A DNA stretch of 64,000 bases from Hyphomicrobiales bacterium (GTDB taxonomy: Bacteria > Pseudomonadota > Alphaproteobacteria > Rhizobiales > NORP267). A program made the position numbers and the translations under genes. Location: NCBI GenBank assembly GCA_030688605.1, contig JAUYJB010000070.1, positions 18,652-82,651 on the forward strand, in the 5' to 3' direction. Each line of letters begins with the position of its first letter. Position 1 is the first letter of the stretch. This document shows positions 1 through 64,000 of the stretch, piece after piece. Under the pieces are notes generated by a model, which was not told the DNA's origin, searched no databases, and saw nothing but the letters and a program-made list of their open reading frames with translations.

Positions 1-181
1 CCAGCGTCACGTCGATTGCCGCGGTCCCGGCGAGGTATCGGGCGACCGTGGCGCCGCCGATGCCGCCGCCGATCACGACCACCCGGGGTTTGCCCTGGGC
101 GCGCGCAATCCGCGGTGCAAGGGGGGCCAACAACGCCGCCCCTGTCAGGCTGCTGAACTGCCGACGCGTCAAGACGGTCAT
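1..181 (-). CDS. fccB: Flavocytochrome c sulfide dehydrogenase flavoprotein subunit (FccB/SoxF-like), 5' part only
   Basis: Manual translation MTVLTRRQFSSLTGAALLAPLAPRIARAQGKPRVVVIGGGIGGATVARYL: Tat signal (TRRQF) followed by a GxGxxG FAD motif; lies directly after a c-type cytochrome and soxYZ. Confidence 0.85.
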   Translation of the reverse strand, partial: MTVLTRRQFSSLTGAALLAPLAPRIARAQGKPRVVVIGGGIGGATVARYLAGTAAIDVTL

Positions 182-510
182 GGCAGGGTCGCGTCCTTTC
201 CAAGCGCTGCGAGATAGCGTGCCACGCTGGTAAGCTCCGCCTCGGTCAGCCCTAAAGCGACGGCGTGCATGACGTGGCTCGGTTGCTCGTTCGCGCGATA
301 GGCCCGTACTGCCTTGATAATTTTCTCCTCATCCAAGCCAGCGATAGCGGGAATTCCCCGGTCGCTGCCGCTTGGGCCATGACAGGACGCGCACATCGCA
401 GCGATCTGGGGGCCCTGGCCGTCATCAGCCCCCGCGCCTGCGTGGCTGGCGAGAAGGACCAAGCCTGCGGCAATCGGACGTGCGAAGAGCAGCAGCGTTC
501 GAGACCCCAT
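178..510 (-). CDS. Monoheme c-type cytochrome (FccA/SoxE-like)
   Basis: Signal peptide, CASCH heme motif, distal Met (SHVMH); start set at ATG 510. Confidence 0.85.
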   Translation of the reverse strand: MGSRTLLLFARPIAAGLVLLASHAGAGADDGQGPQIAAMCASCHGPSGSDRGIPAIAGLDEEKIIKAVRAYRANEQPSHVMHAVALGLTEAELTSVARYLAALGKDATLP

Positions 511-556
511 TCCCTCGCGGAAACGCGCGCTCTTGCCTTTCGGTTGCCAGGGCATC

Positions 557-883
557 TCAAGTGACAATGAGTTCGTGCACCAAGGAATAGACGGCACCGC
601 CATCTTCTTCCCAGATGAACTCCAGCCGCCCGCTTTCCGTCGCCAGCAGGTGGAATTCGAAGAAGGGATTGGCCGAAACCGCCTCGTGCAGGTCGACGCC
701 GAACACCTCGACGCCGCCATAGCGGCAGATAAACCTGTTGATGATCTTACGCGGAATCACCTCGCCACGCTCATCCAGCCGCAGCCCCGTCTCCATCTGA
801 TGACTGATGATGGTCCTGACGGAAAAGATTTCGCCTTCCGCGGCAGAGCTTGGAACGATCACGCGCGGTGTGGGGGTGGTCAC
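557..883 (-). CDS. soxZ: Sulfur carrier protein SoxZ
   Basis: HQMETGLR...IPRKII...SANPFFEF motifs. Confidence 0.92.
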   Translation of the reverse strand: MTTPTPRVIVPSSAAEGEIFSVRTIISHQMETGLRLDERGEVIPRKIINRFICRYGGVEVFGVDLHEAVSANPFFEFHLLATESGRLEFIWEEDGGAVYSLVHELIVT

Positions 884-904
884 ATTCCGCCTCCCTCACG
901 GATG

Positions 905-1357
905 TCAGGCGCAGCCATTGGTGGCGACATGGACCCAGGTCCTGGCCATCAGCAAATTGCCGTCATTCATCTCGGCCACGGCAACGACATATTGCGGCTC
1001 GGCAAGGCGGATGCGCGTCGAAACGCGGGCGACGCCACGCCGCGGGACGAAACGAAAACTGACGACTTCGACGATCGGGTTCTTGGGCGCGAAGACGTGG
1101 ACCTGCCTCACATGGTCGGCCTCGGTCATCGGGCTGTCGACGCTGAGCTCCATGGGCACGGTATAGCCTGTCGGGAACTCCGCCGGCATCGCGAGGTGCA
1201 CGCGATCGGATTCCACCGCCGGCCGTCCCATCAGCTGCTTGACGAGTTCCAGAGTGTCGTCCTGGCTGCGGGCACGCTGCGGCAAGAGCATGGCACTCGC
1301 AAACGCGGCACCCCCGACAGAGCCGGCCACCAACAGATCACGGCGCGTCAAGCCCAT
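905..1357 (-). CDS. soxY: Sulfur carrier protein SoxY (Tat-exported)
   Basis: TRRDLL Tat motif; STRIRLAEPQYVVAVAE; C-terminal VATNGCA with a carrier Cys. Confidence 0.9.
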   Translation of the reverse strand: MGLTRRDLLVAGSVGGAAFASAMLLPQRARSQDDTLELVKQLMGRPAVESDRVHLAMPAEFPTGYTVPMELSVDSPMTEADHVRQVHVFAPKNPIVEVVSFRFVPRRGVARVSTRIRLAEPQYVVAVAEMNDGNLLMARTWVHVATNGCA

Positions 1358-1620
1358 CGACCCCAATCTCCCCGGCTAATCCAACCTAATCCAGTCACGC
1401 CATGAAGAGGTTACACGTCGGCCTTCGCCGCGTAAAGAATTCCTCTCTCTCGCTTCATTAGCTCTCATTGCGTTATCGTGCGGCGGCCACGCCTAAACGT
1501 GATGACGCCAAGTGGTGAGCGAAATTCATCAGGCCGACACGTCCCACCCTTGCGGAGTTGGGCGCCGAGGTCTTTCCTGTTGATGTTGTTTCGCTCGAGG
1601 CAATGGAAGCCGACAAAGAC

Positions 1621-1660
1621 GGCCCGGCGGGCCGCCGGATATCCGGCGGCCCGCCGGGCC
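1621..1660. repeat. Perfect 40-bp palindrome, possible terminator or cruciform
   Basis: GGCCCGGCGGGCCGCCGGAT|ATCCGGCGGCCCGCCGGGCC is its own reverse complement. Confidence 0.9.
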
Positions 1661-1700
1661 GATCGCGGATCAGTCGATCAGCATTGGACTGAGCGGGAGA

Positions 1701-1880
1701 CTAGTTGCTCTTCTGCTGGCTCGAGCCCGTCTCGTTCGCGGGCTTCGCCGAGCCATCTGGATCCGCCAGCGACATGTGCCGGTCATCCAGATAGGCGAAG
1801 GTCGGGGCTGCTTCGAGCTCCTCCCTTGATGCATTCAAAACGATGATCATGTTGCTGTGATCAGCGTCCTCCTCTGCGGC
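1701..1880 (-). pseudogene. C-terminal remnant of a PRC-barrel protein
   Basis: AEEDADHSNMIIVLNASREELEAAPTF aligns by eye with AEDDADHSKMIIVLNVTQEELAAAPAF of the protein at 19960-20739; 5' part replaced by IS3 DNA. Confidence 0.8.
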
Positions 1881-1884
1881 CACG

Positions 1885-2167
1885 GTCCGCAGGCGCTGCA
1901 TGAACCACACCTTCGCCGAGCAGCTTGGGTGGTCGCTGAAGCACGAAGCGGTCTACCTTGTCGATTGAGCGGGTGCTTTCATGACCGCCGCGTCATCAAG
2001 AACCGGATCGCGTTCTGCAATACCATGCGTCTGCATTCCGCGCTTGGCGGCAGGACGCCGGAGGAAGCACACTTGCTAACAGAGCAGGAGTTCATTGTGG
2101 CGTCGTCAATAAATCCGATACACCTTAGCAGGGTCGCCAAAATCTCCAAAAAGATGGGAACGCTTCA
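1885..2167 (+). mobile_element. Degenerate IS3-family transposase 3' end with right terminal repeat
   Basis: RRCMNHTFAEQLGWSLKHEAVYL...RLHSALGGRTPEEA resembles the IS3 FIERLWRSLKYExVYL...RPHSALGGRTP motif; stop and frameshift inside; ends ...CACCTTAGCAGGGTCGCCAAAATCTCCAAAAAGATGGGAACGCTTCA. Confidence 0.8.
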
Positions 2168-2177
2168 GGAAAACGTC

Positions 2178-2456
2178 TCAACCTAACAACCAGGGCCGCC
2201 TCAGCTCGTGCGCGAGTTTGGGTAAGTAGTCATCAATCAGCAATCGCACGACGTTGGCCGTGCCAAATTTGCCCTCATTATCGAAATCGAAAGCCATCAG
2301 CTCTAGCCGTTCGCACTCCTGTTTGATCTGCATGTCCACTATTTGACAATGATCGATGTGTGGTTTGGTCCTCTTATGTCGCGCTAGTTGCTCTCGAAGG
2401 CGCTGTTCAATTTGCGAGCGCAACGCCGCGATTTTATCGTCGCTATTGTCTGGCAT
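2178..2456 (-). CDS. Hypothetical protein (92 aa)
   Basis: ATG 2456 with purine-rich upstream sequence; helical, charged composition; no recognised motif. Confidence 0.5.
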   Translation of the reverse strand: MPDNSDDKIAALRSQIEQRLREQLARHKRTKPHIDHCQIVDMQIKQECERLELMAFDFDNEGKFGTANVVRLLIDDYLPKLAHELRRPWLLG

Positions 2457-2614
2457 CTCACCAGTCCCCTGCCGGCTACGGCGGCGCGGCCGGAGCATCG
2501 GCCTAACCGGAAAAACCAATCCATCTGAGACATCGAGCCCGGAGTGCGGAAGTGGTGCAGGCCACGCGGGGAGGGGGATGCGGCCTGCACCGGTCATTCG
2601 AGGTTGTGAGCTCT

Positions 2615-2974
2615 TTACTGGGCCGTCACCTCGGGCAGCTGCGACGCCTCTTCCGCGGTCAATGACAGCTCGACGCGATTGTCCATCTGTTTGAACTGGT
2701 CGGCACTGATTTCGACGGTCCGCTGACCGATGCCAAGGAAACCGCCGATATCGATCTGAATGGATCCGGCGTTGGCTTCGGCCTTGGCCACGGTGCCAAG
2801 CCTCTGACCGTCGGAGCTGTAGACCTCCAGGCCTGTGAGGTCGCCCATGGGGGCGGCCTGCTCGGAGGCGGCCGGCGGTTGCTGGGGACTCTCAGACGGT
2901 GTCTGCTGTGCAAACGCTGGAGCAGCCGAAAGCGCGAACGCCAGGGCGCCCAGGGTCACGAAATGTTTCCACAT
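2615..2974 (-). CDS. Secreted PRC-barrel domain protein
   Basis: Signal peptide; LTGLEVYSSDGQRLGTV...IDIGGFLGIGQRTVEI PRC pattern; strong RBS. Confidence 0.88.
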   Translation of the reverse strand: MWKHFVTLGALAFALSAAPAFAQQTPSESPQQPPAASEQAAPMGDLTGLEVYSSDGQRLGTVAKAEANAGSIQIDIGGFLGIGQRTVEISADQFKQMDNRVELSLTAEEASQLPEVTAQ

Positions 2975-3025
2975 AGCTTCTTCCTTTCCTCGCTTGTCTA
3001 GGTGTTGCCCCTGGACGCATCTCTA

Positions 3026-3050
3026 AACCCGCGAATCGGGAAATGGTTCC
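3026..3050 (-). promoter_or_regulatory. EcfG-type promoter GGAAC-N16-GGTT
   Basis: About 50 bp upstream of the PRC gene start at 2974. Confidence 0.6.
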
Positions 3051-3115
3051 CTGGCAGGATGGAATTATCATTAACGCACGGCCTTCGGTTTCGGTCACGC
3101 CAAGCGCCTCTCGTC

Positions 3116-3502
3116 TCAGCTACTGTTACTGGCTTCCGCCAAATGGTCGATTTCGGCAAGATCCTCGGACGAAAGCGCCCAGCCGACCGCCATTGCGTTG
3201 GCTTCAAGCTGCTCCGGTGAACTCGCGCCGGCAATGACGCTGGCCACCGGCTTGCGCGCGAGAAGCCAGGAAATGGAAAGATCGAGCAGGCTGTGGCCGC
3301 GTGCGGCGGCGAAGGTCCGGTAGCGCTCCGCCAGTTCGAAATTGCGGTCGGTCATGAACATGTCCGCGAGCGGCTTCGTCTTGGCAAGCCGTGATCCCTC
3401 GGGGACCGGTGCACCCCGCGCAAGACGCCCACCGAAATTGTTGCAGCCAAGCCCCAGAACGGAGACCTTTAGGTCGGACCGGCCGACCGAACGCATGCCC
3501 AT
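3116..3502 (-). pseudogene. Aldo/keto reductase with a large in-frame internal deletion
   Basis: AKR N-terminus (GRSDLKVSVLGLGCNNFGGRL) joined directly to AKR C-terminus (RGAPVPEGSRL...LSISWLLARKPVASVIAGASSPEQLEAN); 128 aa against roughly 300+ aa for the family. Confidence 0.82.
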
Positions 3503-3695
3503 GCCTCGGCCTTACTCGCGTTTCCCTGCTACCGTCGCCTATGTGACAGCGCCCGAGCGGACTTCACCGAAGGATGCTGCCGCTTCTAAAGGGCCGAGCC
3601 TTTCAAGCGCGTCAATCGACGCGCATAATACTGCCCCAACGGAAAAGGGGCCGGCCTCCGATCTTGCGGCGCCGGTCCTAACGGGGAGGCGCGGC

Positions 3696-5360
3696 ATGCG
3701 GGAACATGATCCGCACTATCTGTTCTGCGCTCCGCTGGCGCGCCCGGAGGAAAAAGGCGGCGCCCCGCCGCGCCATCGGAGGAGGGTCGAAGACGGCGTT
3801 CTGATCGAAAACGACGTTGCCATCCAGCTGCGCGACGGTGTGACCGTCTATGCCGACATCTATCGGCCGGCGGACGAGTCACGGGCGCCGCCGATAATCG
3901 CCTGGGGACCGTACGGCAAGCACGGCCACACCCGCTACAGCCGAAACTTCCCGAGGGCCGATGTCAATGACGAGCATCTGTCGCGCTATACCGCGTTCGA
4001 GGCGCCTGACCCGTTCTATTGGGTGCGGCGCGACTATGTGGTCATCAATGTCGATCCGCGCGGCACTTGGTATTCAGAAGGCGATGCCACCTATCTGTCG
4101 CCTGAAGAGGCGCAGGACTTTTACGACGTCATCGAATGGGCCGGCACGCAGCCCTGGTCGAACGGCAAGGTCGGGCTTTCCGGCGTCTCCTACCTCACCT
4201 CCTCGCAGTGGCGGGTTGCCGAACTCAACCCGCCGCACCTGGCGGCCATCAATCCCTGGGAGGGCTGGACCGACACCTACCGCAAGGTCGCCCGCCACGG
4301 CGGCATCCCGGAAACCTCGTTCTGGCCGTATCTGCCGGGGCGCTGGGGACATGGCGTCAACCGGGTGGAGGATCTGCGCCGGGAAACGGCGGAGCACCCC
4401 TTCTACGACGATTTCTGGAGGTCGAAGACGGCGGACTTTTCGAAAGTCGCCGTGCCGGCCTTCGTCGTGGCGAGCTGGACTGACCAGGCGCTGCACACGC
4501 GCGGCACGCTCGAGGGATTCAAGCATATCCGATCTGAGCAGAAATGGCTCGAGGTGCATGGCCGCAAGAAATGGGCGCACTACTATGACCCTGAAAGCGT
4601 CCGCCGCCAGCAGGTCTTCTTCGACCATTTCCTGAAAGGGATCGACAATGAGATCGCCGACTGGCCGCGCGTGCGGCTGGAGGTGCGCCGGCGCTACTAC
4701 GTCGGCGACTTTCGCGCCGAGGCCGAATGGCCGATCGCGCGCGGCGACTATACGGCCCTCTATCTCGATGCCGGATCGGGGCGGATGACGCACGAAGCTG
4801 TCGGCGCCGAAAGCCGTGTCGACTACGACGCGACGAAACGCGGGGAGCATGCGGGCCGCGCCGTCTTCGATATTGCCTTCGACCAGCCGACCGAACTTGT
4901 CGGCCACATGAAGCTGAAACTGTGGGTCACGACCGACAGGGGCGACGACATGGATCTCTTCGTCGCAATCCAGAAACTGGATGCAAGCGGCGCCGTCGTG
5001 CCCTTTGCCTACTACGCCCAGTTCGAGGACGGGCCGGTGGCGCTCGGCTGGCTTCGCGTCTCGCACCGCGAGCTCGACCCCGCGCTCTCGACGCCGTTCC
5101 AGCCGGTGCTCAGGCACCAGCGCGAGCTGAAGATAGCGCCCGGCGAAATCGTGCCGCTGGAGATCGAAATCTGGCCGTCGGGGACCCGGTTCGATGCCGG
5201 CGAAAGCCTGCGCCTCGTCGTCCAGGGCTCGGACATCTACGATTACCCGAAGCCGAGCGTCTATGCCCGCCACGAGGACCTGCTGAATGAAGGCGAGCAT
5301 GTCATCCACACGGGCGGAAAATACGATTCCCATCTGCTCGTGCCGGTGATCCCGGATTGA
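3696..5360 (+). CDS. CocE/NonD family hydrolase (X-Pro dipeptidyl-peptidase-like)
   Basis: LRDGVTVYADIYRP; DPRGTWYSEG; WSNGKVGLSGVSY (Gx-S-Y nucleophile); C-terminal galactose-binding-like domain; GGGAGG RBS before ATG 3696. Confidence 0.9.
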   Translation: MREHDPHYLFCAPLARPEEKGGAPPRHRRRVEDGVLIENDVAIQLRDGVTVYADIYRPADESRAPPIIAWGPYGKHGHTRYSRNFPRADVNDEHLSRYTAFEAPDPFYWVRRDYVVINVDPRGTWYSEGDATYLSPEEAQDFYDVIEWAGTQPWSNGKVGLSGVSYLTSSQWRVAELNPPHLAAINPWEGWTDTYRKVARHGGIPETSFWPYLPGRWGHGVNRVEDLRRETAEHPFYDDFWRSKTADFSKVAVPAFVVASWTDQALHTRGTLEGFKHIRSEQKWLEVHGRKKWAHYYDPESVRRQQVFFDHFLKGIDNEIADWPRVRLEVRRRYYVGDFRAEAEWPIARGDYTALYLDAGSGRMTHEAVGAESRVDYDATKRGEHAGRAVFDIAFDQPTELVGHMKLKLWVTTDRGDDMDLFVAIQKLDASGAVVPFAYYAQFEDGPVALGWLRVSHRELDPALSTPFQPVLRHQRELKIAPGEIVPLEIEIWPSGTRFDAGESLRLVVQGSDIYDYPKPSVYARHEDLLNEGEHVIHTGGKYDSHLLVPVIPD

Positions 5361-5827
5361 CTGCGGCGATGCGACCGCCCCGACGCGGGCTGGCCGGCAA
5401 ATGGTGGCGAAGCCTAGCGGCGCACGAAGCCGCCGTGCAAGAAGCCTACGACATCCTCGCCTCGCTCCGGCTCGCTGACGACTGTTCGCGGGAGACCCAC
5501 ATGCTCGCCTACGGCCAGCAGCGGCTTCTGGAGATCGCGCTGGCTCTGGCGACCCGCCCCAGCGTGCTGCTGCTCGACGAACCGGCCGCCGGCATTCCCC
5601 GCGGCGAGAGCGCCGAGCTTCTTAGCGCCATCGCCAACCTGTCGGAGGACATCACGGTGCTTTTCATCGAGCACGACATGAACCTTGTCTTCCGCTTCGC
5701 AACCCGCATCGTCGTGCTCGTCGGCGGCAGCATCCTGACGGAAGGCACGCCCGAAGAAATCGCCGCCGACGCCCGCGTCCGCGACGTCTATCTCGTCGGC
5801 GCGCATCGGGGGACGGCGCATGGCTGA
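5357..5827 (+). pseudogene. N-terminally truncated LivG-type ABC ATPase
   Basis: Has LAYGQQRLLEIA, LLLDEPAAG and EHDM but no Walker A; begins immediately after the cocE stop. Confidence 0.8.
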
Positions 5828-6539
5828 GCCCCTGCTCCAGCTTTCCGGGATCCGCGCCGGCTACGGCGAGGCCGTCGTGCTCGACGGCATCTCGCTTGCC
5901 GTGCCGGAAGGCGGCAGTCTTGCGATCCTCGGCCGCAACGGCGTCGGCAAGTCGACCCTGCTTCTCACCATCATGGGCTATACCCAGCTCATCCGCGGCA
6001 GCGTGACCTTGCGCGGCCGCGACATCACCAAGAGCCCCCCGCACCGGCGCGCCCGCGCCGGCCTTGGCTGGATCCCGCAGGAACGCGACGTCTTCGCCTC
6101 GCTCACCGTCCATGAAAACTTGACGGTCGCCGCCAGGCCTGGACGCTGGACGCTTGCCGGCGTCTACGATCTCTTTCCGCGGCTTGCCGAGCGGCGTGAG
6201 CAGAAGGGCAACCATCTTTCGGGGGGCGAGCAGCAGATGCTCGCGATCGCCCGCACGCTGATGACCAATCCCGATCTGCTTCTCCTCGACGAGCCGCTTG
6301 AAGGACTGGCGCCGATCGTCGTGGAAGAACTCGCCCGCGCCATTGGCCGGATGGCCGCGGAGGACAGCATGGCGCTGATCCTGGTGGAGCAGCTCGCCGC
6401 GATCGCGCTCAGCCTGACCCACGAGGCGATTGTCATCGAACGCGGGGTAATCACCCATCAGGGAGCCTCGGCCCGGCTTCTGGGCGACACCGAGCTTCTC
6501 GATCGTCTCATCGGCGTCAATCTTACCGAGGCTGAATGA
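5820..6539 (+). CDS. livF: LivF-type branched-chain amino acid ABC ATPase
   Basis: GRNGVGKST Walker A; LSGGEQQ signature; LLLDEP. Confidence 0.9.
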   Translation: MAEPLLQLSGIRAGYGEAVVLDGISLAVPEGGSLAILGRNGVGKSTLLLTIMGYTQLIRGSVTLRGRDITKSPPHRRARAGLGWIPQERDVFASLTVHENLTVAARPGRWTLAGVYDLFPRLAERREQKGNHLSGGEQQMLAIARTLMTNPDLLLLDEPLEGLAPIVVEELARAIGRMAAEDSMALILVEQLAAIALSLTHEAIVIERGVITHQGASARLLGDTELLDRLIGVNLTEAE

Positions 6540-6642
6540 CCGGCCGATCTTGGGTTTGCGATGGACCTTGATTGACTCAATCGACTGAGTGCTACCGGAA
6601 CGTTCCCGGCGGCGGTCCGCGATTGAGTTTGAGGTTATTTTG

Positions 6643-6660
6643 AGCTTAAACTTTTAAGCT
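6643..6660. promoter_or_regulatory. Palindromic operator, probable MarR-family site
   Basis: AGCTTAAA-CT-TTTAAGCT, 60 bp upstream of an operon that encodes a MarR regulator. Confidence 0.65.
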
Positions 6661-6720
6661 TGAAATATTTCGTCCGCTTGCCCTATCCTACGAGCAGCGA
6701 TCCACAATCGGGATACGGAC

Positions 6721-9009
6721 ATGCGCATTGTTTGCCTCGGGGGCGGGCCGGCGGGGCTCTATTTCGCGATCAGCATGAAACTGCGCGATGCGAGCTACAA
6801 GATCACCGTGATCGAACGCAACAGGGCAGACGACACGTTCGGCTGGGGCGTGGTCCTGTCCGACGACACGCTCGACAATCTCGCCGCCAACGACGCACAC
6901 AGCGCTGGGGCGATTCGCGCCCATTTCGCCTACTGGGACGATATCGCCGTCTATTACCGGGGCACCAGGACCGTTTCGACCGGCCATGGATTTTGCGGGA
7001 TTGGCCGCAAGCAACTGCTCATCCTCCTGCAACGGCGGGCCCGCGAACTGGGCGTCGAGCTCATCTTCGAGACCGAAATCGGGTCGAGCAGCGACTATGC
7101 GGGTTACGACCTGATCGTCGTGGCCGACGGGATCAACTCGAAAGTCCGCGCCGAGCACGCAAGGGTCTTCAAGCCGAGCATCGATGTGCGGGCCTGCAAA
7201 TTCGTTTGGCTCGGCACGCATCAGAAATTCGATGACGCCTTCACCTTCATCTTCGTCGAGACCGAACATGGCTGGGTCTGGGCGCACGCCTATCAGTTCG
7301 AAGCCGACACCGCGACCTTCATCGTCGAATGCTCCGAGGAGACGTTCCAGAAGTTCGGCTTCGGCGAGATGAGCCAGCGGGAGTCGATCAAGGTCTGCGA
7401 GCGGATCTTCAACGCCTATCTGGGCGGCCATTCCCTGATGACCAACGCGCGGCATCTCCGGGGCTCGGCCTGGCTCAATTTCAACCGCGTGCTGTGCGAA
7501 AAATGGTCGACCGAGAACATCGTGCTGATGGGGGACGCGGCGGCGACGGCACATTTTTCGATCGGCTCCGGCACCAAGCTGGCCATGGAAAGCGCGATCG
7601 CGCTGGCCGAGTATCTGCAGAGCGAACCGTCCCTGCAGGCGGCATTCAGTCGCTATGAGGAAGAGCGGCGTCTGGAAGTGCTGCGGCTGCAGTCGGCGGC
7701 GCGCAATTCGCTCGATTGGTTCGAGCATATCGAGCGCTATCTCGGCCTCGACCCCGTCCAGTTCACCTATTCCCTGCTGACCCGCTCACAGCGCATCAGC
7801 CACGAGAATCTCAGGCTCAGGGACAAGGCATGGCTTGAAGACGCGGAACGCTGGTTCCTGGCGCGGGCCGGCGCGGTCTCCGACAAGCCGCGTGCGCCCA
7901 TGTTCGCGCCGTTCCGTCTTCGCGGGCTGACGCTGGCCAACCGGATCGTCGTCTCGCCCATGGACCAATATATGGCCGTCGACGGCTGCCCCACCGATTG
8001 GCACTTCGTCCATTACGGCGAGCGCGCCAAGGGCGGCGCCGGCATCGTCTATACTGAGATGACCTGCGTCTCGCCGCAAGGGCGGATTTCGCCCGGATGC
8101 ACCGGGATGTACGCCTCCGAGCACGAAGCGGCCTGGACGCGGATCGTCGATTTCGTCCATCGCGAAACCGGGGCCAAGATCGCCATCCAGCTCGGCCATT
8201 CCGGACCGAAAGGCTCGACCCAGCTTGGCTGGGAAGAGGCTGATGCGCCGCTTAAGCAGGGCAATTGGGAGGTGATGGGGCCGTCGCCGGTTCCCTGGTC
8301 GAACGCAAATCAGGTCCCGCGCGAGATGAGCCGCGCCGACATGGAGATCGTCCGGGACCAGTTCGTGGCCTCCGCACAGATGGCCGTGCGCTGCGGATTC
8401 GACCTTGTGGAGCTGCATTGCGCCCATGGCTATCTCCTGTCGGCCTTCATCACGCCATTGACCAATCGGCGCACGGACCGATATGGCGGCACGCTCAAGA
8501 ACCGGATGCGGTTTCCGCTCGAGGTTTTCGAAGCCGTCCGCGCGGTCTGGCCCGAAGACAAGCCGATCTCGGTGCGCATTTCCGCCAATGACTGGGTCGG
8601 CGAGGAGGGCATCACACCGGTCGAGGCGGTCGAGATCGCACGCATGTTTGGCGAGGCCGGCGTCGATATCATAGATGTTTCCGCCGGTCAGACCTCGATC
8701 AGGGCACAGCCCGTTTACGGGCGGATGTTCCAGACCCCGTTTTCCGACCGGATCCGCAACGAGGCCAAGATGGCAACCATGGCGGTCGGCAACATCTACG
8801 AGCCCGATCACGTCAACTCGATCCTCATGGCAGGCCGCGCCGACCTCTGCTGCCTGGCGCGCGCCCATCTCGCCAACCCGTATTGGACGCTTCATGCGGC
8901 GACCGCGCTTCGCGACGTCAGGACCGAATGGCCAAAGCCCTATTACGCCGGGCGCGATCAGCTTCGCCGATTGGCGGAACGGGGAGAGGCCCTGACCCTG
9001 CACGTGTGA
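6721..9009 (+). CDS. abmA: Bifunctional 2-aminobenzoyl-CoA/salicylyl-CoA monooxygenase-reductase
   Basis: N-terminal GGGPAG FAD monooxygenase with [18 protein letters not shown]; C-terminal old-yellow-enzyme domain ([10 protein letters not shown]); 762 aa. Confidence 0.88.
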
Positions 9010-9013
9010 GACC

Positions 9014-9481
9014 ATGAAGCGAAAATCCCATGGCGGCTCCCGCCCGCTCAGCAAGCAGCGCCTGCGGCTATGGATACGGTTGCTGCGAACGACGCGCTAT
9101 CTGGAAGCCGAAGTCCGCGAGCGCCTGAGGTGCGAGTTTGGTACCACCCTGCCCCGTTTCGATGTGCTGGCCGGGCTCTATCGCTCTGAAGGCGGGTTGA
9201 CCATGACGCACCTTTCGCGCGCGTTGATGGTCTCGAACGGCAATGTGACGGGGATCGTCGAGCGGCTGGTCTTGGACGGCCTGATCGTTCGCGTGCCGAT
9301 CGAAAATGACCGCCGCGCCACCCGCGTCTCTCTGACCGAGAGGGGACGAAAGAAATTCGCCGAAATGGCCGCCGCCCATGAGGACTGGATCAACGAACTG
9401 CTTGGCTCCCTTGGACGAGATGATGCCGACGAATTGCTTGATCTGGTTGGCCAGGTCGCGCCCCATCAGGGATGGCATTGA
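9014..9481 (+). CDS. MarR-family transcriptional regulator
   Basis: LPRFDVLAGL...LSRALMVSNGNVTGIVERLVLDGLI...DRRA winged-helix pattern. Confidence 0.92.
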   Translation: MKRKSHGGSRPLSKQRLRLWIRLLRTTRYLEAEVRERLRCEFGTTLPRFDVLAGLYRSEGGLTMTHLSRALMVSNGNVTGIVERLVLDGLIVRVPIENDRRATRVSLTERGRKKFAEMAAAHEDWINELLGSLGRDDADELLDLVGQVAPHQGWH

Positions 9482-9526
9482 CCGGGACGCAAAACTGCAA
9501 CACGCTGGCAGAGCACGGAGGTGCAT

Positions 9527-11149
9527 ATGTTGGGGCCGTCAGCGCATATCGACACGTTCACGCGCGAACATCTGCCGCCCTTCGGCCAATGGCCCGAGCT
9601 GATCCTCGACCGGCCAGAGTTCCAATATCCGGAGCGTCTCAACGCAGCGGTCGAGCTGACCGACCGGATGGTCGAGAAGGGGTTCGGCGATCGTGTCGCC
9701 CTGATCGGCAACGGCCGGCGCAGAACCTATAAAGAGCTGTCGGATTGGAGCAATCGCCTAGCCCATGCGCTGGCCGAGCATTTCGGCGTCCAACCGGGAA
9801 ACCGGGTGCTGATCCGCTCCGGCAACAACCCGGCAATGGTGGCGGCCTGGCTGGCGGTCACCAAGGTCGGAGCGGTCGCGGTCAACACCATGCCGCTGTT
9901 GCGGGCTCGGGAACTGATCAAGATCGTCGACAAGGCCGAGATCGGCCTTGCCTTGTGCGACAAGCGAATGAGCGACGAGCTGGAAAAAAGCGCTGAGACT
10001 AGCAAGTTCCTCAAACGCATCGTCTGTTTTGACGGCACCACCAACCATGACGCCGAGCTCGATCAGGTGGCGCTCGAAAAGCCGGTGAAATTCGATGCGG
10101 TTCGAACCGGACGCGACGATGTCGCCCTGCTCGGCTTCACCTCGGGTACGACCGGACAGCCCAAGGCGACGATGCACTTTCATCGCGACCTTCTGATCAT
10201 CGCCGACGGTTATGCCCGTGAAGTCCTGAGCGTGACGCCGGAAGACGTCTTTGTCGGCTCGCCGCCCCTGGCCTTCACCTTCGGCCTTGGCGGGCTCGCC
10301 ATCTTCCCGCTGCGCTTCGGCGCAACGGCGACTTTGCTCGAAAATGCCTCGCCGGCCAACCTCATTGACATCATCGAGACCTACAAGGCGACCATCTGCT
10401 TCACGGCGCCGACCGCCTATCACGCCATGATGCGGGCGATGGACGATGGCGCCGATCTGTCTTCGCTTCGCCTCGCGGTCTCGGCCGGCGAGACGCTGCC
10501 CGCGCCGATCTATCGCGAATGGGTCGAGAAGACCGGCACGCCGATCCTCGACGGAATCGGCTCCACGGAGATGTTGCATATTTTCATCACCAACCGGATC
10601 GGCGATGCCCACCCTGGCGCGACGGGACGCCCGGTGACCGGCTATTCGGCCAAGGTGGTCGACGACAATATGAACGAGGCGGCGCGCGGCGAGATCGGCA
10701 GGCTTGCGGTCAAGGGTCCGACCGGCTGTCGCTACCTTTCCGACGAGCGTCAGCTTGACTATGTCAGGGACGGCTGGAACCTGACCGGCGATGCCTTCAC
10801 CCAGGATGTGGATGGGCTGTTCCATTTCGTCGCCAGGACCGACGATATGATCATATCGTCCGGCTACAACATCTCCGGGCCGGAGGTGGAAGCGGCCCTT
10901 CTCTCCCATCCCGATGTCGTCGAATGCGCCGTTGTCGGCGCGCCCGATCCCGACCGCGGCCAGATCGTCGAGGCGCATGTCGTGTTGACACAAGGAGTCG
11001 AGGGCGATGAAGCCCGCGTCAAGCGGCTGCAGGAGCACGTCAAGGCAACCATCGCGCCCTACAAGTATCCGCGCTCGATCAAATTCGTCGATGTGCTTCC
11101 GAAAACACAGACCGGAAAGATCCAGCGCTTTCGTCTGAGGAGCAGGTAG
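9527..11149 (+). CDS. abmG: 2-aminobenzoate/benzoate-CoA ligase
   Basis: FTSGTTGQPK AMP-binding motif; GIGSTEMLHIF; PKTQTGKIQRF. Confidence 0.85.
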   Translation: MLGPSAHIDTFTREHLPPFGQWPELILDRPEFQYPERLNAAVELTDRMVEKGFGDRVALIGNGRRRTYKELSDWSNRLAHALAEHFGVQPGNRVLIRSGNNPAMVAAWLAVTKVGAVAVNTMPLLRARELIKIVDKAEIGLALCDKRMSDELEKSAETSKFLKRIVCFDGTTNHDAELDQVALEKPVKFDAVRTGRDDVALLGFTSGTTGQPKATMHFHRDLLIIADGYAREVLSVTPEDVFVGSPPLAFTFGLGGLAIFPLRFGATATLLENASPANLIDIIETYKATICFTAPTAYHAMMRAMDDGADLSSLRLAVSAGETLPAPIYREWVEKTGTPILDGIGSTEMLHIFITNRIGDAHPGATGRPVTGYSAKVVDDNMNEAARGEIGRLAVKGPTGCRYLSDERQLDYVRDGWNLTGDAFTQDVDGLFHFVARTDDMIISSGYNISGPEVEAALLSHPDVVECAVVGAPDPDRGQIVEAHVVLTQGVEGDEARVKRLQEHVKATIAPYKYPRSIKFVDVLPKTQTGKIQRFRLRSR

Positions 11150-11150
11150 T

Positions 11151-11543
11151 ATGCATCGACAGCTTCACCCCAAGGACTGGAAGGCTGCAAAGGGGTACGC
11201 CAACGGTATCGTTGCTGAAGGCCGTACCGTCTACCTCGCCGGCCAAGTCGGCTGGAACGGCGAGGAGGTTTTTGAGACCAGCGAATTCGTCGGCCAGGTC
11301 GAACAGGCGCTCCGCAACATTGTCGCAATCCTGGCGGAAGCGGGCGGGAAGCCGGAGCACATTGTCCGTCTGACCTGGTTCGTCACCGACAAGCAGGATT
11401 ATTTGACCCGAACCCGAGAGGTCGGTGAAGCCTATCGCCGCGTGATCGGGCGCCATTTTCCGGCCATGTCCCTGGTCCAGGTGGCCGGCCTCGTCGAGGA
11501 TGGTGCGAAAGTGGAGATCGAGGCCACGGCTGTGCTGTCATGA
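11151..11543 (+). CDS. RidA/YjgF family protein
   Basis: GYANGIVAEG...LAGQVGW...FPAMSLVQVAGLVE...KVEIEATA. Confidence 0.92.
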   Translation: MHRQLHPKDWKAAKGYANGIVAEGRTVYLAGQVGWNGEEVFETSEFVGQVEQALRNIVAILAEAGGKPEHIVRLTWFVTDKQDYLTRTREVGEAYRRVIGRHFPAMSLVQVAGLVEDGAKVEIEATAVLS

Positions 11544-11902
11544 CGGTGCTGTCACGGCAACTCCGGATCGGCCCTTGGACGTGATATCGTTTGACTGCGC
11601 GCGCCCTATCCTATTACCGTCATCGCTTCCCACGAGAGATCGTCCAGCATGCGACCTATTGGCCACCTTCATCGAGGCGGCGGCGGGCGGAGTCCCCCGC
11701 CATATGTTGCAGCGGACCACTCTTTCCGACGGTGATTTCGTGACCATGCGCGGCAGATCCGGGTGGCGCGGGATTATTCCCGGCCTCTTCGATGAGTCAG
11801 AGGTTGAACCGACCCTCACCGAAAAATATCGCCGCCCCGTAAGGCAGCGGAACGCGCCTGAGAAATGACGCGCTTGCAGCGCAAAATTCGGACGACGATC
11901 CG

Positions 11903-11930
11903 TTGACGCTGGTTACGCCTCGTGTACGGT
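11903..11930 (+). promoter_or_regulatory. Putative sigma70 promoter TTGACG-N16-TACGGT
   Basis: Upstream of the ABC exporter pair. Confidence 0.45.
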
Positions 11931-11969
11931 CAGGATTGGTCCGGGTCAGGGTTGAAACGGAAAGCCCGT

Positions 11970-13874
11970 GTGAGGAAAACCGTCGTCGAAAAGGCATTGC
12001 AGAAAAAGACCGGAAAACCCGCTGGTGGCGCAAAATCGGAGCCACACAAGCTCTTGACGCCCCGTGGGGTGAACGCAGTGATGCGGATTCTGCGCATGGC
12101 CATGCGCCACCGCCTGCGCATGACCGTCGGGGTCGTCTGCACCGTAATCGCTGCCTATTTCCAGTTGCTGATCCCGCAATATCTCGGATCGGCCGTTAAC
12201 TATGCCCAAGGCCTGCTGGCCTCGACGGCGACAAGTCCGGAGGAGGCGAAGGCGGCGCTGTGGACAGCGGGGTTGTTGCTGTTCGGCGCCGGCGTGCTGC
12301 GCGGCGTCTTTACCATGCTCCACAACTATCAGGGCGAGGCCATCGGCCAGAGCATCGGCTACGAGCTGCGGCTGGCCTATTTCGAGAAGCTGCAGCGCCT
12401 GAGCTTTGCCTTCCACGATCGCGTGCATTCGGGCGATCTCATCACCCGTGGCATGCTGGACATCGAGGGTGTGCGCCGGTTCGTCGACGGGGCGATGCTG
12501 AGGACCATCGTCCTCGTCGTTCTCCTGAGCTATGGCGGGTACAAGCTGATGAGCGCGGACCTGCTGCTGGGGTCTTTGGCGCTCAGTTTCGTACCCATCG
12601 TGGCTTGGCGCGCTGCCATATCGCGCCTCTGGCTGCGGCGCATCTGGCGCGCCCTGCAGGAGCGTCTGTCGGTTGTAACCCGCATCATGGAGGAGAATCT
12701 GGGCGGCATCCGCGTGGTGCGTGCCTTCGCGGCCCAGGACCACGAGCTTAAGCGGTTCGACTACGCCTCCGATGAGGCCATTGCCATGGCCATGCGGCGT
12801 ATCCAAATCCGCTACAGCAATGCCGCGATCATGTCCTTTTCCTATTACGCCGCCATGGGCCTGGTGCTCTGGGTCGGCGGCCATAAGATCATCGCCGGTG
12901 CGATCACCGTGGGCACCCTGGCGGAGTTCCTGGCCTTCATGGCGATCCTGCAGCAGCCGGTGCGCCAGATCGGCATGATCGTGAATTCCACCGCGCGGGC
13001 CCTGGTCTCCGGCGGCCGTGTCTTCGAGATTCTCGACATGGAACCGGCGGTCAAGGACAAGCCCGACGCCAAGCCTCTGAAGCTGACCGAAGGTGTGCTT
13101 CGGTTCGATAATGTCGGCTTCGCTTACCAGGACGAAGCCGACGAGACTCCCGCTCTTCACAATGTTTCTTTCGAAGTCCGCCCCGGCAAGGCGCTGGGGA
13201 TCGTCGGTCCGCCGGGCAGCGGCAAGTCGACCATCGCCCACCTGATCCCCCGCTTCTACGATGTCACCAGCGGACGGATCGCCATTGACGGCCAGGACAT
13301 CCGCGACGTGACCCTAGATTCTCTGCGCGAGGCGGTCGGTGTCGTGCAGCAGGACACATTTCTGTTCACCGCGTCGGTCGACAACAATGTCGCTTACGGC
13401 GACCCGGCCGCGGAAAGGGAACGCGTCGTCGACGCCGCCGATTCCGCGCAACTGCACGAATATATCGCCCGTCTGCCACGCGGCTACGAGACCCTGATCG
13501 GCGAGCGCGGCGTCACTCTTTCCGGCGGGCAGCGCCAGCGGCTCTCGATCGCGCGAAGCATGCTGCTTACGCCATCCATCATTGTGTTCGACGATTCGAC
13601 GGCTTCGGTCGACGCGGCGACGGAACACCGTATCCGTGCGGCGCTCAAGGAAATGACCAGTGAGAGGGCAACCATCATCGTGTCTCACCGCTTGAGCTCG
13701 CTCATGCACGCCGACGAGATCCTGTTCATGGACAAAGGCCGCATCGTCGAGCGCGGCTCCCACGAGGCGCTCATGAGGCAGGGTGGCCGGTACAAGGAGC
13801 TCTACAATCTCCAGGTGGCGTATGGCAACGATCCGGATATCGATGTCCCCCGGCGCGAGCCCCAGACCGCTTAA
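11970..13874 (+). CDS. ABC exporter, fused permease/ATPase, subunit 1 of a heterodimer
   Basis: Six TM segments, GPPGSGKST, LSGGQRQR, FDDSTASVD (degenerate Walker B); start uncertain (GTG 11970 or ATG 12081). Confidence 0.9.
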   Translation: MRKTVVEKALQKKTGKPAGGAKSEPHKLLTPRGVNAVMRILRMAMRHRLRMTVGVVCTVIAAYFQLLIPQYLGSAVNYAQGLLASTATSPEEAKAALWTAGLLLFGAGVLRGVFTMLHNYQGEAIGQSIGYELRLAYFEKLQRLSFAFHDRVHSGDLITRGMLDIEGVRRFVDGAMLRTIVLVVLLSYGGYKLMSADLLLGSLALSFVPIVAWRAAISRLWLRRIWRALQERLSVVTRIMEENLGGIRVVRAFAAQDHELKRFDYASDEAIAMAMRRIQIRYSNAAIMSFSYYAAMGLVLWVGGHKIIAGAITVGTLAEFLAFMAILQQPVRQIGMIVNSTARALVSGGRVFEILDMEPAVKDKPDAKPLKLTEGVLRFDNVGFAYQDEADETPALHNVSFEVRPGKALGIVGPPGSGKSTIAHLIPRFYDVTSGRIAIDGQDIRDVTLDSLREAVGVVQQDTFLFTASVDNNVAYGDPAAERERVVDAADSAQLHEYIARLPRGYETLIGERGVTLSGGQRQRLSIARSMLLTPSIIVFDDSTASVDAATEHRIRAALKEMTSERATIIVSHRLSSLMHADEILFMDKGRIVERGSHEALMRQGGRYKELYNLQVAYGNDPDIDVPRREPQTA

Positions 13875-13895
13875 GCGCAAAGGGAACAAGGCAAT

Positions 13896-15773
13896 ATGGC
13901 CAATACCTCTTCATCCGCTGCAAGTTCCGCGAGTGCTCCACGCGGTCTGACCGAAGGCAGTGACGAGCAGATTTTCGGCGCCGCGTTCGATGGCCGGGTC
14001 ATCCGCCGTTTCTTCGCTTTCATGTGGCCGTACAGGCCCAAGCTTGCCATCGCGCTTTGCGGCGTCATAGCCTTCACCCTGACCCAACTCTCGATCCCGC
14101 TTGTCATCCGCGCGGCCATCGACCAGGCGCTGGGCCAGGGCGCCATGGATGGCGGGCTTCTCAACCTTATCGCGCTCGGCTTCCTTGCGATCATTTCGAT
14201 CAACCTTGCCGCCATGTACGTGCAGGAGACCATCGTCGGCAAGACGGCGGAGCGCATCCTGTTCGACCTGCGCCGGGCCATGTACGTGCACCTTCAGCAT
14301 CTGTCGATGTCGTTTATGGACAAAACCCAGGTGGGGCGGCTCATGTCCCGCCTACAGGGCGACGTCGGCGCACTGCAGGAATTCCTCGACACGATGGTGA
14401 CGGCGGTCGGCGACATCCTGCTGCTGTTGGGCATCGTCACCGTCTTGCTGTGGCTCGACTGGCAGCTGGGGCTCTTGACCCTTTCGGTGGTGCTGACGTT
14501 GCTGATCGTGCGCATGATCTGGCTGCCCATGGCCAAGAAGGCGTTCATGTGGGCGCGTCAGACCAGCTCTGTCGTCAACGGGGCGTTGGCCGAGAACATC
14601 AACGGCGTTCGCACGGTGCAGGAAATGCTGCGCGAGCGCGTCAACTTCGACCGTTTCGAAGTCAAGGCACGGGACAATTTAAGGTCCCACCTGCGGGCGG
14701 CGAAATTCTCGCAGATCATGATTCCCATCGTCGACACGCTCACCGCCACCGCCATGGCCATCGTCGTTGTCGTTGGCGGCGGAATGGTGCTCGGCGGCTC
14801 GCTCGATCTCGGCGTCATGGTTGCCTTCATCTTTTACGTGCAGCGGTTCTTTGACCCGATTCGCTCGCTGACGATCCAGTACTCCGTCATGCAGAAGGCC
14901 ATGGCATCGGGCCAGCGCATATTCGAAGTGATGGACGTGCCGGTCGACATCCGCGACAAGCCGGATGCCTTCGAGCTCAAGGCGATCGACGGCTCCATCG
15001 TGTTCAATAATGTTACGTTCGGCTATCTTCCGGGCCAGCCGGTGCTCAACGACATCAGCTTCCGGGTGGAACCGGGCGAGACTGTCGCCATTGTCGGGCC
15101 GACCGGATCCGGCAAGACCAGCATCACCTCGCTGATCCATCGCTTCTACGACGTCTGGGACGGCGAGGTCCTGGTAGGCGGCCACGATGTCCGTGACATC
15201 ACCCAGCATTCGCTGGGCAAGCATGTCGGCATGGTTCTGCAGGAGCCCTTCCTGTTCTCCGGCACGATCTTCGAGAACATCCGTTACGGCAAGGAGCAGG
15301 CCGTTATGGAGGACGTGATCGAGGCGGCCAAGGCCGTCGGCGCGCACGGCTTCATCGGGGACCTGCCCAGGGGCTACGACACCGTGCTGGCGCAGCGCGG
15401 CGGCAATCTCTCGCTAGGCCAGCGCCAGCTCATCAGCTTCGCCCGCGCCCTCGTCGCCGATACGAGTATCCTGGTGCTCGACGAGGCCACGGCCAGCATC
15501 GACTCTTATACGGAACGCCAGATTCAGCTTGCCCTCAAGCGCTTGCTGAAGGGGCGCACCGGCATCGTCATCGCCCACCGGCTCGCCACCATCCGCGGCG
15601 CGGACCGGATCATCGTCCTGAACCAGGGGCGCATCGTCGAGACCGGCACGCATCGCCAGCTGTTGCGGAAGCGTGGGCTCTATCACCGGCTCTACTCGAT
15701 GAACTACGCCTCGTTCGATGACATTCCGGATGGTTGCATCTGCGAGCCCGCCGACGGCTCACCCTCGACTTAG
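13896..15773 (+). CDS. ABC exporter, fused permease/ATPase, subunit 2
   Basis: GPTGSGKTS, LSLGQRQ, LDEATASID. Confidence 0.92.
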   Translation: MANTSSSAASSASAPRGLTEGSDEQIFGAAFDGRVIRRFFAFMWPYRPKLAIALCGVIAFTLTQLSIPLVIRAAIDQALGQGAMDGGLLNLIALGFLAIISINLAAMYVQETIVGKTAERILFDLRRAMYVHLQHLSMSFMDKTQVGRLMSRLQGDVGALQEFLDTMVTAVGDILLLLGIVTVLLWLDWQLGLLTLSVVLTLLIVRMIWLPMAKKAFMWARQTSSVVNGALAENINGVRTVQEMLRERVNFDRFEVKARDNLRSHLRAAKFSQIMIPIVDTLTATAMAIVVVVGGGMVLGGSLDLGVMVAFIFYVQRFFDPIRSLTIQYSVMQKAMASGQRIFEVMDVPVDIRDKPDAFELKAIDGSIVFNNVTFGYLPGQPVLNDISFRVEPGETVAIVGPTGSGKTSITSLIHRFYDVWDGEVLVGGHDVRDITQHSLGKHVGMVLQEPFLFSGTIFENIRYGKEQAVMEDVIEAAKAVGAHGFIGDLPRGYDTVLAQRGGNLSLGQRQLISFARALVADTSILVLDEATASIDSYTERQIQLALKRLLKGRTGIVIAHRLATIRGADRIIVLNQGRIVETGTHRQLLRKRGLYHRLYSMNYASFDDIPDGCICEPADGSPST

Positions 15774-15915
15774 GGCCCTCTCGGAAACGGCTTGAGCGTC
15801 AAGCCCGGTTGCAGTTCAAGTTTGTCTGTGGACGGCTGAGGTGCGTAGCGTAGCCAAATTTGAGCTGCCACCGCTCTAGATAACGTTCTGGCCGTCATTC
15901 GGGTGATTTGCTACT

Positions 15916-16045
15916 GGCATTGTCACGTAATTCGCTTTCAGCGAAATCGTGATGACTCGCTGATGGTCGCGATGTTCGTTTTCAACTGTTTGGTCTCACG
16001 GACGAGCGGCAAATTCGGCCTGTTCTCGATTAACGTGACAATGCC
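15916..16045. mobile_element. 130-bp element with terminal inverted repeats, possible IS6-like miniature remnant
   Basis: GGCATTGTCACGTAATTCG at 15916 and CGATTAACGTGACAATGCC ending at 16045; outer 13 bp match perfectly; no target duplication seen. Confidence 0.5.
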
Positions 16046-16219
16046 CCGCGAGCGGCTCCGACCCTTTCGGTTTGCTGCGGTTGAAAGGTGTCAGGCGAAG
16101 CGGGGCCGGGCCGTTTGTTCCTCAATTGGCGTACCGAAACGTCAGAAAAGTAACGAAATGCAGGAAGACCGCCGTGTTGGACGACGGCCTTCCGGATCGT
16201 TTTCGCTGTTCGTGCCAGC

Positions 16220-16942
16220 CTATCTGTAAATATGGACGACGGTGCGCGTCCGCGGATCGACGAGGACGCGCTGACCGTTCACGATGGCGTATTGATACTG
16301 GTAGTCGGGAATGGGCTGCAGCGCGACGACCTGGGGCAGCCTGGCTCCAAGCACGACTTCGCCCTCGAGCAGGACCGGCTCGACCGGCTCATTGACAACG
16401 TAGCTCTCCACCCGGGCCGGCGGGTCTATGCTCGCGCCGATGGCGGCACCGGCGACACCGCCGATAACCGCGCCAACCGGTCCGCCAACGACGGCACCAG
16501 TCACCGCGCCGCCGGCCGCGCCGACGGCTGCGCCCGACGAGCCATTCGAAACAGCGACGTAGCGCTGGCGCTCAGAATAGAAGGGTCTATCGCGATAATG
16601 CTCGTCCCAATAGGTCGTCGTTTGGTAGGTGACGACGGATGGAGCCGAGTCGGGGGCGACTTGCGTCACGACAGCCGGACTACCGGCCACGTCAAAGGCG
16701 AGATACTCCGCATAGGCCCAGCCGCGCTCTTGTCCCCAGCTTACGTCGCACCAGCTTCCGGATTCGGTGCATCCGTAAATGGTTACGCCCTCCTCGGCGC
16801 GAATGACCGAGACGATGGGAAATTGCGGACCGGGGCCGGCGCGCATGTTGAGGTCGATCGTGGCATAGGCCTGCTGTGCCACCGCTGCGCTGGGAACCGC
16901 CAGGGCCGCGAGCAGGGCCACGGCGGCCATTTGGTTCTTCAT
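16220..16942 (-). CDS. Secreted SH3 / glycine-zipper / DUF1236-like protein
   Basis: Signal peptide; LNMRAGPGPQFP...GCTESGSWCDV bacterial SH3; GAVTGAVVGGPVGAVIGG zipper; YQYAIVNGQRVLVDPRTRTVVHI. Confidence 0.85.
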   Translation of the reverse strand: MKNQMAAVALLAALAVPSAAVAQQAYATIDLNMRAGPGPQFPIVSVIRAEEGVTIYGCTESGSWCDVSWGQERGWAYAEYLAFDVAGSPAVVTQVAPDSAPSVVTYQTTTYWDEHYRDRPFYSERQRYVAVSNGSSGAAVGAAGGAVTGAVVGGPVGAVIGGVAGAAIGASIDPPARVESYVVNEPVEPVLLEGEVVLGARLPQVVALQPIPDYQYQYAIVNGQRVLVDPRTRTVVHIYR

Positions 16943-16992
16943 TATTCTCATTTCGGTGCTCCTTTAATCACGCGAAGCCCCCGTGCGCATCA

Positions 16993-17017
16993 AACGCGCT
17001 CGATGAAAATAGGTTCC
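16993..17017 (-). promoter_or_regulatory. EcfG-type promoter GGAAC-N16-CGTT
   Basis: Exact consensus upstream of the SH3 gene. Confidence 0.8.
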
Positions 17018-17125
17018 CAGGATGCCGCCTTTCCGGCCGCCTAGCTGTTGTATGCGCTGGTCAGCCGAAATCGTGGCCTTGCTGGTTGATCCGATCGGCG
17101 TATCAGTGCCACCCCAAGCGCGCCA

Positions 17126-17244
17126 CTAGAGAGGGATGAGGAAAAGCGGGAACCGGTTTTCCGCCCGCATCCTGCTCTATCTTATTAGAATCGATCACGT
17201 TTTATGATTTTTGATCGATTCGATCCCAAATCATCGTGATCTAG
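17126..17244. repeat. 119-bp CTAG-bounded palindromic MITE-like repeat (Bru-RS/RIME-like), copy 1
   Basis: CTAG at both ends; internal hairpins; similar reverse-complement copy at 43581-43699. Confidence 0.88.
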
Positions 17245-17525
17245 TGATAACCCTGCTTGCCGCCATGGGCGCTGCCGCTGTCCGGCCGGCACGGCTCAAG
17301 GGCGGCTCTCGCCTCAAGTACGTCCTGCAGGCGGTCGGGCTCGCCGCCGCCCATATTCTCTTCCGCGGCGACCTGGAGCTCACGGGCGTCCTCCTCCCAG
17401 ACGCGCAAGATGTCTCTTTTCTCGTTCATACTCAGGCTTTCCGCGCGCAGCACGTCCGCCGGATGCTCGAAGACCCTCGACGGGTCCTTCTTGGCGGCTT
17501 CGAAATCGATTTGTTTGCGAACCAT
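17241..17525 (-). CDS. Small conserved hypothetical protein
   Basis: DPSRVFEHPADVL...EKRDILRVWEEDARELQVAAEENMGGGE; typical codon usage. Confidence 0.75.
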   Translation of the reverse strand: MVRKQIDFEAAKKDPSRVFEHPADVLRAESLSMNEKRDILRVWEEDARELQVAAEENMGGGEPDRLQDVLEARAALEPCRPDSGSAHGGKQGYH

Positions 17526-17549
17526 CGCATTTCCTCCGATTTTGCCGGC

Positions 17550-17999
17550 TCAGGACCTACCCGGGTCAAACTCATTGCTGGCGCGATTGACGGCATCTCT
17601 CAACTCCTCCCAAGCCCGGCGAAAGCCGCTGCCTAGTTCCGCGCTTGCAGCCTTGGTGTCGGTCCATGTCCGTTTGCTGCCGGTCTTGGCCGTCTCCGCG
17701 GTCGCATTCAGGCTCTGCGAAACCTCGCGCGACGTTTTTTCCGCGTTGTCCATGGCCTTTGTTGCCAGCGCCCCAAACTCGGCGCGAACCGCCTGATATC
17801 TGTTTTCCAGCTCGCGCGAGAGCTGGTCCAGCCGGGCGTCGCCCGTCTGCTGCGCGCGGGCCCTGAGCTCGTCGACGTTGCGGCCCCATGCGGCCATTCG
17901 TTGTGCCATGCTGCCCGTGTCGGGCTTGTCCGCACGGGATGGTGTGCCGGTTTCGGGTCGTTTCTTACGCGTCGAGCCCGCTTGTGTTCTCTTGCTCAT
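17550..17999 (-). CDS. Hypothetical hydrophilic helical protein (apolipoprotein/LEA-like composition)
   Basis: GAAGG RBS; amphipathic A/K/E/T-rich repeats; ends AWEELRDAVNRASNEF. Confidence 0.7.
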   Translation of the reverse strand: MSKRTQAGSTRKKRPETGTPSRADKPDTGSMAQRMAAWGRNVDELRARAQQTGDARLDQLSRELENRYQAVRAEFGALATKAMDNAEKTSREVSQSLNATAETAKTGSKRTWTDTKAASAELGSGFRRAWEELRDAVNRASNEFDPGRS

Positions 18000-18045
18000 G
18001 GTTCACCTTCTTGCGTTTTGCTTCTTTTGCCGCCGACCCGCCTAA

Positions 18046-18070
18046 AGCGGCCCCCGATCGAATTGGTTCC
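18046..18070 (-). promoter_or_regulatory. EcfG-like promoter GGAAC-N16-CGCT
   Basis: One mismatch in the -10 element; upstream of 17999. Confidence 0.55.
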
Positions 18071-18088
18071 ACATGACCTGAAACGGCT

Positions 18089-18283
18089 CTAAGCATGCGC
18101 GAGGCCGCTGCGCGGCCCTGCGAGCAGCCAAATGATGAAACCGATGATTGGGAAAACGACGATCAGCAAGCTCCACAGTACCTTCGCACCGGTCGATTCA
18201 CGGCTCTGAATGACGTTGATAACGGCCCAGATATCGAGGACCAAGACGATCAATCCAAGCAAACCACCATATTCGAAACCCAT
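18089..18283 (-). CDS. PLDc_N-domain small membrane protein (64 aa)
   Basis: LIVLVLDIWAVINVIQS...KVLWSLLIVVFPIIGFIIWLLAGP. Confidence 0.88.
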   Translation of the reverse strand: MGFEYGGLLGLIVLVLDIWAVINVIQSRESTGAKVLWSLLIVVFPIIGFIIWLLAGPRSGLAHA

Positions 18284-18351
18284 TTCGGTTCTCCGTTTCC
18301 TTGTTCCCGGGGTGCGCCGTCGCATGCCGGACATGATCCCGTCTCGAAGTC

Positions 18352-18376
18352 GACGCAGCCAACGCCCGGTGGTTCC
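18352..18376 (-). promoter_or_regulatory. EcfG-like promoter GGAAC-N16-CGTC
   Basis: One mismatch; upstream of 18283. Confidence 0.45.
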
Positions 18377-18464
18377 GTCGCCGCCAAAGGGACGTGACAC
18401 GAGGAAATGCCCCTGCCGGCGCGGGGGGGGGCAGGGGGCGGGGGACGCCGGCCGGGGCCATAGG

Positions 18465-18635
18465 TCACCGCGCGGCGCGTTGCACGAGGTGCAGGGCCAC
18501 CGACACGATGAGCGCGATCAGGAAAATCATGAACAGAACCTGGGCGATCCAGGCCGACGTTCCGGCAATTCCGGCAAAGCCGAACGCTGCTGCAATTAGC
18601 GCAATGATGAGGAACGTCAAAGCCCAACCCAACAT
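18465..18635 (-). CDS. DUF1328/UPF0391 small membrane protein (56 aa, below the ORF-track cutoff)
   Basis: Manual translation [56 protein letters not shown]; GGGAG RBS. Confidence 0.92.
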
Positions 18636-18669
18636 GTCTCACTCCCGATAGCGTGTCCAGTCATCCTTA

Positions 18670-18694
18670 AACGCGTGTCGCACGGCTTGGTTCC
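18670..18694 (-). promoter_or_regulatory. EcfG-type promoter GGAAC-N16-CGTT
   Basis: Exact consensus upstream of the DUF1328 gene. Confidence 0.8.
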
Positions 18695-18965
18695 GCAGCG
18701 GGGCCGGAAAGATCCTATCCAGCTTTTTCTTCCTCTATTTCATAGGGTTGGACCGTAGTCGGCGGGTGAAAAGCGCACCACGCGATGCTCACGGTGCAAT
18801 TCGTTCGCTATCTGCGATATTAAAATATTTGTATCTTAACGAAATTTTTGGCAAAGCTTGATCATCCTGATTCCTCAAAAGGTTGAAAGCTCATCTTATG
18901 CGTGATAGTTGGGCGTATCGGCTGACGGGTTCGAATTTGTGACCATCTGTGTGGGCGGGGGCTCT

Positions 18966-19772
18966 ATGAGGGAATTCGCGCTTGGACTGGCGTTTGCCGT
19001 TGCTCTCGGGCTTTCGGGCCAGGAGGCATCGGCCGCCTCGCAATACAAGCTCTTGCAATTCGAAAGCCACTTTGTGAAGTGGGGAAACCCGCATCTCGGT
19101 ACCGCGGCTACGGTAAGCTATGCCCTTGTACCGCAGTCTATGTCCTTTCCAGGCGCCCGCAACTGTGGCGCGTTGCGTCCGCTGGACCGTCTTCTCTCCG
19201 CCTCGAAAATCCCTGCCTCGGTCTTTCAGTCCGAGCTCCGGGCCGCCTTCGCGGAATGGGAGGTGGCGGCGAATATCCGCTTTCGCGACGCAAAGGATCC
19301 TACGGCCGCCGATATTCTTATCGGCGCCCAGGACGCGCCTCGCGGCTGGGCCTTCACCAATGTGGACTATGCCGACGCCTCCGACGGTCGGACCCGCACA
19401 ATCAGCAAGGCGCTGATCTGCCTCAATCCCGAGCGGCCATGGAAGATCGGCTTCGATGGCAATATCGACATTTACGATTTGCGTTACACGCTACTGCACG
19501 AAATCGGCCATGCGATCGGCCTCGATCATCCCGGCCCCAAGGGAGAGCTGATGTCGTTTAAGTATCGCGAGACGTTTCGAAGCCTCCAGGCCGGCGATGC
19601 GGCCGGGGCAGGGGTGCTTTACGGGACCACATCGCCTTCGGTGATCGCCGAGACGCCCGAGAAAGCCGATATGGAAGCTGCACACAGCCAGCGCGTTTCC
19701 GGATCGCAGCCGCAATTGTCGCTTGGCGATGACAAGCCGTCGGAAGCTCCCCGTCCTGCCGGCTTGAAATAG
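18966..19772 (+). CDS. Secreted matrixin-like metzincin metalloprotease
   Basis: Signal peptide; HEIGHAIGLDH (HExxHxxGxxH); LMS Met-turn. Confidence 0.88.
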   Translation: MREFALGLAFAVALGLSGQEASAASQYKLLQFESHFVKWGNPHLGTAATVSYALVPQSMSFPGARNCGALRPLDRLLSASKIPASVFQSELRAAFAEWEVAANIRFRDAKDPTAADILIGAQDAPRGWAFTNVDYADASDGRTRTISKALICLNPERPWKIGFDGNIDIYDLRYTLLHEIGHAIGLDHPGPKGELMSFKYRETFRSLQAGDAAGAGVLYGTTSPSVIAETPEKADMEAAHSQRVSGSQPQLSLGDDKPSEAPRPAGLK

Positions 19773-19864
19773 CGGCGTAGGACTGGAGCATCTGCCGTTT
19801 AGGACCGACGCACGGGCGGCCTGATCAATTCTCCTGCAATAATTCGCAATAATCGCTTTTTTTG

Positions 19865-19890
19865 GGAACCACGCCTCCGCGTGGAGCGTT
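19865..19890 (+). promoter_or_regulatory. EcfG-type promoter GGAAC-N17-CGTT
   Basis: Upstream of the PRC gene at 19960. Confidence 0.78.
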
Positions 19891-19959
19891 TTGGCGACGC
19901 GATCCCGAAAGGGTTCGAAGGAACGTTGTCAAGATCCACCAACAAGGAGGTCTAGGACC

Positions 19960-20739
19960 ATGAACCGCTTATTCACGTCTACCGCGCTGGCCGCGGCGCT
20001 CGCCGTGACCCCGGCGCTGGCACAACAGTACGGCGATCAACCTCAAGGCACCGAACCGCTCTTAAAGCAGCAGGAAACGGCTCCGCAGCAGGAAACGGCT
20101 CCGCAGGGTTCCGATACGATTCTCGAGAAGCAGCCCCAGGACCAAGCGCCGCAGGACCAAGCGCCGCAGGACCAGGCCGCCGAGCAGCAGCCGGCGGAGT
20201 CTGAGGCGGTCGAGTTTGTCACCGCGCAGCAGGAATCGGATTGGCTGGCGAGCTCGCTGATCGGCAGGACCGTGTACAACACCGAGCAACAGTCTCTCGG
20301 CAGCATCAACGACGTGATCCTCGATCAGGAGGGTCAAATCATGGCGGTGCTGATCGGTGTCGGCGGCTTCCTGGGCATCGGCGGGAAGGATGTCGGCGTC
20401 GACTTCGCGGCCTTGCAGTTCGAGGAGCAAAAGGACGTTGAGCCGGCCCCGTCTCCGTCTCCGCAGCCGGGCGCCGGCCTGTCAACGGCCCCGCCGGCCG
20501 GAACCGAGCCACCCGCCGTTCCGGGTCAGGCCCCAGGCTCGCTGGCCGGTAACGAGCCGCAGTCCGCAGAGGCCGAGGACGACGCTGACCACAGCAAAAT
20601 GATCATCGTCCTTAACGTGACCCAGGAGGAGCTCGCGGCCGCGCCCGCCTTCGTGCACATCGGCGAAGAGCCGCCGGTGGAGGCATCAAGTCTGCCGCCA
20701 GCCGAATCCCCAGAGCCAAGCCCGACCCAAACCCAGTAG
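19960..20739 (+). CDS. Secreted PRC-barrel protein with Q/P/A-rich linkers
   Basis: AAGGAGG RBS; WLASSLIGRTVYN...LGSINDVILDQEGQIMAVLIGVGGFLGIGGKDVGV; QQETAP x2 and QDQA x3. Confidence 0.9.
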   Translation: MNRLFTSTALAAALAVTPALAQQYGDQPQGTEPLLKQQETAPQQETAPQGSDTILEKQPQDQAPQDQAPQDQAAEQQPAESEAVEFVTAQQESDWLASSLIGRTVYNTEQQSLGSINDVILDQEGQIMAVLIGVGGFLGIGGKDVGVDFAALQFEEQKDVEPAPSPSPQPGAGLSTAPPAGTEPPAVPGQAPGSLAGNEPQSAEAEDDADHSKMIIVLNVTQEELAAAPAFVHIGEEPPVEASSLPPAESPEPSPTQTQ

Positions 20740-20941
20740 CGCAAGGGCTATGAGTTTCCCTGACCGGTATTGGAACCTCGTCAACTCACCAGTAATCGGC
20801 CCGGCGATGTGCCAGAAATCTGGCGCTCACCGGGCCCTTTTCGCGCGCCGGACCCGGTTCGGCGCAATTGCGGCAGCCAAGCCGCTTTGCCGGAGACATC
20901 GCCGGCTGTACAAAGGTCCGAGTGAATGCAGGGGGACACAG

Positions 20942-21079
20942 ATGAAACCGTGGCAGAACTTCGTTCTGGGCGGCCTTGTCGTCGCCGTGGCCGTGCTCGG
21001 ATACCTCTACTACCAGGAACGGCAGAACCGGGTCGAACTCAAGATCGACATTCCAAATCTTTCCATCGAAAAGAATTGA
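20942..21079 (+). CDS. 45-aa single-TM small protein
   Basis: MKPWQNFVLGGLVVAVAVLGYLYYQERQNRVELKIDIPNLSIEKN; GGGGA RBS. Confidence 0.75.
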   Translation: MKPWQNFVLGGLVVAVAVLGYLYYQERQNRVELKIDIPNLSIEKN

Positions 21080-21094
21080 CGCGGATCGCGATCG

Positions 21095-21487
21095 TTACGG
21101 ACACGCCGCCGATTCGCCGCCCGCTTCGCTGTTTACCTGACGGATGCGCACCTTGGTCGTGCCGCGAGACAGGAAGCCAAGCTTTTCGGCGACCGCGCGC
21201 GACACGTCGATGACCCGGTTTCGTATGAACGGCCCGCGATCGTTGATCCGGACGATAATGGCGCGGCCGTTGCGCAGGTTCTTCACCTCCACACGGGTCC
21301 CGAAAGGGAGCGTCCGATGCGCCGCCACCAGCAGGTTCGGATCGGCCTTTTCGCCGCTTGCCGTTCGGCCCGTATGGGCATACCAAGACGCCATCCCGCA
21401 CTGAATTTTCGAATTCGCCGCCGCGTCATGGCTGCAAAACCAAATCAGCGCCAGCGCTCCGGCGATTATCGTAGCCGTACCGTTCAT
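21095..21487 (-). CDS. RlpA-like double-psi beta-barrel protein
   Basis: GMASWY...AAHRTLPFGT...VRINDRGPF...IDVS; no SPOR domain. Confidence 0.9.
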   Translation of the reverse strand: MNGTATIIAGALALIWFCSHDAAANSKIQCGMASWYAHTGRTASGEKADPNLLVAAHRTLPFGTRVEVKNLRNGRAIIVRINDRGPFIRNRVIDVSRAVAEKLGFLSRGTTKVRIRQVNSEAGGESAACP

Positions 21488-21547
21488 TGAGCTTGGATTT
21501 ACCAGCGACACCAAGACCTTGAAGGACGTCAAAGCCGGACGGCCAAC

Positions 21548-22360
21548 CTAATCGGACGAGACCTGACCACCGGCACGATGAGCCTTGTTCTCAAAAAACA
21601 GAGCTTGGCTGATGACGGCCTTGACCGCGTCGGCATCATAGGGCTTGGAGATCAGGTAGGTGGGCTCCGGTCGCTGGCCGGTCAACAGACGTTCCGGGTA
21701 GGCGGTTACGAAGATGACCGGAACCTCGTAGGATCCGAGCAGCTCGTTCACCGCGTCGATGCCGGATGACCCGTCTGCGAGCTGGATGTCGGCGAGGACA
21801 AGGCCCGGCGCTTTGTCCTTGGCGGCCCGAACAGCTTCGCTGTGCGTGCGCGCGATTGCGCTTACGCCATGGCCGAGGGACTCGACGATACCGCTAAGAT
21901 TCATGGCGATGATCGGCTCGTCTTCGATGATGAGGACGCTCGTCGCCACTTCTCCCGCGATCTCTCGCCCAGCCGCGTCGATCAATTCCTGCACCTCTGA
22001 AAGGGCGATGCCGAGAATCCGTGCGGTCTCCTGCTGCGAGAATCCCTCGACCCAGCGCAGCAGAAATGCTTGCCGCGGCAGCGGCGCAATGTTTTCAAGC
22101 TTGCGGTCGATGTGACCGGAGCTGCGGGCGCCGGGCGGGTCGACTTCGAGGTTTACGTCCATCATGTTCCATAGTCTAAGGAAGGTCTTATAGGTCGCGA
22201 CGCGCGGGTCCAGATCGGTCGGCAGGGCAGCGGGATCCTCGATAAGCACTTCCAGGAACGCCCGGACATAGGCATCGCCGCTGGCCTGGCTGCCGCAGAG
22301 GGTTCGCGCAAATCGGCGCAGATACGGCAAGTGCGCTGCTATCGTCTCGGATACGGACAT
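21548..22360 (-). CDS. phyR: PhyR anti-anti-sigma factor (sigma-like domain plus receiver)
   Basis: HLPYLRRFARTLCGSQASGDAYV N-terminus; IIEDEPIIAM...LADIQLADGSSG...TAYPERLLTGQRPEP...KP receiver. Confidence 0.95.
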   Translation of the reverse strand: MSVSETIAAHLPYLRRFARTLCGSQASGDAYVRAFLEVLIEDPAALPTDLDPRVATYKTFLRLWNMMDVNLEVDPPGARSSGHIDRKLENIAPLPRQAFLLRWVEGFSQQETARILGIALSEVQELIDAAGREIAGEVATSVLIIEDEPIIAMNLSGIVESLGHGVSAIARTHSEAVRAAKDKAPGLVLADIQLADGSSGIDAVNELLGSYEVPVIFVTAYPERLLTGQRPEPTYLISKPYDADAVKAVISQALFFENKAHRAGGQVSSD

Positions 22361-22423
22361 GTTGGTGATCCCGTTGGCATGAATTACGATCAACTGGAAC
22401 CGGGGCCCCGGATGGGTTCCTAT

Positions 22424-22448
22424 AACATCACTTGTGGCCTTCGGTTCC
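22424..22448 (-). promoter_or_regulatory. EcfG-type promoter GGAAC-N16-TGTT (phyR)
   Basis: In the phyR/nepR divergent interval. Confidence 0.7.
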
Positions 22449-22454
22449 GCGCAT

Positions 22455-22480
22455 GAAACAATAGCAGGCGTTCAGTCGTT
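22455..22480 (+). promoter_or_regulatory. EcfG-type promoter GAAAC-N17-CGTT (nepR-ecfG)
   Basis: In the divergent interval, back-to-back with the phyR promoter. Confidence 0.65.
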
Positions 22481-22575
22481 TAACATAGGCCAAGAGCATT
22501 GCCCGACAAGAGTGACATTCGGGTTTCGCCGAATCGGATGCTCGATTTCTTTGTGATTTGGCGGTCGGATGAACG

Positions 22576-22866
22576 GTGACGAGATTGACCAACCGTGGAA
22601 ACAACGACAATGACCGGGTGAAAAACGCAAGGAAAGGAAATCCGGCCCAGGAGCAGAAGAAAGAGAGAAAAATGAGGCCGTTGGCCGCCAACAGCGACTC
22701 TGTCTCGACCCGCCGCAGGCACGAGAGCCTTTCACCGGCGGTGCAGGCCCGGATTGGCCAGGGGTTGAAGGCCCTGTTTGACGAAATCGCCCACGAACCC
22801 ATCCCGGACGATCTGCTTCGCCTTCTTGAAAGACTTGAAGCGGAGAACGGAAAGAAACCGAAGTAA
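22576..22866 (+). CDS. nepR: NepR anti-sigma factor
   Basis: QARIGQGLKALFDEIAHEPIPDDLLRLLERLE; start may be ATG 22672. Confidence 0.92.
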   Translation: MTRLTNRGNNDNDRVKNARKGNPAQEQKKERKMRPLAANSDSVSTRRRHESLSPAVQARIGQGLKALFDEIAHEPIPDDLLRLLERLEAENGKKPK

Positions 22867-22870
22867 GCGA

Positions 22871-23464
22871 ATGGGCCCCCCCATCCGAACATCGCTTCGG
22901 GATGCGCTGATTGGCGAAATTCCGAGATTGAGAGGGTTCGCCATATCGCTTTGCGGTGACAGGACACAAGCCGATGACCTGGTCCAGGAGACGATGGTCA
23001 AGGCGTGGGACAAGCTCAATTCCTTCGAGGAAGGTACCAACTTGCGAGCTTGGCTTTTCACGATCCTGCGCAACACGTTTCTTTCGGAGAGGCGGAAACG
23101 CCGACGCGAAGTCGAAGACATCGACGGAAAACTCAGTGGCCGATTGGCAACGCAGCCGGAACAGCCCGGCCACATGGACCTGAAGGATCTTCGCGATGCC
23201 TTGACCCGGCTCCCGGAGGCTCAACGCACCGCTCTCATGCTGGTGGCCGCCTCGGGCCTTTCCTACGAGGAGGCGGCCGAGGTGTGCGGCTGCGCCGTCG
23301 GGACGATCAAGAGCAGGGTCAATCGCGGAAGGGCGCGATTGGCCCAGTTGCTGCACATGTCGGAGCAAAGTGCAGTCGAATCTGACGCCGCTCCCATGGA
23401 GGACGCTGCCGCAAATCCTGAAGTGGATGTCGGGGGAGAAGTACGCCGCAGCGTGGACTCATGA
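22871..23464 (+). CDS. ecfG: EcfG (sigma-T/RpoE2) ECF sigma factor
   Basis: IPRLRGFAISLCGDRTQADDLVQET...GTNLRAWLFTILRN...SYEEAAEVCGCAVGTIKSRVNR. Confidence 0.93.
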   Translation: MGPPIRTSLRDALIGEIPRLRGFAISLCGDRTQADDLVQETMVKAWDKLNSFEEGTNLRAWLFTILRNTFLSERRKRRREVEDIDGKLSGRLATQPEQPGHMDLKDLRDALTRLPEAQRTALMLVAASGLSYEEAAEVCGCAVGTIKSRVNRGRARLAQLLHMSEQSAVESDAAPMEDAAANPEVDVGGEVRRSVDS

Positions 23465-23673
23465 TCGCAGCGAGTCACGCCAAACCCACCCCGCCGCGGG
23501 GTTAGGCGGGCGGTAACCAGGATCAGCCTGCCCTTTCCAATACGGCTGTCGATGCCGGCTGGAAGCGTATAAGATTGGTGGGGCACGCGCCGCGCCATGA
23601 GGCCCATGTCGCGAGCGGCCCATATTGCTGGTTCTCAGGGGCTGTCGGCCGCGCCCAAGACCATGGAAGGGGG

Positions 23674-25599
23674 ATGTGTATGGTTGGGCCGTCGGGCGGC
23701 GAAGCTTTGGCCAACAGGACCGCTGCCGCCAAATCGATCTTGTTTGCGCGTGCGGTTGCGGTGATGGCGATCGCCGTCGGCGTCCTCGTTCTGTTGGGCT
23801 GGTATTTCGATCAGCCCTTGCTGCGACAGGGCCTACCCAACAACATTGAGATGAAGTCGAATTCCGCTATCGGCCTGATCCTTGTCGGCGCCGGGCTGCT
23901 GGCGTTCACGAGCGAAGCGTTGCGCGCCGTACCCCGGTTCCTCGGAATGGCATTGATGCTGGGAGGCGGCATGACGCTGAGCCAGGACATTGTCGGCTGG
24001 GATCTCAGAATCGATGAGTTCGTCTTTCGTGAACTTGCGTACCCGGCATACACGTCCTCGCCCGGTCGCATGTCACCGTTCTCGGCGCTTTCGTTCGTGT
24101 TGATTGGGGGCGCATTCTTTCTGGCGCGGCGCCGCCGTGTTTGGTCGATCTTGGCCGACATCATGCTTGCTGCGGTCATCGTCCAGACACTCCTGGTTCT
24201 CATCGGCTACATCTACGGCGTGCCGGCACTCTATTACCCCTTCCCATTGACGGCGATACCGGCGCATGGCGCGGTCATGGTCCTTCTCATCGCCATCGCC
24301 ACCTTCGCCGCAATGCCGGAACGCGGAATCGCCGCGGCGGTGATGGATCGGTCCTTGGGCGGGCAGATGATCCGCGCACTTCTGCCGTGGATTATTTTGG
24401 TGCCGATCGCGCTCGGCTGGCTGCAGCATCGCGGGGTGGTGGCCGGCTATTACGACAGTTCCGTCTCATCGGCTCTATTGTCGGTGTCCTCCATCATCTT
24501 TCTGATCGCTATCGTGTGGTTGACTGGGAGTGCCCTGGCGCGGTCGGATTTCGACCGGCAACGGGCCCTGACGCAACTGCACGGTGAGCGCGAGTGGCTG
24601 CGGACGACAGTAGCGAGCATTGCCGATGGCGTAATCGTCACGGATGCCAATGGCATGGTCCTGATCATGAATGGCGTTGCCGAGGAGCTGACGGGCTGGC
24701 GCCGCGACGATGCGACTGAACGGCCGATCTGGGAGGTCTTCCAGACCATCGACGAGACCAGCCGTGAGCCCGTCGACAGTTCCGGGCTCGTCGCCCTGCG
24801 CGAGCGCAGCACCGTCAAGAACGCGGTTCATCTTCTGATCACCCGGGAAGAAACGGAGATCCCCGTCGAGGATAGTGGCGCCGCTATCATGGGCGCGGGC
24901 AATCTGGCGGTAGGGGCGGTGCTGATCTTCCGCGATGTCACCGAGCGGCGACGGACGGAGGACCGCCAGGCCCTGCTTGTCCGCGAACTCAATCACCGCG
25001 TCAGAAACGTGCTCATGATCGTTCACTCCCTCGTTCAGGCGAGCGGCCGTCACGCGTCGACCGAGGAGGCGGCCAGGATGGCGGGCGTGCTCGGCGAGCG
25101 GCTCCGTGCACTGAGCCGGGCACACGAGCTCCTGCTCGACACGCAATGGTCCGGCGCGGACTTGAATGCCATGGTACGGCGCGAGCTAGAGCCGTTCCAG
25201 ACCGAAGGCTCGAACCAAGTCACGATCAATGGACCGGATGTCCTGCTTCCGCCGCAGAGTACGTCGATGCTGGCGATGGCCCTGCACGAGCTGGCCACCA
25301 ACGCCGCCAAATATGGCGCGCTGTCACAACCCGCCGGGCGCCTGAGCGTGTCGTGGCGTGTGAGGGGCGGGAAGCTCGCGCTGAAGTGGGTTGAGACCGG
25401 AGTGGACATTCCCGCCAAGAAACGGATGAAGTCGGGCTTCGGCACCGATCTCATCGAACACGGCATCGGGCAGAATCTCGGCGGGGAGACCCGGATCGAG
25501 TTTGGAGAAGACGGAGTGAGTGTGGCGATCACGGTCTCTCTCGACCAGCAGCCAGTCGAGGAGCGCCCGCTTCCGACGGCCGCCGCGCTCGGCGAGTAG
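23674..25599 (+). CDS. Membrane-bound PAS-HWE histidine kinase
   Basis: Multi-TM N-terminus; PAS (SIADGVIVTD...MNGVAEELTGW); ELNHRVRN H-box, HELATNAAKYGAL, WVE. Confidence 0.9.
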   Translation: MCMVGPSGGEALANRTAAAKSILFARAVAVMAIAVGVLVLLGWYFDQPLLRQGLPNNIEMKSNSAIGLILVGAGLLAFTSEALRAVPRFLGMALMLGGGMTLSQDIVGWDLRIDEFVFRELAYPAYTSSPGRMSPFSALSFVLIGGAFFLARRRRVWSILADIMLAAVIVQTLLVLIGYIYGVPALYYPFPLTAIPAHGAVMVLLIAIATFAAMPERGIAAAVMDRSLGGQMIRALLPWIILVPIALGWLQHRGVVAGYYDSSVSSALLSVSSIIFLIAIVWLTGSALARSDFDRQRALTQLHGEREWLRTTVASIADGVIVTDANGMVLIMNGVAEELTGWRRDDATERPIWEVFQTIDETSREPVDSSGLVALRERSTVKNAVHLLITREETEIPVEDSGAAIMGAGNLAVGAVLIFRDVTERRRTEDRQALLVRELNHRVRNVLMIVHSLVQASGRHASTEEAARMAGVLGERLRALSRAHELLLDTQWSGADLNAMVRRELEPFQTEGSNQVTINGPDVLLPPQSTSMLAMALHELATNAAKYGALSQPAGRLSVSWRVRGGKLALKWVETGVDIPAKKRMKSGFGTDLIEHGIGQNLGGETRIEFGEDGVSVAITVSLDQQPVEERPLPTAAALGE

Positions 25600-25654
25600 C
25601 GATGTTAGACGGCTGAGGTGTTTCGGCGCGATCTGTAGACGGACCGTGAGACGG

Positions 25655-25708
25655 CTGCGCGCCCACCTCGCGACATTCCTCGATGCTTATAACCATGAAC
25701 CGCCCTAG
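25655..25708 (+). mobile_element. Tiny transposase-like remnant ending in a copy of the MITE terminal repeat
   Basis: Reads LRAHLATFLDAYNHEPP*; TATAACCATGAACCGCCCTAG matches the 270-bp MITE end at 20 of 21 positions. Confidence 0.5.
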
Positions 25709-25811
25709 ACCAGCAAATCGCGAGCCAGTTCCCTGGCGAGACAAGAACTACATGCAAGCATGGCCTTCGGTCAGGATCACATCCGGTTTCGGGATTGACA
25801 CAAGATTTGAA

Positions 25812-25837
25812 GGAACCCTTCCGCGAGACACAGGGTT
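25812..25837 (+). promoter_or_regulatory. EcfG-type promoter GGAAC-N17-GGTT
   Basis: Upstream of the PRC gene at 25909. Confidence 0.6.
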
Positions 25838-25908
25838 TTAATGCACAGTCGGGCGCGAGCTCACCTGCAAAGTCATGAGGACGCCCGGTCAAGATAGGAG
25901 GTGAGATC

Positions 25909-26418
25909 ATGCGTAAGTCGATTATGCGTGAATCGATCATATTCATTTCAGCCATCTCCCTGATGGCCGCGGGCATTTCCGTGATCGTGGTTGGCACCCG
26001 GCTTGCCCTTCCCGAGGGCCAGGGTTCCGAGGACCAGATTGTCATTCCGAAGAGCCTGCAGCCGCTGCCGCGGCAACACGCCGCAACTGGCGACCTCGGG
26101 CAGGCGGAAGGCACAGGCGGGCAGCCAGTGTATCCGAGCACTCTAGTCGGCCTTCGGGTCTACAGCACCGACGGCCGTGAGGTGGGTGACGTGGTCAAGG
26201 TCTCCACCGCCGCAAACGGGGAAATCCGACATCTCTATGTGGAAATACCGGAATTCCTCGGTCTCGGAACGAAAACCGTCCGCATTCCCGCCAGGATGTA
26301 CGAGAAAAACGAGGACGGGGTCGAGCTGGTGTTGACCGCCGACGCCGTCAATATGCTGCCGGAGGCCAATTTGGGTCGCACGACGCAGCCCTTTCCCGAC
26401 CGGGAGCCGCATTATTGA
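25909..26418 (+). CDS. Membrane-anchored PRC-barrel protein
   Basis: AGGAGG RBS; LVGLRVYSTDGREVGDV...YVEIPEFLGLGTKTVRI. Confidence 0.88.
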   Translation: MRKSIMRESIIFISAISLMAAGISVIVVGTRLALPEGQGSEDQIVIPKSLQPLPRQHAATGDLGQAEGTGGQPVYPSTLVGLRVYSTDGREVGDVVKVSTAANGEIRHLYVEIPEFLGLGTKTVRIPARMYEKNEDGVELVLTADAVNMLPEANLGRTTQPFPDREPHY

Positions 26419-26527
26419 CAGTTCCCGGTCGATTGCGTCGACCAGGGCGGGAAGGACTCCTAACATGCTGCAACATCTCCTTGTTGCAGTCGCTGGCGTG
26501 CTGCTGCTGTTACCGCCGGCGCGGTGG

Positions 26528-26797
26528 CTAGAGCGGTTCATGGTTATAGGGGATCGATTCGATGGGCCAAGTCGGTTCATCCGGGCAGGCGCGGGCCGCG
26601 ACGCGCGATACGGGATATCGGGCGAGCGCCGCAACGAACCCGGTGGGCCGATTTGGCCCACCGAAGGCCGGGTTCTTTTGCGCCGTGGCGGTGTTGCGGC
26701 TCTTGACCGATGCACCGCATCGCCCGGCGAGCCGCGCCTGGCCACGGCGCAAAATCATCCCGGTCAAATGGTTCCCTATAACCATGAACCGCTCTAG
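26528..26797. mobile_element. 270-bp MITE, copy 1
   Basis: 24-bp perfect terminal inverted repeats CTAGAGCGGTTCATGGTTATAGGG; about 8 differences from the copy at 57192. Confidence 0.92.
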
Positions 26798-26985
26798 GCT
26801 TCTCGGCTCCGGCGGAAAGGCCCGCCGGCCGCGCCCGACCCTGTCTTGCGGGCGCCGCTTGCGGCGCCTTTGCAGCGCTTCCACCGGATCGAAACAGAAT
26901 GCTTTTGCGAAGCCGAATTAGGTTCTAGTCTCCGCCGCGTCCCCGCCGGCGCCCCTCGCCGGGACACTCATCCGGGACGAGGGCC

Positions 26986-28437
26986 ATGCTTCGGGCGAGC
27001 ATCCAGTTCATCCTCTACGTCAACGGGCTTCTTCTTTGCCTGCTGGCGATGCTGATGATCCTGCCGGCGCTGGTCGATCTGGCCTTCGACAATCCCGATG
27101 CGATGGTCTTCGCCGTTTCGGCGCTCCTCACTTTCACCCTCGGCGCATTGCTGGCGATCGCCAACAAGACAGACAAAGTGCCGCCGGGGCGGACTCTTTT
27201 CTATCTCCTGACCGTTTCGATCTGGCTGATCGTAAGCATCTTCGCCTCGATCCCGCTGGCGCTTTCCTCGCTCAGCATCGACATCGTCGACGTCTATTTC
27301 GAGACTGTCTCGGGGCTGACGACGACCGGGTCCACGATCCTAGTCGGTCTCGACCATCTGCCGCCCGGCCTGCTGTTGTGGCGCTCGCTTTTGCAGTGGT
27401 TCGGCGGCATCGGCATCGTCGTCATGGCGATGGTCGTGCTGCCGGCGCTGAGGGTCGGCGGCATGCAGCTATTCCGAACCGAATCCTCCGATATTTCGGG
27501 CAAGATCCTGCCGCGCGCCCGCCAGATCGCGACCGTCATGGCCGCGGCCTATGTGAGCCTGACGCTGATCTGCGCGATCGCGCTTCACATTGCCGGCATG
27601 TCGGCGTTCGACGCCGTCAACCACGCCCTGACGACGCTGTCGACCGGCGGTTTTTCGACCCACGACGCCTCGATCGGCGATTACGATTCGGTCGCCATCG
27701 AGACGGTCACCATCGTGTTCATGGCGCTGGCCGCCATGCCTATCATCTTCTTCGCGCGGATCGTGATCGAGCCGCGCGCCGCCTCGTTCCGGGACGAGCA
27801 GGTGAGGGGCCTGCTGATGACACTGTTGGCGGCAATCCTCGTTGTCACCGCATGGAATTTCCTGTTTCGCGGCGTGCCACTTGCCGACGCCCTGCGCGAT
27901 TCCGCCTTCAGCGTCACCGCGGTCCTGACCGGCACCGGCTATTCGACGGTGGACTTCAGCGCCTGGGGGAGCTTCGCGGCTGGCGTCTTTTTCTTTCTGT
28001 TCTTCATCGGCGGCTGCGCCGGTTCCACCGCCGGCGGCATCAAGATCTTCCGCTGGCAGATCATGCTGCGCGCGGTCGCGAACCAGCTTCGCACCACGCT
28101 TTCGCCCAACCGGATCGTGATCCTTCGCTACCGCGGGCAATCCGTCGATCCGCCGATGAGGAATTCCATCAACAGCTTCTTTTTCCTCTATCTTTTGACC
28201 TATGCCGGGTTGTCTTTGGCGGTGATGGCGACCGGGCTCGATTTCGTTTCCGCTGCAAGCGCGGTCGCCCAGGCCATCGGCAATGTCGGGCCCGGCCTCG
28301 GCCCGCTGGTCGGCCCGGCGACGACCTTTGCCGGCATTCCCGATTCCGCGAAGCTGTTGCTCGTGCTGTCGATGCTGGTCGGCCGGCTCGAGCTGATTAC
28401 GCTTTATGTGATCCTGACGCGGGATTACTGGGATTGA
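26986..28437 (+). CDS. trkH: TrkH potassium uptake permease (stand-alone)
   Basis: FETVSGLTTTGST; LQWFGGIGI; STGGFS; GGCAGSTAGGIK; GRLEL. Confidence 0.95.
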   Translation: MLRASIQFILYVNGLLLCLLAMLMILPALVDLAFDNPDAMVFAVSALLTFTLGALLAIANKTDKVPPGRTLFYLLTVSIWLIVSIFASIPLALSSLSIDIVDVYFETVSGLTTTGSTILVGLDHLPPGLLLWRSLLQWFGGIGIVVMAMVVLPALRVGGMQLFRTESSDISGKILPRARQIATVMAAAYVSLTLICAIALHIAGMSAFDAVNHALTTLSTGGFSTHDASIGDYDSVAIETVTIVFMALAAMPIIFFARIVIEPRAASFRDEQVRGLLMTLLAAILVVTAWNFLFRGVPLADALRDSAFSVTAVLTGTGYSTVDFSAWGSFAAGVFFFLFFIGGCAGSTAGGIKIFRWQIMLRAVANQLRTTLSPNRIVILRYRGQSVDPPMRNSINSFFFLYLLTYAGLSLAVMATGLDFVSAASAVAQAIGNVGPGLGPLVGPATTFAGIPDSAKLLLVLSMLVGRLELITLYVILTRDYWD

Positions 28438-28471
28438 CCGCGGGAAAGACGGCGGAACGAGGGAGAAGGCC

Positions 28472-29128
28472 ATGTACGTTCTGGTGATGGGGTCGAAGAA
28501 CTATTCCTCCTGGTCGGTTCGCGCTTGGTTGGCGCTGAAGATGGTCGGGGCGGAATTCACCGAGATCGTTATCCGGCTCGACAAGTCGGATACGGCCGAG
28601 CTGGTTGCCGCACATTCGCCGTCAGGCCTTGTGCCCGTGCTCAAGGACGGCGCGCTGGCGGTCTGGGATTCGCTTGCCATCATCGAATATCTCAACGAGC
28701 GCCATCCGCAAGCGGGCCTGTGGCCGGCCGATGCGGCGGCGCGCGCGCGGGCGCGGTCGATTTGCGCTGAAATGCATTCGGGATTCGCCGCACTGAGGCG
28801 CGAATGCCCGATGAATCTACGGCGCACGCCGAAACCGATCGCCATGTCGGACGAGGTCAAGGCGAGTGTCGCCCACATCGAGCAAATGTGGAGCGACTGC
28901 CGGGCCGGGGAGGGGGCGGCCGGGCCGTTCCTGTTCGGCCGCTTGTCAGCCGCAGACGCCGTCTACGCACCCGTTGTCAGCCGCTTCCACGTCTACAAGG
29001 TCCCGGTGACCGCCGAAAGCCGCGCCTATATGAACGCGGTAATGGCGCTGCCGGAATGGAACGAACTCACTGAGGCCGCGCGTGCCGAGCCGCCGATTTC
29101 CAAATATGACGAGATTGGCGCAGGCTAA
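28472..29128 (+). CDS. Glutathione S-transferase family protein
   Basis: KNYSSWSVRAWL...SPSGLVPVL...WDSLAIIEYL. Confidence 0.93.
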   Translation: MYVLVMGSKNYSSWSVRAWLALKMVGAEFTEIVIRLDKSDTAELVAAHSPSGLVPVLKDGALAVWDSLAIIEYLNERHPQAGLWPADAAARARARSICAEMHSGFAALRRECPMNLRRTPKPIAMSDEVKASVAHIEQMWSDCRAGEGAAGPFLFGRLSAADAVYAPVVSRFHVYKVPVTAESRAYMNAVMALPEWNELTEAARAEPPISKYDEIGAG

Positions 29129-29170
29129 AGCCCTTCCCGATCAAACGAGCCAAGCTGGGCCGGAAAGGCG

Positions 29171-29374
29171 CTAATCGGTCAGGATGAAGGTGACCTTCAG
29201 ATTGACCCGGTATTCGGCGATCTTGCCGTCCTCGACCTGAATCGTGGTCTCCTGCACCCACGCCCCCTTTACGTTTTCAAGGGTCTTGCAGGCGCGCTCG
29301 ATGCCGACGCGGATTGCGTCCTCCATGCTCGTCGGCGAGGAGGCGATTATTTCGGTGACGCGGGCAATGCTCAT
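29171..29374 (-). CDS. Dodecin family flavin-binding protein
   Basis: MSIARVTEIIASSPTSMEDAI...EYRVNLKVTFIL; GGAGG RBS. Confidence 0.92.
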   Translation of the reverse strand: MSIARVTEIIASSPTSMEDAIRVGIERACKTLENVKGAWVQETTIQVEDGKIAEYRVNLKVTFILTD

Positions 29375-29485
29375 GACCAGTTCCTCCGAGTTCAGGGTCA
29401 TCCCAGATGCTATTCAGACTTGGCGACGATCGCCGCCGCCGTCAAGCCATAGATTGTCGCACGAAGGCTGGGATAGACTGCTGTC

Positions 29486-29923
29486 ATGGCGCTCAACCTC
29501 ATCAAGCTCTGCGTCGGTTGCGAGTCGATCGACGATCTTGCCCAGTGGCAGGCGGCGCGGCTTGCGGATTATCGGCGCCGGGGCGAGCCGGCGGAGCTAA
29601 AGCACACCACGCGGATGATGCCGCGCCGCCGCGACGAGCTGCTCGGCGGCGGCTCGCTTTACTGGGTCATCAAGGGGTTCGTGCAGGCCCGCCAGCGGCT
29701 GGTCGACATCCGGCCGTTCACCGATGCAGACGGCATCCGCCGCTGCCATCTGGTGCTCGACTCCGATCTCGTCGCCGTGGCGCCGCGGCCGTTCCGGGCG
29801 TTTCAGGGCTGGCGCTACTATCCGGCGAAGGACGCGCCACTCGACCTGCGTATGGCGGCCAAGGGGGCGGACGAAATGCCGGCCGAGCTGCGGCGTCAGC
29901 TCGCCGCGTTGGGACTTCTCTAA
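29486..29923 (+). CDS. DUF1489 family protein
   Basis: LIKLCVGCESIDDL...GGSLYWVIKG...RAFQGWRY. Confidence 0.9.
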   Translation: MALNLIKLCVGCESIDDLAQWQAARLADYRRRGEPAELKHTTRMMPRRRDELLGGGSLYWVIKGFVQARQRLVDIRPFTDADGIRRCHLVLDSDLVAVAPRPFRAFQGWRYYPAKDAPLDLRMAAKGADEMPAELRRQLAALGLL

Positions 29924-30783
29924 GATTTTGTTCCGACGGGGATATTGTCGATGAGCCGGGTCCTGCCGAGCCAAGCGGCGGCAAGCAGGCGGATCGGTTC
30001 GCGCCGAGGCTCGGAAATCGGCGCGAGCGTCTCGGCGTTGCGCGCCTCGACATAATCGACGCGGAATCCCATGCGGGTCAGGCCGGCGCGGGCGGCAGCC
30101 ATGATGCTTTCGACATCGCCACCCGCGGCGATGCGCCTGGCCGCGTCGCGCAGGGCGGCGTTGAGACCCGGCGCGATGGCGCGCTCGCCGGCGTCGAGAT
30201 AGGCATTGCGCGAGGAAAGCGCCAAGCCGTCGGCCTCGCGCACCGTCTTGGCGCCGACGATCTGAACGCCGAGATCGAGATCGCGGGCCATTCGCCGCAC
30301 TACCAGAAGCTGCTGATAGTCCTTCTCGCCGAAGACGGCTATGTCCGGCCGGCACTGGGTGAGCAGCTTGCAGACCACCGTGGCAACGCCGCCCAAGAAA
30401 TGCGGCCGGTACTTGTCCTCAAGCCCGGCTTCCGCAGGGCCCGCGACGTGGACCGAGGTGGCGAAGCCCTCCGGGTACATGAGCGCGGCCGACGGCACGA
30501 ACACCAGGTCGACGCCGAGCGGCGCGAGCTTGGCGAGGTCGCCGCGCTGGTCGCGGGGGTAACGCGCATAGTCCTCATTGGGCGCGAACTGGGTCGGGTT
30601 GACGAAGATCGAGACCAGGGTGCGGGCGGCACGGCGGGTCGCGAGGCGCACCAGCGCAAGATGGCCCTCGTGCAGCGCGCCCATGGTCGGCACGAGGGCG
30701 ATGCGCTCGCCGGTCGTGCGCCAGGCCGCGACCTTGCTCTGCAGTGCCCCCAGCCGCCGCACCACGCTTGGATTTTTCGCCAT
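29920..30783 (-). CDS. panC: Pantoate-beta-alanine ligase
   Basis: VPTMGALHEGH; FVNPTQF; FGEKDYQQ; GLALSSRN; RLIDN. Confidence 0.97.
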   Translation of the reverse strand: MAKNPSVVRRLGALQSKVAAWRTTGERIALVPTMGALHEGHLALVRLATRRAARTLVSIFVNPTQFAPNEDYARYPRDQRGDLAKLAPLGVDLVFVPSAALMYPEGFATSVHVAGPAEAGLEDKYRPHFLGGVATVVCKLLTQCRPDIAVFGEKDYQQLLVVRRMARDLDLGVQIVGAKTVREADGLALSSRNAYLDAGERAIAPGLNAALRDAARRIAAGGDVESIMAAARAGLTRMGFRVDYVEARNAETLAPISEPRREPIRLLAAAWLGRTRLIDNIPVGTKS

Positions 30784-30793
30784 GGCGAACCGC

Positions 30794-32878
30794 TCACAGA
30801 TCGCGGAAACTCTTTCCTTCTCCGGCGAGGCGCTCGATCAGCGGTGCCGGCGTCCACAAGCCCGGCTGGCGCTTCTCATAGGTGCGGATGCCGGCAAGCA
30901 CCTTGTCGAGACCGATCGCATCGGCTGCGAACATCGGCCCGCCACGATATCTCGGAAAGCCATAGCCGTAATGATAGATGATATCGATGTCGCTCGCCCG
31001 CGCGGCAACGCCCTCCTCGAGGATGCGCGCGCCCTCGTTGACCAGCGCATAGAGGCAGCGCTCGACGATCTCCTCAGCCGCAATCTGGCGCCGTTTTACG
31101 CCCATCTCCTGCGACAGGGTTTCGATCAGCGTCGCCACCGCCGGGTCGGGCAGGGGGGCGCGGCTCGTCTCCTCGTAGCGGTACCAGCCGGCCCGGGTCT
31201 TCTGGCCGTAGCGACCCCGCTCGCACAGCCGGTCGGCAACGACGGCGGGATAGGGCTTGGACCTGTCGCGGGACGCTTCCTTGGCCTGGCGGACGCGCCA
31301 GCTGACGTCGGTGCCGGCAAGGTCCATGACCGCGAACGGCCCCATCGCCCAGCCCCAGTCGTAGAGCACCTTGTCGACGGTCTGCGGCAACGCGCCTTCC
31401 AGAAGCAGCGAATAGGCCTGATTCCAATAAGCGTGCAGCATGCGGTTGCCGACGAAGCCGTCGCAGACGCCAACCACGACGCCGATTTTCGAAATTTTGC
31501 GCGCAAGCTGCGCCACCGTGGCCAGCACATCGTCGGCGGTCTTTTCGCCGCGGACGATCTCCAAGAGCTTCATCACGTTGGCGGGGCTGAAGAAATGGGT
31601 GCCGACCACGTCCTGCGGGCGGCCGGTCGACGCGGCGATCTCATCGAGATCGAGAGTGGAGGTATTGGTGGCGAGGATGGCCCCGGGCCGACAGATGCCG
31701 TCGAGAATGGCGAAAACCTCCTTTTTCAGCGCCATATCCTCGAACACCGCCTCGATCACCAGATCGACGGTGGCAAGATCCTCGAAATTGAGCGATCCCG
31801 TCAGCCGCCCAAGGCGGGCGTCGGCTTGCTGCTCGGTCAGACGCCCCTTGTCGACGCTTGCCGCATAATTGCTGGAGATGATGGAAACGCCGCGGTCGAG
31901 TGCATCCTCGGCCGCCTCGACGAGGGTCACGGGGATGGCGGCATTGGCGAAATTCATGGCGATGCCGCCTCCCATGGTGCCGGCGCCGACGATGCCGACC
32001 GAGGCGATCCGGCGCAGCGGCGTGTCCTTGTCGATGCCGGGGACCTTGGCGACATCACGCTCGGCGAAGAACATGTAGCGCAGCGCCGCCGCCTGGGGCG
32101 ATGCGACCAGCTCGGCGAACATGGCGCGTTCCGCGGCCAAGCCGTCGTCGAAGGAAAGCTGCGTCGCGTTCTCCACCGAATCGATGCATGCGCGCGGCGC
32201 GATGAAGCCCCGCTGCTTTTTCGCGACGGTTTGGCGGAAACGCTCGAACAGCTCCGGGCGCGCGGCGACGGTCATGTCGCGGACGCGCCGGCGCGGGCGT
32301 TTCTCGGAGACGATCTTTTCGGCGAACGCAACCGCGCCCGCGAGGAGATTGCCCTCGACGACCTTGTCGACGAGACCCCATTCCAGCGCCTCGGGCGCGG
32401 AAATGGGATCGCCGCTCACGATGGCGGTAAGCGCGCGCTCCGCGCCGATCAGCCGCGGCAGGCGTTGCGTGCCGCCGGCACCGGGCAGTATGCCGAGCTT
32501 GACTTCGGGCTGGCCGAGTTTGGCGTTTTCGCTCGCGCAGCGCCAGTCGCAGCCGAGCGCGACCTCGAGGCCGCCGCCAAGTGCGTTGCCGTGCAGCGCC
32601 GCGATCACCGGCTTGGCGCTGTCTTCACAGGCGGCAACGACCTCGGGAAGCGTCGGGGAGGCCGGCGGCTTGGCGAATTCGGTGATGTCGGCGCCGGCCG
32701 GAAAGGTTCGCCCGGCCCCGATCAGCACCAGCGCCGCCGTTTCGGGGTCCTGGTTGCCCTTGTTGAGGCAGTCGACGAGCCCCTTGCGCACACCGACGCC
32801 GAGCGCGTTGACGGGCGGGTTTGTGATGGTGATGACGCCGACGTTCCCCTCGCGGGCATAGTTCACGAATTCGGCCAT
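30794..32878 (-). CDS. Enoyl-CoA hydratase / 3-hydroxyacyl-CoA dehydrogenase multifunctional enzyme
   Basis: NPPVNAL; GGGLEVAL; [20 protein letters not shown]; [10 protein letters not shown]; HFFSPANVM. Confidence 0.93.
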
Positions 32879-32941
32879 GGCCCCCTCATTTCCGGCTGCA
32901 TTGTCGCCAACGCCGCATGGCGATCAATATCATGCCCAGTT

Positions 32942-33031
32942 TGGCGGATGGGGTGGGATTCGAACCCACGAGGCGGTTGCCCGCCTTCCGGTTTTCAAGA
33001 CCGGTGCCTTCAACCACTCGGCCACCCATCC
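32942..33031 (-). tRNA. tRNA-Ser(UGA), 90 nt, CCA encoded
   Basis: GGATGGG acceptor; CCGGT-CTTGAAA-ACCGG anticodon arm; long variable arm GGCGG-GCAA-CCGCC; GTTCGAATC; CCCATCC-GCCA. Confidence 0.97.
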
Positions 33032-33293
33032 TCAGGTCCGCACCCCGTGGCCCTATCGCGAGGCGCTGGCGCGCCCGGTTTTCAAGACCTTTCGGGCGGG
33101 CGAAAGATTCACCGGATCTTTCGCATTTCCGCCCTCAACTTCAACCACTCGGCCACCCATCCGCAGGTCCGCACCCCGTGGCCCTATCGCGAGGCGCTGG
33201 CGCGCCCGGTTTTCAAGACCTTTCGAGCGGGCGAAAGATTCACCGGATCTTTCGCTTTTCCGCCCTCAACTTCAACCACTCGGCCACCCATCC
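33032..33293 (-). repeat. Two tandem 131-bp tRNA-Ser-derived units 5' of the tRNA
   Basis: 33032-33162 and 33163-33293 differ at 3 positions; each starts with the tRNA's first 24 nt and contains GGTCTTGAAAACCGG. Confidence 0.95.
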
Positions 33294-33319
33294 GTCGCCG
33301 CTCCGCCGCAATGTCTCAG

Positions 33320-33348
33320 CGTTAGACCATTCGGGCAGCGACGCGCAA
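33320..33348 (-). promoter_or_regulatory. Putative sigma70 promoter TTGCGC-N17-CTAACG for the repeat-tRNA transcript
   Basis: About 27 nt upstream of the first unit. Confidence 0.5.
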
Positions 33349-33373
33349 CCCTCGCAGGCCGCGCTAGAGAGGT

Positions 33374-34693
33374 TCAGATCGCAAGCCGCGGCAAAGGGCC
33401 GCCGTCGGCCAGCGCCAGAATGCCTTCGATCAGCGCCTCGGACCGGGGATATCGCCCGAAATCAAGCAGGCCACGCGCCTTGTCGACCATCTGTTCGCTG
33501 CTGAGCGGCATTTCCGGATCGCCCATGGCGTCGCCACGCTCGGCGGAAACGACGCGGCCATTCTCGAGGCGGGCGCTGACGCGGGCGCCCCAATGGGCCG
33601 GATAGGCGCCCTCGAACGACGGCGTCTCGGCAACCTTCACGCGTCCGCGCAGCTTGGCGCATTCGCAGCGCGCTTCCTCATCGAAGGCGGCGAAATCAAC
33701 CCGGTCGCGGCAAAGGGCCGCGGCGACCGTATGCTGGAGCGAGAATTTCGCGTCATAGACCGTCTTCGGCTCGGCGCGGTCGCACAGCGCAAGCGCCGCG
33801 CCGTAGGTCTCCACCTCGATGCTCGCGATCTCGTCCGCCTTGCGCCCATCGCCGGCGAGGGCTTGCCGGATTTCCTGCGCCGCGTCGATCGCCGGGTGGG
33901 TATGGCGGCAGGAGGGCCACGGCTTGATTGAGGTTTGTCTGAGCTGCCAGGGCGCTTGCGGGTCGGCGATGAGGCGCGCCGGCTCCGCATCGGGGCAAAG
34001 AGCGGCGAAAAAGCCACGCGCGCCTTCGAGAATTTCCGGCGCTCCGGTGAAGCCGAGCGCGGCAAGTTCGGCCGCAACCAGGCCCGCTTCCGCGGCGCGG
34101 CCGGCGTGCAGATGCTTCGACATGGCTCCAGTATCGAGGAACTGCCACAGGCCCGCAGCCTGGGTGCCGGCATTGCCGAGGGCGTCGACCGCCTGGGCCC
34201 GTGCGAGTCCGATGAGGCGGGCCACGGCCATCGCCGAGCCGAACGGCCCGCAGGTCGCGGTATTGTGGAAGATGCGGTAGTGGGCAGGCCCCGCGGCCAT
34301 GCCGACGCGTGTCGTCGCCTCGAAGCCCCACAGGATCGCCGACAGAAATTCGCGTCCGCTGCTCTCGCCGAGTCCGGACTCCGCCGCGGCCCACACCGCG
34401 GGAATCGTGATGCAGCCCGGATGAACCACCGATTCGCGGTGCAGATCGTCGACCTCGAGAATGTGGGTCAGTCCCCCTAAGAGAAAAGCACGCCGGCCGG
34501 CGTCGCGCGCCGCGTTCTCGCCGCAGGCGCCGATCCTGCGTCCCCAGGCCACCAGAATCTCGCCCTGCGGGGTTCTGGTGCCGGCGACCACGCTTGCCAC
34601 CGCGTCGAGCGTAAACAGGGCGGCCGCTTCCAAATCCTCCCGCGAAATCTCCTTCGACGCCACAAGGTCGAAAAGTTCTCCGCTCAGGCTCAT
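33374..34693 (-). CDS. MmgE/PrpD family protein
   Basis: LEVDDLHRESVVHPG; FHNTATCGPF; SKHLHAG; KPWPSCRHTH. Confidence 0.92.
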   Translation of the reverse strand: MSLSGELFDLVASKEISREDLEAAALFTLDAVASVVAGTRTPQGEILVAWGRRIGACGENAARDAGRRAFLLGGLTHILEVDDLHRESVVHPGCITIPAVWAAAESGLGESSGREFLSAILWGFEATTRVGMAAGPAHYRIFHNTATCGPFGSAMAVARLIGLARAQAVDALGNAGTQAAGLWQFLDTGAMSKHLHAGRAAEAGLVAAELAALGFTGAPEILEGARGFFAALCPDAEPARLIADPQAPWQLRQTSIKPWPSCRHTHPAIDAAQEIRQALAGDGRKADEIASIEVETYGAALALCDRAEPKTVYDAKFSLQHTVAAALCRDRVDFAAFDEEARCECAKLRGRVKVAETPSFEGAYPAHWGARVSARLENGRVVSAERGDAMGDPEMPLSSEQMVDKARGLLDFGRYPRSEALIEGILALADGGPLPRLAI

Positions 34694-34751
34694 TCCGCCC
34701 TCTAAAGCGTTCGCCCGCGTTGCTTGCCGGCATTGGCGCGCACCGCGCCGG

Positions 34752-34767
34752 TTATCGCTTTATTAAC
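34752..34767 (+). promoter_or_regulatory. CtrA-like box TTAT-N7-TTAAC
   Basis: One mismatch to TTAA-N7-TTAAC; upstream of rlpA-dacA. Confidence 0.5.
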
Positions 34768-34963
34768 CGTTTGGCGGCGACGATTGGCGAGGTTTGCCGC
34801 CACAGCATGGGTGTAGGTGTAGCATGGGGCGCGGGAGGCAAGCGGCGTAACACGGCGTAACTCCAAAATTTTCTGACCCTCCGAAACGTCGGTGCCATTC
34901 GCGCCAGGCGGACCGGCAGGGAATTGGGCACGCCGGGCCTCGGCGCCAGGGGTCTTATTGGTG

Positions 34964-36016
34964 ATGAAAAATCTGCGAATGTCCCGGCGAGGATTTCCGT
35001 GCCGGCCCGATCACGTCGCGTTCCGCGCATCTTGGGAGCGGCCGGGGCGGGGGCGTTACCTCACGCGCCTGTCCATTCTTCTCTCAGCCAGCTTGCTGCT
35101 CGCAAGCTGCAGCCTGTGGAAAGAGGAACTGGATCATGCGGGCAATCCGCGGCTGGTGGAATATGGCCAGCCGGTGCCAAAGGGCGGCGGCATCTACAAG
35201 GTCGGCAAGCCCTACCAGATCGGCGGCAAATGGTACCATCCCAAGGAGGACGAGAATTACACCAATGTCGGCGTCGCCTCCTGGTACGGCCTCGATTTTC
35301 ACGGCCGACTCACCGCGAACGGCGAGATCTACGACATGGATTCGCTGTCCGCCGCCCATCCGACGCTGCCGCTGCCGAGTTACGTCAAGGTAGAGAATCT
35401 GGAGAATGGGCGTAAAGTCGTCGTGCGCGTCAACGATCGCGGGCCCTATGCGCGCGGCCGCGAGATCGACCTGTCCAAGCGCGCCGCCGAGCTGCTCGCA
35501 TTCAAGAACAAGGGGACCGCCAAGGTGCAGGTGAGCTATCTCGGGCCGGCGCCGTTGAGTGGCGACGACGGCTGGCCGGTCAATGTCCAGTTTGCCGGAA
35601 ACAAATCGAACGGCAATAAACCGAAACCGGCTGAAACACGCCCGATCCTTCTCGCCAGCGCCGCGCCGGACGCGCTCTTGGCGCTGCGCTCCGTGCCGGC
35701 CTCCGCGGCACCCCCCAGCCTAGCGGCACCCAGCAGCGCCGCGGAACCTCCCAGTCCCCCCATGTCCCATGCATCCGCGGCACCGGCGACGGCGATGATT
35801 CAGGCAGGCTCGTTTCGCGACCCCGATAACGCCGAAAGGCTGAAATCGGCGCTCGCGTCGGTCGGCCCGGTGGAGGTGACGCCGGTCACGGTCGGCGGCG
35901 TGACCTACTACCGGGTCCGCGTCGGCCCGATACCGGACGGCCAGAACGCGCGTGACTCGCTCAGCCGCGTCCAGGCGGCAGGCGTCGGCGACGCCCGGTT
36001 GATCATGATGCAGTGA
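34964..36016 (+). CDS. rlpA: Septal-ring lytic transglycosylase RlpA lipoprotein with SPOR domain
   Basis: Lipobox LLASC; GVASWYG; SAAHPTLPLPSYV; VNDRGPY; C-terminal SPOR; start uncertain. Confidence 0.92.
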   Translation: MKNLRMSRRGFPCRPDHVAFRASWERPGRGRYLTRLSILLSASLLLASCSLWKEELDHAGNPRLVEYGQPVPKGGGIYKVGKPYQIGGKWYHPKEDENYTNVGVASWYGLDFHGRLTANGEIYDMDSLSAAHPTLPLPSYVKVENLENGRKVVVRVNDRGPYARGREIDLSKRAAELLAFKNKGTAKVQVSYLGPAPLSGDDGWPVNVQFAGNKSNGNKPKPAETRPILLASAAPDALLALRSVPASAAPPSLAAPSSAAEPPSPPMSHASAAPATAMIQAGSFRDPDNAERLKSALASVGPVEVTPVTVGGVTYYRVRVGPIPDGQNARDSLSRVQAAGVGDARLIMMQ

Positions 36017-36131
36017 CATCGCCTCTTTCTTCATTGCGAAATCCGCAATAATCCCAAGCTGCGGTTGATTGGCTCCGGTCGCCTTGGTATTGCTGACGTA
36101 CCGGCGTGCGGCGGCGCAGGCCGGATTGTCA

Positions 36132-37331
36132 ATGAATACGCACGGTCAGGCAAAATCGGTGTGCGGCAATCCTGTAACGGTGCTTCGAATCGGCCGACTT
36201 TTGTTGCTGGCCGTCGCCCTGATTGCGTGGGTTCCAGGCTTGCGGGCGCAGACGATCGAGACCAGCGCGCCGCACGTCATCATGATCGACAGCGACACCA
36301 ATACGGTGCTTCTGGAAAAGGACGCCGATACGCCGGTGCCGCCCGCGAGCCTGTCCAAGCTGATGACCGTTGAGGTTGTCTTCCAGGCGCTGGAAGAGGG
36401 CCGCCTCAGCCTCGACGACAGATTTCACATCAGCGAAAATGCCTGGCGCAAGGGCGGCGCGCCGTCCGGCGGCTCGACCATGTTCGCCGAACTGAACTCG
36501 GACATCGCGCTCTCCGACCTTATCCAGGGCGTCATCGTCCAGTCGGGCAACGACGCATGCATCGCCATCGCCGAGGGCATGGCCGGCACCGAGGAAGCGT
36601 TCGCCCAGTTGTTGAACGCGCGTGCGCGCGAGCTCGGACTGACCAACTCCAATTTCCGCAACGCCACCGGACTGCCGGACCCCGACCATCTGATGTCGGT
36701 GCGCGACATGGCCAAGCTCGCCCGCCACATCATTCGGACCTACCCGGAATACTACAAATACTTCGCCGAACCGGAGTTCACTTGGAACGACATCCGCCAG
36801 TTCAACCGCAACCCGCTGTTGCGCGAGGCGCCGGGAGCGGACGGGCTGAAGACCGGATATATCCGGGATGCCGGCTATGGGCTGGTCGGCTCGACCCTGC
36901 GCGACGGCCAACGCGTGATCCTGGCCATGGCCGGCCTGAAATCGATCAGCGAGCGGGCGGCGGAGGCGCGCAAGCTGATCGACTGGGCCTACCGGGCATT
37001 CGAGCAGATCACCCTTTTCGAGGCCGGCCAGACCGTAGGCGAGGCACGAGTCCATGGCGGCGAGAGGCGCTGGGTAAAGCTGACTGGCGACGGCGACATC
37101 AAGATCCTGCTGCCGCGCGCGGCGCGGCGCAGAATGAACGCGCGCGTGGTCTATAGCGGGCCCCTGTTGCCGCCGATCGAGAAGGGGCAGCGCGTCGCCG
37201 AGCTGCGGGTCGCCGCGGAAGACGGCGTCAATCTGTCCGTGCCGCTCTACACGGCCGAAGACGTCGGGCGCGGAAGCTTGCACCAGCGCGCGCTCGATGC
37301 CGCCCTCGACCTCATCACACGCTGGTGGTAA
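36132..37331 (+). CDS. dacA: D-alanyl-D-alanine carboxypeptidase (S11)
   Basis: PASLSK (SxxK), SGN, LKTG; start uncertain. Confidence 0.93.
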   Translation: MNTHGQAKSVCGNPVTVLRIGRLLLLAVALIAWVPGLRAQTIETSAPHVIMIDSDTNTVLLEKDADTPVPPASLSKLMTVEVVFQALEEGRLSLDDRFHISENAWRKGGAPSGGSTMFAELNSDIALSDLIQGVIVQSGNDACIAIAEGMAGTEEAFAQLLNARARELGLTNSNFRNATGLPDPDHLMSVRDMAKLARHIIRTYPEYYKYFAEPEFTWNDIRQFNRNPLLREAPGADGLKTGYIRDAGYGLVGSTLRDGQRVILAMAGLKSISERAAEARKLIDWAYRAFEQITLFEAGQTVGEARVHGGERRWVKLTGDGDIKILLPRAARRRMNARVVYSGPLLPPIEKGQRVAELRVAAEDGVNLSVPLYTAEDVGRGSLHQRALDAALDLITRWW

Positions 37332-37340
37332 GCCCTGCTC

Positions 37341-38021
37341 TTGTTCAGCGGCGAGACGGGTGCCCGGACGGTGGGTGCTAGAGGCAAGTTCATCACGTTC
37401 GAAGGCGGCGAGGGCACCGGCAAGTCGACGCACGCCCATGAGCTGCGAAAACGGCTGGAAACGGCCGGCCACAAGGTCGTCGAGACCCACGAGCCGGGCG
37501 GTACGCCGGGGGCCGAGATCGTCCGCCACCTGCTCAAATCGGGGGCCGTGGAGCCGCTCGGCGCGTTCGCCGAGGCGGTGATGATCGCGGCCGCCCGCGA
37601 CGACCATGTGACGCATTTCATTCGCCCGGCGCTGGAAAAGGGGACCTGGGTGGTCTGCGACCGTTTCAGCGACTCCACCAAGGCCTATCAGGGGGCGGGC
37701 GGCGGCGTCGACGACACGCTTTTGCGCGCGCTCGAACGCATCACCGTCGGCGAAACGCTCCCCGACCTGACCGTCATTCTCGATGCGCCGGCGAAAATCG
37801 CCCTGGCGCGAGCGAATTCGCGCCGCGAAGGGGAGGGGGAGGGCGACGGCGCCGACCGGTTCGAGAAGGAGTCGCTTGCCTTTCACGACAAGTTGCGCCG
37901 CGCCTTTCTGAAGATTGCCGAGGAAAGTCCCAAGCGTTGCGTCGTCATCGACGCTACCCCCGACAAGGAAGCGGTCGCCGAAGCGGTCTGGAAGGCCGTG
38001 TCCGAGCGCCTGGAGGTGTGA
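37341..38021 (+). CDS. tmk: Thymidylate kinase
   Basis: FITFEGGEGTGKST; CDRFSDST. Confidence 0.96.
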   Translation: MFSGETGARTVGARGKFITFEGGEGTGKSTHAHELRKRLETAGHKVVETHEPGGTPGAEIVRHLLKSGAVEPLGAFAEAVMIAAARDDHVTHFIRPALEKGTWVVCDRFSDSTKAYQGAGGGVDDTLLRALERITVGETLPDLTVILDAPAKIALARANSRREGEGEGDGADRFEKESLAFHDKLRRAFLKIAEESPKRCVVIDATPDKEAVAEAVWKAVSERLEV

Positions 38022-38029
38022 GGCGAGGG

Positions 38030-39115
38030 ATGGCCGCCGCATCCGAACAGGACCGTTTACCGGAGGCCGACCGCCTCGCCGCCTATCCGCACCCGCGCGA
38101 GGCGGTGCATCTGTTCGGCCACGGGGAGGCGGAGCGGGCGTTCCTTGGCGCCTATCGCAGCGGGCGCATGCACCATGCCTGGCTCATCATCGGCCCGGAG
38201 GGCGTCGGCAAGGCGACGCTTGCCCACCGCATCGCCCGTTTTGTCCTGACCCACCCGGACCCTGAAGCCGCGGAGGTCAAGCGCGCACGGGACCTGGCGG
38301 CCGACCCGGACCATCCCGCGGCGCGGCAGGCGGCGGCGCTGACTCATCCCGATTTCATCGTCCTGCGGCGCATGTGGGATGCAAAAAACAAGCGGCTGAC
38401 CATGGCCCTGCCGGTGGAGGAAGTGCGCCGGGCCTCGCATTTCTTTTCGATGACGGCGGCTGCCGGCGGCTGGCGCGTCGCCATCGTCGATTGCGCCGAC
38501 GAGATGAACCTCAACGCCGCGAATGCGCTCCTCAAGACCCTGGAGGAGCCGCCGTCGCGCGCGCTTCTACTGTTGGTGAGCCATCGGCCCGGGCGGCTCA
38601 TCGCCACCCTGCGCTCGCGCTGCCGTCGCCTGACGCTCGGCCCCTTGTCCGAGGCCGACCTGTTTGCGGCCATCCAGTCAGCCGGCGCCCAGGAAGCGCT
38701 CGGCAAGTTGAGCGAGACCGACCGCAAAGTCCTCGTAGAGATGGCGCGCGGCAGCCCGCGCTTGGCGCTGCGCCTTCTTTCCGGCAATGGTCTTGCGCTC
38801 CACCGCGAGATCAGCGGCATCCTCAAGGCGGCGCCGAAACGCGACGACCGGCGCGTCCACGCGCTTGCCCGGCGCGTTGCGCGGGCGGGCGCGGAGGATG
38901 ACTATGAGCTCGCCTTGTCGCTCGTCTCCGATTGGCTTGCCGGCCGCGTCGAATCGGCGACCACGGCCGGTCCCGCGGAGGCGGCCAGCCTTGCGCGCCT
39001 AGCCGAGGTATGGGAAAAGACGACCCGTTCGGCGGGCGAGGCGGAAATTTTCCACTTCGACCGCCGGCTCGTGATTCTGAACGCTTTTCGCGACATTGCC
39101 GCAGCCGTCTCGTGA
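38030..39115 (+). CDS. holB: DNA polymerase III delta-prime subunit
   Basis: [16 protein letters not shown]; [20 protein letters not shown]; SRC. Confidence 0.94.
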
Positions 39116-39155
39116 TCCGCGCTGCGCGTCGGAGATCCAGAGCGCAGCGCACGCC

Positions 39156-40751
39156 ATGACCGACAAATTCTACATCACAACGGCCATCTCCTATCCCAAT
39201 GGCCCGCCGCATATCGGCCACGCCTACGAGGCGATCGCGACCGACGCCATCGCCCGCTTCATGCGGCTCGACGGCTATGACGTGTTCTTCCTCACCGGCG
39301 TCGACGAGCATGGGCTGAAGATGGCGCAGACGGCGGCGAAGGAAAACATCACGCCGCGCGAGCTTGCCGACCGCAACACGCCGCTGTTTCAGAAGATGGT
39401 CGCCAGGCTCAATTGCTCCAATGACGATTTCATCCGCACCACGGAGCCGCGCCACCACCGCGCTTCGCAGGCCATCTGGCAGCGCATGCAGGAGGCGGGC
39501 GACATCACGCTCGGCACCTATTCGGGCTGGTATTCGGTGCGCGACGAGGCCTATTACGCGGAAAACGAGACGGAAGTCGGAGACGACGGCGTGCGCCGCG
39601 GGCCCAGCGGCTCGCCGGTCGAATGGACCGAGGAGGAATCCTATTTCTTCCGCCTCTCCGCCTATCAGGACCGGCTGCTCGCCCACTACGCGGCAAATCC
39701 CGATTTCGTGCTGCCCAAGGAGCGCTTCAACGAGGTGATCAGCTTCGTCAAGGGCGGTTTGCAGGACCTGTCGGTCTCGCGCGCGACGCTCGATTGGGGT
39801 GTGCGCGTGCCGGGCGATGACCGCCACGTCATGTATGTGTGGGTCGACGCGCTGACCAACTATATCACCGGCGTTGGCTATCCCGACGTCGGCAGCTCCC
39901 AATTCAAGCGCTACTGGCCGGCCGACATCCACGTCATCGGCAAGGACATTCTGCGCTTCCACGCGGTCTATTGGCCGGCCTTCCTGATGTCGGCCGGCGT
40001 CGCCCTGCCGCGGCGGGTGTTCAGCCACGGGTTTCTGTTCAACCGCGGCGAAAAGATGTCGAAATCCGTCGGCAACGTCATCGATCCGTTCGCGCTCAGC
40101 GAGCATTACGGCGTCGACCAGTTGCGCTATTTCTTCCTGCGCGAGGTGCCTTTCGGACAGGACGGCAATTACAGCCACGAGGCAATCGTGCAGCGGATCA
40201 ACGCCGATCTCGCCAACGATCTCGGCAATCTCGCCCAGCGCTCGCTGTCGATGGTCGCCAAGAACCTGGACGGAACGCTGCCCGCGCCAGGACCCTTTTC
40301 CAAGGAGGACGAGGCAATGCTCGCCGCCGCCGACGGCCTCGCCGGGGAGGCCCATAAGGCAATGCGCGAGCAGGCAATCCACTTGGCGCTCGAAGCGGTC
40401 TGGCGGGTCGTCGCCGCGACGAACCGCTATTTTGCCGCGCAGGAACCGTGGGCGCTGAGGAAATCCGATCCTGAGCGCATGGGCACGGTGCTTTATGTGA
40501 CGGCGGAAGTGCTGCGGCAGATCGCCGTCCTGACCCAGCCGGTGATGCCCCAGGCTTCAGCCGCACTGTTGGATTTGCTCGGCGTGGGGGAGGGCGTGCG
40601 CTCTTTTGCAGGCCTCGGCTCCGCCAGCCGGCTTGCGCCCGGCGTGCGCCTGCCCGCGCCGCGGCCGGTCTTCCCGCGCTACGTGGAAGAAGAGGCGGGG
40701 AGCGGCAAGACTTCGACCGGGACGCGAAAAGATCGGGCGCAAAAGGCTTGA
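39156..40751 (+). CDS. metG: Methionyl-tRNA synthetase
   Basis: [10 protein letters not shown]; KMSKS; YVWVDAL. Confidence 0.97.
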
Positions 40752-40753
40752 GG

Positions 40754-41533
40754 ATGCTGGTCGACAGCCACTGCCATCTCGACTTTCCGGATTTCGCCGA
40801 CGATCTCGACGGCGTGGTGAAGCGTGCCGAAGCCGCCGGCGTGACGCGCATGGTGAGCATCGGCACACGCGTCAAAAAATTCGATCATGTGCATGCAATC
40901 GCTGAGAGATTTCCTCAGGTCTACTGTTCGGTCGGAACCCATCCGCACAATGCGGCCGAAGAGCCGGAGGTGACGGCGGAGCATCTGGCGCGCGTGGCCG
41001 AGCGCCCGAAAGTGGTGGCGATCGGCGAGGCGGGGCTCGATTTCCACTACGACCACAGCCCGCGCGAGATGCAGCGGGCAAGCTTCCGCACCCATATCGA
41101 GGCGGCGCGGCGCACCGGACTGCCGCTCGTCATCCACTCCCGCGAGGCGGAGGACGAGACGGCGGAGATCCTGGAAGAGGAGATGGCGAAAGGGCCGTTT
41201 TCCGCCGTGCTGCACTGCTTCTCGTCGGCCCGCGGCCTTGCCGAAAGGGGCGTCGCGCTGGGTCTCTACGTGTCCTTCTCCGGCATATTGACGTTCAAGA
41301 AGTCCGAGGCCTTGCGCGAAATCGCCCGCGATTTGCCGATCGACCGGCTGCTGGTCGAGACCGACGCGCCTTATCTCGCGCCGAAGCCTTATCGGGGCAA
41401 GCGCAACGAGCCCGCCTATGTGCGCCACACCGCCGAGGTTCTGGCCGAGGTCCGCGGTGTCGGCCTCGACGAGATCGCGGCGCGCACGAGCGGCAATTTC
41501 TTCCGCCTGTTCAGCGCGGTCCCCAGGGCATGA
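40754..41533 (+). CDS. tatD: TatD family nuclease
   Basis: DSHCH; IGEAGLD; HSREA; HCF; ETDAPYL. Confidence 0.95.
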   Translation: MLVDSHCHLDFPDFADDLDGVVKRAEAAGVTRMVSIGTRVKKFDHVHAIAERFPQVYCSVGTHPHNAAEEPEVTAEHLARVAERPKVVAIGEAGLDFHYDHSPREMQRASFRTHIEAARRTGLPLVIHSREAEDETAEILEEEMAKGPFSAVLHCFSSARGLAERGVALGLYVSFSGILTFKKSEALREIARDLPIDRLLVETDAPYLAPKPYRGKRNEPAYVRHTAEVLAEVRGVGLDEIAARTSGNFFRLFSAVPRA

Positions 41534-42363
41534 GTTTGAAAATTACCGTATTGGGGTGCGGTTCGTCGGGCGGCGTGCCGCGCATCGGCAATCATTGGGG
41601 CCTCTGCGATCCCGAAAATCCGCGCAACCGGCGCAGGCGCTGCTCGGTTCTGGTCGAGCGAAAGGCCGCGGAGGGGCAGACCGCTGTCCTCGTCGACACG
41701 GCGCCCGACATGCGCGCCCAGCTCCTCGATGCCGGCATCTCCTGGCTCGACGGAGTCCTTTTTACCCACGACCATGCCGACCACACCCACGGCATCGACG
41801 ATCTGCGCGTGGTCGCCTTCAACGGCCGCCGTCACGTCGATGTATACATGTCGCAGGACACCGAGACCGTCCTGCGCCAGCGCTTCGGTTATTGCTTCGA
41901 AACCCAGGAGGGCAGCCCGTATCCGCCGATCCTTGACCTGCACAGAATCGATCCGAGCCGTGCCCTTATGGTTAACGGCGCCGGAGGCGAGATTGCGGTA
42001 CTGCCCTTCGAGCAGGCGCACGGCCCCACCCGCACGCTCGGCTTCCGGTTCGGCAATATCGCTTATTCCTGCGACGTGAGCGACATCCCCGATGCCTCGC
42101 TCGCCGCACTCGAGGGTCTCGACGTCTGGATTGTCGACGCGTTGCGGCGCACGCCGCATCCGAGCCATTTCGCGCTCGCCGATACGCTCAGATGGATCGA
42201 GCGTGTCAAGCCGAGGCGGGCATTCCTCACCAACATGCATGTCGATCTCGATTACGAGACGCTGCGCGGCGAGCTGCCCGAAGGGACGGAGCCCGCCTAT
42301 GACGGGCTGGTGGTGGAGACCGAGGCGGTATTGCCGGCAGCATTGTCCTCGGGCCTGGAGTAG
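41530..42363 (+). CDS. MBL-fold metallo-hydrolase (PhnP/YycJ-like)
   Basis: LGCGSSGGVP; THDHADHTHG. Confidence 0.93.
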   Translation: MSLKITVLGCGSSGGVPRIGNHWGLCDPENPRNRRRRCSVLVERKAAEGQTAVLVDTAPDMRAQLLDAGISWLDGVLFTHDHADHTHGIDDLRVVAFNGRRHVDVYMSQDTETVLRQRFGYCFETQEGSPYPPILDLHRIDPSRALMVNGAGGEIAVLPFEQAHGPTRTLGFRFGNIAYSCDVSDIPDASLAALEGLDVWIVDALRRTPHPSHFALADTLRWIERVKPRRAFLTNMHVDLDYETLRGELPEGTEPAYDGLVVETEAVLPAALSSGLE

Positions 42364-42751
42364 GGCTCAGGTCGCGTGCCGGCGGGCGGCCGGGGCGCCT
42401 TCTCACGTCATCCCTCTGTTTCCCGTCGCGCTGCGCATCACTCGAAGTACCCTCAGGGCGCTGCCGCGTGGGGCGCGATGTCGGCGCGCCCGTTAACGCT
42501 TCCAGGGCCGTTAACGCTTTCAAGGCCCCCAAGGCCAAGGGATAAATGTTACATAATATATCTTATGCGAATCATCCATTAAGGCTGCCGCCAAAACAGC
42601 CGTAAGCAGGCCGCGCCGGCCGCCTCGCTGCGCCGGTCCCCCTCCGCAGGGCTGCGGCTGCCAAAGCGCCGCACGAGGGCTTGCCTCGCCGGCCGGCCTC
42701 GGCGAGAACCATGAGCGACCCATGAACGGAGCATAACGGGAAACACGGACC

Positions 42752-43573
42752 ATGCCGGATGAAAGCCCCATCGCACCGTCGAAGCACATCGATCGACTGA
42801 TCGAAATCATGCGAGCGCTGCGCCATCCCGAGACCGGTTGCCCGTGGGACATCGAGCAGGACTTCGCCACCATTGCCCCCTACACTATCGAAGAGGCCTA
42901 TGAGGTTGCCGAGGCGATCGAGCGCGGCGACATGGTGGCGCTCGCCGACGAGCTCGGCGATTTGCTGCTGCAGGTCGTTTACCATGCGCAAATGGCGGCG
43001 GAGCGAAACGCTTTCGATTTCGGCGACGTCGTATTCGCCATCACCGAAAAGTTGATCCGCCGCCACCCGCACGTCTTTGGAGACGCCGAGGCGCGCTCGG
43101 CCGGAGCGGTCAAGGGCATGTGGGAGCGGATCAAGGCGGACGAGCGGTCAGGCCGGGACAGCGCGGCGCCAAGCGCGCTGGAAGGGGTTGCCGCCGCCCT
43201 CCCCGCCCTCACCCGCGCCGTCAAGCTGCAGAAGAAGGCTTCCCGCGTCGGCTTCGATTGGAACGATGCCCGCCAGGTCATCGCCAAGCTGCGCGAGGAG
43301 ATCGGCGAGCTCGAGGCCGAACTGGACGCCGGGGCGGCGAAAGACGCCGTCAGCGAGGAACTGGGCGACCTCCTGTTTGCCGTCGCCAACCTCGCGCGCC
43401 ATCTTTCCGTCGATCCGGAAGCGGCCTTGCGCGCCGGCAACGCCAAGTTTCAGCGCCGCTTTGCGGCCATGGAAATGCGTCTGGCATTGAGCGGGCGCAC
43501 GCCTGCGGCCTGCACGCTCGACGAGCTGGAAGAAGAATGGCAGGCGGCCAAGGCCGCCGAAGGGCCGAGATGA
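42752..43573 (+). CDS. mazG: Nucleoside triphosphate pyrophosphohydrolase MazG
   Basis: GCPWDIEQ; EEAYEV; ELGDLLLQVVYHA; EELGDLLFA. Confidence 0.96.
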   Translation: MPDESPIAPSKHIDRLIEIMRALRHPETGCPWDIEQDFATIAPYTIEEAYEVAEAIERGDMVALADELGDLLLQVVYHAQMAAERNAFDFGDVVFAITEKLIRRHPHVFGDAEARSAGAVKGMWERIKADERSGRDSAAPSALEGVAAALPALTRAVKLQKKASRVGFDWNDARQVIAKLREEIGELEAELDAGAAKDAVSEELGDLLFAVANLARHLSVDPEAALRAGNAKFQRRFAAMEMRLALSGRTPAACTLDELEEEWQAAKAAEGPR

Positions 43574-43580
43574 CCGCGGC

Positions 43581-43699
43581 CCAGATCACGATGATTTTGG
43601 ATCGAATCGATCGAAAATCATACAACGTGATCGATTCCAATAAGATAGAGCGGGATGCGGGCGGAAAACCGGTTCCCACTTTTCCTCATCTCGCGCCAG
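43581..43699. repeat. 119-bp MITE-like repeat, copy 2 (inverted relative to 17126)
   Basis: Reverse complement aligns end-to-end with 17126-17244; both ends read CCAG. Confidence 0.88.
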
Positions 43700-43802
43700 A
43701 GCGCATTTCGTGAAACCGGAGTCACTCAAAGCGCTCTAACTTCTTTATTTGACGCGCATTTTTGTCCGAAAACCGGTTCCCACTTTTCGGAATGCGCTCT
43801 AG
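43696..43802. repeat. 107-bp related MITE-like repeat fused to the preceding one
   Basis: Terminal AGAGCGCATT...AATGCGCTCT; shares AAAACCGGTTCCCACTTTTC with the 119-bp family; right end is CTAG. Confidence 0.85.
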
Positions 43803-45241
43803 TGGGCGCGCACCGCTTCCTCGCCCGACTTGACCTCGATTTCGGCAGCGAAGCGGCGCAGGAACAGGTCGCGCTCGAGTCGGGGAACGCCGACGCGCAG
43901 GCGAACGCGGCCGTCGGTCTCGCTCGTCCGCGCGCGGACGTCGCAGTGCTCGTAAAGCCAGTTTAGACGGCCGCCCTCCTCCGGCTTGAGCAGCACCGTG
44001 TAGGTGCCGGCACCGATGCCGAGGCAGTCCGCGATGCGCAAGCGCAGCGCGTCGAGCCCCTCGCCCGTCAGCGCCGAGACGGCGACCACATTGGCCTTGC
44101 GCGCCGCCTGGCCGAGCAGCTGCACGCGCGTCTGGCCGTCGAGCAGGTCGATCTTGTTCCACACCTCGATGATGCGCCGTTCAGCCGCTGTATCGACCCC
44201 GAGCTGGCCGAGCACCGCGGTGACGTCGGCGGCCTGCGCCGCCGTATCGGGATGGGAAAAATCGCGCACATGGACGATCAGGTCGGCCGCGGTCACCTCT
44301 TCGAGCGTGGCGCGGAAGGCCGCCACCAGGTGGGTCGGCAGGTTGGAGATGAAGCCCACCGTGTCCGACAGGATGACGGTGCGCCCGCTGGGCAGCGCCA
44401 CGGCCCGCAGGGTCGGATCGAGGGTGGCGAAAAGCTGGTCTTCCGCGGCGACCTCGGAATCGGTCAATCGATTGAACAAGGTCGATTTTCCGGCATTGGT
44501 GTAGCCGACCAGCGCGACGATCGCATAGGGCACGCGGCGGCGACCCTTGCGCTGCAGCTCGCGCCGGCGGCGGACCTTTTCCAGCTGCCGCTCGATCTGG
44601 GTGATTCGCTCCTGGATGACGCGCCGGTCGGCCTCGATCTGGGTCTCTCCCGGACCGCCGAGAAAGCCGAAGCCGCCGCGCTGGCGCTCCAGATGGGTCC
44701 AGGAGCGCACCAGCCGGGTCTTCTGATAACTGAGATGGGCCAGCTCGACCTGAAGCCGGCCCTCCTTGGTGCGGGCGCGGCGGCCGAAGATCTCCAGGAT
44801 CAGGCCGGTGCGGTCAATCACCTTGGCCCCCCAGGCGCGCTCAAGATTGCGCTGCTGAACCGGCGAAACCGGGCCGTCGACGACGACCAGCTCGATCTCC
44901 TCGGCGTGGAGAACAGCCTTGATTTCCTCGACCTTGCCGGCGCCGAACAGCGTGCCAGCATGTGGATGCGGCAGGTTGACGAGGCCGCGCTCCACGACCT
45001 TCACGTCGATCGCTTCGGCGAGGCCGACGGCCTCCTCGAGACGCGCCTCGGGCGAGCGGATGCGGGCGCGCGGCACCCCTTCCCCCGCCCCCTTGCCGGG
45101 GTCGGGGCCTGACGGCTTGATAAGTGGACAAACCACGAACGCGCGAACCGGCTGGCCGGTGCGTTCTTCCCTGCGCCTCGGTCGCGCCCTGGCGTCGTCG
45201 GCCGCCGCCTTCTTCAGGTCGCCTCGTGCACGAACGCGCAA
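43799..45241 (-). CDS. hflX: GTPase HflX
   Basis: RARTKEGRLQVELA; GPGETQIE; GYTNAGKST; DTVG; NKID; start uncertain. Confidence 0.96.
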   Translation of the reverse strand: MRVRARGDLKKAAADDARARPRRREERTGQPVRAFVVCPLIKPSGPDPGKGAGEGVPRARIRSPEARLEEAVGLAEAIDVKVVERGLVNLPHPHAGTLFGAGKVEEIKAVLHAEEIELVVVDGPVSPVQQRNLERAWGAKVIDRTGLILEIFGRRARTKEGRLQVELAHLSYQKTRLVRSWTHLERQRGGFGFLGGPGETQIEADRRVIQERITQIERQLEKVRRRRELQRKGRRRVPYAIVALVGYTNAGKSTLFNRLTDSEVAAEDQLFATLDPTLRAVALPSGRTVILSDTVGFISNLPTHLVAAFRATLEEVTAADLIVHVRDFSHPDTAAQAADVTAVLGQLGVDTAAERRIIEVWNKIDLLDGQTRVQLLGQAARKANVVAVSALTGEGLDALRLRIADCLGIGAGTYTVLLKPEEGGRLNWLYEHCDVRARTSETDGRVRLRVGVPRLERDLFLRRFAAEIEVKSGEEAVRAH

Positions 45242-45287
45242 CTAGGGCCTTCTCCGATCATATGGAGCCATCGGTTCGCGGAACGCT

Positions 45288-45548
45288 CTAATCGGTCGTT
45301 TCCTCGCCGGCCTCTTCAGTGGGCTCGAAAAGCTGCACGGGCTGACCCGGCATGATGGTGGAAATCGCATGCTTATAGACGAGTTGCGAGTGTCCGTCGC
45401 GGCGCAGCAACACGCAAAAATTATCGAACCAGGTGACAACTCCTTGAAGCTTGACACCATTAACGAGAAAAATCGTCAGCGATGTCTTGTTCTTGCGTAC
45501 ATGATTAAGAAATGTGTCCTGCAGGTTTTGCGATTTCTCCGCAGCCAT
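45288..45548 (-). CDS. hfq: RNA chaperone Hfq
   Basis: QNLQDTFLN...[11 protein letters not shown]...YKHAISTI. Confidence 0.98.
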
Positions 45549-45762
45549 GATGGTCGCCCTACTTTTTTGCGGCTTGTTCAAAATTGCCGAGGACTGCCTC
45601 TGCGACACCTTTGCAAATCAGTCATCATCCCCCGCTCTTTTTTCTATTAGAGGGCAAGAATCAGGCTTAGCGCAAGTGACAATTCCAATTTCCTCTGTTT
45701 ATGACCCGCCCGCTGCCGGCAGCTTCGCGGCGCGGCATGCAATCGCGAGCCGCCCCAACGCT

Positions 45763-47223
45763 CTAGGAGCGCCAATAGAGCGGGTTGAAAAGCGCGAATA
45801 CGGCGATGATTTCAAGCCGGCCGATGATCATCGCGAAGGTGATGACGCTCAGATAGGCCGGCTCCATATGGGCATAAGCGGTCCAGCCCTGCGCCGCCGC
45901 CAAGCCGGAATAGACAGGCCCTGCATTGCTCAGCGCGGCGATGGCGGCGACCAGGCCCTGATCGAAGGACTCGCCGAACAGCGCCAGCAACATCAGCGTC
46001 ACCGCGCCCGCCCCGAGATAGGCCATGGAGCCGGTCCAGATCGCTTTCATGACCTGCAGATCGTAAGGCTGGCTGCCGAATCGGGCGCCGCGAACGCCGT
46101 GCGGATAAACCAGGCGGCCGAGCTCGCCGGAGGCCTGGTTGAGCATGGCGCCGAGGCGGTAGAACTTGACGCCGCCGGCAGTCGAGAAACCACCCCCGCC
46201 AAGCATCAGCATGGCCAACAGCAACGGCAACGCCACGGCGGCAAAGCCCCCTTCTCGCACTTCGAAGCCGCTGGTCGAGATCACCGAGACCGAAGTTATC
46301 AGCCCCTTCCAGGCCGATTCGGCAACGCTCAGCCCTGAGGGGCCGTCGATGCCGAGATAAAACCCCGCCGCAAAAAAGACGCCGAGGCCGACCACCGCTG
46401 CCGCGATCCAATGGCTCTCGCGGTATTCCCTGAGCGCCTGCCAGCGCCCGCTCATGAGCATGCGTTGCCAGACGATGCTGGTCGCGCCGACAAACATGAA
46501 CAGGCCGAGAATCGCCTCGACGCCTCGCGATTCATAGATCGCCAGGGTGCCGTCGCGCGGCATCAGACCGCCGGTCGAAAGCGTCGAGAACGTTAGGCAC
46601 GCCGCATCGAACGTCGGCAACCCAATGGCGGCGAGAAGAATGAAGCAGACGAGCGAGGTTAGGAGATAGGGCGGTAGCACGCGGACCGCCGTGCCGAGGA
46701 TATGCGCGCGCTCAGTGCGCGCGCCGCTTTCCACGAAGCGCAGCGGGGTGTCCGGCGTGCCGCCGAGGCGCGCCGGGGCCAGAATCAGCACGATGGCGAG
46801 CAGGCTGGCGCCGCCGCCGATCCACTCGAGCATGGCGCGCCACAGCACGATCGCCCGCGGTACCCCGTCAATCTGGGCAAGCGTGGTGGCGCCGGTGGTG
46901 GTGAAGGCGGACACGGCCTCGAAATAGGCCTTGAGCAGCGTGTCGAACTGCTCTGAGAGCGCCAGCGGCAGCGCCGCGAAGATCGGCACCACGGCGAAGG
47001 TGAGGATGCCGAGAACCATCAGCTCGGCGCGTTTCAGCCGCCGTTCGCGGCCGTGCAGGCCGAAGATCAGGCCGCCGGCGACGAACAGGTCGAGAGCGGC
47101 GCTGATCAGAAAAATCTGGCTCATCGCGCTTTCGCCGAGGCTCGCGGCGAGCAGCGCCGGCACCACCATCGCCACCGCGACCAAGCCGATCAACAAGCCC
47201 GAAACGTAGAATATCTCGGCCAA
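45763..47223 (-). CDS. trkH: TrkH-family permease, second and divergent copy
   Basis: FEAVSAFTTTGAT; EWIGG; STGG; STAGGVK; GRLE. Confidence 0.9.
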   Translation of the reverse strand: MAEIFYVSGLLIGLVAVAMVVPALLAASLGESAMSQIFLISAALDLFVAGGLIFGLHGRERRLKRAELMVLGILTFAVVPIFAALPLALSEQFDTLLKAYFEAVSAFTTTGATTLAQIDGVPRAIVLWRAMLEWIGGGASLLAIVLILAPARLGGTPDTPLRFVESGARTERAHILGTAVRVLPPYLLTSLVCFILLAAIGLPTFDAACLTFSTLSTGGLMPRDGTLAIYESRGVEAILGLFMFVGATSIVWQRMLMSGRWQALREYRESHWIAAAVVGLGVFFAAGFYLGIDGPSGLSVAESAWKGLITSVSVISTSGFEVREGGFAAVALPLLLAMLMLGGGGFSTAGGVKFYRLGAMLNQASGELGRLVYPHGVRGARFGSQPYDLQVMKAIWTGSMAYLGAGAVTLMLLALFGESFDQGLVAAIAALSNAGPVYSGLAAAQGWTAYAHMEPAYLSVITFAMIIGRLEIIAVFALFNPLYWRS

Positions 47224-47258
47224 GTGTCCTCTCCGCCAAGTTGCCTCCAGATCATGCT

Positions 47259-48635
47259 CTAAAAATACTCGAAGCTGACGCGGAACATCTGCTCGACCTG
47301 GGGCACTTTGTCGGCGAGCACGAAGATGACGATGCGGTCATGGGCGTTGATCTGCGTATCGCCGCGCGGAATGATCACCTGACCCTGGCGATAGATGGCG
47401 CCGATGCGCATGCCGTCGAGCAGGGAGACCTCGCGCAGCGGCTGGCCGATCAGCGGCGAGGTATCCAGCGCCTCGGCCTCCAGCACCTCCGCCTGCCCCT
47501 CGTGCACCGTATGCACGCCGCGAATGCGGCCGCGGCGCACATGCTGCAGGATTTTCGACATGGTCACGGCACGCGGATCGACGTGGGCGTCGATGCCCAG
47601 GGACCGCAGAATTGAAACGTAGCCGGCATTGTTGATCAGCGACAGGGCGCGGCGGCAGCCGAGCCGTTTGGCCATGACCGAGGAAAGGATGTTGACCTGG
47701 TCGTCATTGGTCAGCGCGACCATGGTGTCGGCCTGTTCGACATCCGCCTCGCGAAGGATCTCCTCGTCGAGCGCGCTGCCATGCAGCACCACCGTGCGCG
47801 ACAGGTCGTCGGCGATGGCGATCGCGCGGTTGCGCGAGGCTTCGATGATCTTGGCCCGCGCCCGGCTGCCGCGCGCCTCAAGCTCGCGGGCCACGAACAG
47901 GCCGATATTGCCGCCGCCGGCGATGATCACGCGGCTTGCCTGCTTCTCCTCATGGCCGAAGATCGAGAGCGTCCGCTCGACCTCGGCGCGGACGGCGACA
48001 AAATAAACCGCGTCGCCGACCAGCATCTGGTCGCTCGAGCGCGGCACGAAGATATGGTCGTCGCGAACGATGCCGACGACCACCGCCCTCAGGTCGGGAA
48101 ACAGTTCGGTGAGCTGGGCGAGCGGCGTATCGACGACCGGACAGTCCTCCTCGCAGGTCACCCCGACGACCGCGATCTCGCCTTCGGCGAAGCTCATGAC
48201 GTCGAAGGCGCCCGGCAGGGCCAGCCGGCGCAAGACCATCTCGCCGACTTCGATCTCCGGCGAGATGATCACGTCGATCGGCAAGTTGTCGCGCGAAAAC
48301 AGGTCGCGCCATTGCTCTTGCAGATAGCTCTGGGCGCGCACCCGGGCCACCTTGGTCGGAATCTTGAACAACGAATGGGCGACCTGGCAGGCGACCATAT
48401 TGACCTCGTCGTGCAGCGTCACGGCGATGATCATGTCGGCGTCGCTGCCGCCGGCCTGATGCAGCACGTCGGGGTGCGAGCCGTGGCCGACAAAGCCGCG
48501 CACGTCGAGCGTGTCGGAAATGGTCTGGATGAGCTGCGGCGAGCTGTCGATGATGGAAACGTCGTTGGCCTCAGCCGACAGCCGTTCGGCAATACCGAAG
48601 CCGACCTGCCCCGCCCCGCATATGATGACCTTCAT
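47259..48635 (-). CDS. trkA: TrkA potassium transporter NAD-binding subunit
   Basis: GAGQVG and GGGNIG RCK domains. Confidence 0.96.
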   Translation of the reverse strand: MKVIICGAGQVGFGIAERLSAEANDVSIIDSSPQLIQTISDTLDVRGFVGHGSHPDVLHQAGGSDADMIIAVTLHDEVNMVACQVAHSLFKIPTKVARVRAQSYLQEQWRDLFSRDNLPIDVIISPEIEVGEMVLRRLALPGAFDVMSFAEGEIAVVGVTCEEDCPVVDTPLAQLTELFPDLRAVVVGIVRDDHIFVPRSSDQMLVGDAVYFVAVRAEVERTLSIFGHEEKQASRVIIAGGGNIGLFVARELEARGSRARAKIIEASRNRAIAIADDLSRTVVLHGSALDEEILREADVEQADTMVALTNDDQVNILSSVMAKRLGCRRALSLINNAGYVSILRSLGIDAHVDPRAVTMSKILQHVRRGRIRGVHTVHEGQAEVLEAEALDTSPLIGQPLREVSLLDGMRIGAIYRQGQVIIPRGDTQINAHDRIVIFVLADKVPQVEQMFRVSFEYF

Positions 48636-48730
48636 GGGTCCCCGCCCAGCGCGCCTTGCACAAGCTTTGCCACGCCGAGATGGCCGATCGCGGCGTCCGG
48701 GTCAAGCCCATCGTCGATGGGCTCCTTCCC

Positions 48731-50125
48731 TCACCCGCTCTCCACCGCCCGTTCCTGCGTGCCGACGCCGAGCGATTTGAGCTTGCGGTGCAGCGCCGAG
48801 CGCTCCATTCCGACGAATTCCGCCGTCTTGGAAACATTGCCGCCGAAGCGGCTGATCTGGGCGATGAGATATTCGCGCTCGAAGAATTCGCGCGCCTCGC
48901 GCAGCGGCATGGCCATGAGCTGCTCGCCGCCGGCGCCGTTCGGCGACGGCGGCAGCGTTCCGCCGACCTCGGCCGGCAGGAGATTGGCGGTAATCACCGT
49001 GTCCGGATTGCCGCCGGCGAGGATCATCAGCCGCTCCACATTGTTGCGCAGCTGGCGCACATTGCCGGGCCAGTCGTGGGACTGGATGACGGCCATGGCG
49101 TCGCCGCCGACCTTGCGTATCGCGAGCCCCGTGGCGCGCGAGATCTGGGCCATGAAATAATCCACCAGCTCCGGAATGTCATCGCGCCGCTCGGCGAGGC
49201 TGGGGACACGAATCGGCACCACGCTCAGGCGGTGGTAGAGGTCTTCGCGCAGGCGGCCGTTGCGGATTTCCTTGTCGAGGTCGCGGCTGGAGGAGGAAAT
49301 GATGCGCACATCGACATGCACGCGCGCCGAGCCGCCGACGCGCAGAAAATTCTGATCGACCAGGACGCGCAGAATCTTGGCCTGCGTCTCGCGCGGCATG
49401 TCGGCGACCTCGTCGATATAGAGGGTGCCGCCGTGGGCCGCCTCGAGCGCGCCGACCATGGGCTGGCCGCGCGGATTTTCCTCCGTGCCGAACAGCTCGA
49501 CCTCCATGCGCTCCGGCTCCATGGCCGCCGCGTTCAGCACCAGGAAGGGGCCTTCGGCGCGGTTCGACATGGCATGCAGCGTGCGCGCACTCAACTCCTT
49601 GCCGCAGCCCGAGGGCCCGGTGATCAGGATGCGGCTGTTGGTGCGCGCGACCTTTTCGATCTGGGCGCGTAGCTGGCTGACGGCGAGCGAGGAGCCTACC
49701 AGCCGCGTTTCCGCGCCGGTGCGCACCTTGAGGTCCTTCACCTCTCGCTTCAGGCTCGAGGCCTCCAGCGCGCGTTGCGCCACCAGCACCAGCCGGTCGG
49801 CCTTGAACGGCTTTTCGATATAGTCATAGGCGCCGCGCTTGATCGCCGAGACCGCGGTCTCGATATTTCCGTGCCCGGAGATGATCACCACCGGCACCTC
49901 CGGATTGTCCTCTTTGATCACGTCAAGCAGATCGAGGCCGTCGAGCCGGCTGCCCTGCAGCCAGATATCGAGGAATATGAGCGCGGGCCGTCGCGCCTCG
50001 ATTTCCTTCAGCGCCCGGTCGCTGTCGGCGGCAAGCCGCGTCGTGTGGCCCTCATCCTTGAGGATCCCGGCGACCAACTCGCGGATGTCGGCCTCGTCGT
50101 CAACGATCAGGATATCGGAGCGCAT
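48731..50125 (-). CDS. ntrX: NtrX response regulator
   Basis: LDIWLQGSRLDG receiver; AAA+ domain with ALFGTE-like degenerate GAFTGA region; Fis HTH. Confidence 0.95.
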   Translation of the reverse strand: MRSDILIVDDEADIRELVAGILKDEGHTTRLAADSDRALKEIEARRPALIFLDIWLQGSRLDGLDLLDVIKEDNPEVPVVIISGHGNIETAVSAIKRGAYDYIEKPFKADRLVLVAQRALEASSLKREVKDLKVRTGAETRLVGSSLAVSQLRAQIEKVARTNSRILITGPSGCGKELSARTLHAMSNRAEGPFLVLNAAAMEPERMEVELFGTEENPRGQPMVGALEAAHGGTLYIDEVADMPRETQAKILRVLVDQNFLRVGGSARVHVDVRIISSSSRDLDKEIRNGRLREDLYHRLSVVPIRVPSLAERRDDIPELVDYFMAQISRATGLAIRKVGGDAMAVIQSHDWPGNVRQLRNNVERLMILAGGNPDTVITANLLPAEVGGTLPPSPNGAGGEQLMAMPLREAREFFEREYLIAQISRFGGNVSKTAEFVGMERSALHRKLKSLGVGTQERAVESG

Positions 50126-50151
50126 CTCGGTGGTCCTGTCCGGCTCGCTGT

Positions 50152-52479
50152 TTACTCTGGCGCAGATTCATGGGCCGCCGCCTCGGCCGGTTCCGCTTGC
50201 TTGGGCTCTCCGCGCGGGCGTGTGGCCCGATCGGCGCCGCCGGCATCGGCCACGGCCGGGCCATGGCGGGGGAAGTGCAGCGTGACCTGCGCGCCGTGGC
50301 CGCCTGCGGCGACCTGCGGCGCATCGGCAAGCGTTACGGTTCCGCCATGGTCCTCGATGATGCGGCGGACGATCGCCAATCCGAGACCGGTGCCCTTTTC
50401 CCGCGTCGTCATATAGGGCTCGAGCAGCCGGTGCCGGTTCTCCTTCGGAAAGCCGCAGCCATTGTCGGTTACCGCAATGGTGATGGCGTCGTCGGTGGCG
50501 GCAAGCTTGACCTCGATCCACGGCGTCTCGCCGTCGGCCATGTCGGCGGCGGCGAGCGCCTCGGCGGAATTCTTGACCAGATTGGTCACCGCCTGGGTCA
50601 GCAGCCGCCGGTCGCAAATGCCGATGATCGGTCCCTGCGGCGCGTCGACGCCGATCTTGAGATCGTCGCGGCCGACGCCGATCAGAAATGCCGCCTGGCG
50701 CACGGCGTCGGCGATGTCAACCTCGGCCAGAACCGCTTTGGGCATGCGCGCAAAGGACGAAAACTCGTCGACCATGCGGCCGATGTCGCCGACCTGCCGA
50801 ATGATGGTGTCGGTGCATTGCTCGAACACCTCCCGGTCCTGCGTAATCGTACCGGCATATTTGCGCTTGAGCCGCTCGGCGGAAAGCTGAATCGGCGTCA
50901 GCGGGTTCTTGATCTCGTGGGCGATGCGCCGCGCCACGTCGGCCCAGGCCGATGTGCGTTGGGCGCTGACCAGCTCGGTAATGTCGTCGAGGGTGACGAC
51001 ATAGCGGCGTTCGTCCTGTCCCGTCCCCTCCGTCGTTACGCGCACGGTGATGTTGCGCTCCTCGCCGTCGCGACGCAAATCGATCTGTCCGCTGACCAGG
51101 CGCTGCCGGTGGCGGATGGCTTTGTCAAGCAGCGGCGCGATCTCGGGCATCGCCTGGCGTAGCGGCCGGCCGAGCAGTCCGTCGGCCTTAGTCTTGAGAA
51201 TGGTCTGCGCCGAACGATTGACGATGTCGACGGTCCCCTCGCCGCTCAGCCCGATGACCCCGGCACTGGCGCCGGCGAGCACGGCCTCGGTGAAGCGTCG
51301 GCGCTGGTCGAGCATCTCATTGGCCTGAAGCAGCTCGCCGCGTTGCGTGCGCAGCTGGTTGGTCATGTCGTTAAACGTCCTGCCGAGATTGGCAAGCTCG
51401 CCCTCCGAGCGGCGGAACGGCACCTGAACCTCGAGATCGCCCTGCGAGACGAGCTGGGCCGCGCCGATCAAGCGGCGGATCGGGGCTACCAGCTTGTTGG
51501 CGAACCAGAAGCCGATCCAGATCGCCGACAACAGCAGAATCAGCGATACGCCGACATACATCAGTCCGAAGGCTACCTGGACGCCGAAACGGCGCGCCTC
51601 AAGCTCGCGATAGCTGAGGATCGCCTGCGCCGTGTCGCGGACCTGCTGCATGACCGCCGGGTCGAGACGGCGGACGAGATAAAGATAGGCATTGTCGTAA
51701 TTGGTCAGCCGCGTAACCCCGCCGACCTGCGTCGCCTGATCGTCGGGTCCCGGCACGAGAATCACCGTCTCGCCTTCGCGGGCGCCCTCGATGGCATAGG
51801 GCGGCGGCACCGGATAGGTGTCGCCCTCTTGGTCGACGAAGCGGGTGAGGATCGTCAGGTCGTCCTTGATGATGTAGGCGCCCGACAGGCCGTGCAGGCG
51901 GGCCTCCGCCGTCACCAGCTCGTCGAAGCGCTCCTTGTTCTGCTCGAACAGCGGCTTGGCGAGTTCGGCGCCGTGAGCCATGGCGATTAGGTCGGCGCGC
52001 ATGGCGCGGGCATGCTCGTCGAGATAGGCCTGGGCGACGCTGGCCGAGTTCTGGATCATCAGCTGGGTGCGGCCGGAAAACCAGCGGTCCAGGCCACGGT
52101 CGAGGGTGACGCTGGCGACCACCGCGACGATGATCGCCGGCAGCGCCGCGACCAGCGCGAACAGGCCGACGATGCGTGCATGCAAACGGGCCCCGGCGAT
52201 GCCGCGCAGGCGCGCGCGAAGGAGGCCTACGACCTGATAGGTGATCAGGCCGACCAGCAGCAGCACCAGCACCCCATTCACCAACAGGGTCGTGACCACG
52301 ACCTCGTGGGTCGGCGAGATCGGCGTCAGGCCGGTGAGGATCAGGAAGGTGGCAAAACCGGACAGGACGGCAAGGATGACGGTCGCCGCGCCGAAATTTC
52401 CGGTCTTGCCGGAGGCGTGGGGGATCGGTGGGCCTATTTCATGGACCCCGGGGCCCGGCTCTTTGGTGACTGCGACCAT
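50152..52479 (-). CDS. ntrY: NtrY sensor histidine kinase
   Basis: TM-HAMP-PAS; [22 protein letters not shown]; TTREKGTGLGL. Confidence 0.95.
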   Translation of the reverse strand: MVAVTKEPGPGVHEIGPPIPHASGKTGNFGAATVILAVLSGFATFLILTGLTPISPTHEVVVTTLLVNGVLVLLLVGLITYQVVGLLRARLRGIAGARLHARIVGLFALVAALPAIIVAVVASVTLDRGLDRWFSGRTQLMIQNSASVAQAYLDEHARAMRADLIAMAHGAELAKPLFEQNKERFDELVTAEARLHGLSGAYIIKDDLTILTRFVDQEGDTYPVPPPYAIEGAREGETVILVPGPDDQATQVGGVTRLTNYDNAYLYLVRRLDPAVMQQVRDTAQAILSYRELEARRFGVQVAFGLMYVGVSLILLLSAIWIGFWFANKLVAPIRRLIGAAQLVSQGDLEVQVPFRRSEGELANLGRTFNDMTNQLRTQRGELLQANEMLDQRRRFTEAVLAGASAGVIGLSGEGTVDIVNRSAQTILKTKADGLLGRPLRQAMPEIAPLLDKAIRHRQRLVSGQIDLRRDGEERNITVRVTTEGTGQDERRYVVTLDDITELVSAQRTSAWADVARRIAHEIKNPLTPIQLSAERLKRKYAGTITQDREVFEQCTDTIIRQVGDIGRMVDEFSSFARMPKAVLAEVDIADAVRQAAFLIGVGRDDLKIGVDAPQGPIIGICDRRLLTQAVTNLVKNSAEALAAADMADGETPWIEVKLAATDDAITIAVTDNGCGFPKENRHRLLEPYMTTREKGTGLGLAIVRRIIEDHGGTVTLADAPQVAAGGHGAQVTLHFPRHGPAVADAGGADRATRPRGEPKQAEPAEAAAHESAPE

Positions 52480-52658
52480 GATCCCTGCGGCCGACGCCCT
52501 CGGCCGTGCTGTTTGAATCCGCCTCTTCCACCGCGACATGTAGCCGATGCGGCTGAAGCAGTTCAATCACAATGTTGCAATAATGCATCACAATATGGCT
52601 TATGACCACGGCTTAAAGCACTTGCCCGTCATAGCGAACGACTTGGCCGCGGACGGCT

Positions 52659-54101
52659 CTAGCGCGAGCCGCGAATGACGCGGATGTTGAGCTCGCGAAT
52701 CTTCTTGCGCAGCGTGTTGCGGTTCAGGCCGAGCAGCTCGGCGGCCCTGATCTGATTGCCGTCGGTCGCGGTCAGAGCGGCGGCGATGAGCGGCGGCTCG
52801 ACCTCCTTGAGGAACCGGTGATAGAGGCCGGCCGGCGGCAAGGCCTCGCCGAAGCCGCCGAAATAGCTGCCGAGATACCACTCCAGAAAGGGTCCGAGCC
52901 CCTGCTCCGGCTCGTCCGCCGCCAGGCCCGGCGCCGGCTGGCCTTGGTTGAGCTCGTTCTCGATCAGGTTGGCGGTGATCATCTCCTGCGGATAAAGAGC
53001 GGCGAGCCGGCGCACCAGGTTCTCCAGCTCGCGCACATTGCCGGGCCAGCAGTGCCGCTTGAGCAGGTCGAGGGCTTCCGGCTCGATGTCCTTGCGCGGC
53101 AGGCCCTCGCGCGCGGCAAGCGCGAAGAAATGCCGCACCAGGTCGGCAATGTCGCTGACCCGTTCGCGCAGGGGCGGAAGCCGCAGCGGCACCACGTTGA
53201 GCCGATAGTACAGATCCTCGCGGAACAACCCCTGGTTGATGAGCTGGCGCAGGTCGCGATTGGTGGCGGCGATGATGCGCACGTCGGTACGAATCGGCGT
53301 GCGCCCGCCGACGGTGGTGTATTCGCCCTGCTGCAACACCCGTAGGAGCCGGGTCTGGGCGTCCATCGGCATATCGCCGATTTCGTCGAGGAACAAGGTG
53401 CCCCCCTCGGCCTGCTCGAAGCGGCCGATGCCGCGGTTCTGTGCGCCGGTGAAGGAGCCCTTCTCGTGACCGAACAGCTCGGCTTCGACGAGGTCGCGCG
53501 GGATCGCCGCCATGTTGATGGCCACGAACGGACCCTTGCGGCGCTTGCCGTAATCGTGCAGGGCGCGGGCGACGAGCTCCTTGCCGGTCCCCGATTCGCC
53601 GGAGATCATCACCGTCAGGTCGGTCTGCAACAACCGCGCCACCAGCCGGTAAATCTCCTGCATGGCCGGCGAGCGGCCGATCAGCGGGAACTTTTCGCTC
53701 TCGCCCTCCTCGGCGGCGGGCGCCTGGCGGGCGCGCGGCTCGGCAAGCGCGCGGCCGATGATCGCGATGAGCTCGTTGAGATCGAAGGGTTTCGGCAGAT
53801 ATTCATAGGCGCCGCGCTCCGAAGCCCGGATCGCCGTCATGAAGGTGTTCTGCGCGCTCATGACGATGACCGGTAGGTCGGGACGCAGCCGTTTGATGCG
53901 CGGCAGAAGCTCGAAGGCATTCTCGTCCGGCATCACCACGTCGGTGATGACGAGATCGCCCTCGCCTTCCGAGATCCAGCGCCACAGGGTGGCCGCGTTG
54001 GAGGTCGAGCGCACCTCGTAGCCGGCTCGCGACAACGCCTGGATGAGCACCGTGCGGATGGCGGCATCGTCGTCGGCGACCAGGATATTACCGCTCGGCA
54101 T
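52659..54101 (-). CDS. ntrC: Nitrogen regulation protein NtrC
   Basis: Receiver; GESGTGKE; GSFTGA; [13 protein letters not shown]. Confidence 0.96.
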
Positions 54102-55260
54102 CGGCCCCCTCCGCGGCCTCGGGCGCCTCGTCCGGCATCCGGTCGGAATACATCGGCATCAGCACCCGGAAGGTCGTTCGCCGCGGAACCGATTCGCACT
54201 CGATGACACCGCCATGGTCGCCGATGATCTTGGCGACGAGGGCCAGGCCGAGCCCGGTGCCCGATGCCTTGGTGGTGACGAAGGGATCGAACAGGTGCGG
54301 CGTCAGGTCGGCCGGTACGCCGGGGCCGTTGTCGCGGACGCAGAATTCGAGCGGCAGGCTGACCCGCTCCTTGGCGCCCGGCACCGACAGCCGCACGCCG
54401 GGGCGAAAGGCGGTGGTCAGCGCGATCTCGCCGTCGGGGCTGTCGGGGCCGATCGCCTCGGCCGCGTTCTTGATCAGATTGAGCACCACCTGAACCAGCT
54501 GGTCGCGGTTGGCCAACAGCGGCGGCAATGACGGGTCGTATTCCTCGACGAACCGGATGTGACGGGCAAAGCCGGTCTTGGCCAGGCGTTTGACGTGGTC
54601 GAGAACGGTGTGGATGTTGATCGCGTCGCGGACCACCGGCCGCTGGTCGCCGAACACCTCCATGCGATCGACGAGCTGGCAGATGCGGTCGGTCTCCTCG
54701 GTGATGAGCTGGGTCAGCGAGCGGTCTTCGTCGCTGACCGAGCTCTCCAGAAGCTGGGCCGCGCCGCGGATGCCCGACAGCGGGTTCTTGATCTCGTGGG
54801 CAAGCACCGCGGCAAGCCCGGTGACCGAGCGCGCGGCGCCGCGATGGGTGAGCTGGCGGTCGATCTTTTGGGCCATGGTGCGCTCCTGCAGCATGACCAG
54901 CACCTCATCGGGCCGTTCCGGCAGGGGCGCCACCTGTATGTCGACGACCCGTTCGGCGCCATTGCGCGGCGTACCGAGATCGACGGCATATTCGTTGACC
55001 GGGGCGCCACGCCGGCGGACCTGCTCGACCAGGGCCAGCAGCGGACTGCCGAAGGGAACAAACTCGCTCAACGGCTGGCGCCGCAACACCGCCGCGCCGA
55101 CCTTGAAGAAGGCCTCCGCCGCGTCGTTGGCGAAATGGATGGCGCCGTCCTCGCCGACCAGCAGCACCGGATGCGGCAGAGCGTTCACGACGGCATCGGC
55201 GCCACTTGAACCCAGTGCCGCCAACCCCGTTTCTTTGGCTTTCTGCGCCGCCTTATTCAT
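54088..55260 (-). CDS. ntrB: Nitrogen regulation kinase NtrB
   Basis: PAS; [19 protein letters not shown]; [13 protein letters not shown]. Confidence 0.96.
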
Positions 55261-55311
55261 GGCTTGACCCCCCGTGCCGTGTGGGTCCAGATAGGTCCGC
55301 AAATGGTCTAG

Positions 55312-55357
55312 TGGCGAAATATTAGGCAACCGTATCTTTTGCATAATCATTAGTCAA
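55312..55357 (-). promoter_or_regulatory. Sigma70 promoter TTGACT-N17-TACGGT overlapped by two NtrC-like boxes
   Basis: -35 at 55352-55357 and -10 at 55329-55334; TGGCG-N7-AGGCA (55312-55328) and TGCAT-N7-AGTCA (55340-55356) resemble TGCAC-N7-GTGCA. Confidence 0.6.
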
Positions 55358-55457
55358 TGTGCTGTATGAACAAATATTAAGAGCGCCGTATTATGCTGCG
55401 CATGGAGGCGAGTCGGGACGTGCAGCGGCCCATTGAACGCGGGAAGGCGGACAAGCC

Positions 55458-56660
55458 ATGCGGACGAGCGCATTGATCGTCGCCGCCGGTCGCGGCGAGC
55501 GCGTGTCCTCGGAGACGGGCGACCGGACGCCGAAGCAGTATCGCTCGATCGGCGGCGCCCCGGTGCTGCGCTGGACGTTGTCGGCGTTCGTGTCGCATCC
55601 GGGCATCAGCCGCGTGGTGACGGTGATCAATCCGAGCCACCGTGAGCTGTATGAGGAGGCGGTGGCCGGTCTCGAGGGCCGGTACACCTGGGTAGCGGGC
55701 GGCGCGACGCGGCAGAAATCGGTCCGTGCGGGCCTGCGGGCGCTGGACGTCTCCAATTCCCGGCAGGTGCTCATCCACGACGCGGTGCGCCCGTTCGCAT
55801 CGGAAAAGCTCATCAACGGCGTCATGCGCGAGCTTGAGAACGCCAAGGCCGTCTTGCCCGTGATGCCGCCGACCGAGACCCTCAAGCGCGTCGCCAATGG
55901 GGTCGTGACCGAAACCCTGGAGCGCGTCGGCCTGGTGGTGGCGCAGACCCCGCAGGGGTTCCATCTGGCCGACATCCTCAACGCCCACAATCGCGCGGCG
56001 GAGATGAAGCGCCATGATTTCACCGACGATGCGGCGGTCGCCGAGTGGGCCGGCCTGAGCGTGCGCGTGATGCAGGGCGAGGCGGGAAACCTGAAGATCA
56101 CCACGGCGGAAGACCTGACCGCCGCCGACCGGAGATTGACCATGGAACAGATCACCGCATCCGGCGATGTGCGAACCGGCCACGGGTTCGACGTGCATGC
56201 CCTCGGGCCTGGCGACCATATGATGTTGTGCGGGGTGCGGGTCGACGCAAACCAGGGGCTTTGCGGCCATTCCGACGCCGATGTCGGCCTGCACGCCCTC
56301 ACCGACGCCATTCTCGGCGCCATCGGCGCCGGCGATATCGGCCAGCATTTCCCGCCCGGCGACCCGCAATGGCGGGGCGCTTCCTCGGACCGCTTCCTCG
56401 CCTTCGCGGCCAAACGCGTCGCGGCGCTTGGCGGGTCCGTCGCCCATGTCGACGTGACGCTGATCTGCGAAGCCCCGTACATTTCGCCCTACCGGGCGGC
56501 GATGCGCGAGGCGGTGGCCCGGATTCTGGGCATCGACAAGTGCCGGGTCAGCGTCAAGGCCACCACCACCGAGGGCCTCGGTTTCACCGGTCGTGGCGAG
56601 GGCATCGCGGCGCAGGCGACCGCGACCATACGCTTGCCGGTGGCCATGGGACACGGATGA
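55458..56660 (+). CDS. ispDF: Bifunctional IspD/IspF
   Basis: AAGRGER...PKQY; HDAVRP; GHGFDVH; HSDADVGLHALTDA; KATTTEGLGFTGR. Confidence 0.97.
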   Translation: MRTSALIVAAGRGERVSSETGDRTPKQYRSIGGAPVLRWTLSAFVSHPGISRVVTVINPSHRELYEEAVAGLEGRYTWVAGGATRQKSVRAGLRALDVSNSRQVLIHDAVRPFASEKLINGVMRELENAKAVLPVMPPTETLKRVANGVVTETLERVGLVVAQTPQGFHLADILNAHNRAAEMKRHDFTDDAAVAEWAGLSVRVMQGEAGNLKITTAEDLTAADRRLTMEQITASGDVRTGHGFDVHALGPGDHMMLCGVRVDANQGLCGHSDADVGLHALTDAILGAIGAGDIGQHFPPGDPQWRGASSDRFLAFAAKRVAALGGSVAHVDVTLICEAPYISPYRAAMREAVARILGIDKCRVSVKATTTEGLGFTGRGEGIAAQATATIRLPVAMGHG

Positions 56661-56670
56661 CGGAGCCGTC

Positions 56671-57195
56671 ATGGAGGCCGATCTGGTGCAATCCGCAACC
56701 CGCCTGGTCGAGCTGCTGCGGCAAAGAAAGCTGCGTCTTGCAACCGCGGAATCCTGCACCGGCGGCCTGATCGCGGCAGCCCTCACCGAGGTGCCCGGCG
56801 CCTCGGATGTTTTCGATTGCGGCTTCATCACCTATGCCAATTCCGCCAAGAACGCTCTTGTCGGCGTGCCGGAGGCGGTCATCGCCGGCTATGGCGCGGT
56901 GAGCAAGGCGGTCGCGGCCCTGATGGCCAAGGGCGCCCTGTTGCGCGCGCCGGCCGACGTCGCCGTCGCGGTCACGGGAATAGCCGGGCCTGGCGGCGGC
57001 AGCGCCGAGAAGCCGGTCGGGCTCGTCCATATCGCGGCAGCCCTCAAGGGCGGCGCCGCGCGCCACAAGGAATGCCGCTTCGGGGACATCGGCCGCGAGC
57101 AGGTCCGCCTCAAGACGGTGGCCGAGGCCTTCGCGCTTATCGAGGCGCTGATCCGCGATCAGCCGGCCTCCGCTTCTTGCTTCACGGGGCCCTAG
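56671..57195 (+). CDS. cinA: CinA/PncC family NMN deamidase
   Basis: ATAESCTGGL; TYANSAK; VTGIAGPGGGS..KPVGLV. Confidence 0.94.
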   Translation: MEADLVQSATRLVELLRQRKLRLATAESCTGGLIAAALTEVPGASDVFDCGFITYANSAKNALVGVPEAVIAGYGAVSKAVAALMAKGALLRAPADVAVAVTGIAGPGGGSAEKPVGLVHIAAALKGGAARHKECRFGDIGREQVRLKTVAEAFALIEALIRDQPASASCFTGP

Positions 57196-57461
57196 AGCGG
57201 TTCATGGTTATAGGGGATCGATTCGATGGTCCAAATCGGTTCATCCGGGCAGGCGCGGGCCGCGACGCGCGATACGGGATATCGGGCGAGCGCCGCAACG
57301 AACCCGGTGGGCCGATTCGGCCCACCGAAGGCCGGGTTCCTTTGCGCCGTGGCGGTGTTGCGGCTCTCGGCCGATGCACCACATCGCCCGGCGAGCCGCG
57401 CCTGGCCCCGGCGCAAAATCATCCCGGTCAAATGGTTCCCTATAACCATGAACCGCTCTAG
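57192..57461. mobile_element. 270-bp MITE, copy 2
   Basis: Same 24-bp terminal repeats and orientation as 26528-26797; flanks GGGCC/GGCCC. Confidence 0.92.
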
Positions 57462-59617
57462 GGCCCGTCGGTGCTCCCTTGCGAGGGCGGCTTTCTCTCC
57501 CGGTGCCGCATGATGGCGGCAACGATGTTGGAATAATCATCGCTCCAGGCCCGGACGGGGTTGGCGGGATCGGTCTTGAGCGGCTCCCAGCCCGCATCCA
57601 GGAATTGCCATATGTCCTCCGGCGAGCGGGCCAGCACAACGGCCTCGGAGGAGGTGCGCATCGCCCTCGTTTCCTCAGCGCCCCGCAGGTCGACCCGCGC
57701 CGCCCCCGCCAGGTTCTCCTCATCGGCGATGGCGGCAAGGACGCTGCGCAGCTCGACGTAACGGTTGGAGATGTTCAACACGACAATGCCGCCGGGAACG
57801 AGCTTGGTGAAATAGCCGGCGATCGCTTCACGCGTTATGAGATGAACCGGGACGGCGTCGGAGGAAAAGGCATCCATAACTAGCACGTCGAAGCTCCGGT
57901 CCGGCTCGCGCATGACCGTGAGACGGGCATCCCCGACGATGATGGGCGCGTCCGGCGTGCAGGCGGACAGGAAGGTGAAATAGCGGGGATCGGTGGCGAC
58001 GCGGATGACCGCCGGGTCGATCTCGTAAAAGTGCCATTTGTCGCCTTCCGCCGCGTAACAGGCCAGGCTGCCGACGCCAAGCCCAACAATGCCGACGCTC
58101 ATCGGCCGGCCGAGCCGCTCGCGGTGGCCGGTGATGGCGGTGGCAATCGGACCTTGCGGGGTGAAATAGGTCAAAGGCTCGGGCCGGGCTGAGCCCGTCA
58201 GCACGTCGGCGCTGCGTTCGGCGCCATGCAGGATCGTGCCGTGGGTCAGCGTCCGAAAGGCCCTGTCCGGGGTGAGCGAAACGGTGACGACCCCGAAGAA
58301 GCTGCGGTCGCGCTCAAGGACGCGAATCGAACCCGTCCACAGCGCCAAGGCGGCAACCATCCCGAAGAGAACCAAGACCAGCGGCCGATGCCGGATCATG
58401 GCCCGCATTTCCGGCAGGGCCAAGAGGGCGGCGGCGACCAGCAACGGATATTCCAGGACCGTGGTGAAGATGAGCGGCGACAGCAGAGTCGTGAACGCGC
58501 CGCCAAGGACGCCGCCGATCGACATCGACAGGTAGAACTCGGTCAGGTGGGAGGCGTCCGGCCGGCGGGCGACGAGCTCTCCGTGGCAGACCATGGCGGC
58601 GACGAAGAAAGCGGTCAGATGGATGGCCGTTTCGGCGACGATGCCAAGCCGAATATGGCCATACAGCAATGCAAGCACGGCGATCACCGTGATCGGCAGC
58701 GACAGGCGCATCCACCGATGCGGCAGAATCGGCCGGCGCTGGAAGGTGATGACGAAGGTCAACAGATAGAGCGCCAGCGGCACGACCCACAGGAATGGCG
58801 CCGCGGCGACATTGGTCGAGATGTGCGCGGTGACCGCGACCAGCAAACCGGAGGGAACGGACGCCAGGGCGATCCATCTCAATCTGGAGGCAGCCGTCGG
58901 CGCCGGCCGCGAGGCGGCGTCCGCCGCAGCACCCCTTTGCAGCTCCCCTGCCCAACCGTCCGCATGGGAGCGGGCATTCAGACCGCAGACGGCGACGCCG
59001 GCGCACAGCGCGACATAGCCGGCGATCCACATTTGCGACTGCTCGCCAACGCCGAAGGCGGGCTCGAACAGAACCGGATAGGACAGCAGCGCGAAGAAGC
59101 TGCCGAGATTGCTCGCCCCATAGAGGAAATAGGGATCGTGGGCGTGGCGGTGTCGGGTCCTGGAAAACCAGGCCTGAAGCAGCGGCGCATTGGCCGAGAC
59201 GGCAAAGAAGGGCGCGCCGATCGAGACGAAGAACAGCGCCAGCAGCCAGAAGGCAACGCCTGATTCCGGGGGCTGGTTGAAGCCGGATGCGATCCGGAAC
59301 GGCAGCCAGAAGACGGCGACCGCCAGCACCGCGACGTGGACGAGAAGGCCACGGGCCAGGCCGACAAACCGCACCAGGGCGTGCGCATAGGCGTAGCCGG
59401 CCAGCAACATGGCCTGGAAGAACACCATGGCGACCGACCACACCGCCGGCGTGCCGCCAAGGCGCGGCAGGACCATCTTGGCGAACAGCGGCTGCACCGA
59501 GAACAGCAGAAGCGCGCTCAAAAACAGGGTCGCGCCGAACAACAGCAGCGTTCCGACATATTTCGCCGGACGCGCGCCTCCGGCGAGCGCCCGAGTTTGC
59601 TCCCCCTGTATCGACAT
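57458..59617 (-). CDS. Fused multi-TM / spermidine-synthase-like SAM methyltransferase-fold protein
   Basis: About 13 TM segments, then GIVGLGVGSL...YEIDP...GDARL...DAFSSDAVPVHLITRE; start ATG 59617. Confidence 0.9.
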   Translation of the reverse strand: MSIQGEQTRALAGGARPAKYVGTLLLFGATLFLSALLLFSVQPLFAKMVLPRLGGTPAVWSVAMVFFQAMLLAGYAYAHALVRFVGLARGLLVHVAVLAVAVFWLPFRIASGFNQPPESGVAFWLLALFFVSIGAPFFAVSANAPLLQAWFSRTRHRHAHDPYFLYGASNLGSFFALLSYPVLFEPAFGVGEQSQMWIAGYVALCAGVAVCGLNARSHADGWAGELQRGAAADAASRPAPTAASRLRWIALASVPSGLLVAVTAHISTNVAAAPFLWVVPLALYLLTFVITFQRRPILPHRWMRLSLPITVIAVLALLYGHIRLGIVAETAIHLTAFFVAAMVCHGELVARRPDASHLTEFYLSMSIGGVLGGAFTTLLSPLIFTTVLEYPLLVAAALLALPEMRAMIRHRPLVLVLFGMVAALALWTGSIRVLERDRSFFGVVTVSLTPDRAFRTLTHGTILHGAERSADVLTGSARPEPLTYFTPQGPIATAITGHRERLGRPMSVGIVGLGVGSLACYAAEGDKWHFYEIDPAVIRVATDPRYFTFLSACTPDAPIIVGDARLTVMREPDRSFDVLVMDAFSSDAVPVHLITREAIAGYFTKLVPGGIVVLNISNRYVELRSVLAAIADEENLAGAARVDLRGAEETRAMRTSSEAVVLARSPEDIWQFLDAGWEPLKTDPANPVRAWSDDYSNIVAAIMRHRERKPPSQGSTDGP

Positions 59618-59670
59618 ATCCCAACCTGACTTGTTCGACCGACAGCGCCGGAAGGGGTAGCAACAAGGTC

Positions 59671-60147
59671 TTAAGATTTGACTTCTTCCAAGCGTTTCCT
59701 CTTGCCGTAAAGGCGGTCGGCGCGGGCCTCGAAGGCGTCGACGAATTTGCGGAAGGCGCGGTCGAACACGGCGCCGGCGACGAGCTGCAGGGTGCGGCTG
59801 TGGAACTGATAGGCGATGAAGAAGCGCACCTTGCACGCCTTCGGGCCGAGCGGCTCGAACGACCAGCGGTTCTTCAGGTCGCGAAACGGGCCGTCGATAT
59901 ACTGGACCAGGATCTCGCTGCGCTCCGGCAACAGCGTGGTGCGGGTGGTGAAGGTCTCGTGGAATGCCTTGTAGGCGACGGTCATGGCGCACAGCATCTC
60001 TTCGCCGCCGGCGATCTTCCGCCGCCTCGAGACCCGCATTCCGGCGCACAGCGGCACGAATTCAGGATAGCGCTCGACGTCGGCGACGAGCGCGAACATG
60101 TCGTCGGCCGAATGCGCGACCCTGCGGACGGTGTCGAAGCTCTTCAT
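59671..60147 (-). CDS. ratA: RatA/Coq10 SRPBCC (START) family protein
   Basis: MFALVADVERYPEFVPLC...GPFRDLKNRWSF...AFEARA. Confidence 0.92.
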   Translation of the reverse strand: MKSFDTVRRVAHSADDMFALVADVERYPEFVPLCAGMRVSRRRKIAGGEEMLCAMTVAYKAFHETFTTRTTLLPERSEILVQYIDGPFRDLKNRWSFEPLGPKACKVRFFIAYQFHSRTLQLVAGAVFDRAFRKFVDAFEARADRLYGKRKRLEEVKS

Positions 60148-60166
60148 GAGATCGCCGCCCGCCGCC

Positions 60167-61129
60167 TCACCGAGGCCGGCTGGCGCGTGCCGCCTTGAGC
60201 TTGGCGAAATTCTCGCCGGCATGGTGCGAGGAGCGGGTCAGCGGGCTCGCCGCCACCATGAGAAAGCCCTTGGCGTAGGCGATGGTTTCATAGGCCTTGA
60301 ATTCCTCCGGCGTGACGAAGCGCGCGACCGGATGGTGCCGCCGGGTCGGCTGCAGATACTGGCCCATGGTCAGGAAATCGACCTCGGCGCTTCTGAGATC
60401 GTCCATCACCTGGAGCACCTCGTTTCGCGTCTCGCCGAGCCCGACCATGATGCCGGACTTGGTGAACATCTTCGGGTCGAGATCCTTGACCTTCTGCAGC
60501 AGGCGGATCGAGTGGAAATAGCGCGCGCCGGGCCTGACGGCCAGGTAGTGCGAGGGCACCGTCTCCAGATTGTGGTTGAAGACGTCGGGCCGCGCCTCAA
60601 CGACGGCCTCGATGGCACCTTCCTTGCGCAGGAAATCGGGGGTCAGCACCTCGATGGTGGTTTCCGGGCAGCGCGCCCTGATGGCGCCGATGACGGCGGA
60701 AAAATGCGCCGCCCCGCCATCGTCAAGATCGTCGCGGTCGACCGAGGTGACCACCACATGGGCAAGGCCGAGCCGGGCGGTCGCCTCGGCGACCTTGGCC
60801 GGCTCCTCCTCGTCGAGGGGGCCGGGAAGGCCGGTGCGCACATTGCAGAAGGCGCAGGCGCGGGTGCAGGTGTCGCCCATGATCATGAAGGTCGCGTGCT
60901 TTTTCGACCAGCATTCGCCGATATTCGGGCAGCTCGCCTCCTCGCACACCGTCACCAGCGCGTTGTCGCGCATGACCCGCTCGGTCTCGCGGTAGACCGC
61001 CGAGCCCGGCGCCCTGACGCGGATCCAGGCCGGTTTGCGCAACAGCGGCGTCTCCGGCCGGTTGACCTTTTCCGGATGGCGCGGGCGCGCCTCGGCGCGC
61101 TTTGCAGTCGTGTCGAGCACGGTGACCAT
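60167..61129 (-). CDS. lipA: Lipoyl synthase
   Basis: [12 protein letters not shown]; CTRACAFC; RSSHHA. Confidence 0.97.
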
Positions 61130-61254
61130 GATAGCCAGCTTTCCGCGGGCCGTCGGTGCGGCCCAACGGTTGGTATGTAACGCTTTTTTCCGCGATTCCA
61201 AATAGACGTTCGGCCGAGCCCCGCGCTGAATTCGCGGCCGCGCGGGGACCGGGC

Positions 61255-61533
61255 CTAAGCTTGCGCCTGCTCCGCCTCCCGGCGGGCAAGCTCCGCCAGC
61301 AGCGCCTTACGGATGACGGGCAGCCTGTGCTGATATCGCCGCGTGTAGCGCAGGATGCACGGCACCTCCCTGGGCGCGCGGAAACGGGCGCGGCGGCACG
61401 CCGGCTTTTCGCGGATCGTCGGAAGCCGCAGGACCTGGGTGGCAAAGCGGCGCCACGCGTCAAAGCGCCGCTCTTCGTTCAACTCGCCGGGATCCGAATG
61501 CGGCCTGGAATCGGCTTGCGATTTACGGGGCAT
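61255..61533 (-). CDS. Hypothetical basic protein (92 aa)
   Basis: AAAGGAG RBS 5 nt before the ATG; no recognised domain. Confidence 0.55.
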
Positions 61534-61651
61534 GAAAACTCCTTTGGTTGCGTCGTTTCAGTTCCTTCCGGTCGTCCTCTCGTCGGCTTCCTCCCCTTCT
61601 CGCCTGGTTTTTTGGTTCCGGTCGCGCCTGCGGCGCTCCCCGCCTTTTGTT

Positions 61652-61752
61652 GTCATCCCGGCTGCGGCGAAGCGAAAAGCCGGGATCCAGTAATTCCCGG
61701 CGTCAATGATCGGGCTCGGCGGATACTGGGTCACCCGGTTAGACCGGGTGAC
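61652..61752. repeat. REP-like doublet (alphaproteobacterial GTCATCCCGG type)
   Basis: GTCATCCCGGC...GCCGGGATCCAGTA and TACTGGGTCACCCGG-TTAGA-CCGGGTGAC hairpins. Confidence 0.75.
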
Positions 61753-61810
61753 GGCGACTGAGGGTTGATCGAAGCCGTGCCCTCCCTCCTCCGTCGTTGT
61801 TGCCGGCGCG

Positions 61811-62989
61811 CTAAGCCCCCTGAACGCCCCGCGGCGTAAACCCGAACAGATGCTCGGCGAGCGCCAGCAGGGCCGCGCCGACGCCGAGGATCAGGAGCAG
61901 AAGCACGATGGGGAAGCCGATCAGGGGCAGAAGCCCGACGGCGGAAACGAGGACGACTCCGATCAGGAGACTGGCGAGCCGGCGCAGGGCGCCCGATTGG
62001 CCCGCCGCGGCCGGCAGGAGCTTGTTGCCGATCGCGGCGCCGACGATGCCGTGGCCGAGAAGGGCGAGCAAGGGGAAGCCCATGGACAGGAACAGGCCGA
62101 GCGGCGCGGCGACGACGATGACGATCAGCACGACGGCGACGACCGGCCCGCCGATGGCGGCGACAAGGCCGTTCGCCAGCGCCAGGCCCGGCCGGCTGAC
62201 GAGCGCGCCGGTTGCCGTCGCCATGACCACGGGGGCGAGGAACATCGCCGCCGCGGCGACGACGAAGGCGCTGACCGCGAAAACGAACGAGACGGTGCCG
62301 CGCAGGCCCCAGTCGCGCCCCGGCGCCCCAGGCGGCTCGGGCAGGCTGACGGTCAGCCGGCCTCCGATTTTCGCCCCCGGCGCGACCTCGGGGCTACCGA
62401 TCATGCGCACCGTCACGTCGCCGTCGATGCGGGCGCCGTCGGCGATCCTGACGATGCGGCCGGTGAGGGTCACCGGGCCGGTCGCGGTGCCGGAAAAGGT
62501 GACCTCGTCGGCGGCGATCGCCAGGGCGCCGCTGGCGCCGCCGCGGAATTCGACAAGAGCGCCGATGATGCGCGAGCCGTCGCCCATCCTCGCTTCGTCA
62601 GAGATGGAGACGGTCGCGCCGACCGCGTGCAGGTCCTGAGCCACGGCGCCGGCGACATCGACCGCGGCGCCGACGATCCAGGCGTCCTGGCCGACCGAGC
62701 CGCGCAAGACGACCCGGCCGCCGACGGCCACCAGATCCTCCGCGACGTCCATGTCGACCTCGACATCGCCGCCGACGATCCACACGTCCCGCCCGGCCGC
62801 GCCAAGGGCGCTGACCTGGCCGCCGAGCGCCCACACGTCCTCCTGGCCGTCGGCGGCGACGTTGAGGCGGGCGCCAAGCCGGACGATGGATTCCTGCGCC
62901 GCCGCCGCGCCGGCATCGAAAAGAACCGCCAGCCCGGCGATCAGGGCGAGCGCCCGGGCACCGGCGCGGATATCAAGTGGCCCGATCAT
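61811..62989 (-). CDS. Secreted beta-helix-repeat (bactofilin-like) protein with multi-TM C-terminus
   Basis: Signal peptide; repeated (D)xWxxGGxVxxxGxV motifs; five to six C-terminal TM segments. Confidence 0.75.
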   Translation of the reverse strand: MIGPLDIRAGARALALIAGLAVLFDAGAAAAQESIVRLGARLNVAADGQEDVWALGGQVSALGAAGRDVWIVGGDVEVDMDVAEDLVAVGGRVVLRGSVGQDAWIVGAAVDVAGAVAQDLHAVGATVSISDEARMGDGSRIIGALVEFRGGASGALAIAADEVTFSGTATGPVTLTGRIVRIADGARIDGDVTVRMIGSPEVAPGAKIGGRLTVSLPEPPGAPGRDWGLRGTVSFVFAVSAFVVAAAAMFLAPVVMATATGALVSRPGLALANGLVAAIGGPVVAVVLIVIVVAAPLGLFLSMGFPLLALLGHGIVGAAIGNKLLPAAAGQSGALRRLASLLIGVVLVSAVGLLPLIGFPIVLLLLILGVGAALLALAEHLFGFTPRGVQGA

Positions 62990-63010
62990 GTTCCAGGTCC
63001 AGCCGGCCGA

Positions 63011-63265
63011 TCAAAGGCGGCCGCGAATGGCCTTCCACAGATAGAGGAAGATGATGGCGCCGACGGTGGCGACGATGAGCGTACCCCAAAAGCCCGGGGC
63101 GATCTGCAGCCCCAGAGTGTTGGCGAGAAAGCCGCCGACGAAGGCGCCGATGACCCCAACGACGAGATTGGTGATGAGGCCGTGGTCGCTCGCCGTCACC
63201 TTCTCGGCGATATAGCCGGCAATCAGGCCGATTACGAGCATTCCGATGATTCCGACCGTCCCCAT
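63011..63265 (-). CDS. GlsB/YeaQ/YmgE (transglycosylase-associated) membrane protein
   Basis: IGLIAGYIAEK...GLITNLVVGVIGAFVGG...ATVGAIIFL. Confidence 0.92.
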   Translation of the reverse strand: MGTVGIIGMLVIGLIAGYIAEKVTASDHGLITNLVVGVIGAFVGGFLANTLGLQIAPGFWGTLIVATVGAIIFLYLWKAIRGRL

Positions 63266-63312
63266 GTCCTTCTCCCTTCGCGGTTCGTGAAGCCCCGTCT
63301 ATATGGGCCCGT

Positions 63313-64000
63313 CTACATATGGATGACGCGGCCATAGGCGTCGAGCACGCTCTCATGCATCATCTCCGACAGGGTCGGGTGCGGGAAGATGGCGTGCATC
63401 AGCTCCTGCTCGGTGGTCTCCAGGTTCATGGCGACGACAAAGCCCTGGATCAGCTCGGTGACCTCGGCGCCGACCATATGGGCGCCGAGAAGCTGGCCCG
63501 TCGCCGCATCGAATATGGTCTTGACCAGGCCCTGGTCCTCGCCGAGCGCGATCGCCTTGCCGTTGGCGAGAAACGGGAAACGGCCGACCTTGACCTGATG
63601 GCCTTGCTCCCTGGCGCGCTTCTCGGTGAGGCCGACCGAGGCGATCTGCGGCCGGCAATAGGTGCAGCCGGGAATCTTCAGCTTGTCGACCGGGTGAACG
63701 TCGGCGAGCCCCGCGATCTTCTCGACGCAGACGACGCCCTCATGCGAGGCCTTGTGGGCGAGAAGCGGCGGGCCGGCGACGTCGCCGATGGCGTAGACGC
63801 CGGCTACGTTGGTGCGGCCGAAGCCGTCGGCGACGACGACGCCGTTGGCCGTCTTCACGCCGAGGGCCTCCAGGCCGATATCCTCCACATTGCCGACAAC
63901 TCCGACGGCGGAGATCATCCGTTCCGCGGCGATCTGCTGCGTCTTGCCCTTGGCTTCCTCGACGGTCGCTGTCAGGCCGTTCTTGACCTTGTCGACCGAT
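63313..64000 (-). CDS. lpdA: Dihydrolipoamide dehydrogenase, 3' part
   Basis: YAIGDVAGPPLLAHKASHEG; HPTLSE. Confidence 0.95.
   Translation of the reverse strand, partial: SVDKVKNGLTATVEEAKGKTQQIAAERMISAVGVVGNVEDIGLEALGVKTANGVVVADGFGRTNVAGVYAIGDVAGPPLLAHKASHEGVVCVEKIAGLADVHPVDKLKIPGCTYCRPQIASVGLTEKRAREQGHQVKVGRFPFLANGKAIALGEDQGLVKTIFDAATGQLLGAHMVGAEVTELIQGFVVAMNLETTEQELMHAIFPHPTLSEMMHESVLDAYGRVIHM

Follow-up and report, generated by a model that had tools for sequence, protein, structure and literature searches.

In E. coli, the 178-bp repeats of tyrT/tyrV (rtT RNA) are located 3' of the tRNA, repeat its 3' end and are co-transcribed with it, with a function that is largely unknown. Structured inserts are also found in tRNA genes as introns, group I introns in the anticodon loops of bacteria and bulge-helix-bulge introns at non-canonical positions in archaea, and free-standing GIY-YIG homing endonucleases, e.g., SegB of phage T4, occur in tRNA gene clusters. 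The Islander definition is based on the displaced tRNA-gene fragments (att repeats) that integrative elements leave in tRNA genes (PMC4383910), and displaced fragments of this kind have been described in tandem or degenerate tycheposons (bioRxiv 10.1101/2020.12.28.424599). We have analyzed a stretch of 64,000 nucleotides from a Hyphomicrobiales bacterium (the window) in which tRNA-Ser(UGA) is preceded, at its 5' side, by two tandem units that contain parts of the same tRNA. On balance we favor the explanation that these units are dead partial copies of tRNA-Ser(UGA), scars left by duplication, deletion between short repeats and unequal crossing-over, that would be passively transcribed as a leader of ~290 nt.

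The tRNA-Ser(UGA) locus and its tandem units

A single tRNA was called by ARAGORN in the window, tRNA-Ser(UGA), and the gene is single copy, as the same program found 48 tRNAs in the whole genome and no second UGA isoacceptor. The FadB/FadJ-type gene that serves as downstream anchor of the synteny (Table 1) is also found 3' of tRNA-Ser(UGA) in three of the related contigs described below (L067, L068, and L058). In the closest relative of the window that is free of units (contigs L065/L066), GCTGAGCCAATGCGGCGGACCGGCGAC is followed directly by the 5' end of the intact tRNA, i.e., the short leader x abuts the tRNA. Upstream of the leader, the block [C/G/A]TTGCG-N17-TCTAA[C/T] is kept in L055, L058, L060, L065, L067, L068, and L072, and its distance from the stop codon of the PrpD-like gene is constant in all relatives. 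We infer that this conserved -35/-10 block is the acting promoter. An E. coli-type consensus scan left the version of the window (GTTGCG-N17-TCTAAC) unflagged, and the scan together with inspection gave no promoter-like site inside the units. The units lack a promoter, and transcription of the essential tRNA would therefore begin upstream, at the conserved promoter, and run across both of them. Their placement between a candidate promoter and the tRNA had been noted in the sequence-only reading. Since they are located between the only promoter of the locus and the only tRNA-Ser(UGA) gene of the genome, they almost certainly belong to the primary transcript of this tRNA.

Table 1. Features of the tRNA-Ser(UGA) locus, in coordinates of the window.
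Feature	Position	Strand	Basis
FadB/FadJ-type enoyl-CoA hydratase / 3-hydroxyacyl-CoA dehydrogenase gene, downstream syntenic anchor	30794..32878	-	Pfam PF02737, PF00378, PF00725
Intact tRNA-Ser(UGA)	32942..33031	-	ARAGORN; Rfam tRNA 65 bits
Unit 2 (proximal pseudo-tRNA unit), 33162->33032	33032..33162	-	TRF; dissection; H in minimum-energy fold
Unit 2, part A (tRNA nt 1-24)	33139-33162	-	
Unit 2, hairpin H	33090-33138	-	
Unit 2, anticodon loop and 3' strand	33075-33089	-	
Unit 2, leader-type tail L	33032-33074	-	
Unit 1 (distal pseudo-tRNA unit), 33293->33163	33163..33293	-	TRF; sequence dissection
Unit 1, part A (tRNA nt 1-24)	33270-33293	-	
Unit 1, hairpin H	33221-33269	-	
Unit 1, anticodon segment	33206-33220	-	
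Unit 1, tail L	33163-33205	-	
Native short leader x (GCTGAGACATTGCGGCGGAGCGGCGAC)	33294..33320	-	Comparison with L065/L066
Conserved promoter block	33321..33349	-	-35 GTTGCG 33344-33349, 17-nt spacer, -10 TCTAAC 33321-33326
MmgE/PrpD-family gene, upstream syntenic anchor	33374..34693	-	Pfam PF03972, PF19305; phylogeny built on this gene

The presence of two 131-nt units on the minus strand (33032-33293), between promoter and tRNA, had been claimed from the letters of the sequence and was confirmed by TRF and by dissection of the sequence. TRF reported a repeat at 33008-33294 with a period of 131 nt, 2.2 copies and 98% matches. Read on the minus strand, each unit consists of 24 nt identical to nt 1-24 of the tRNA, the 49-nt hairpin H, GGTCTTGAAAACCGG, and a tail of 43 nt. 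The exact identity to tRNA-Ser(UGA) previously noted, 24 nt (nt 1-24) plus 15 nt (anticodon loop and 3' strand) in each unit, is correct and indicates that the units derive from this tRNA, and in both of them the T arm and the 3' acceptor strand are missing, as had been stated. Also the three differences between unit 1 and unit 2 fall where they had been placed, at the bulge (A/T), in the outer stem (C/T opposite G) and at the last base.

The sequence of H is TTGA-GGGCGG-AAAW-GCGAAAGAT-CCGGTGA-ATCTTTCGC-CCGCYC-GAAA. Its core is a perfect 9-7-9 inverted repeat, GCGAAAGAT-CCGGTGA-ATCTTTCGC, extended by GGGCGG/CCGCCC, with AAAW extrahelical. The first description is that of a 49-nt insert replacing GCACC. 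The loop CCGGTGA contains CCGGT, the 5' strand of the anticodon stem, and it is thus equally valid to assume that nt 27-31 were retained and that two complementary arms were inserted on either side of them. The hairpin is present in the predicted minimum-energy fold of the unit, the stability of the whole-unit fold is unremarkable (z = -1.4), and an alternative in which the CCGGU of the loop re-pairs with ACCGG was discarded, being 11.5 kcal/mol less stable than the hairpin. The thermodynamic fold of the whole precursor is dominated by pairing between the palindrome arms of the two units and is uninformative on the competition among the three 5' acceptor strands.

The tail opens with another hairpin, GGCGC-GCCA-GCGCC, which had been interpreted as a variable arm with a compensatory change. 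Its alignment with the true variable arm (14/17) agrees with this, but the same sequence is the start of the leader in three relatives, where it comes directly after the promoter, and beyond the 3' side of the hairpin the tail shows homology to the native leader found in L068, a contig free of units. The leader's AAAACCGG and hairpin may themselves be derived from a tRNA, and the unit would then be older than the state of L058 described below.

We have considered several known types of element for the units and for H. No Rfam family matched the units at E<=10 and ARAGORN made no call on them. They are not functional tRNA genes, as there was no ARAGORN call, no match to RF00005 at E<=10, and the T arm and the 3' acceptor strand are absent. 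A cmscan search of 32000-34500 at E<=10 gave no ribozyme family, and tandem units of a self-cleaving ribozyme are not supported. Apart from the tRNA family, the Rfam scan gave sub-threshold matches to sX4, plastid and tRNA-Sec models, all overlying the tRNA itself. A terminator or attenuator role of H was rejected because no U tract is found behind it and the essential tRNA needs read-through. The 35-aa ORF that begins at the ATG of GGATGGG was rejected as a small protein because L055 has AGG in place of the start codon and the codon in the bulge varies among K, N, Q, and E.

Distribution and structural forms in related contigs

The unit and H are found at a single locus in the genome of the window, so the possibility of an ordinary dispersed repeat, which had been proposed as a way to refute the finding, does not apply. 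For the same reason, and with only one partial match, at chance level, in 400 genomes of the order, H is not a dispersed palindrome of the REP, MITE, or RPE type; neither was it found in viral contigs, plasmids, or phages. BLAST searches of the unit in 60 relatives gave matches limited to the 24 nt of the tRNA 5' end, and the tRNA-anchored pattern was absent from the species-representative genomes scanned. The search for homologues, advised in the sequence-only reading, was successful in related metagenome contigs, and our comparison set was formed by seven of them, from two metagenomes. These contigs also bear on the trivial explanation that the tandem duplication is an assembly artefact, for which it can be said that the metagenome-assembled genome is fragmented (178 contigs) and that repeats close to the k-mer size are prone to mis-assembly. 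However, the same two-unit array is found in an independent JGI metagenome contig (L056, a sister strain) with three private SNPs within the units and one further site in PrpD, the two units of the window differ from each other at three sites, and forms with one unit or with H inside a tRNA appear in five further contigs from two projects. The artefact reading of the two-unit array is effectively refuted.

The number of units was zero in three closer relatives (L065/66, L067, and L068), one in L055, L060, and L072, and two in the window and its sister strain. A different form is found in L058, where PrpD, promoter, and leader precede a complete tRNA-Ser bearing H and then tumA-tumE; the 3' end of PrpD, the promoter, and the leader occur there a second time, before the intact tRNA, which is followed by a GIY-YIG gene and by FadB. 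The H-bearing tRNA scores 30.6 bits with the Rfam tRNA model (gathering score 29); it is without the 3' strand of the D-stem and two pairs of the anticodon stem. Acceptor stem, variable arm, T arm, and CCA are perfectly retained in it, and also in the copy of L074, from an independent sample whose left half is identical in arrangement to L058. The DNA between the two copies in L058 spans 1.1 kb with tumA-tumE and no recombinase, and the repeat reaches ~150 nt upstream of the tRNA, taking in leader and promoter and running into the end of the adjacent gene. In all cases an intact tRNA-Ser(UGA) accompanies the H-bearing copy, and every copy of H is located directly behind the tRNA promoter and leader.

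The sequence GGTCTTG|AAAACCGG|GCGCG found in the unit is the exact product expected from a deletion between the two copies of AAAACCGG of L058, and from GCCTCGCAAC on the tail is homologous to the native leader of L068. The module H-C/L-A, which consists of H, a fusion of the anticodon segment with the leader-type tail, and tRNA nt 1-24, is joined exactly at nt 24/25, and the junction nt 24 | TTGAGGGCGG is identical in three leader backgrounds: that of the window is x, that of L055/L060 is L, and L072 has the native L068-type leader. The upstream 5' end of L055, L060, and L072 carries the GAGCGG allele, which is that of the intact tRNA of L067, and the tRNA downstream has GAGTGG. The unit of L055 has, besides GAGCGG, lost its acceptor sequence (GGAGGGG). 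In L072 the 3' end of the intact tRNA is joined to the left flank of the toxin-antitoxin cassette. The DNA of L060 beyond its truncated tRNA had no match in Pfam, in plasmids or in its own genome, so that the contig either is chimeric or spans a junction of integration.

In the PrpD tree the window and L056 group with L065, which has no units (support 91/92), and a second group is formed by L055 with the pair L058 and L074, next to L068, again without units (support 91/96); L067, also unit-less, stands apart. The element thus has a patchy distribution, confined to two small lineages that are separated by sister lineages without it. When the window is compared with the L055 clade, identity amounts to 76-77% at the 3' end of PrpD and to 71-73% in the orthologous promoter region; it reaches 90.7% in the unit tail and is 97-99% in A-H-C, which comprises tRNA nt 1-24, H, and the anticodon segment. 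The leader x of the window matches that of its unit-less sister L065. The near-identity of the units across lineages (91-99%) over flanks of 71-77% fits horizontal sharing.

Within the same units, H differed by 0-4% and the tail by 9-25%; compared with the closest tail allele the difference in divergence was not significant. All 18 pairs of H (18/18) are formed in 100% of the sequences, i.e., seven distinct copies, and its 30 paired positions are invariant across them apart from one change of G-C to G-U. There were no changes affecting both sides of a pair, and these counts are indistinguishable from those of shuffled sequences, the copies being too similar. The variable columns are three in the 4-nt bulge and one in the loop, and the probability of at least three of the five variable columns falling in the bulge is about 0.002, a pattern that would also be compatible with a conserved structure.

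Origin of the units

The structural forms can be arranged in an order of events that we infer as follows. The segment comprising promoter, leader, and tRNA would have been duplicated, a state that would persist in L058/L074, with the tumE-tumA toxin-antitoxin cassette between the copies. The upstream copy would have carried or acquired the palindromic 49-nt H, which replaced the 3' strand of the D-stem and the start of the anticodon stem and probably inactivated that copy. A deletion between short repeats, either AAAACCGG (anticodon arm and start of the leader) or GCCTCG (variable arm and leader), would then have fused the upstream copy to the leader of the downstream one, giving rise to the 131-nt unit found once in L055, L060, and L072. 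Finally, unequal crossing-over between the 24-nt or the 131-nt repeats would have produced the two units of the window and L056. The module would have been transferred horizontally between co-occurring species that are ~23% diverged, by recombination probably anchored on the invariant sequence of the tRNA. As for expression, transcription would pass through H without termination, and RNase P cleavage at position +1 of the tRNA would remove the ~290-nt leader, which would then be degraded, the units themselves presumably having no function. Against this explanation, the identical joint at nt 24/25 in three leaders is explained more simply by a targeted insertion than by repeated recombination within 24 nt.

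Such a targeted insertion is an alternative that we consider unlikely but worth setting out. In this case a segment of 131 nt, from H through the anticodon segment and leader L to tRNA nt 1-24, would move as a non-autonomous insertion and home to nt 24/25 of tRNA-Ser(UGA), and the 1.2-kb form of L058/L074 that carries tumEA would be the same module with cargo. The old 5' end would be displaced upstream and capped by H; as the module supplies a replacement leader and 5' end, the tRNA would stay intact, and as each hit re-creates the target, repeated hits would build tandem arrays. Mobilization would be in trans, e.g., through breaks made by a small GIY-YIG nuclease linked to tRNAs, or by a recombinase. 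The common junction nt 24 | TTGAGGGCGG in three leader backgrounds, the tandem copies, and the patchy presence of near-identical modules in lineages 23% diverged agree with this possibility. So do the displaced 5' ends of L055, L060, and L072, of another natural allele type (L067-like GAGCGG) than the restored GAGTGG, and the join in L072 of the tRNA 3' end to the left flank of the cassette, as expected of a tandem or circular form. Besides, relatives of tumEA are carried on elements with large serine recombinases, a small GIY-YIG gene is located 3' of the tRNA in L055/L058, and, among 30 loci of this family in the order, 24 are 95-560 nt downstream of a same-strand tRNA, with 13 tRNA species by anticodon. 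However, none of the 24 other tRNA loci linked to a GIY-YIG gene has a 5' pseudo-copy, so that a general link between this cassette and 5' pseudo-copies was rejected. The locus of the window is without recombinase or nuclease gene (PF00589 has no match on its contig), and the only small GIY-YIG of the genome is found elsewhere and is not linked to a tRNA. The module has only one target and one copy in the genome, its 131-nt form has been seen in two metagenomes only, no target-site duplication is found beyond the homology itself, and homologous or short-homology recombination can yield all these observations too.

A functional RNA that mimics a tRNA, full length in L058/L074 and shortened in the window, seems to us quite improbable. 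It could divert a toxin that targets translation, such as TumE, by serving as its decoy or by mimicking its target; it could also act as a ligand of SerRS or of a modification enzyme, or as a leader that tunes the maturation of tRNA-Ser(UGA). The invariant stems of H, with its variation in bulge and loop and one G-U change, would be expected of such an RNA, and all copies are preceded by what appears to be the tRNA promoter. The copy of L058/L074 retains a complete acceptor stem, variable arm, T arm, and CCA, together with a tRNA score of 30.6 bits, and adjoins tumE, whose product is a translation-inhibiting toxin with an RNase activity that has been proposed and not demonstrated (PMC10584680). 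A tumEA paralogue is also present in the genome of the window (contig C109). Nevertheless, relatives of tumE with 80-92% identity are common, being present in thousands of contigs, and in the contigs inspected neither a tRNA nor H is found close to them, for which reason we rejected the argument from co-occurrence for a TumE decoy; the window locus has no toxin-antitoxin genes at all. Covariation is absent among the near-identical copies, the element is restricted to a tiny clade, with no occurrence in its closest sisters, in 400 genomes of the order, or in those species-representative genomes that were scanned, the acceptor strand of the L055 unit is mutated, and a recent horizontal spread can account for the conservation. 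By the established identity rules of tRNAs, the units of the window, without T arm and 3' acceptor strand, would not be expected to be recognized by RNase P, the CCA-adding machinery, or SerRS. The dedicated mimic, decoy, or maturation-control RNA of the sequence-only reading is thus not supported, with zero compensatory changes, two small lineages, copy numbers of 0/1/2 and the loss of the acceptor in L055. Very unlikely, in our opinion, is that H acts at the DNA level, as a recombinase core or as a single-stranded hairpin (integron attC-like or HUH-transposase-like) with the array as product of the enzyme. Its architecture does resemble recombinase cores and attC hairpins with extrahelical bases, and the copies are directly repeated in a structurally plastic locus. 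However, there is no tyrosine recombinase on the contig, no GTTRRRY/RYYYAAC attC core at the ends of H, and no other H elsewhere in this genome, among 400 genomes of the order, or among viral, plasmid, and phage sequences, and two direct repeats of H persist unresolved in two strains.

Comparison with known tRNA-linked systems

We found no description in the literature of hairpin-capped pseudo-tRNA leader units as a class. The only tRNA-Ser(UGA) gene of this genome is placed behind ~290 nt of repeated pseudo-tRNA sequence that would have to be transcribed and removed, and a single-copy essential tRNA locus can therefore tolerate sizeable structural insertions and swap them between species. In the series of forms, a duplication with a toxin-antitoxin cassette, one unit, and two units, nature has left a record of the origin of tRNA-linked repeats that is unusually complete. 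If H were a targeted insertion, it would represent a new way for selfish DNA to colonise tRNA genes without killing them, and if it were a selected RNA, a new tRNA-derived RNA. Annotation pipelines miss the units, yet they would call the hairpin-split copy of the relatives as a tRNA with a borderline score.

Like the att repeats of Islander and the tycheposons, an exact partial copy of the tRNA is found here beside a regenerated intact gene, successive events give rise to arrays of partial tRNAs with a horizontal and patchy distribution, and cargo can be located between the copies, in this case the toxin-antitoxin cassette of L058. Unlike the att repeats, in which it is usually the 3' part that is duplicated, here it is the 5' end (nt 1-24 plus the anticodon loop and 3' strand), the displaced copy bears a unique 49-nt hairpin, and the repeat in L058 extends ~150 nt upstream into the adjacent gene's end. 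The repeats of the window are 107 nt apart and its "island" is of only 131 nt, without integrase (no PF00589 on the contig); in L058 there is 1.1 kb between the copies, without recombinase.

The insert of L058/L074, structured and near the junction of the D and anticodon stems of an otherwise complete tRNA, resembles the tRNA introns (bacterial group I and archaeal bulge-helix-bulge). We have rejected this identity because joining the flanks gives ...GTTGAAG|GGTCTTG... with GCACC missing, so that removal of H restores no tRNA, and because there is no match to any Rfam intron family, group I included, and no bulge-helix-bulge motif. The host here is bacterial, and the interrupted tRNA is always accompanied by an intact one. 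The integron attC was likewise rejected, as there are no R''/R' cores (RYYYAAC...GTTRRRY) and no tyrosine recombinase on the contig. The likeness to SegB resides in the small GIY-YIG gene directly 3' of the intact tRNA in L055 and L058, of the donor clade, in a family that is linked to tRNAs across the order, and breaks made by such a nuclease would favor this kind of duplication and gene conversion. However, the locus of the window has no GIY-YIG gene and other tRNA loci with the cassette have no 5' pseudo-copies.

With the tyrT/rtT repeats of E. coli the units share the tandem arrangement of 100-200 nt beside a tRNA and the exact tRNA segment in each of them. The contrast with these repeats that had been drawn from the sequence is correct. 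The E. coli repeats are located at the 3' side; here the units are upstream, repeat nt 1-24 and the anticodon loop, include a hairpin, and would have to be read through for the tRNA to be expressed.

The tRNA-Ser(UGA) gene and its tandem units

The sole tRNA that ARAGORN finds in the 64-kb window, a tRNA-Ser(UGA) scoring 65 bits against the Rfam tRNA model, is preceded by a tandem repeat with a period of 131 nt, 2.2 copies and 98% matches (Tandem Repeats Finder). Both units have the same four segments (Table), and neither has a T arm or a 3' acceptor strand. The tRNA call, the repeat period, this dissection and the presence of the hairpin H in the predicted minimum-energy fold of the unit confirm that these are tandem tRNA-Ser-derived units, as the sequence-only reading had proposed, and the three inter-unit differences were found where it had placed them. 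The stability of the whole-unit fold was ordinary (z = -1.4), and the units matched no Rfam family at E<=10. CCGGT, the 5' strand of the anticodon stem that is seemingly missing from the unit, is present in the H loop (by our own arithmetic, the chance of this pentamer in a 7-nt loop is about 0.3%), so that H can also be read as two complementary arms around retained tRNA nt 27-31. The right arm of H (window 33090-33138 and 33221-33269, minus strand) holds TCGCCCGCC, which over 9 nt matches the reverse-complemented variable arm in the GCGA allele of tRNA-Ser(UGA) (loci L055 and L067), a weak hint that H may have been born by fold-back or template-switch copying.

The assembly (178 contigs, estimated completeness 100%) has 48 tRNA genes, just one of them tRNA-Ser(UGA). 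No further copy of the unit or of H was found anywhere in this genome, nor partial copies near any of its other tRNAs, nor a tyrosine recombinase on the window's contig. The block GTTGCG-N17-TCTAAC, in the same place and conserved in all relatives, is the putative tRNA promoter; since no promoter-like site was found within the units and the gene is single, the only tRNA-Ser(UGA) must, on this assignment, be transcribed through both of them. Elsewhere in the genome, the 9.5-kb contig C156 has two odd tRNA-Ser-like genes, GCU (93 nt) and CGA (94 nt), 8 nt apart and with a common acceptor stem (GGAAGGT/ACCTTCC). As the normal GCU and CGA isoacceptors are present too, this pair may come from a mobile element or contamination. 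Unlike the UGA locus, tRNA-Ser(GGA) on contig C93 has the classical island-at-tRNA layout, with a tyrosine-integrase match about 1 kb downstream.

Features of the window, of other contigs of its genome (C numbers) and of loci compared with it (L numbers). P, promoter; x, native leader of the window; A, H, C, L, unit segments; B, GCACC (tRNA nt 25-29); VT, variable arm, T arm and 3' end; C/L, C fused directly to L
Feature	Position	Strand	Description
tRNA-Ser(UGA)	32942-33031	-	
Tandem repeat	33008-33294		
Unit 1	33293->33163	-	A-H-C-L
Unit 2	33162->33032	-	A-H-C-L
Segment A			24 nt, identity with tRNA nt 1-24
Segment H			49 nt, TTGA-GGGCGG-AAAW-GCGAAAGAT-CCGGTGA-ATCTTTCGC-CCGCYC-GAAA
Segment C			GGTCTTGAAAACCGG, anticodon loop and its 3' strand
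Segment L			43-nt tail, opens with small hairpin GGCGC-GCCA-GCGCC
Putative promoter	33349-33321		
MmgE/PrpD-family gene	33374-34693	-	one flank of locus
FadB/J-type gene	30794-32878	-	other flank of locus
C109, tumE-tumA paralogue with flanking repeats	34425-35330		
C156, tRNA-Ser-like pair	2688-2882		
C93, tRNA-Ser(GGA) and tyrosine-integrase match	47533-49011		
L050, half-tRNA locus	4068-4200	-	before intact tRNA-Ser(UGA)
L051, half-tRNA locus	4030-4164	+	before intact tRNA-Ser(UGA)
L052, half-tRNA locus	6280-6414	+	before intact tRNA-Ser(UGA)
L058, GIY-YIG gene and palindromes	2282-2637		80 aa, ~115 nt downstream of intact tRNA
L055, GIY-YIG gene and palindromes	945-1300		80 aa, ~115 nt downstream of intact tRNA
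L075, region of the T-arm copies	870-1740		
L107, tumE-tumA and serine recombinase region	2385-5241		toxin 89-90% aa identity with L058's
L109, tumE-tumA and serine recombinase region	2501-5357		toxin 89-90% aa identity with L058's
L060, tRNA copy and beyond	337-1091		copy truncated past anticodon arm, then DNA without matches
Form of L065/66, L067, L068			P - leader - intact tRNA (no unit)
Form of L072			P - native leader - A' - H - C/L - intact tRNA
Form of L055, L060			P - L - A' - H - C/L - tRNA
Form of window, L056			P - x - (A-H-C/L) x 2 - tRNA
Form of L058, L074			P - L - [A-H-C-VT] - tumA-tumE - [PrpD 3' end - P - L] - intact tRNA - small GIY-YIG gene - FadB

Forms of the locus among relatives

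When the unit was compared with 60 relatives by BLAST, nothing beyond the 24-nt tRNA 5' end matched, and the window's genus has no other species representatives. A pattern anchored on the tRNA parts, scanned over species-representative genomes, retrieved only three betaproteobacterial loci, and these are arranged otherwise, with a 5' half-tRNA immediately ahead of the intact tRNA-Ser and no hairpin. Among metagenome contigs the same idea turned up four true homologues, each of them from JGI metagenome Ga0326597, and look-ups with neighbouring proteins added two homologues from ENA ERZ27256875 and three unit-less relatives. The betaproteobacterial loci (L050, Methylophilaceae; L051, a Pseudomonadota MAG; L052, Tepidimonas aquatica) have in common the 5' half of tRNA-Ser(UGA) (nt 1-38), AGTTGTA and then the intact gene, whose D arm differs from that of the fragment. 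The L050 fragment stem strand CAACAGT pairs with the downstream ACAGTTG better than CACCGGT does, which hints at a conserved leader hairpin.

In L058 and L074 the copy carrying the hairpin is a complete tRNA-Ser gene with GCACC replaced by H, and scores 30.6 bits against the Rfam tRNA model (gathering score 29). The unit junction GGTCTTG-AAAACCGG-GCGCG is the exact product expected from deletion between the two AAAACCGG copies of L058, located in the anticodon arm of this tRNA and at the start of the second leader. There is an alternative route: from GCCTCGCAAC on, the unit tail shows homology with the leader native to the unit-less L068, and joining at a GCCTCG micro-homology between the variable arm and that leader would work equally well. 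Because both routes are possible, the claim of a variable arm with a compensatory change stays ambiguous: the segment aligns with the true arm at 14/17 positions, but it is also the leader start right after the promoter in L055, L058 and L060. Unequal crossing-over between repeats can turn one unit into two.

The tRNA copy after the L060 unit ends at ...GGTCTTGAAAACCG and continues into DNA without a match in Pfam, plasmids or the window's genome; either the metagenome contig is chimeric or it spans the junction with an element inserted into the anticodon arm. In L072 (958 nt; H bulge AAGA, loop CCGGCGA) the intact tRNA runs at its 3' end into CTTCAGAACAGAAC, the sequence that flanks the tumA-tumE cassette on the left, and the opposite contig end is tumE, which implies a putative tandem or circular [TA - promoter - unit - tRNA] module.

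Horizontal exchange and neighbouring mobile genes

In a maximum likelihood tree built from the terminal 597 nt of the PrpD-like gene, the window groups with L056 and then with the unit-less L065 (support 91/92), and the unit-less L068 is sister to L055, L058 and L074, as (L068,(L055,(L058,L074))) (91/96); unit-less L067 stands apart, and the path from the window to L055 amounts to 0.32 changes per site. Between the window and the L055 clade, identity was 76-77% at the PrpD 3' end, 71-73% at the orthologous promoter region and at most 90.7% in the unit tail, against 97-99% over A-H-C. Besides, leader x of the window matches that of its unit-less sister L065. Units more alike than their flanks, the patchy tree and the leader x together argue that the units have passed horizontally between co-occurring species, which would account for most of the apparent conservation of H.

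The tumE-tumA pair is a toxin-antitoxin (TA) cassette experimentally shown to inhibit translation, the RNase activity of TumE being only a proposal (PMC10584680). A threshold of E<=1e-20 gives 3191 relatives for the L058 toxin, and many of these are 80-92% identical; a large serine recombinase neighbours the pair in two long contigs, and the contigs inspected had no tRNA near the relatives, so tumE-tumA appears to be promiscuous cargo and no fixed partner of H. In these contigs (L107, L109) the recombinase genes (Resolvase+Recombinase+Zn_ribbon_recom) are 0.5-1.2 kb away and other TA genes adjoin, which indicates that the family travels on integrative elements. The paralogue on C109 of the window's genome (47-56% aa identity with L058's) has the look of a cassette insertion: exact direct repeats of 23 nt, CGCTTCGCTCCATACGGGCTACG, bound it at 34425 and 35304, and the genome has no further copy of them. 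The paralogue adjoins a pair that reads as HicA/HicB-like.

Of 401 genomes of the order, 27 encode relatives of the small GIY-YIG protein. At 24 of the 30 loci in these 27 genomes (L075-L104) the gene is 95-560 nt downstream of a same-strand tRNA gene, with 13 different tRNA species by anticodon, which looks like a tRNA-linked and probably mobile cassette family. None of the 24 has a 5' pseudo-copy, and no small GIY-YIG gene was found at the window's locus; within the donor clade, breaks could plausibly have come from the nuclease. Ahead of the gene in L055 and L058 are two palindromes, one of which, CCCTCCGAAGC...GCGAAGGAGGG, appears again in L081 and L083. L075 has three copies of the T-arm segment (nt 51-67) at 149-nt spacing between tRNA-Gln(CUG) and the GIY-YIG gene, a 3' tRNA-linked repeat array.

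Origin of the units

On balance we lean towards pseudo-tRNA scars of rearrangement, horizontally acquired and passively transcribed. The scars would have been left by duplication, by deletion between short repeats and by unequal crossing-over at a tRNA-Ser(UGA) locus prone to recombination, horizontal transfer would have brought them in, and they would be transcribed passively as a leader of ~290 nt that RNase P cleavage would remove. A self-healing insertion module targeted to tRNA nt 24/25, which the junction being identical in three leader backgrounds speaks for, seems to us unlikely. An assembly artefact is refuted by the independent contigs and has a negligible chance, and that the units are a recombinase site is very improbable.

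A functional tRNA-mimic RNA, as the sequence-only reading had suggested, we rate as more doubtful than the insertion module. All 18 pairs of H are always paired across seven distinct copies; in copies as similar as these, no pair changed on both sides and one went from G-C to G-U, so that the pair counts are indistinguishable from shuffles. Variation was seen at three of the four positions in the bulge, at a single loop position and at this one wobble; the clustering in the bulge (chance ~0.002 by our arithmetic) fits a stable hairpin in DNA or RNA and is no evidence of function. With two differences, H shows no significant deficit of changes relative to the closest tail allele, which is 9% diverged. 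Also against a tRNA-like role, the L055 unit has lost the acceptor sequence (GGAGGGG) and the 35-aa ORF through the unit, and no H was found in 400 genomes of the order or among viral contigs, plasmids and phages.

The arrangement is kin to the known partial tRNA copies beside tRNA genes, but differs from them in being 5'-located, in being split by a hairpin and in having a full-length hairpin-bearing paralogue in relatives.
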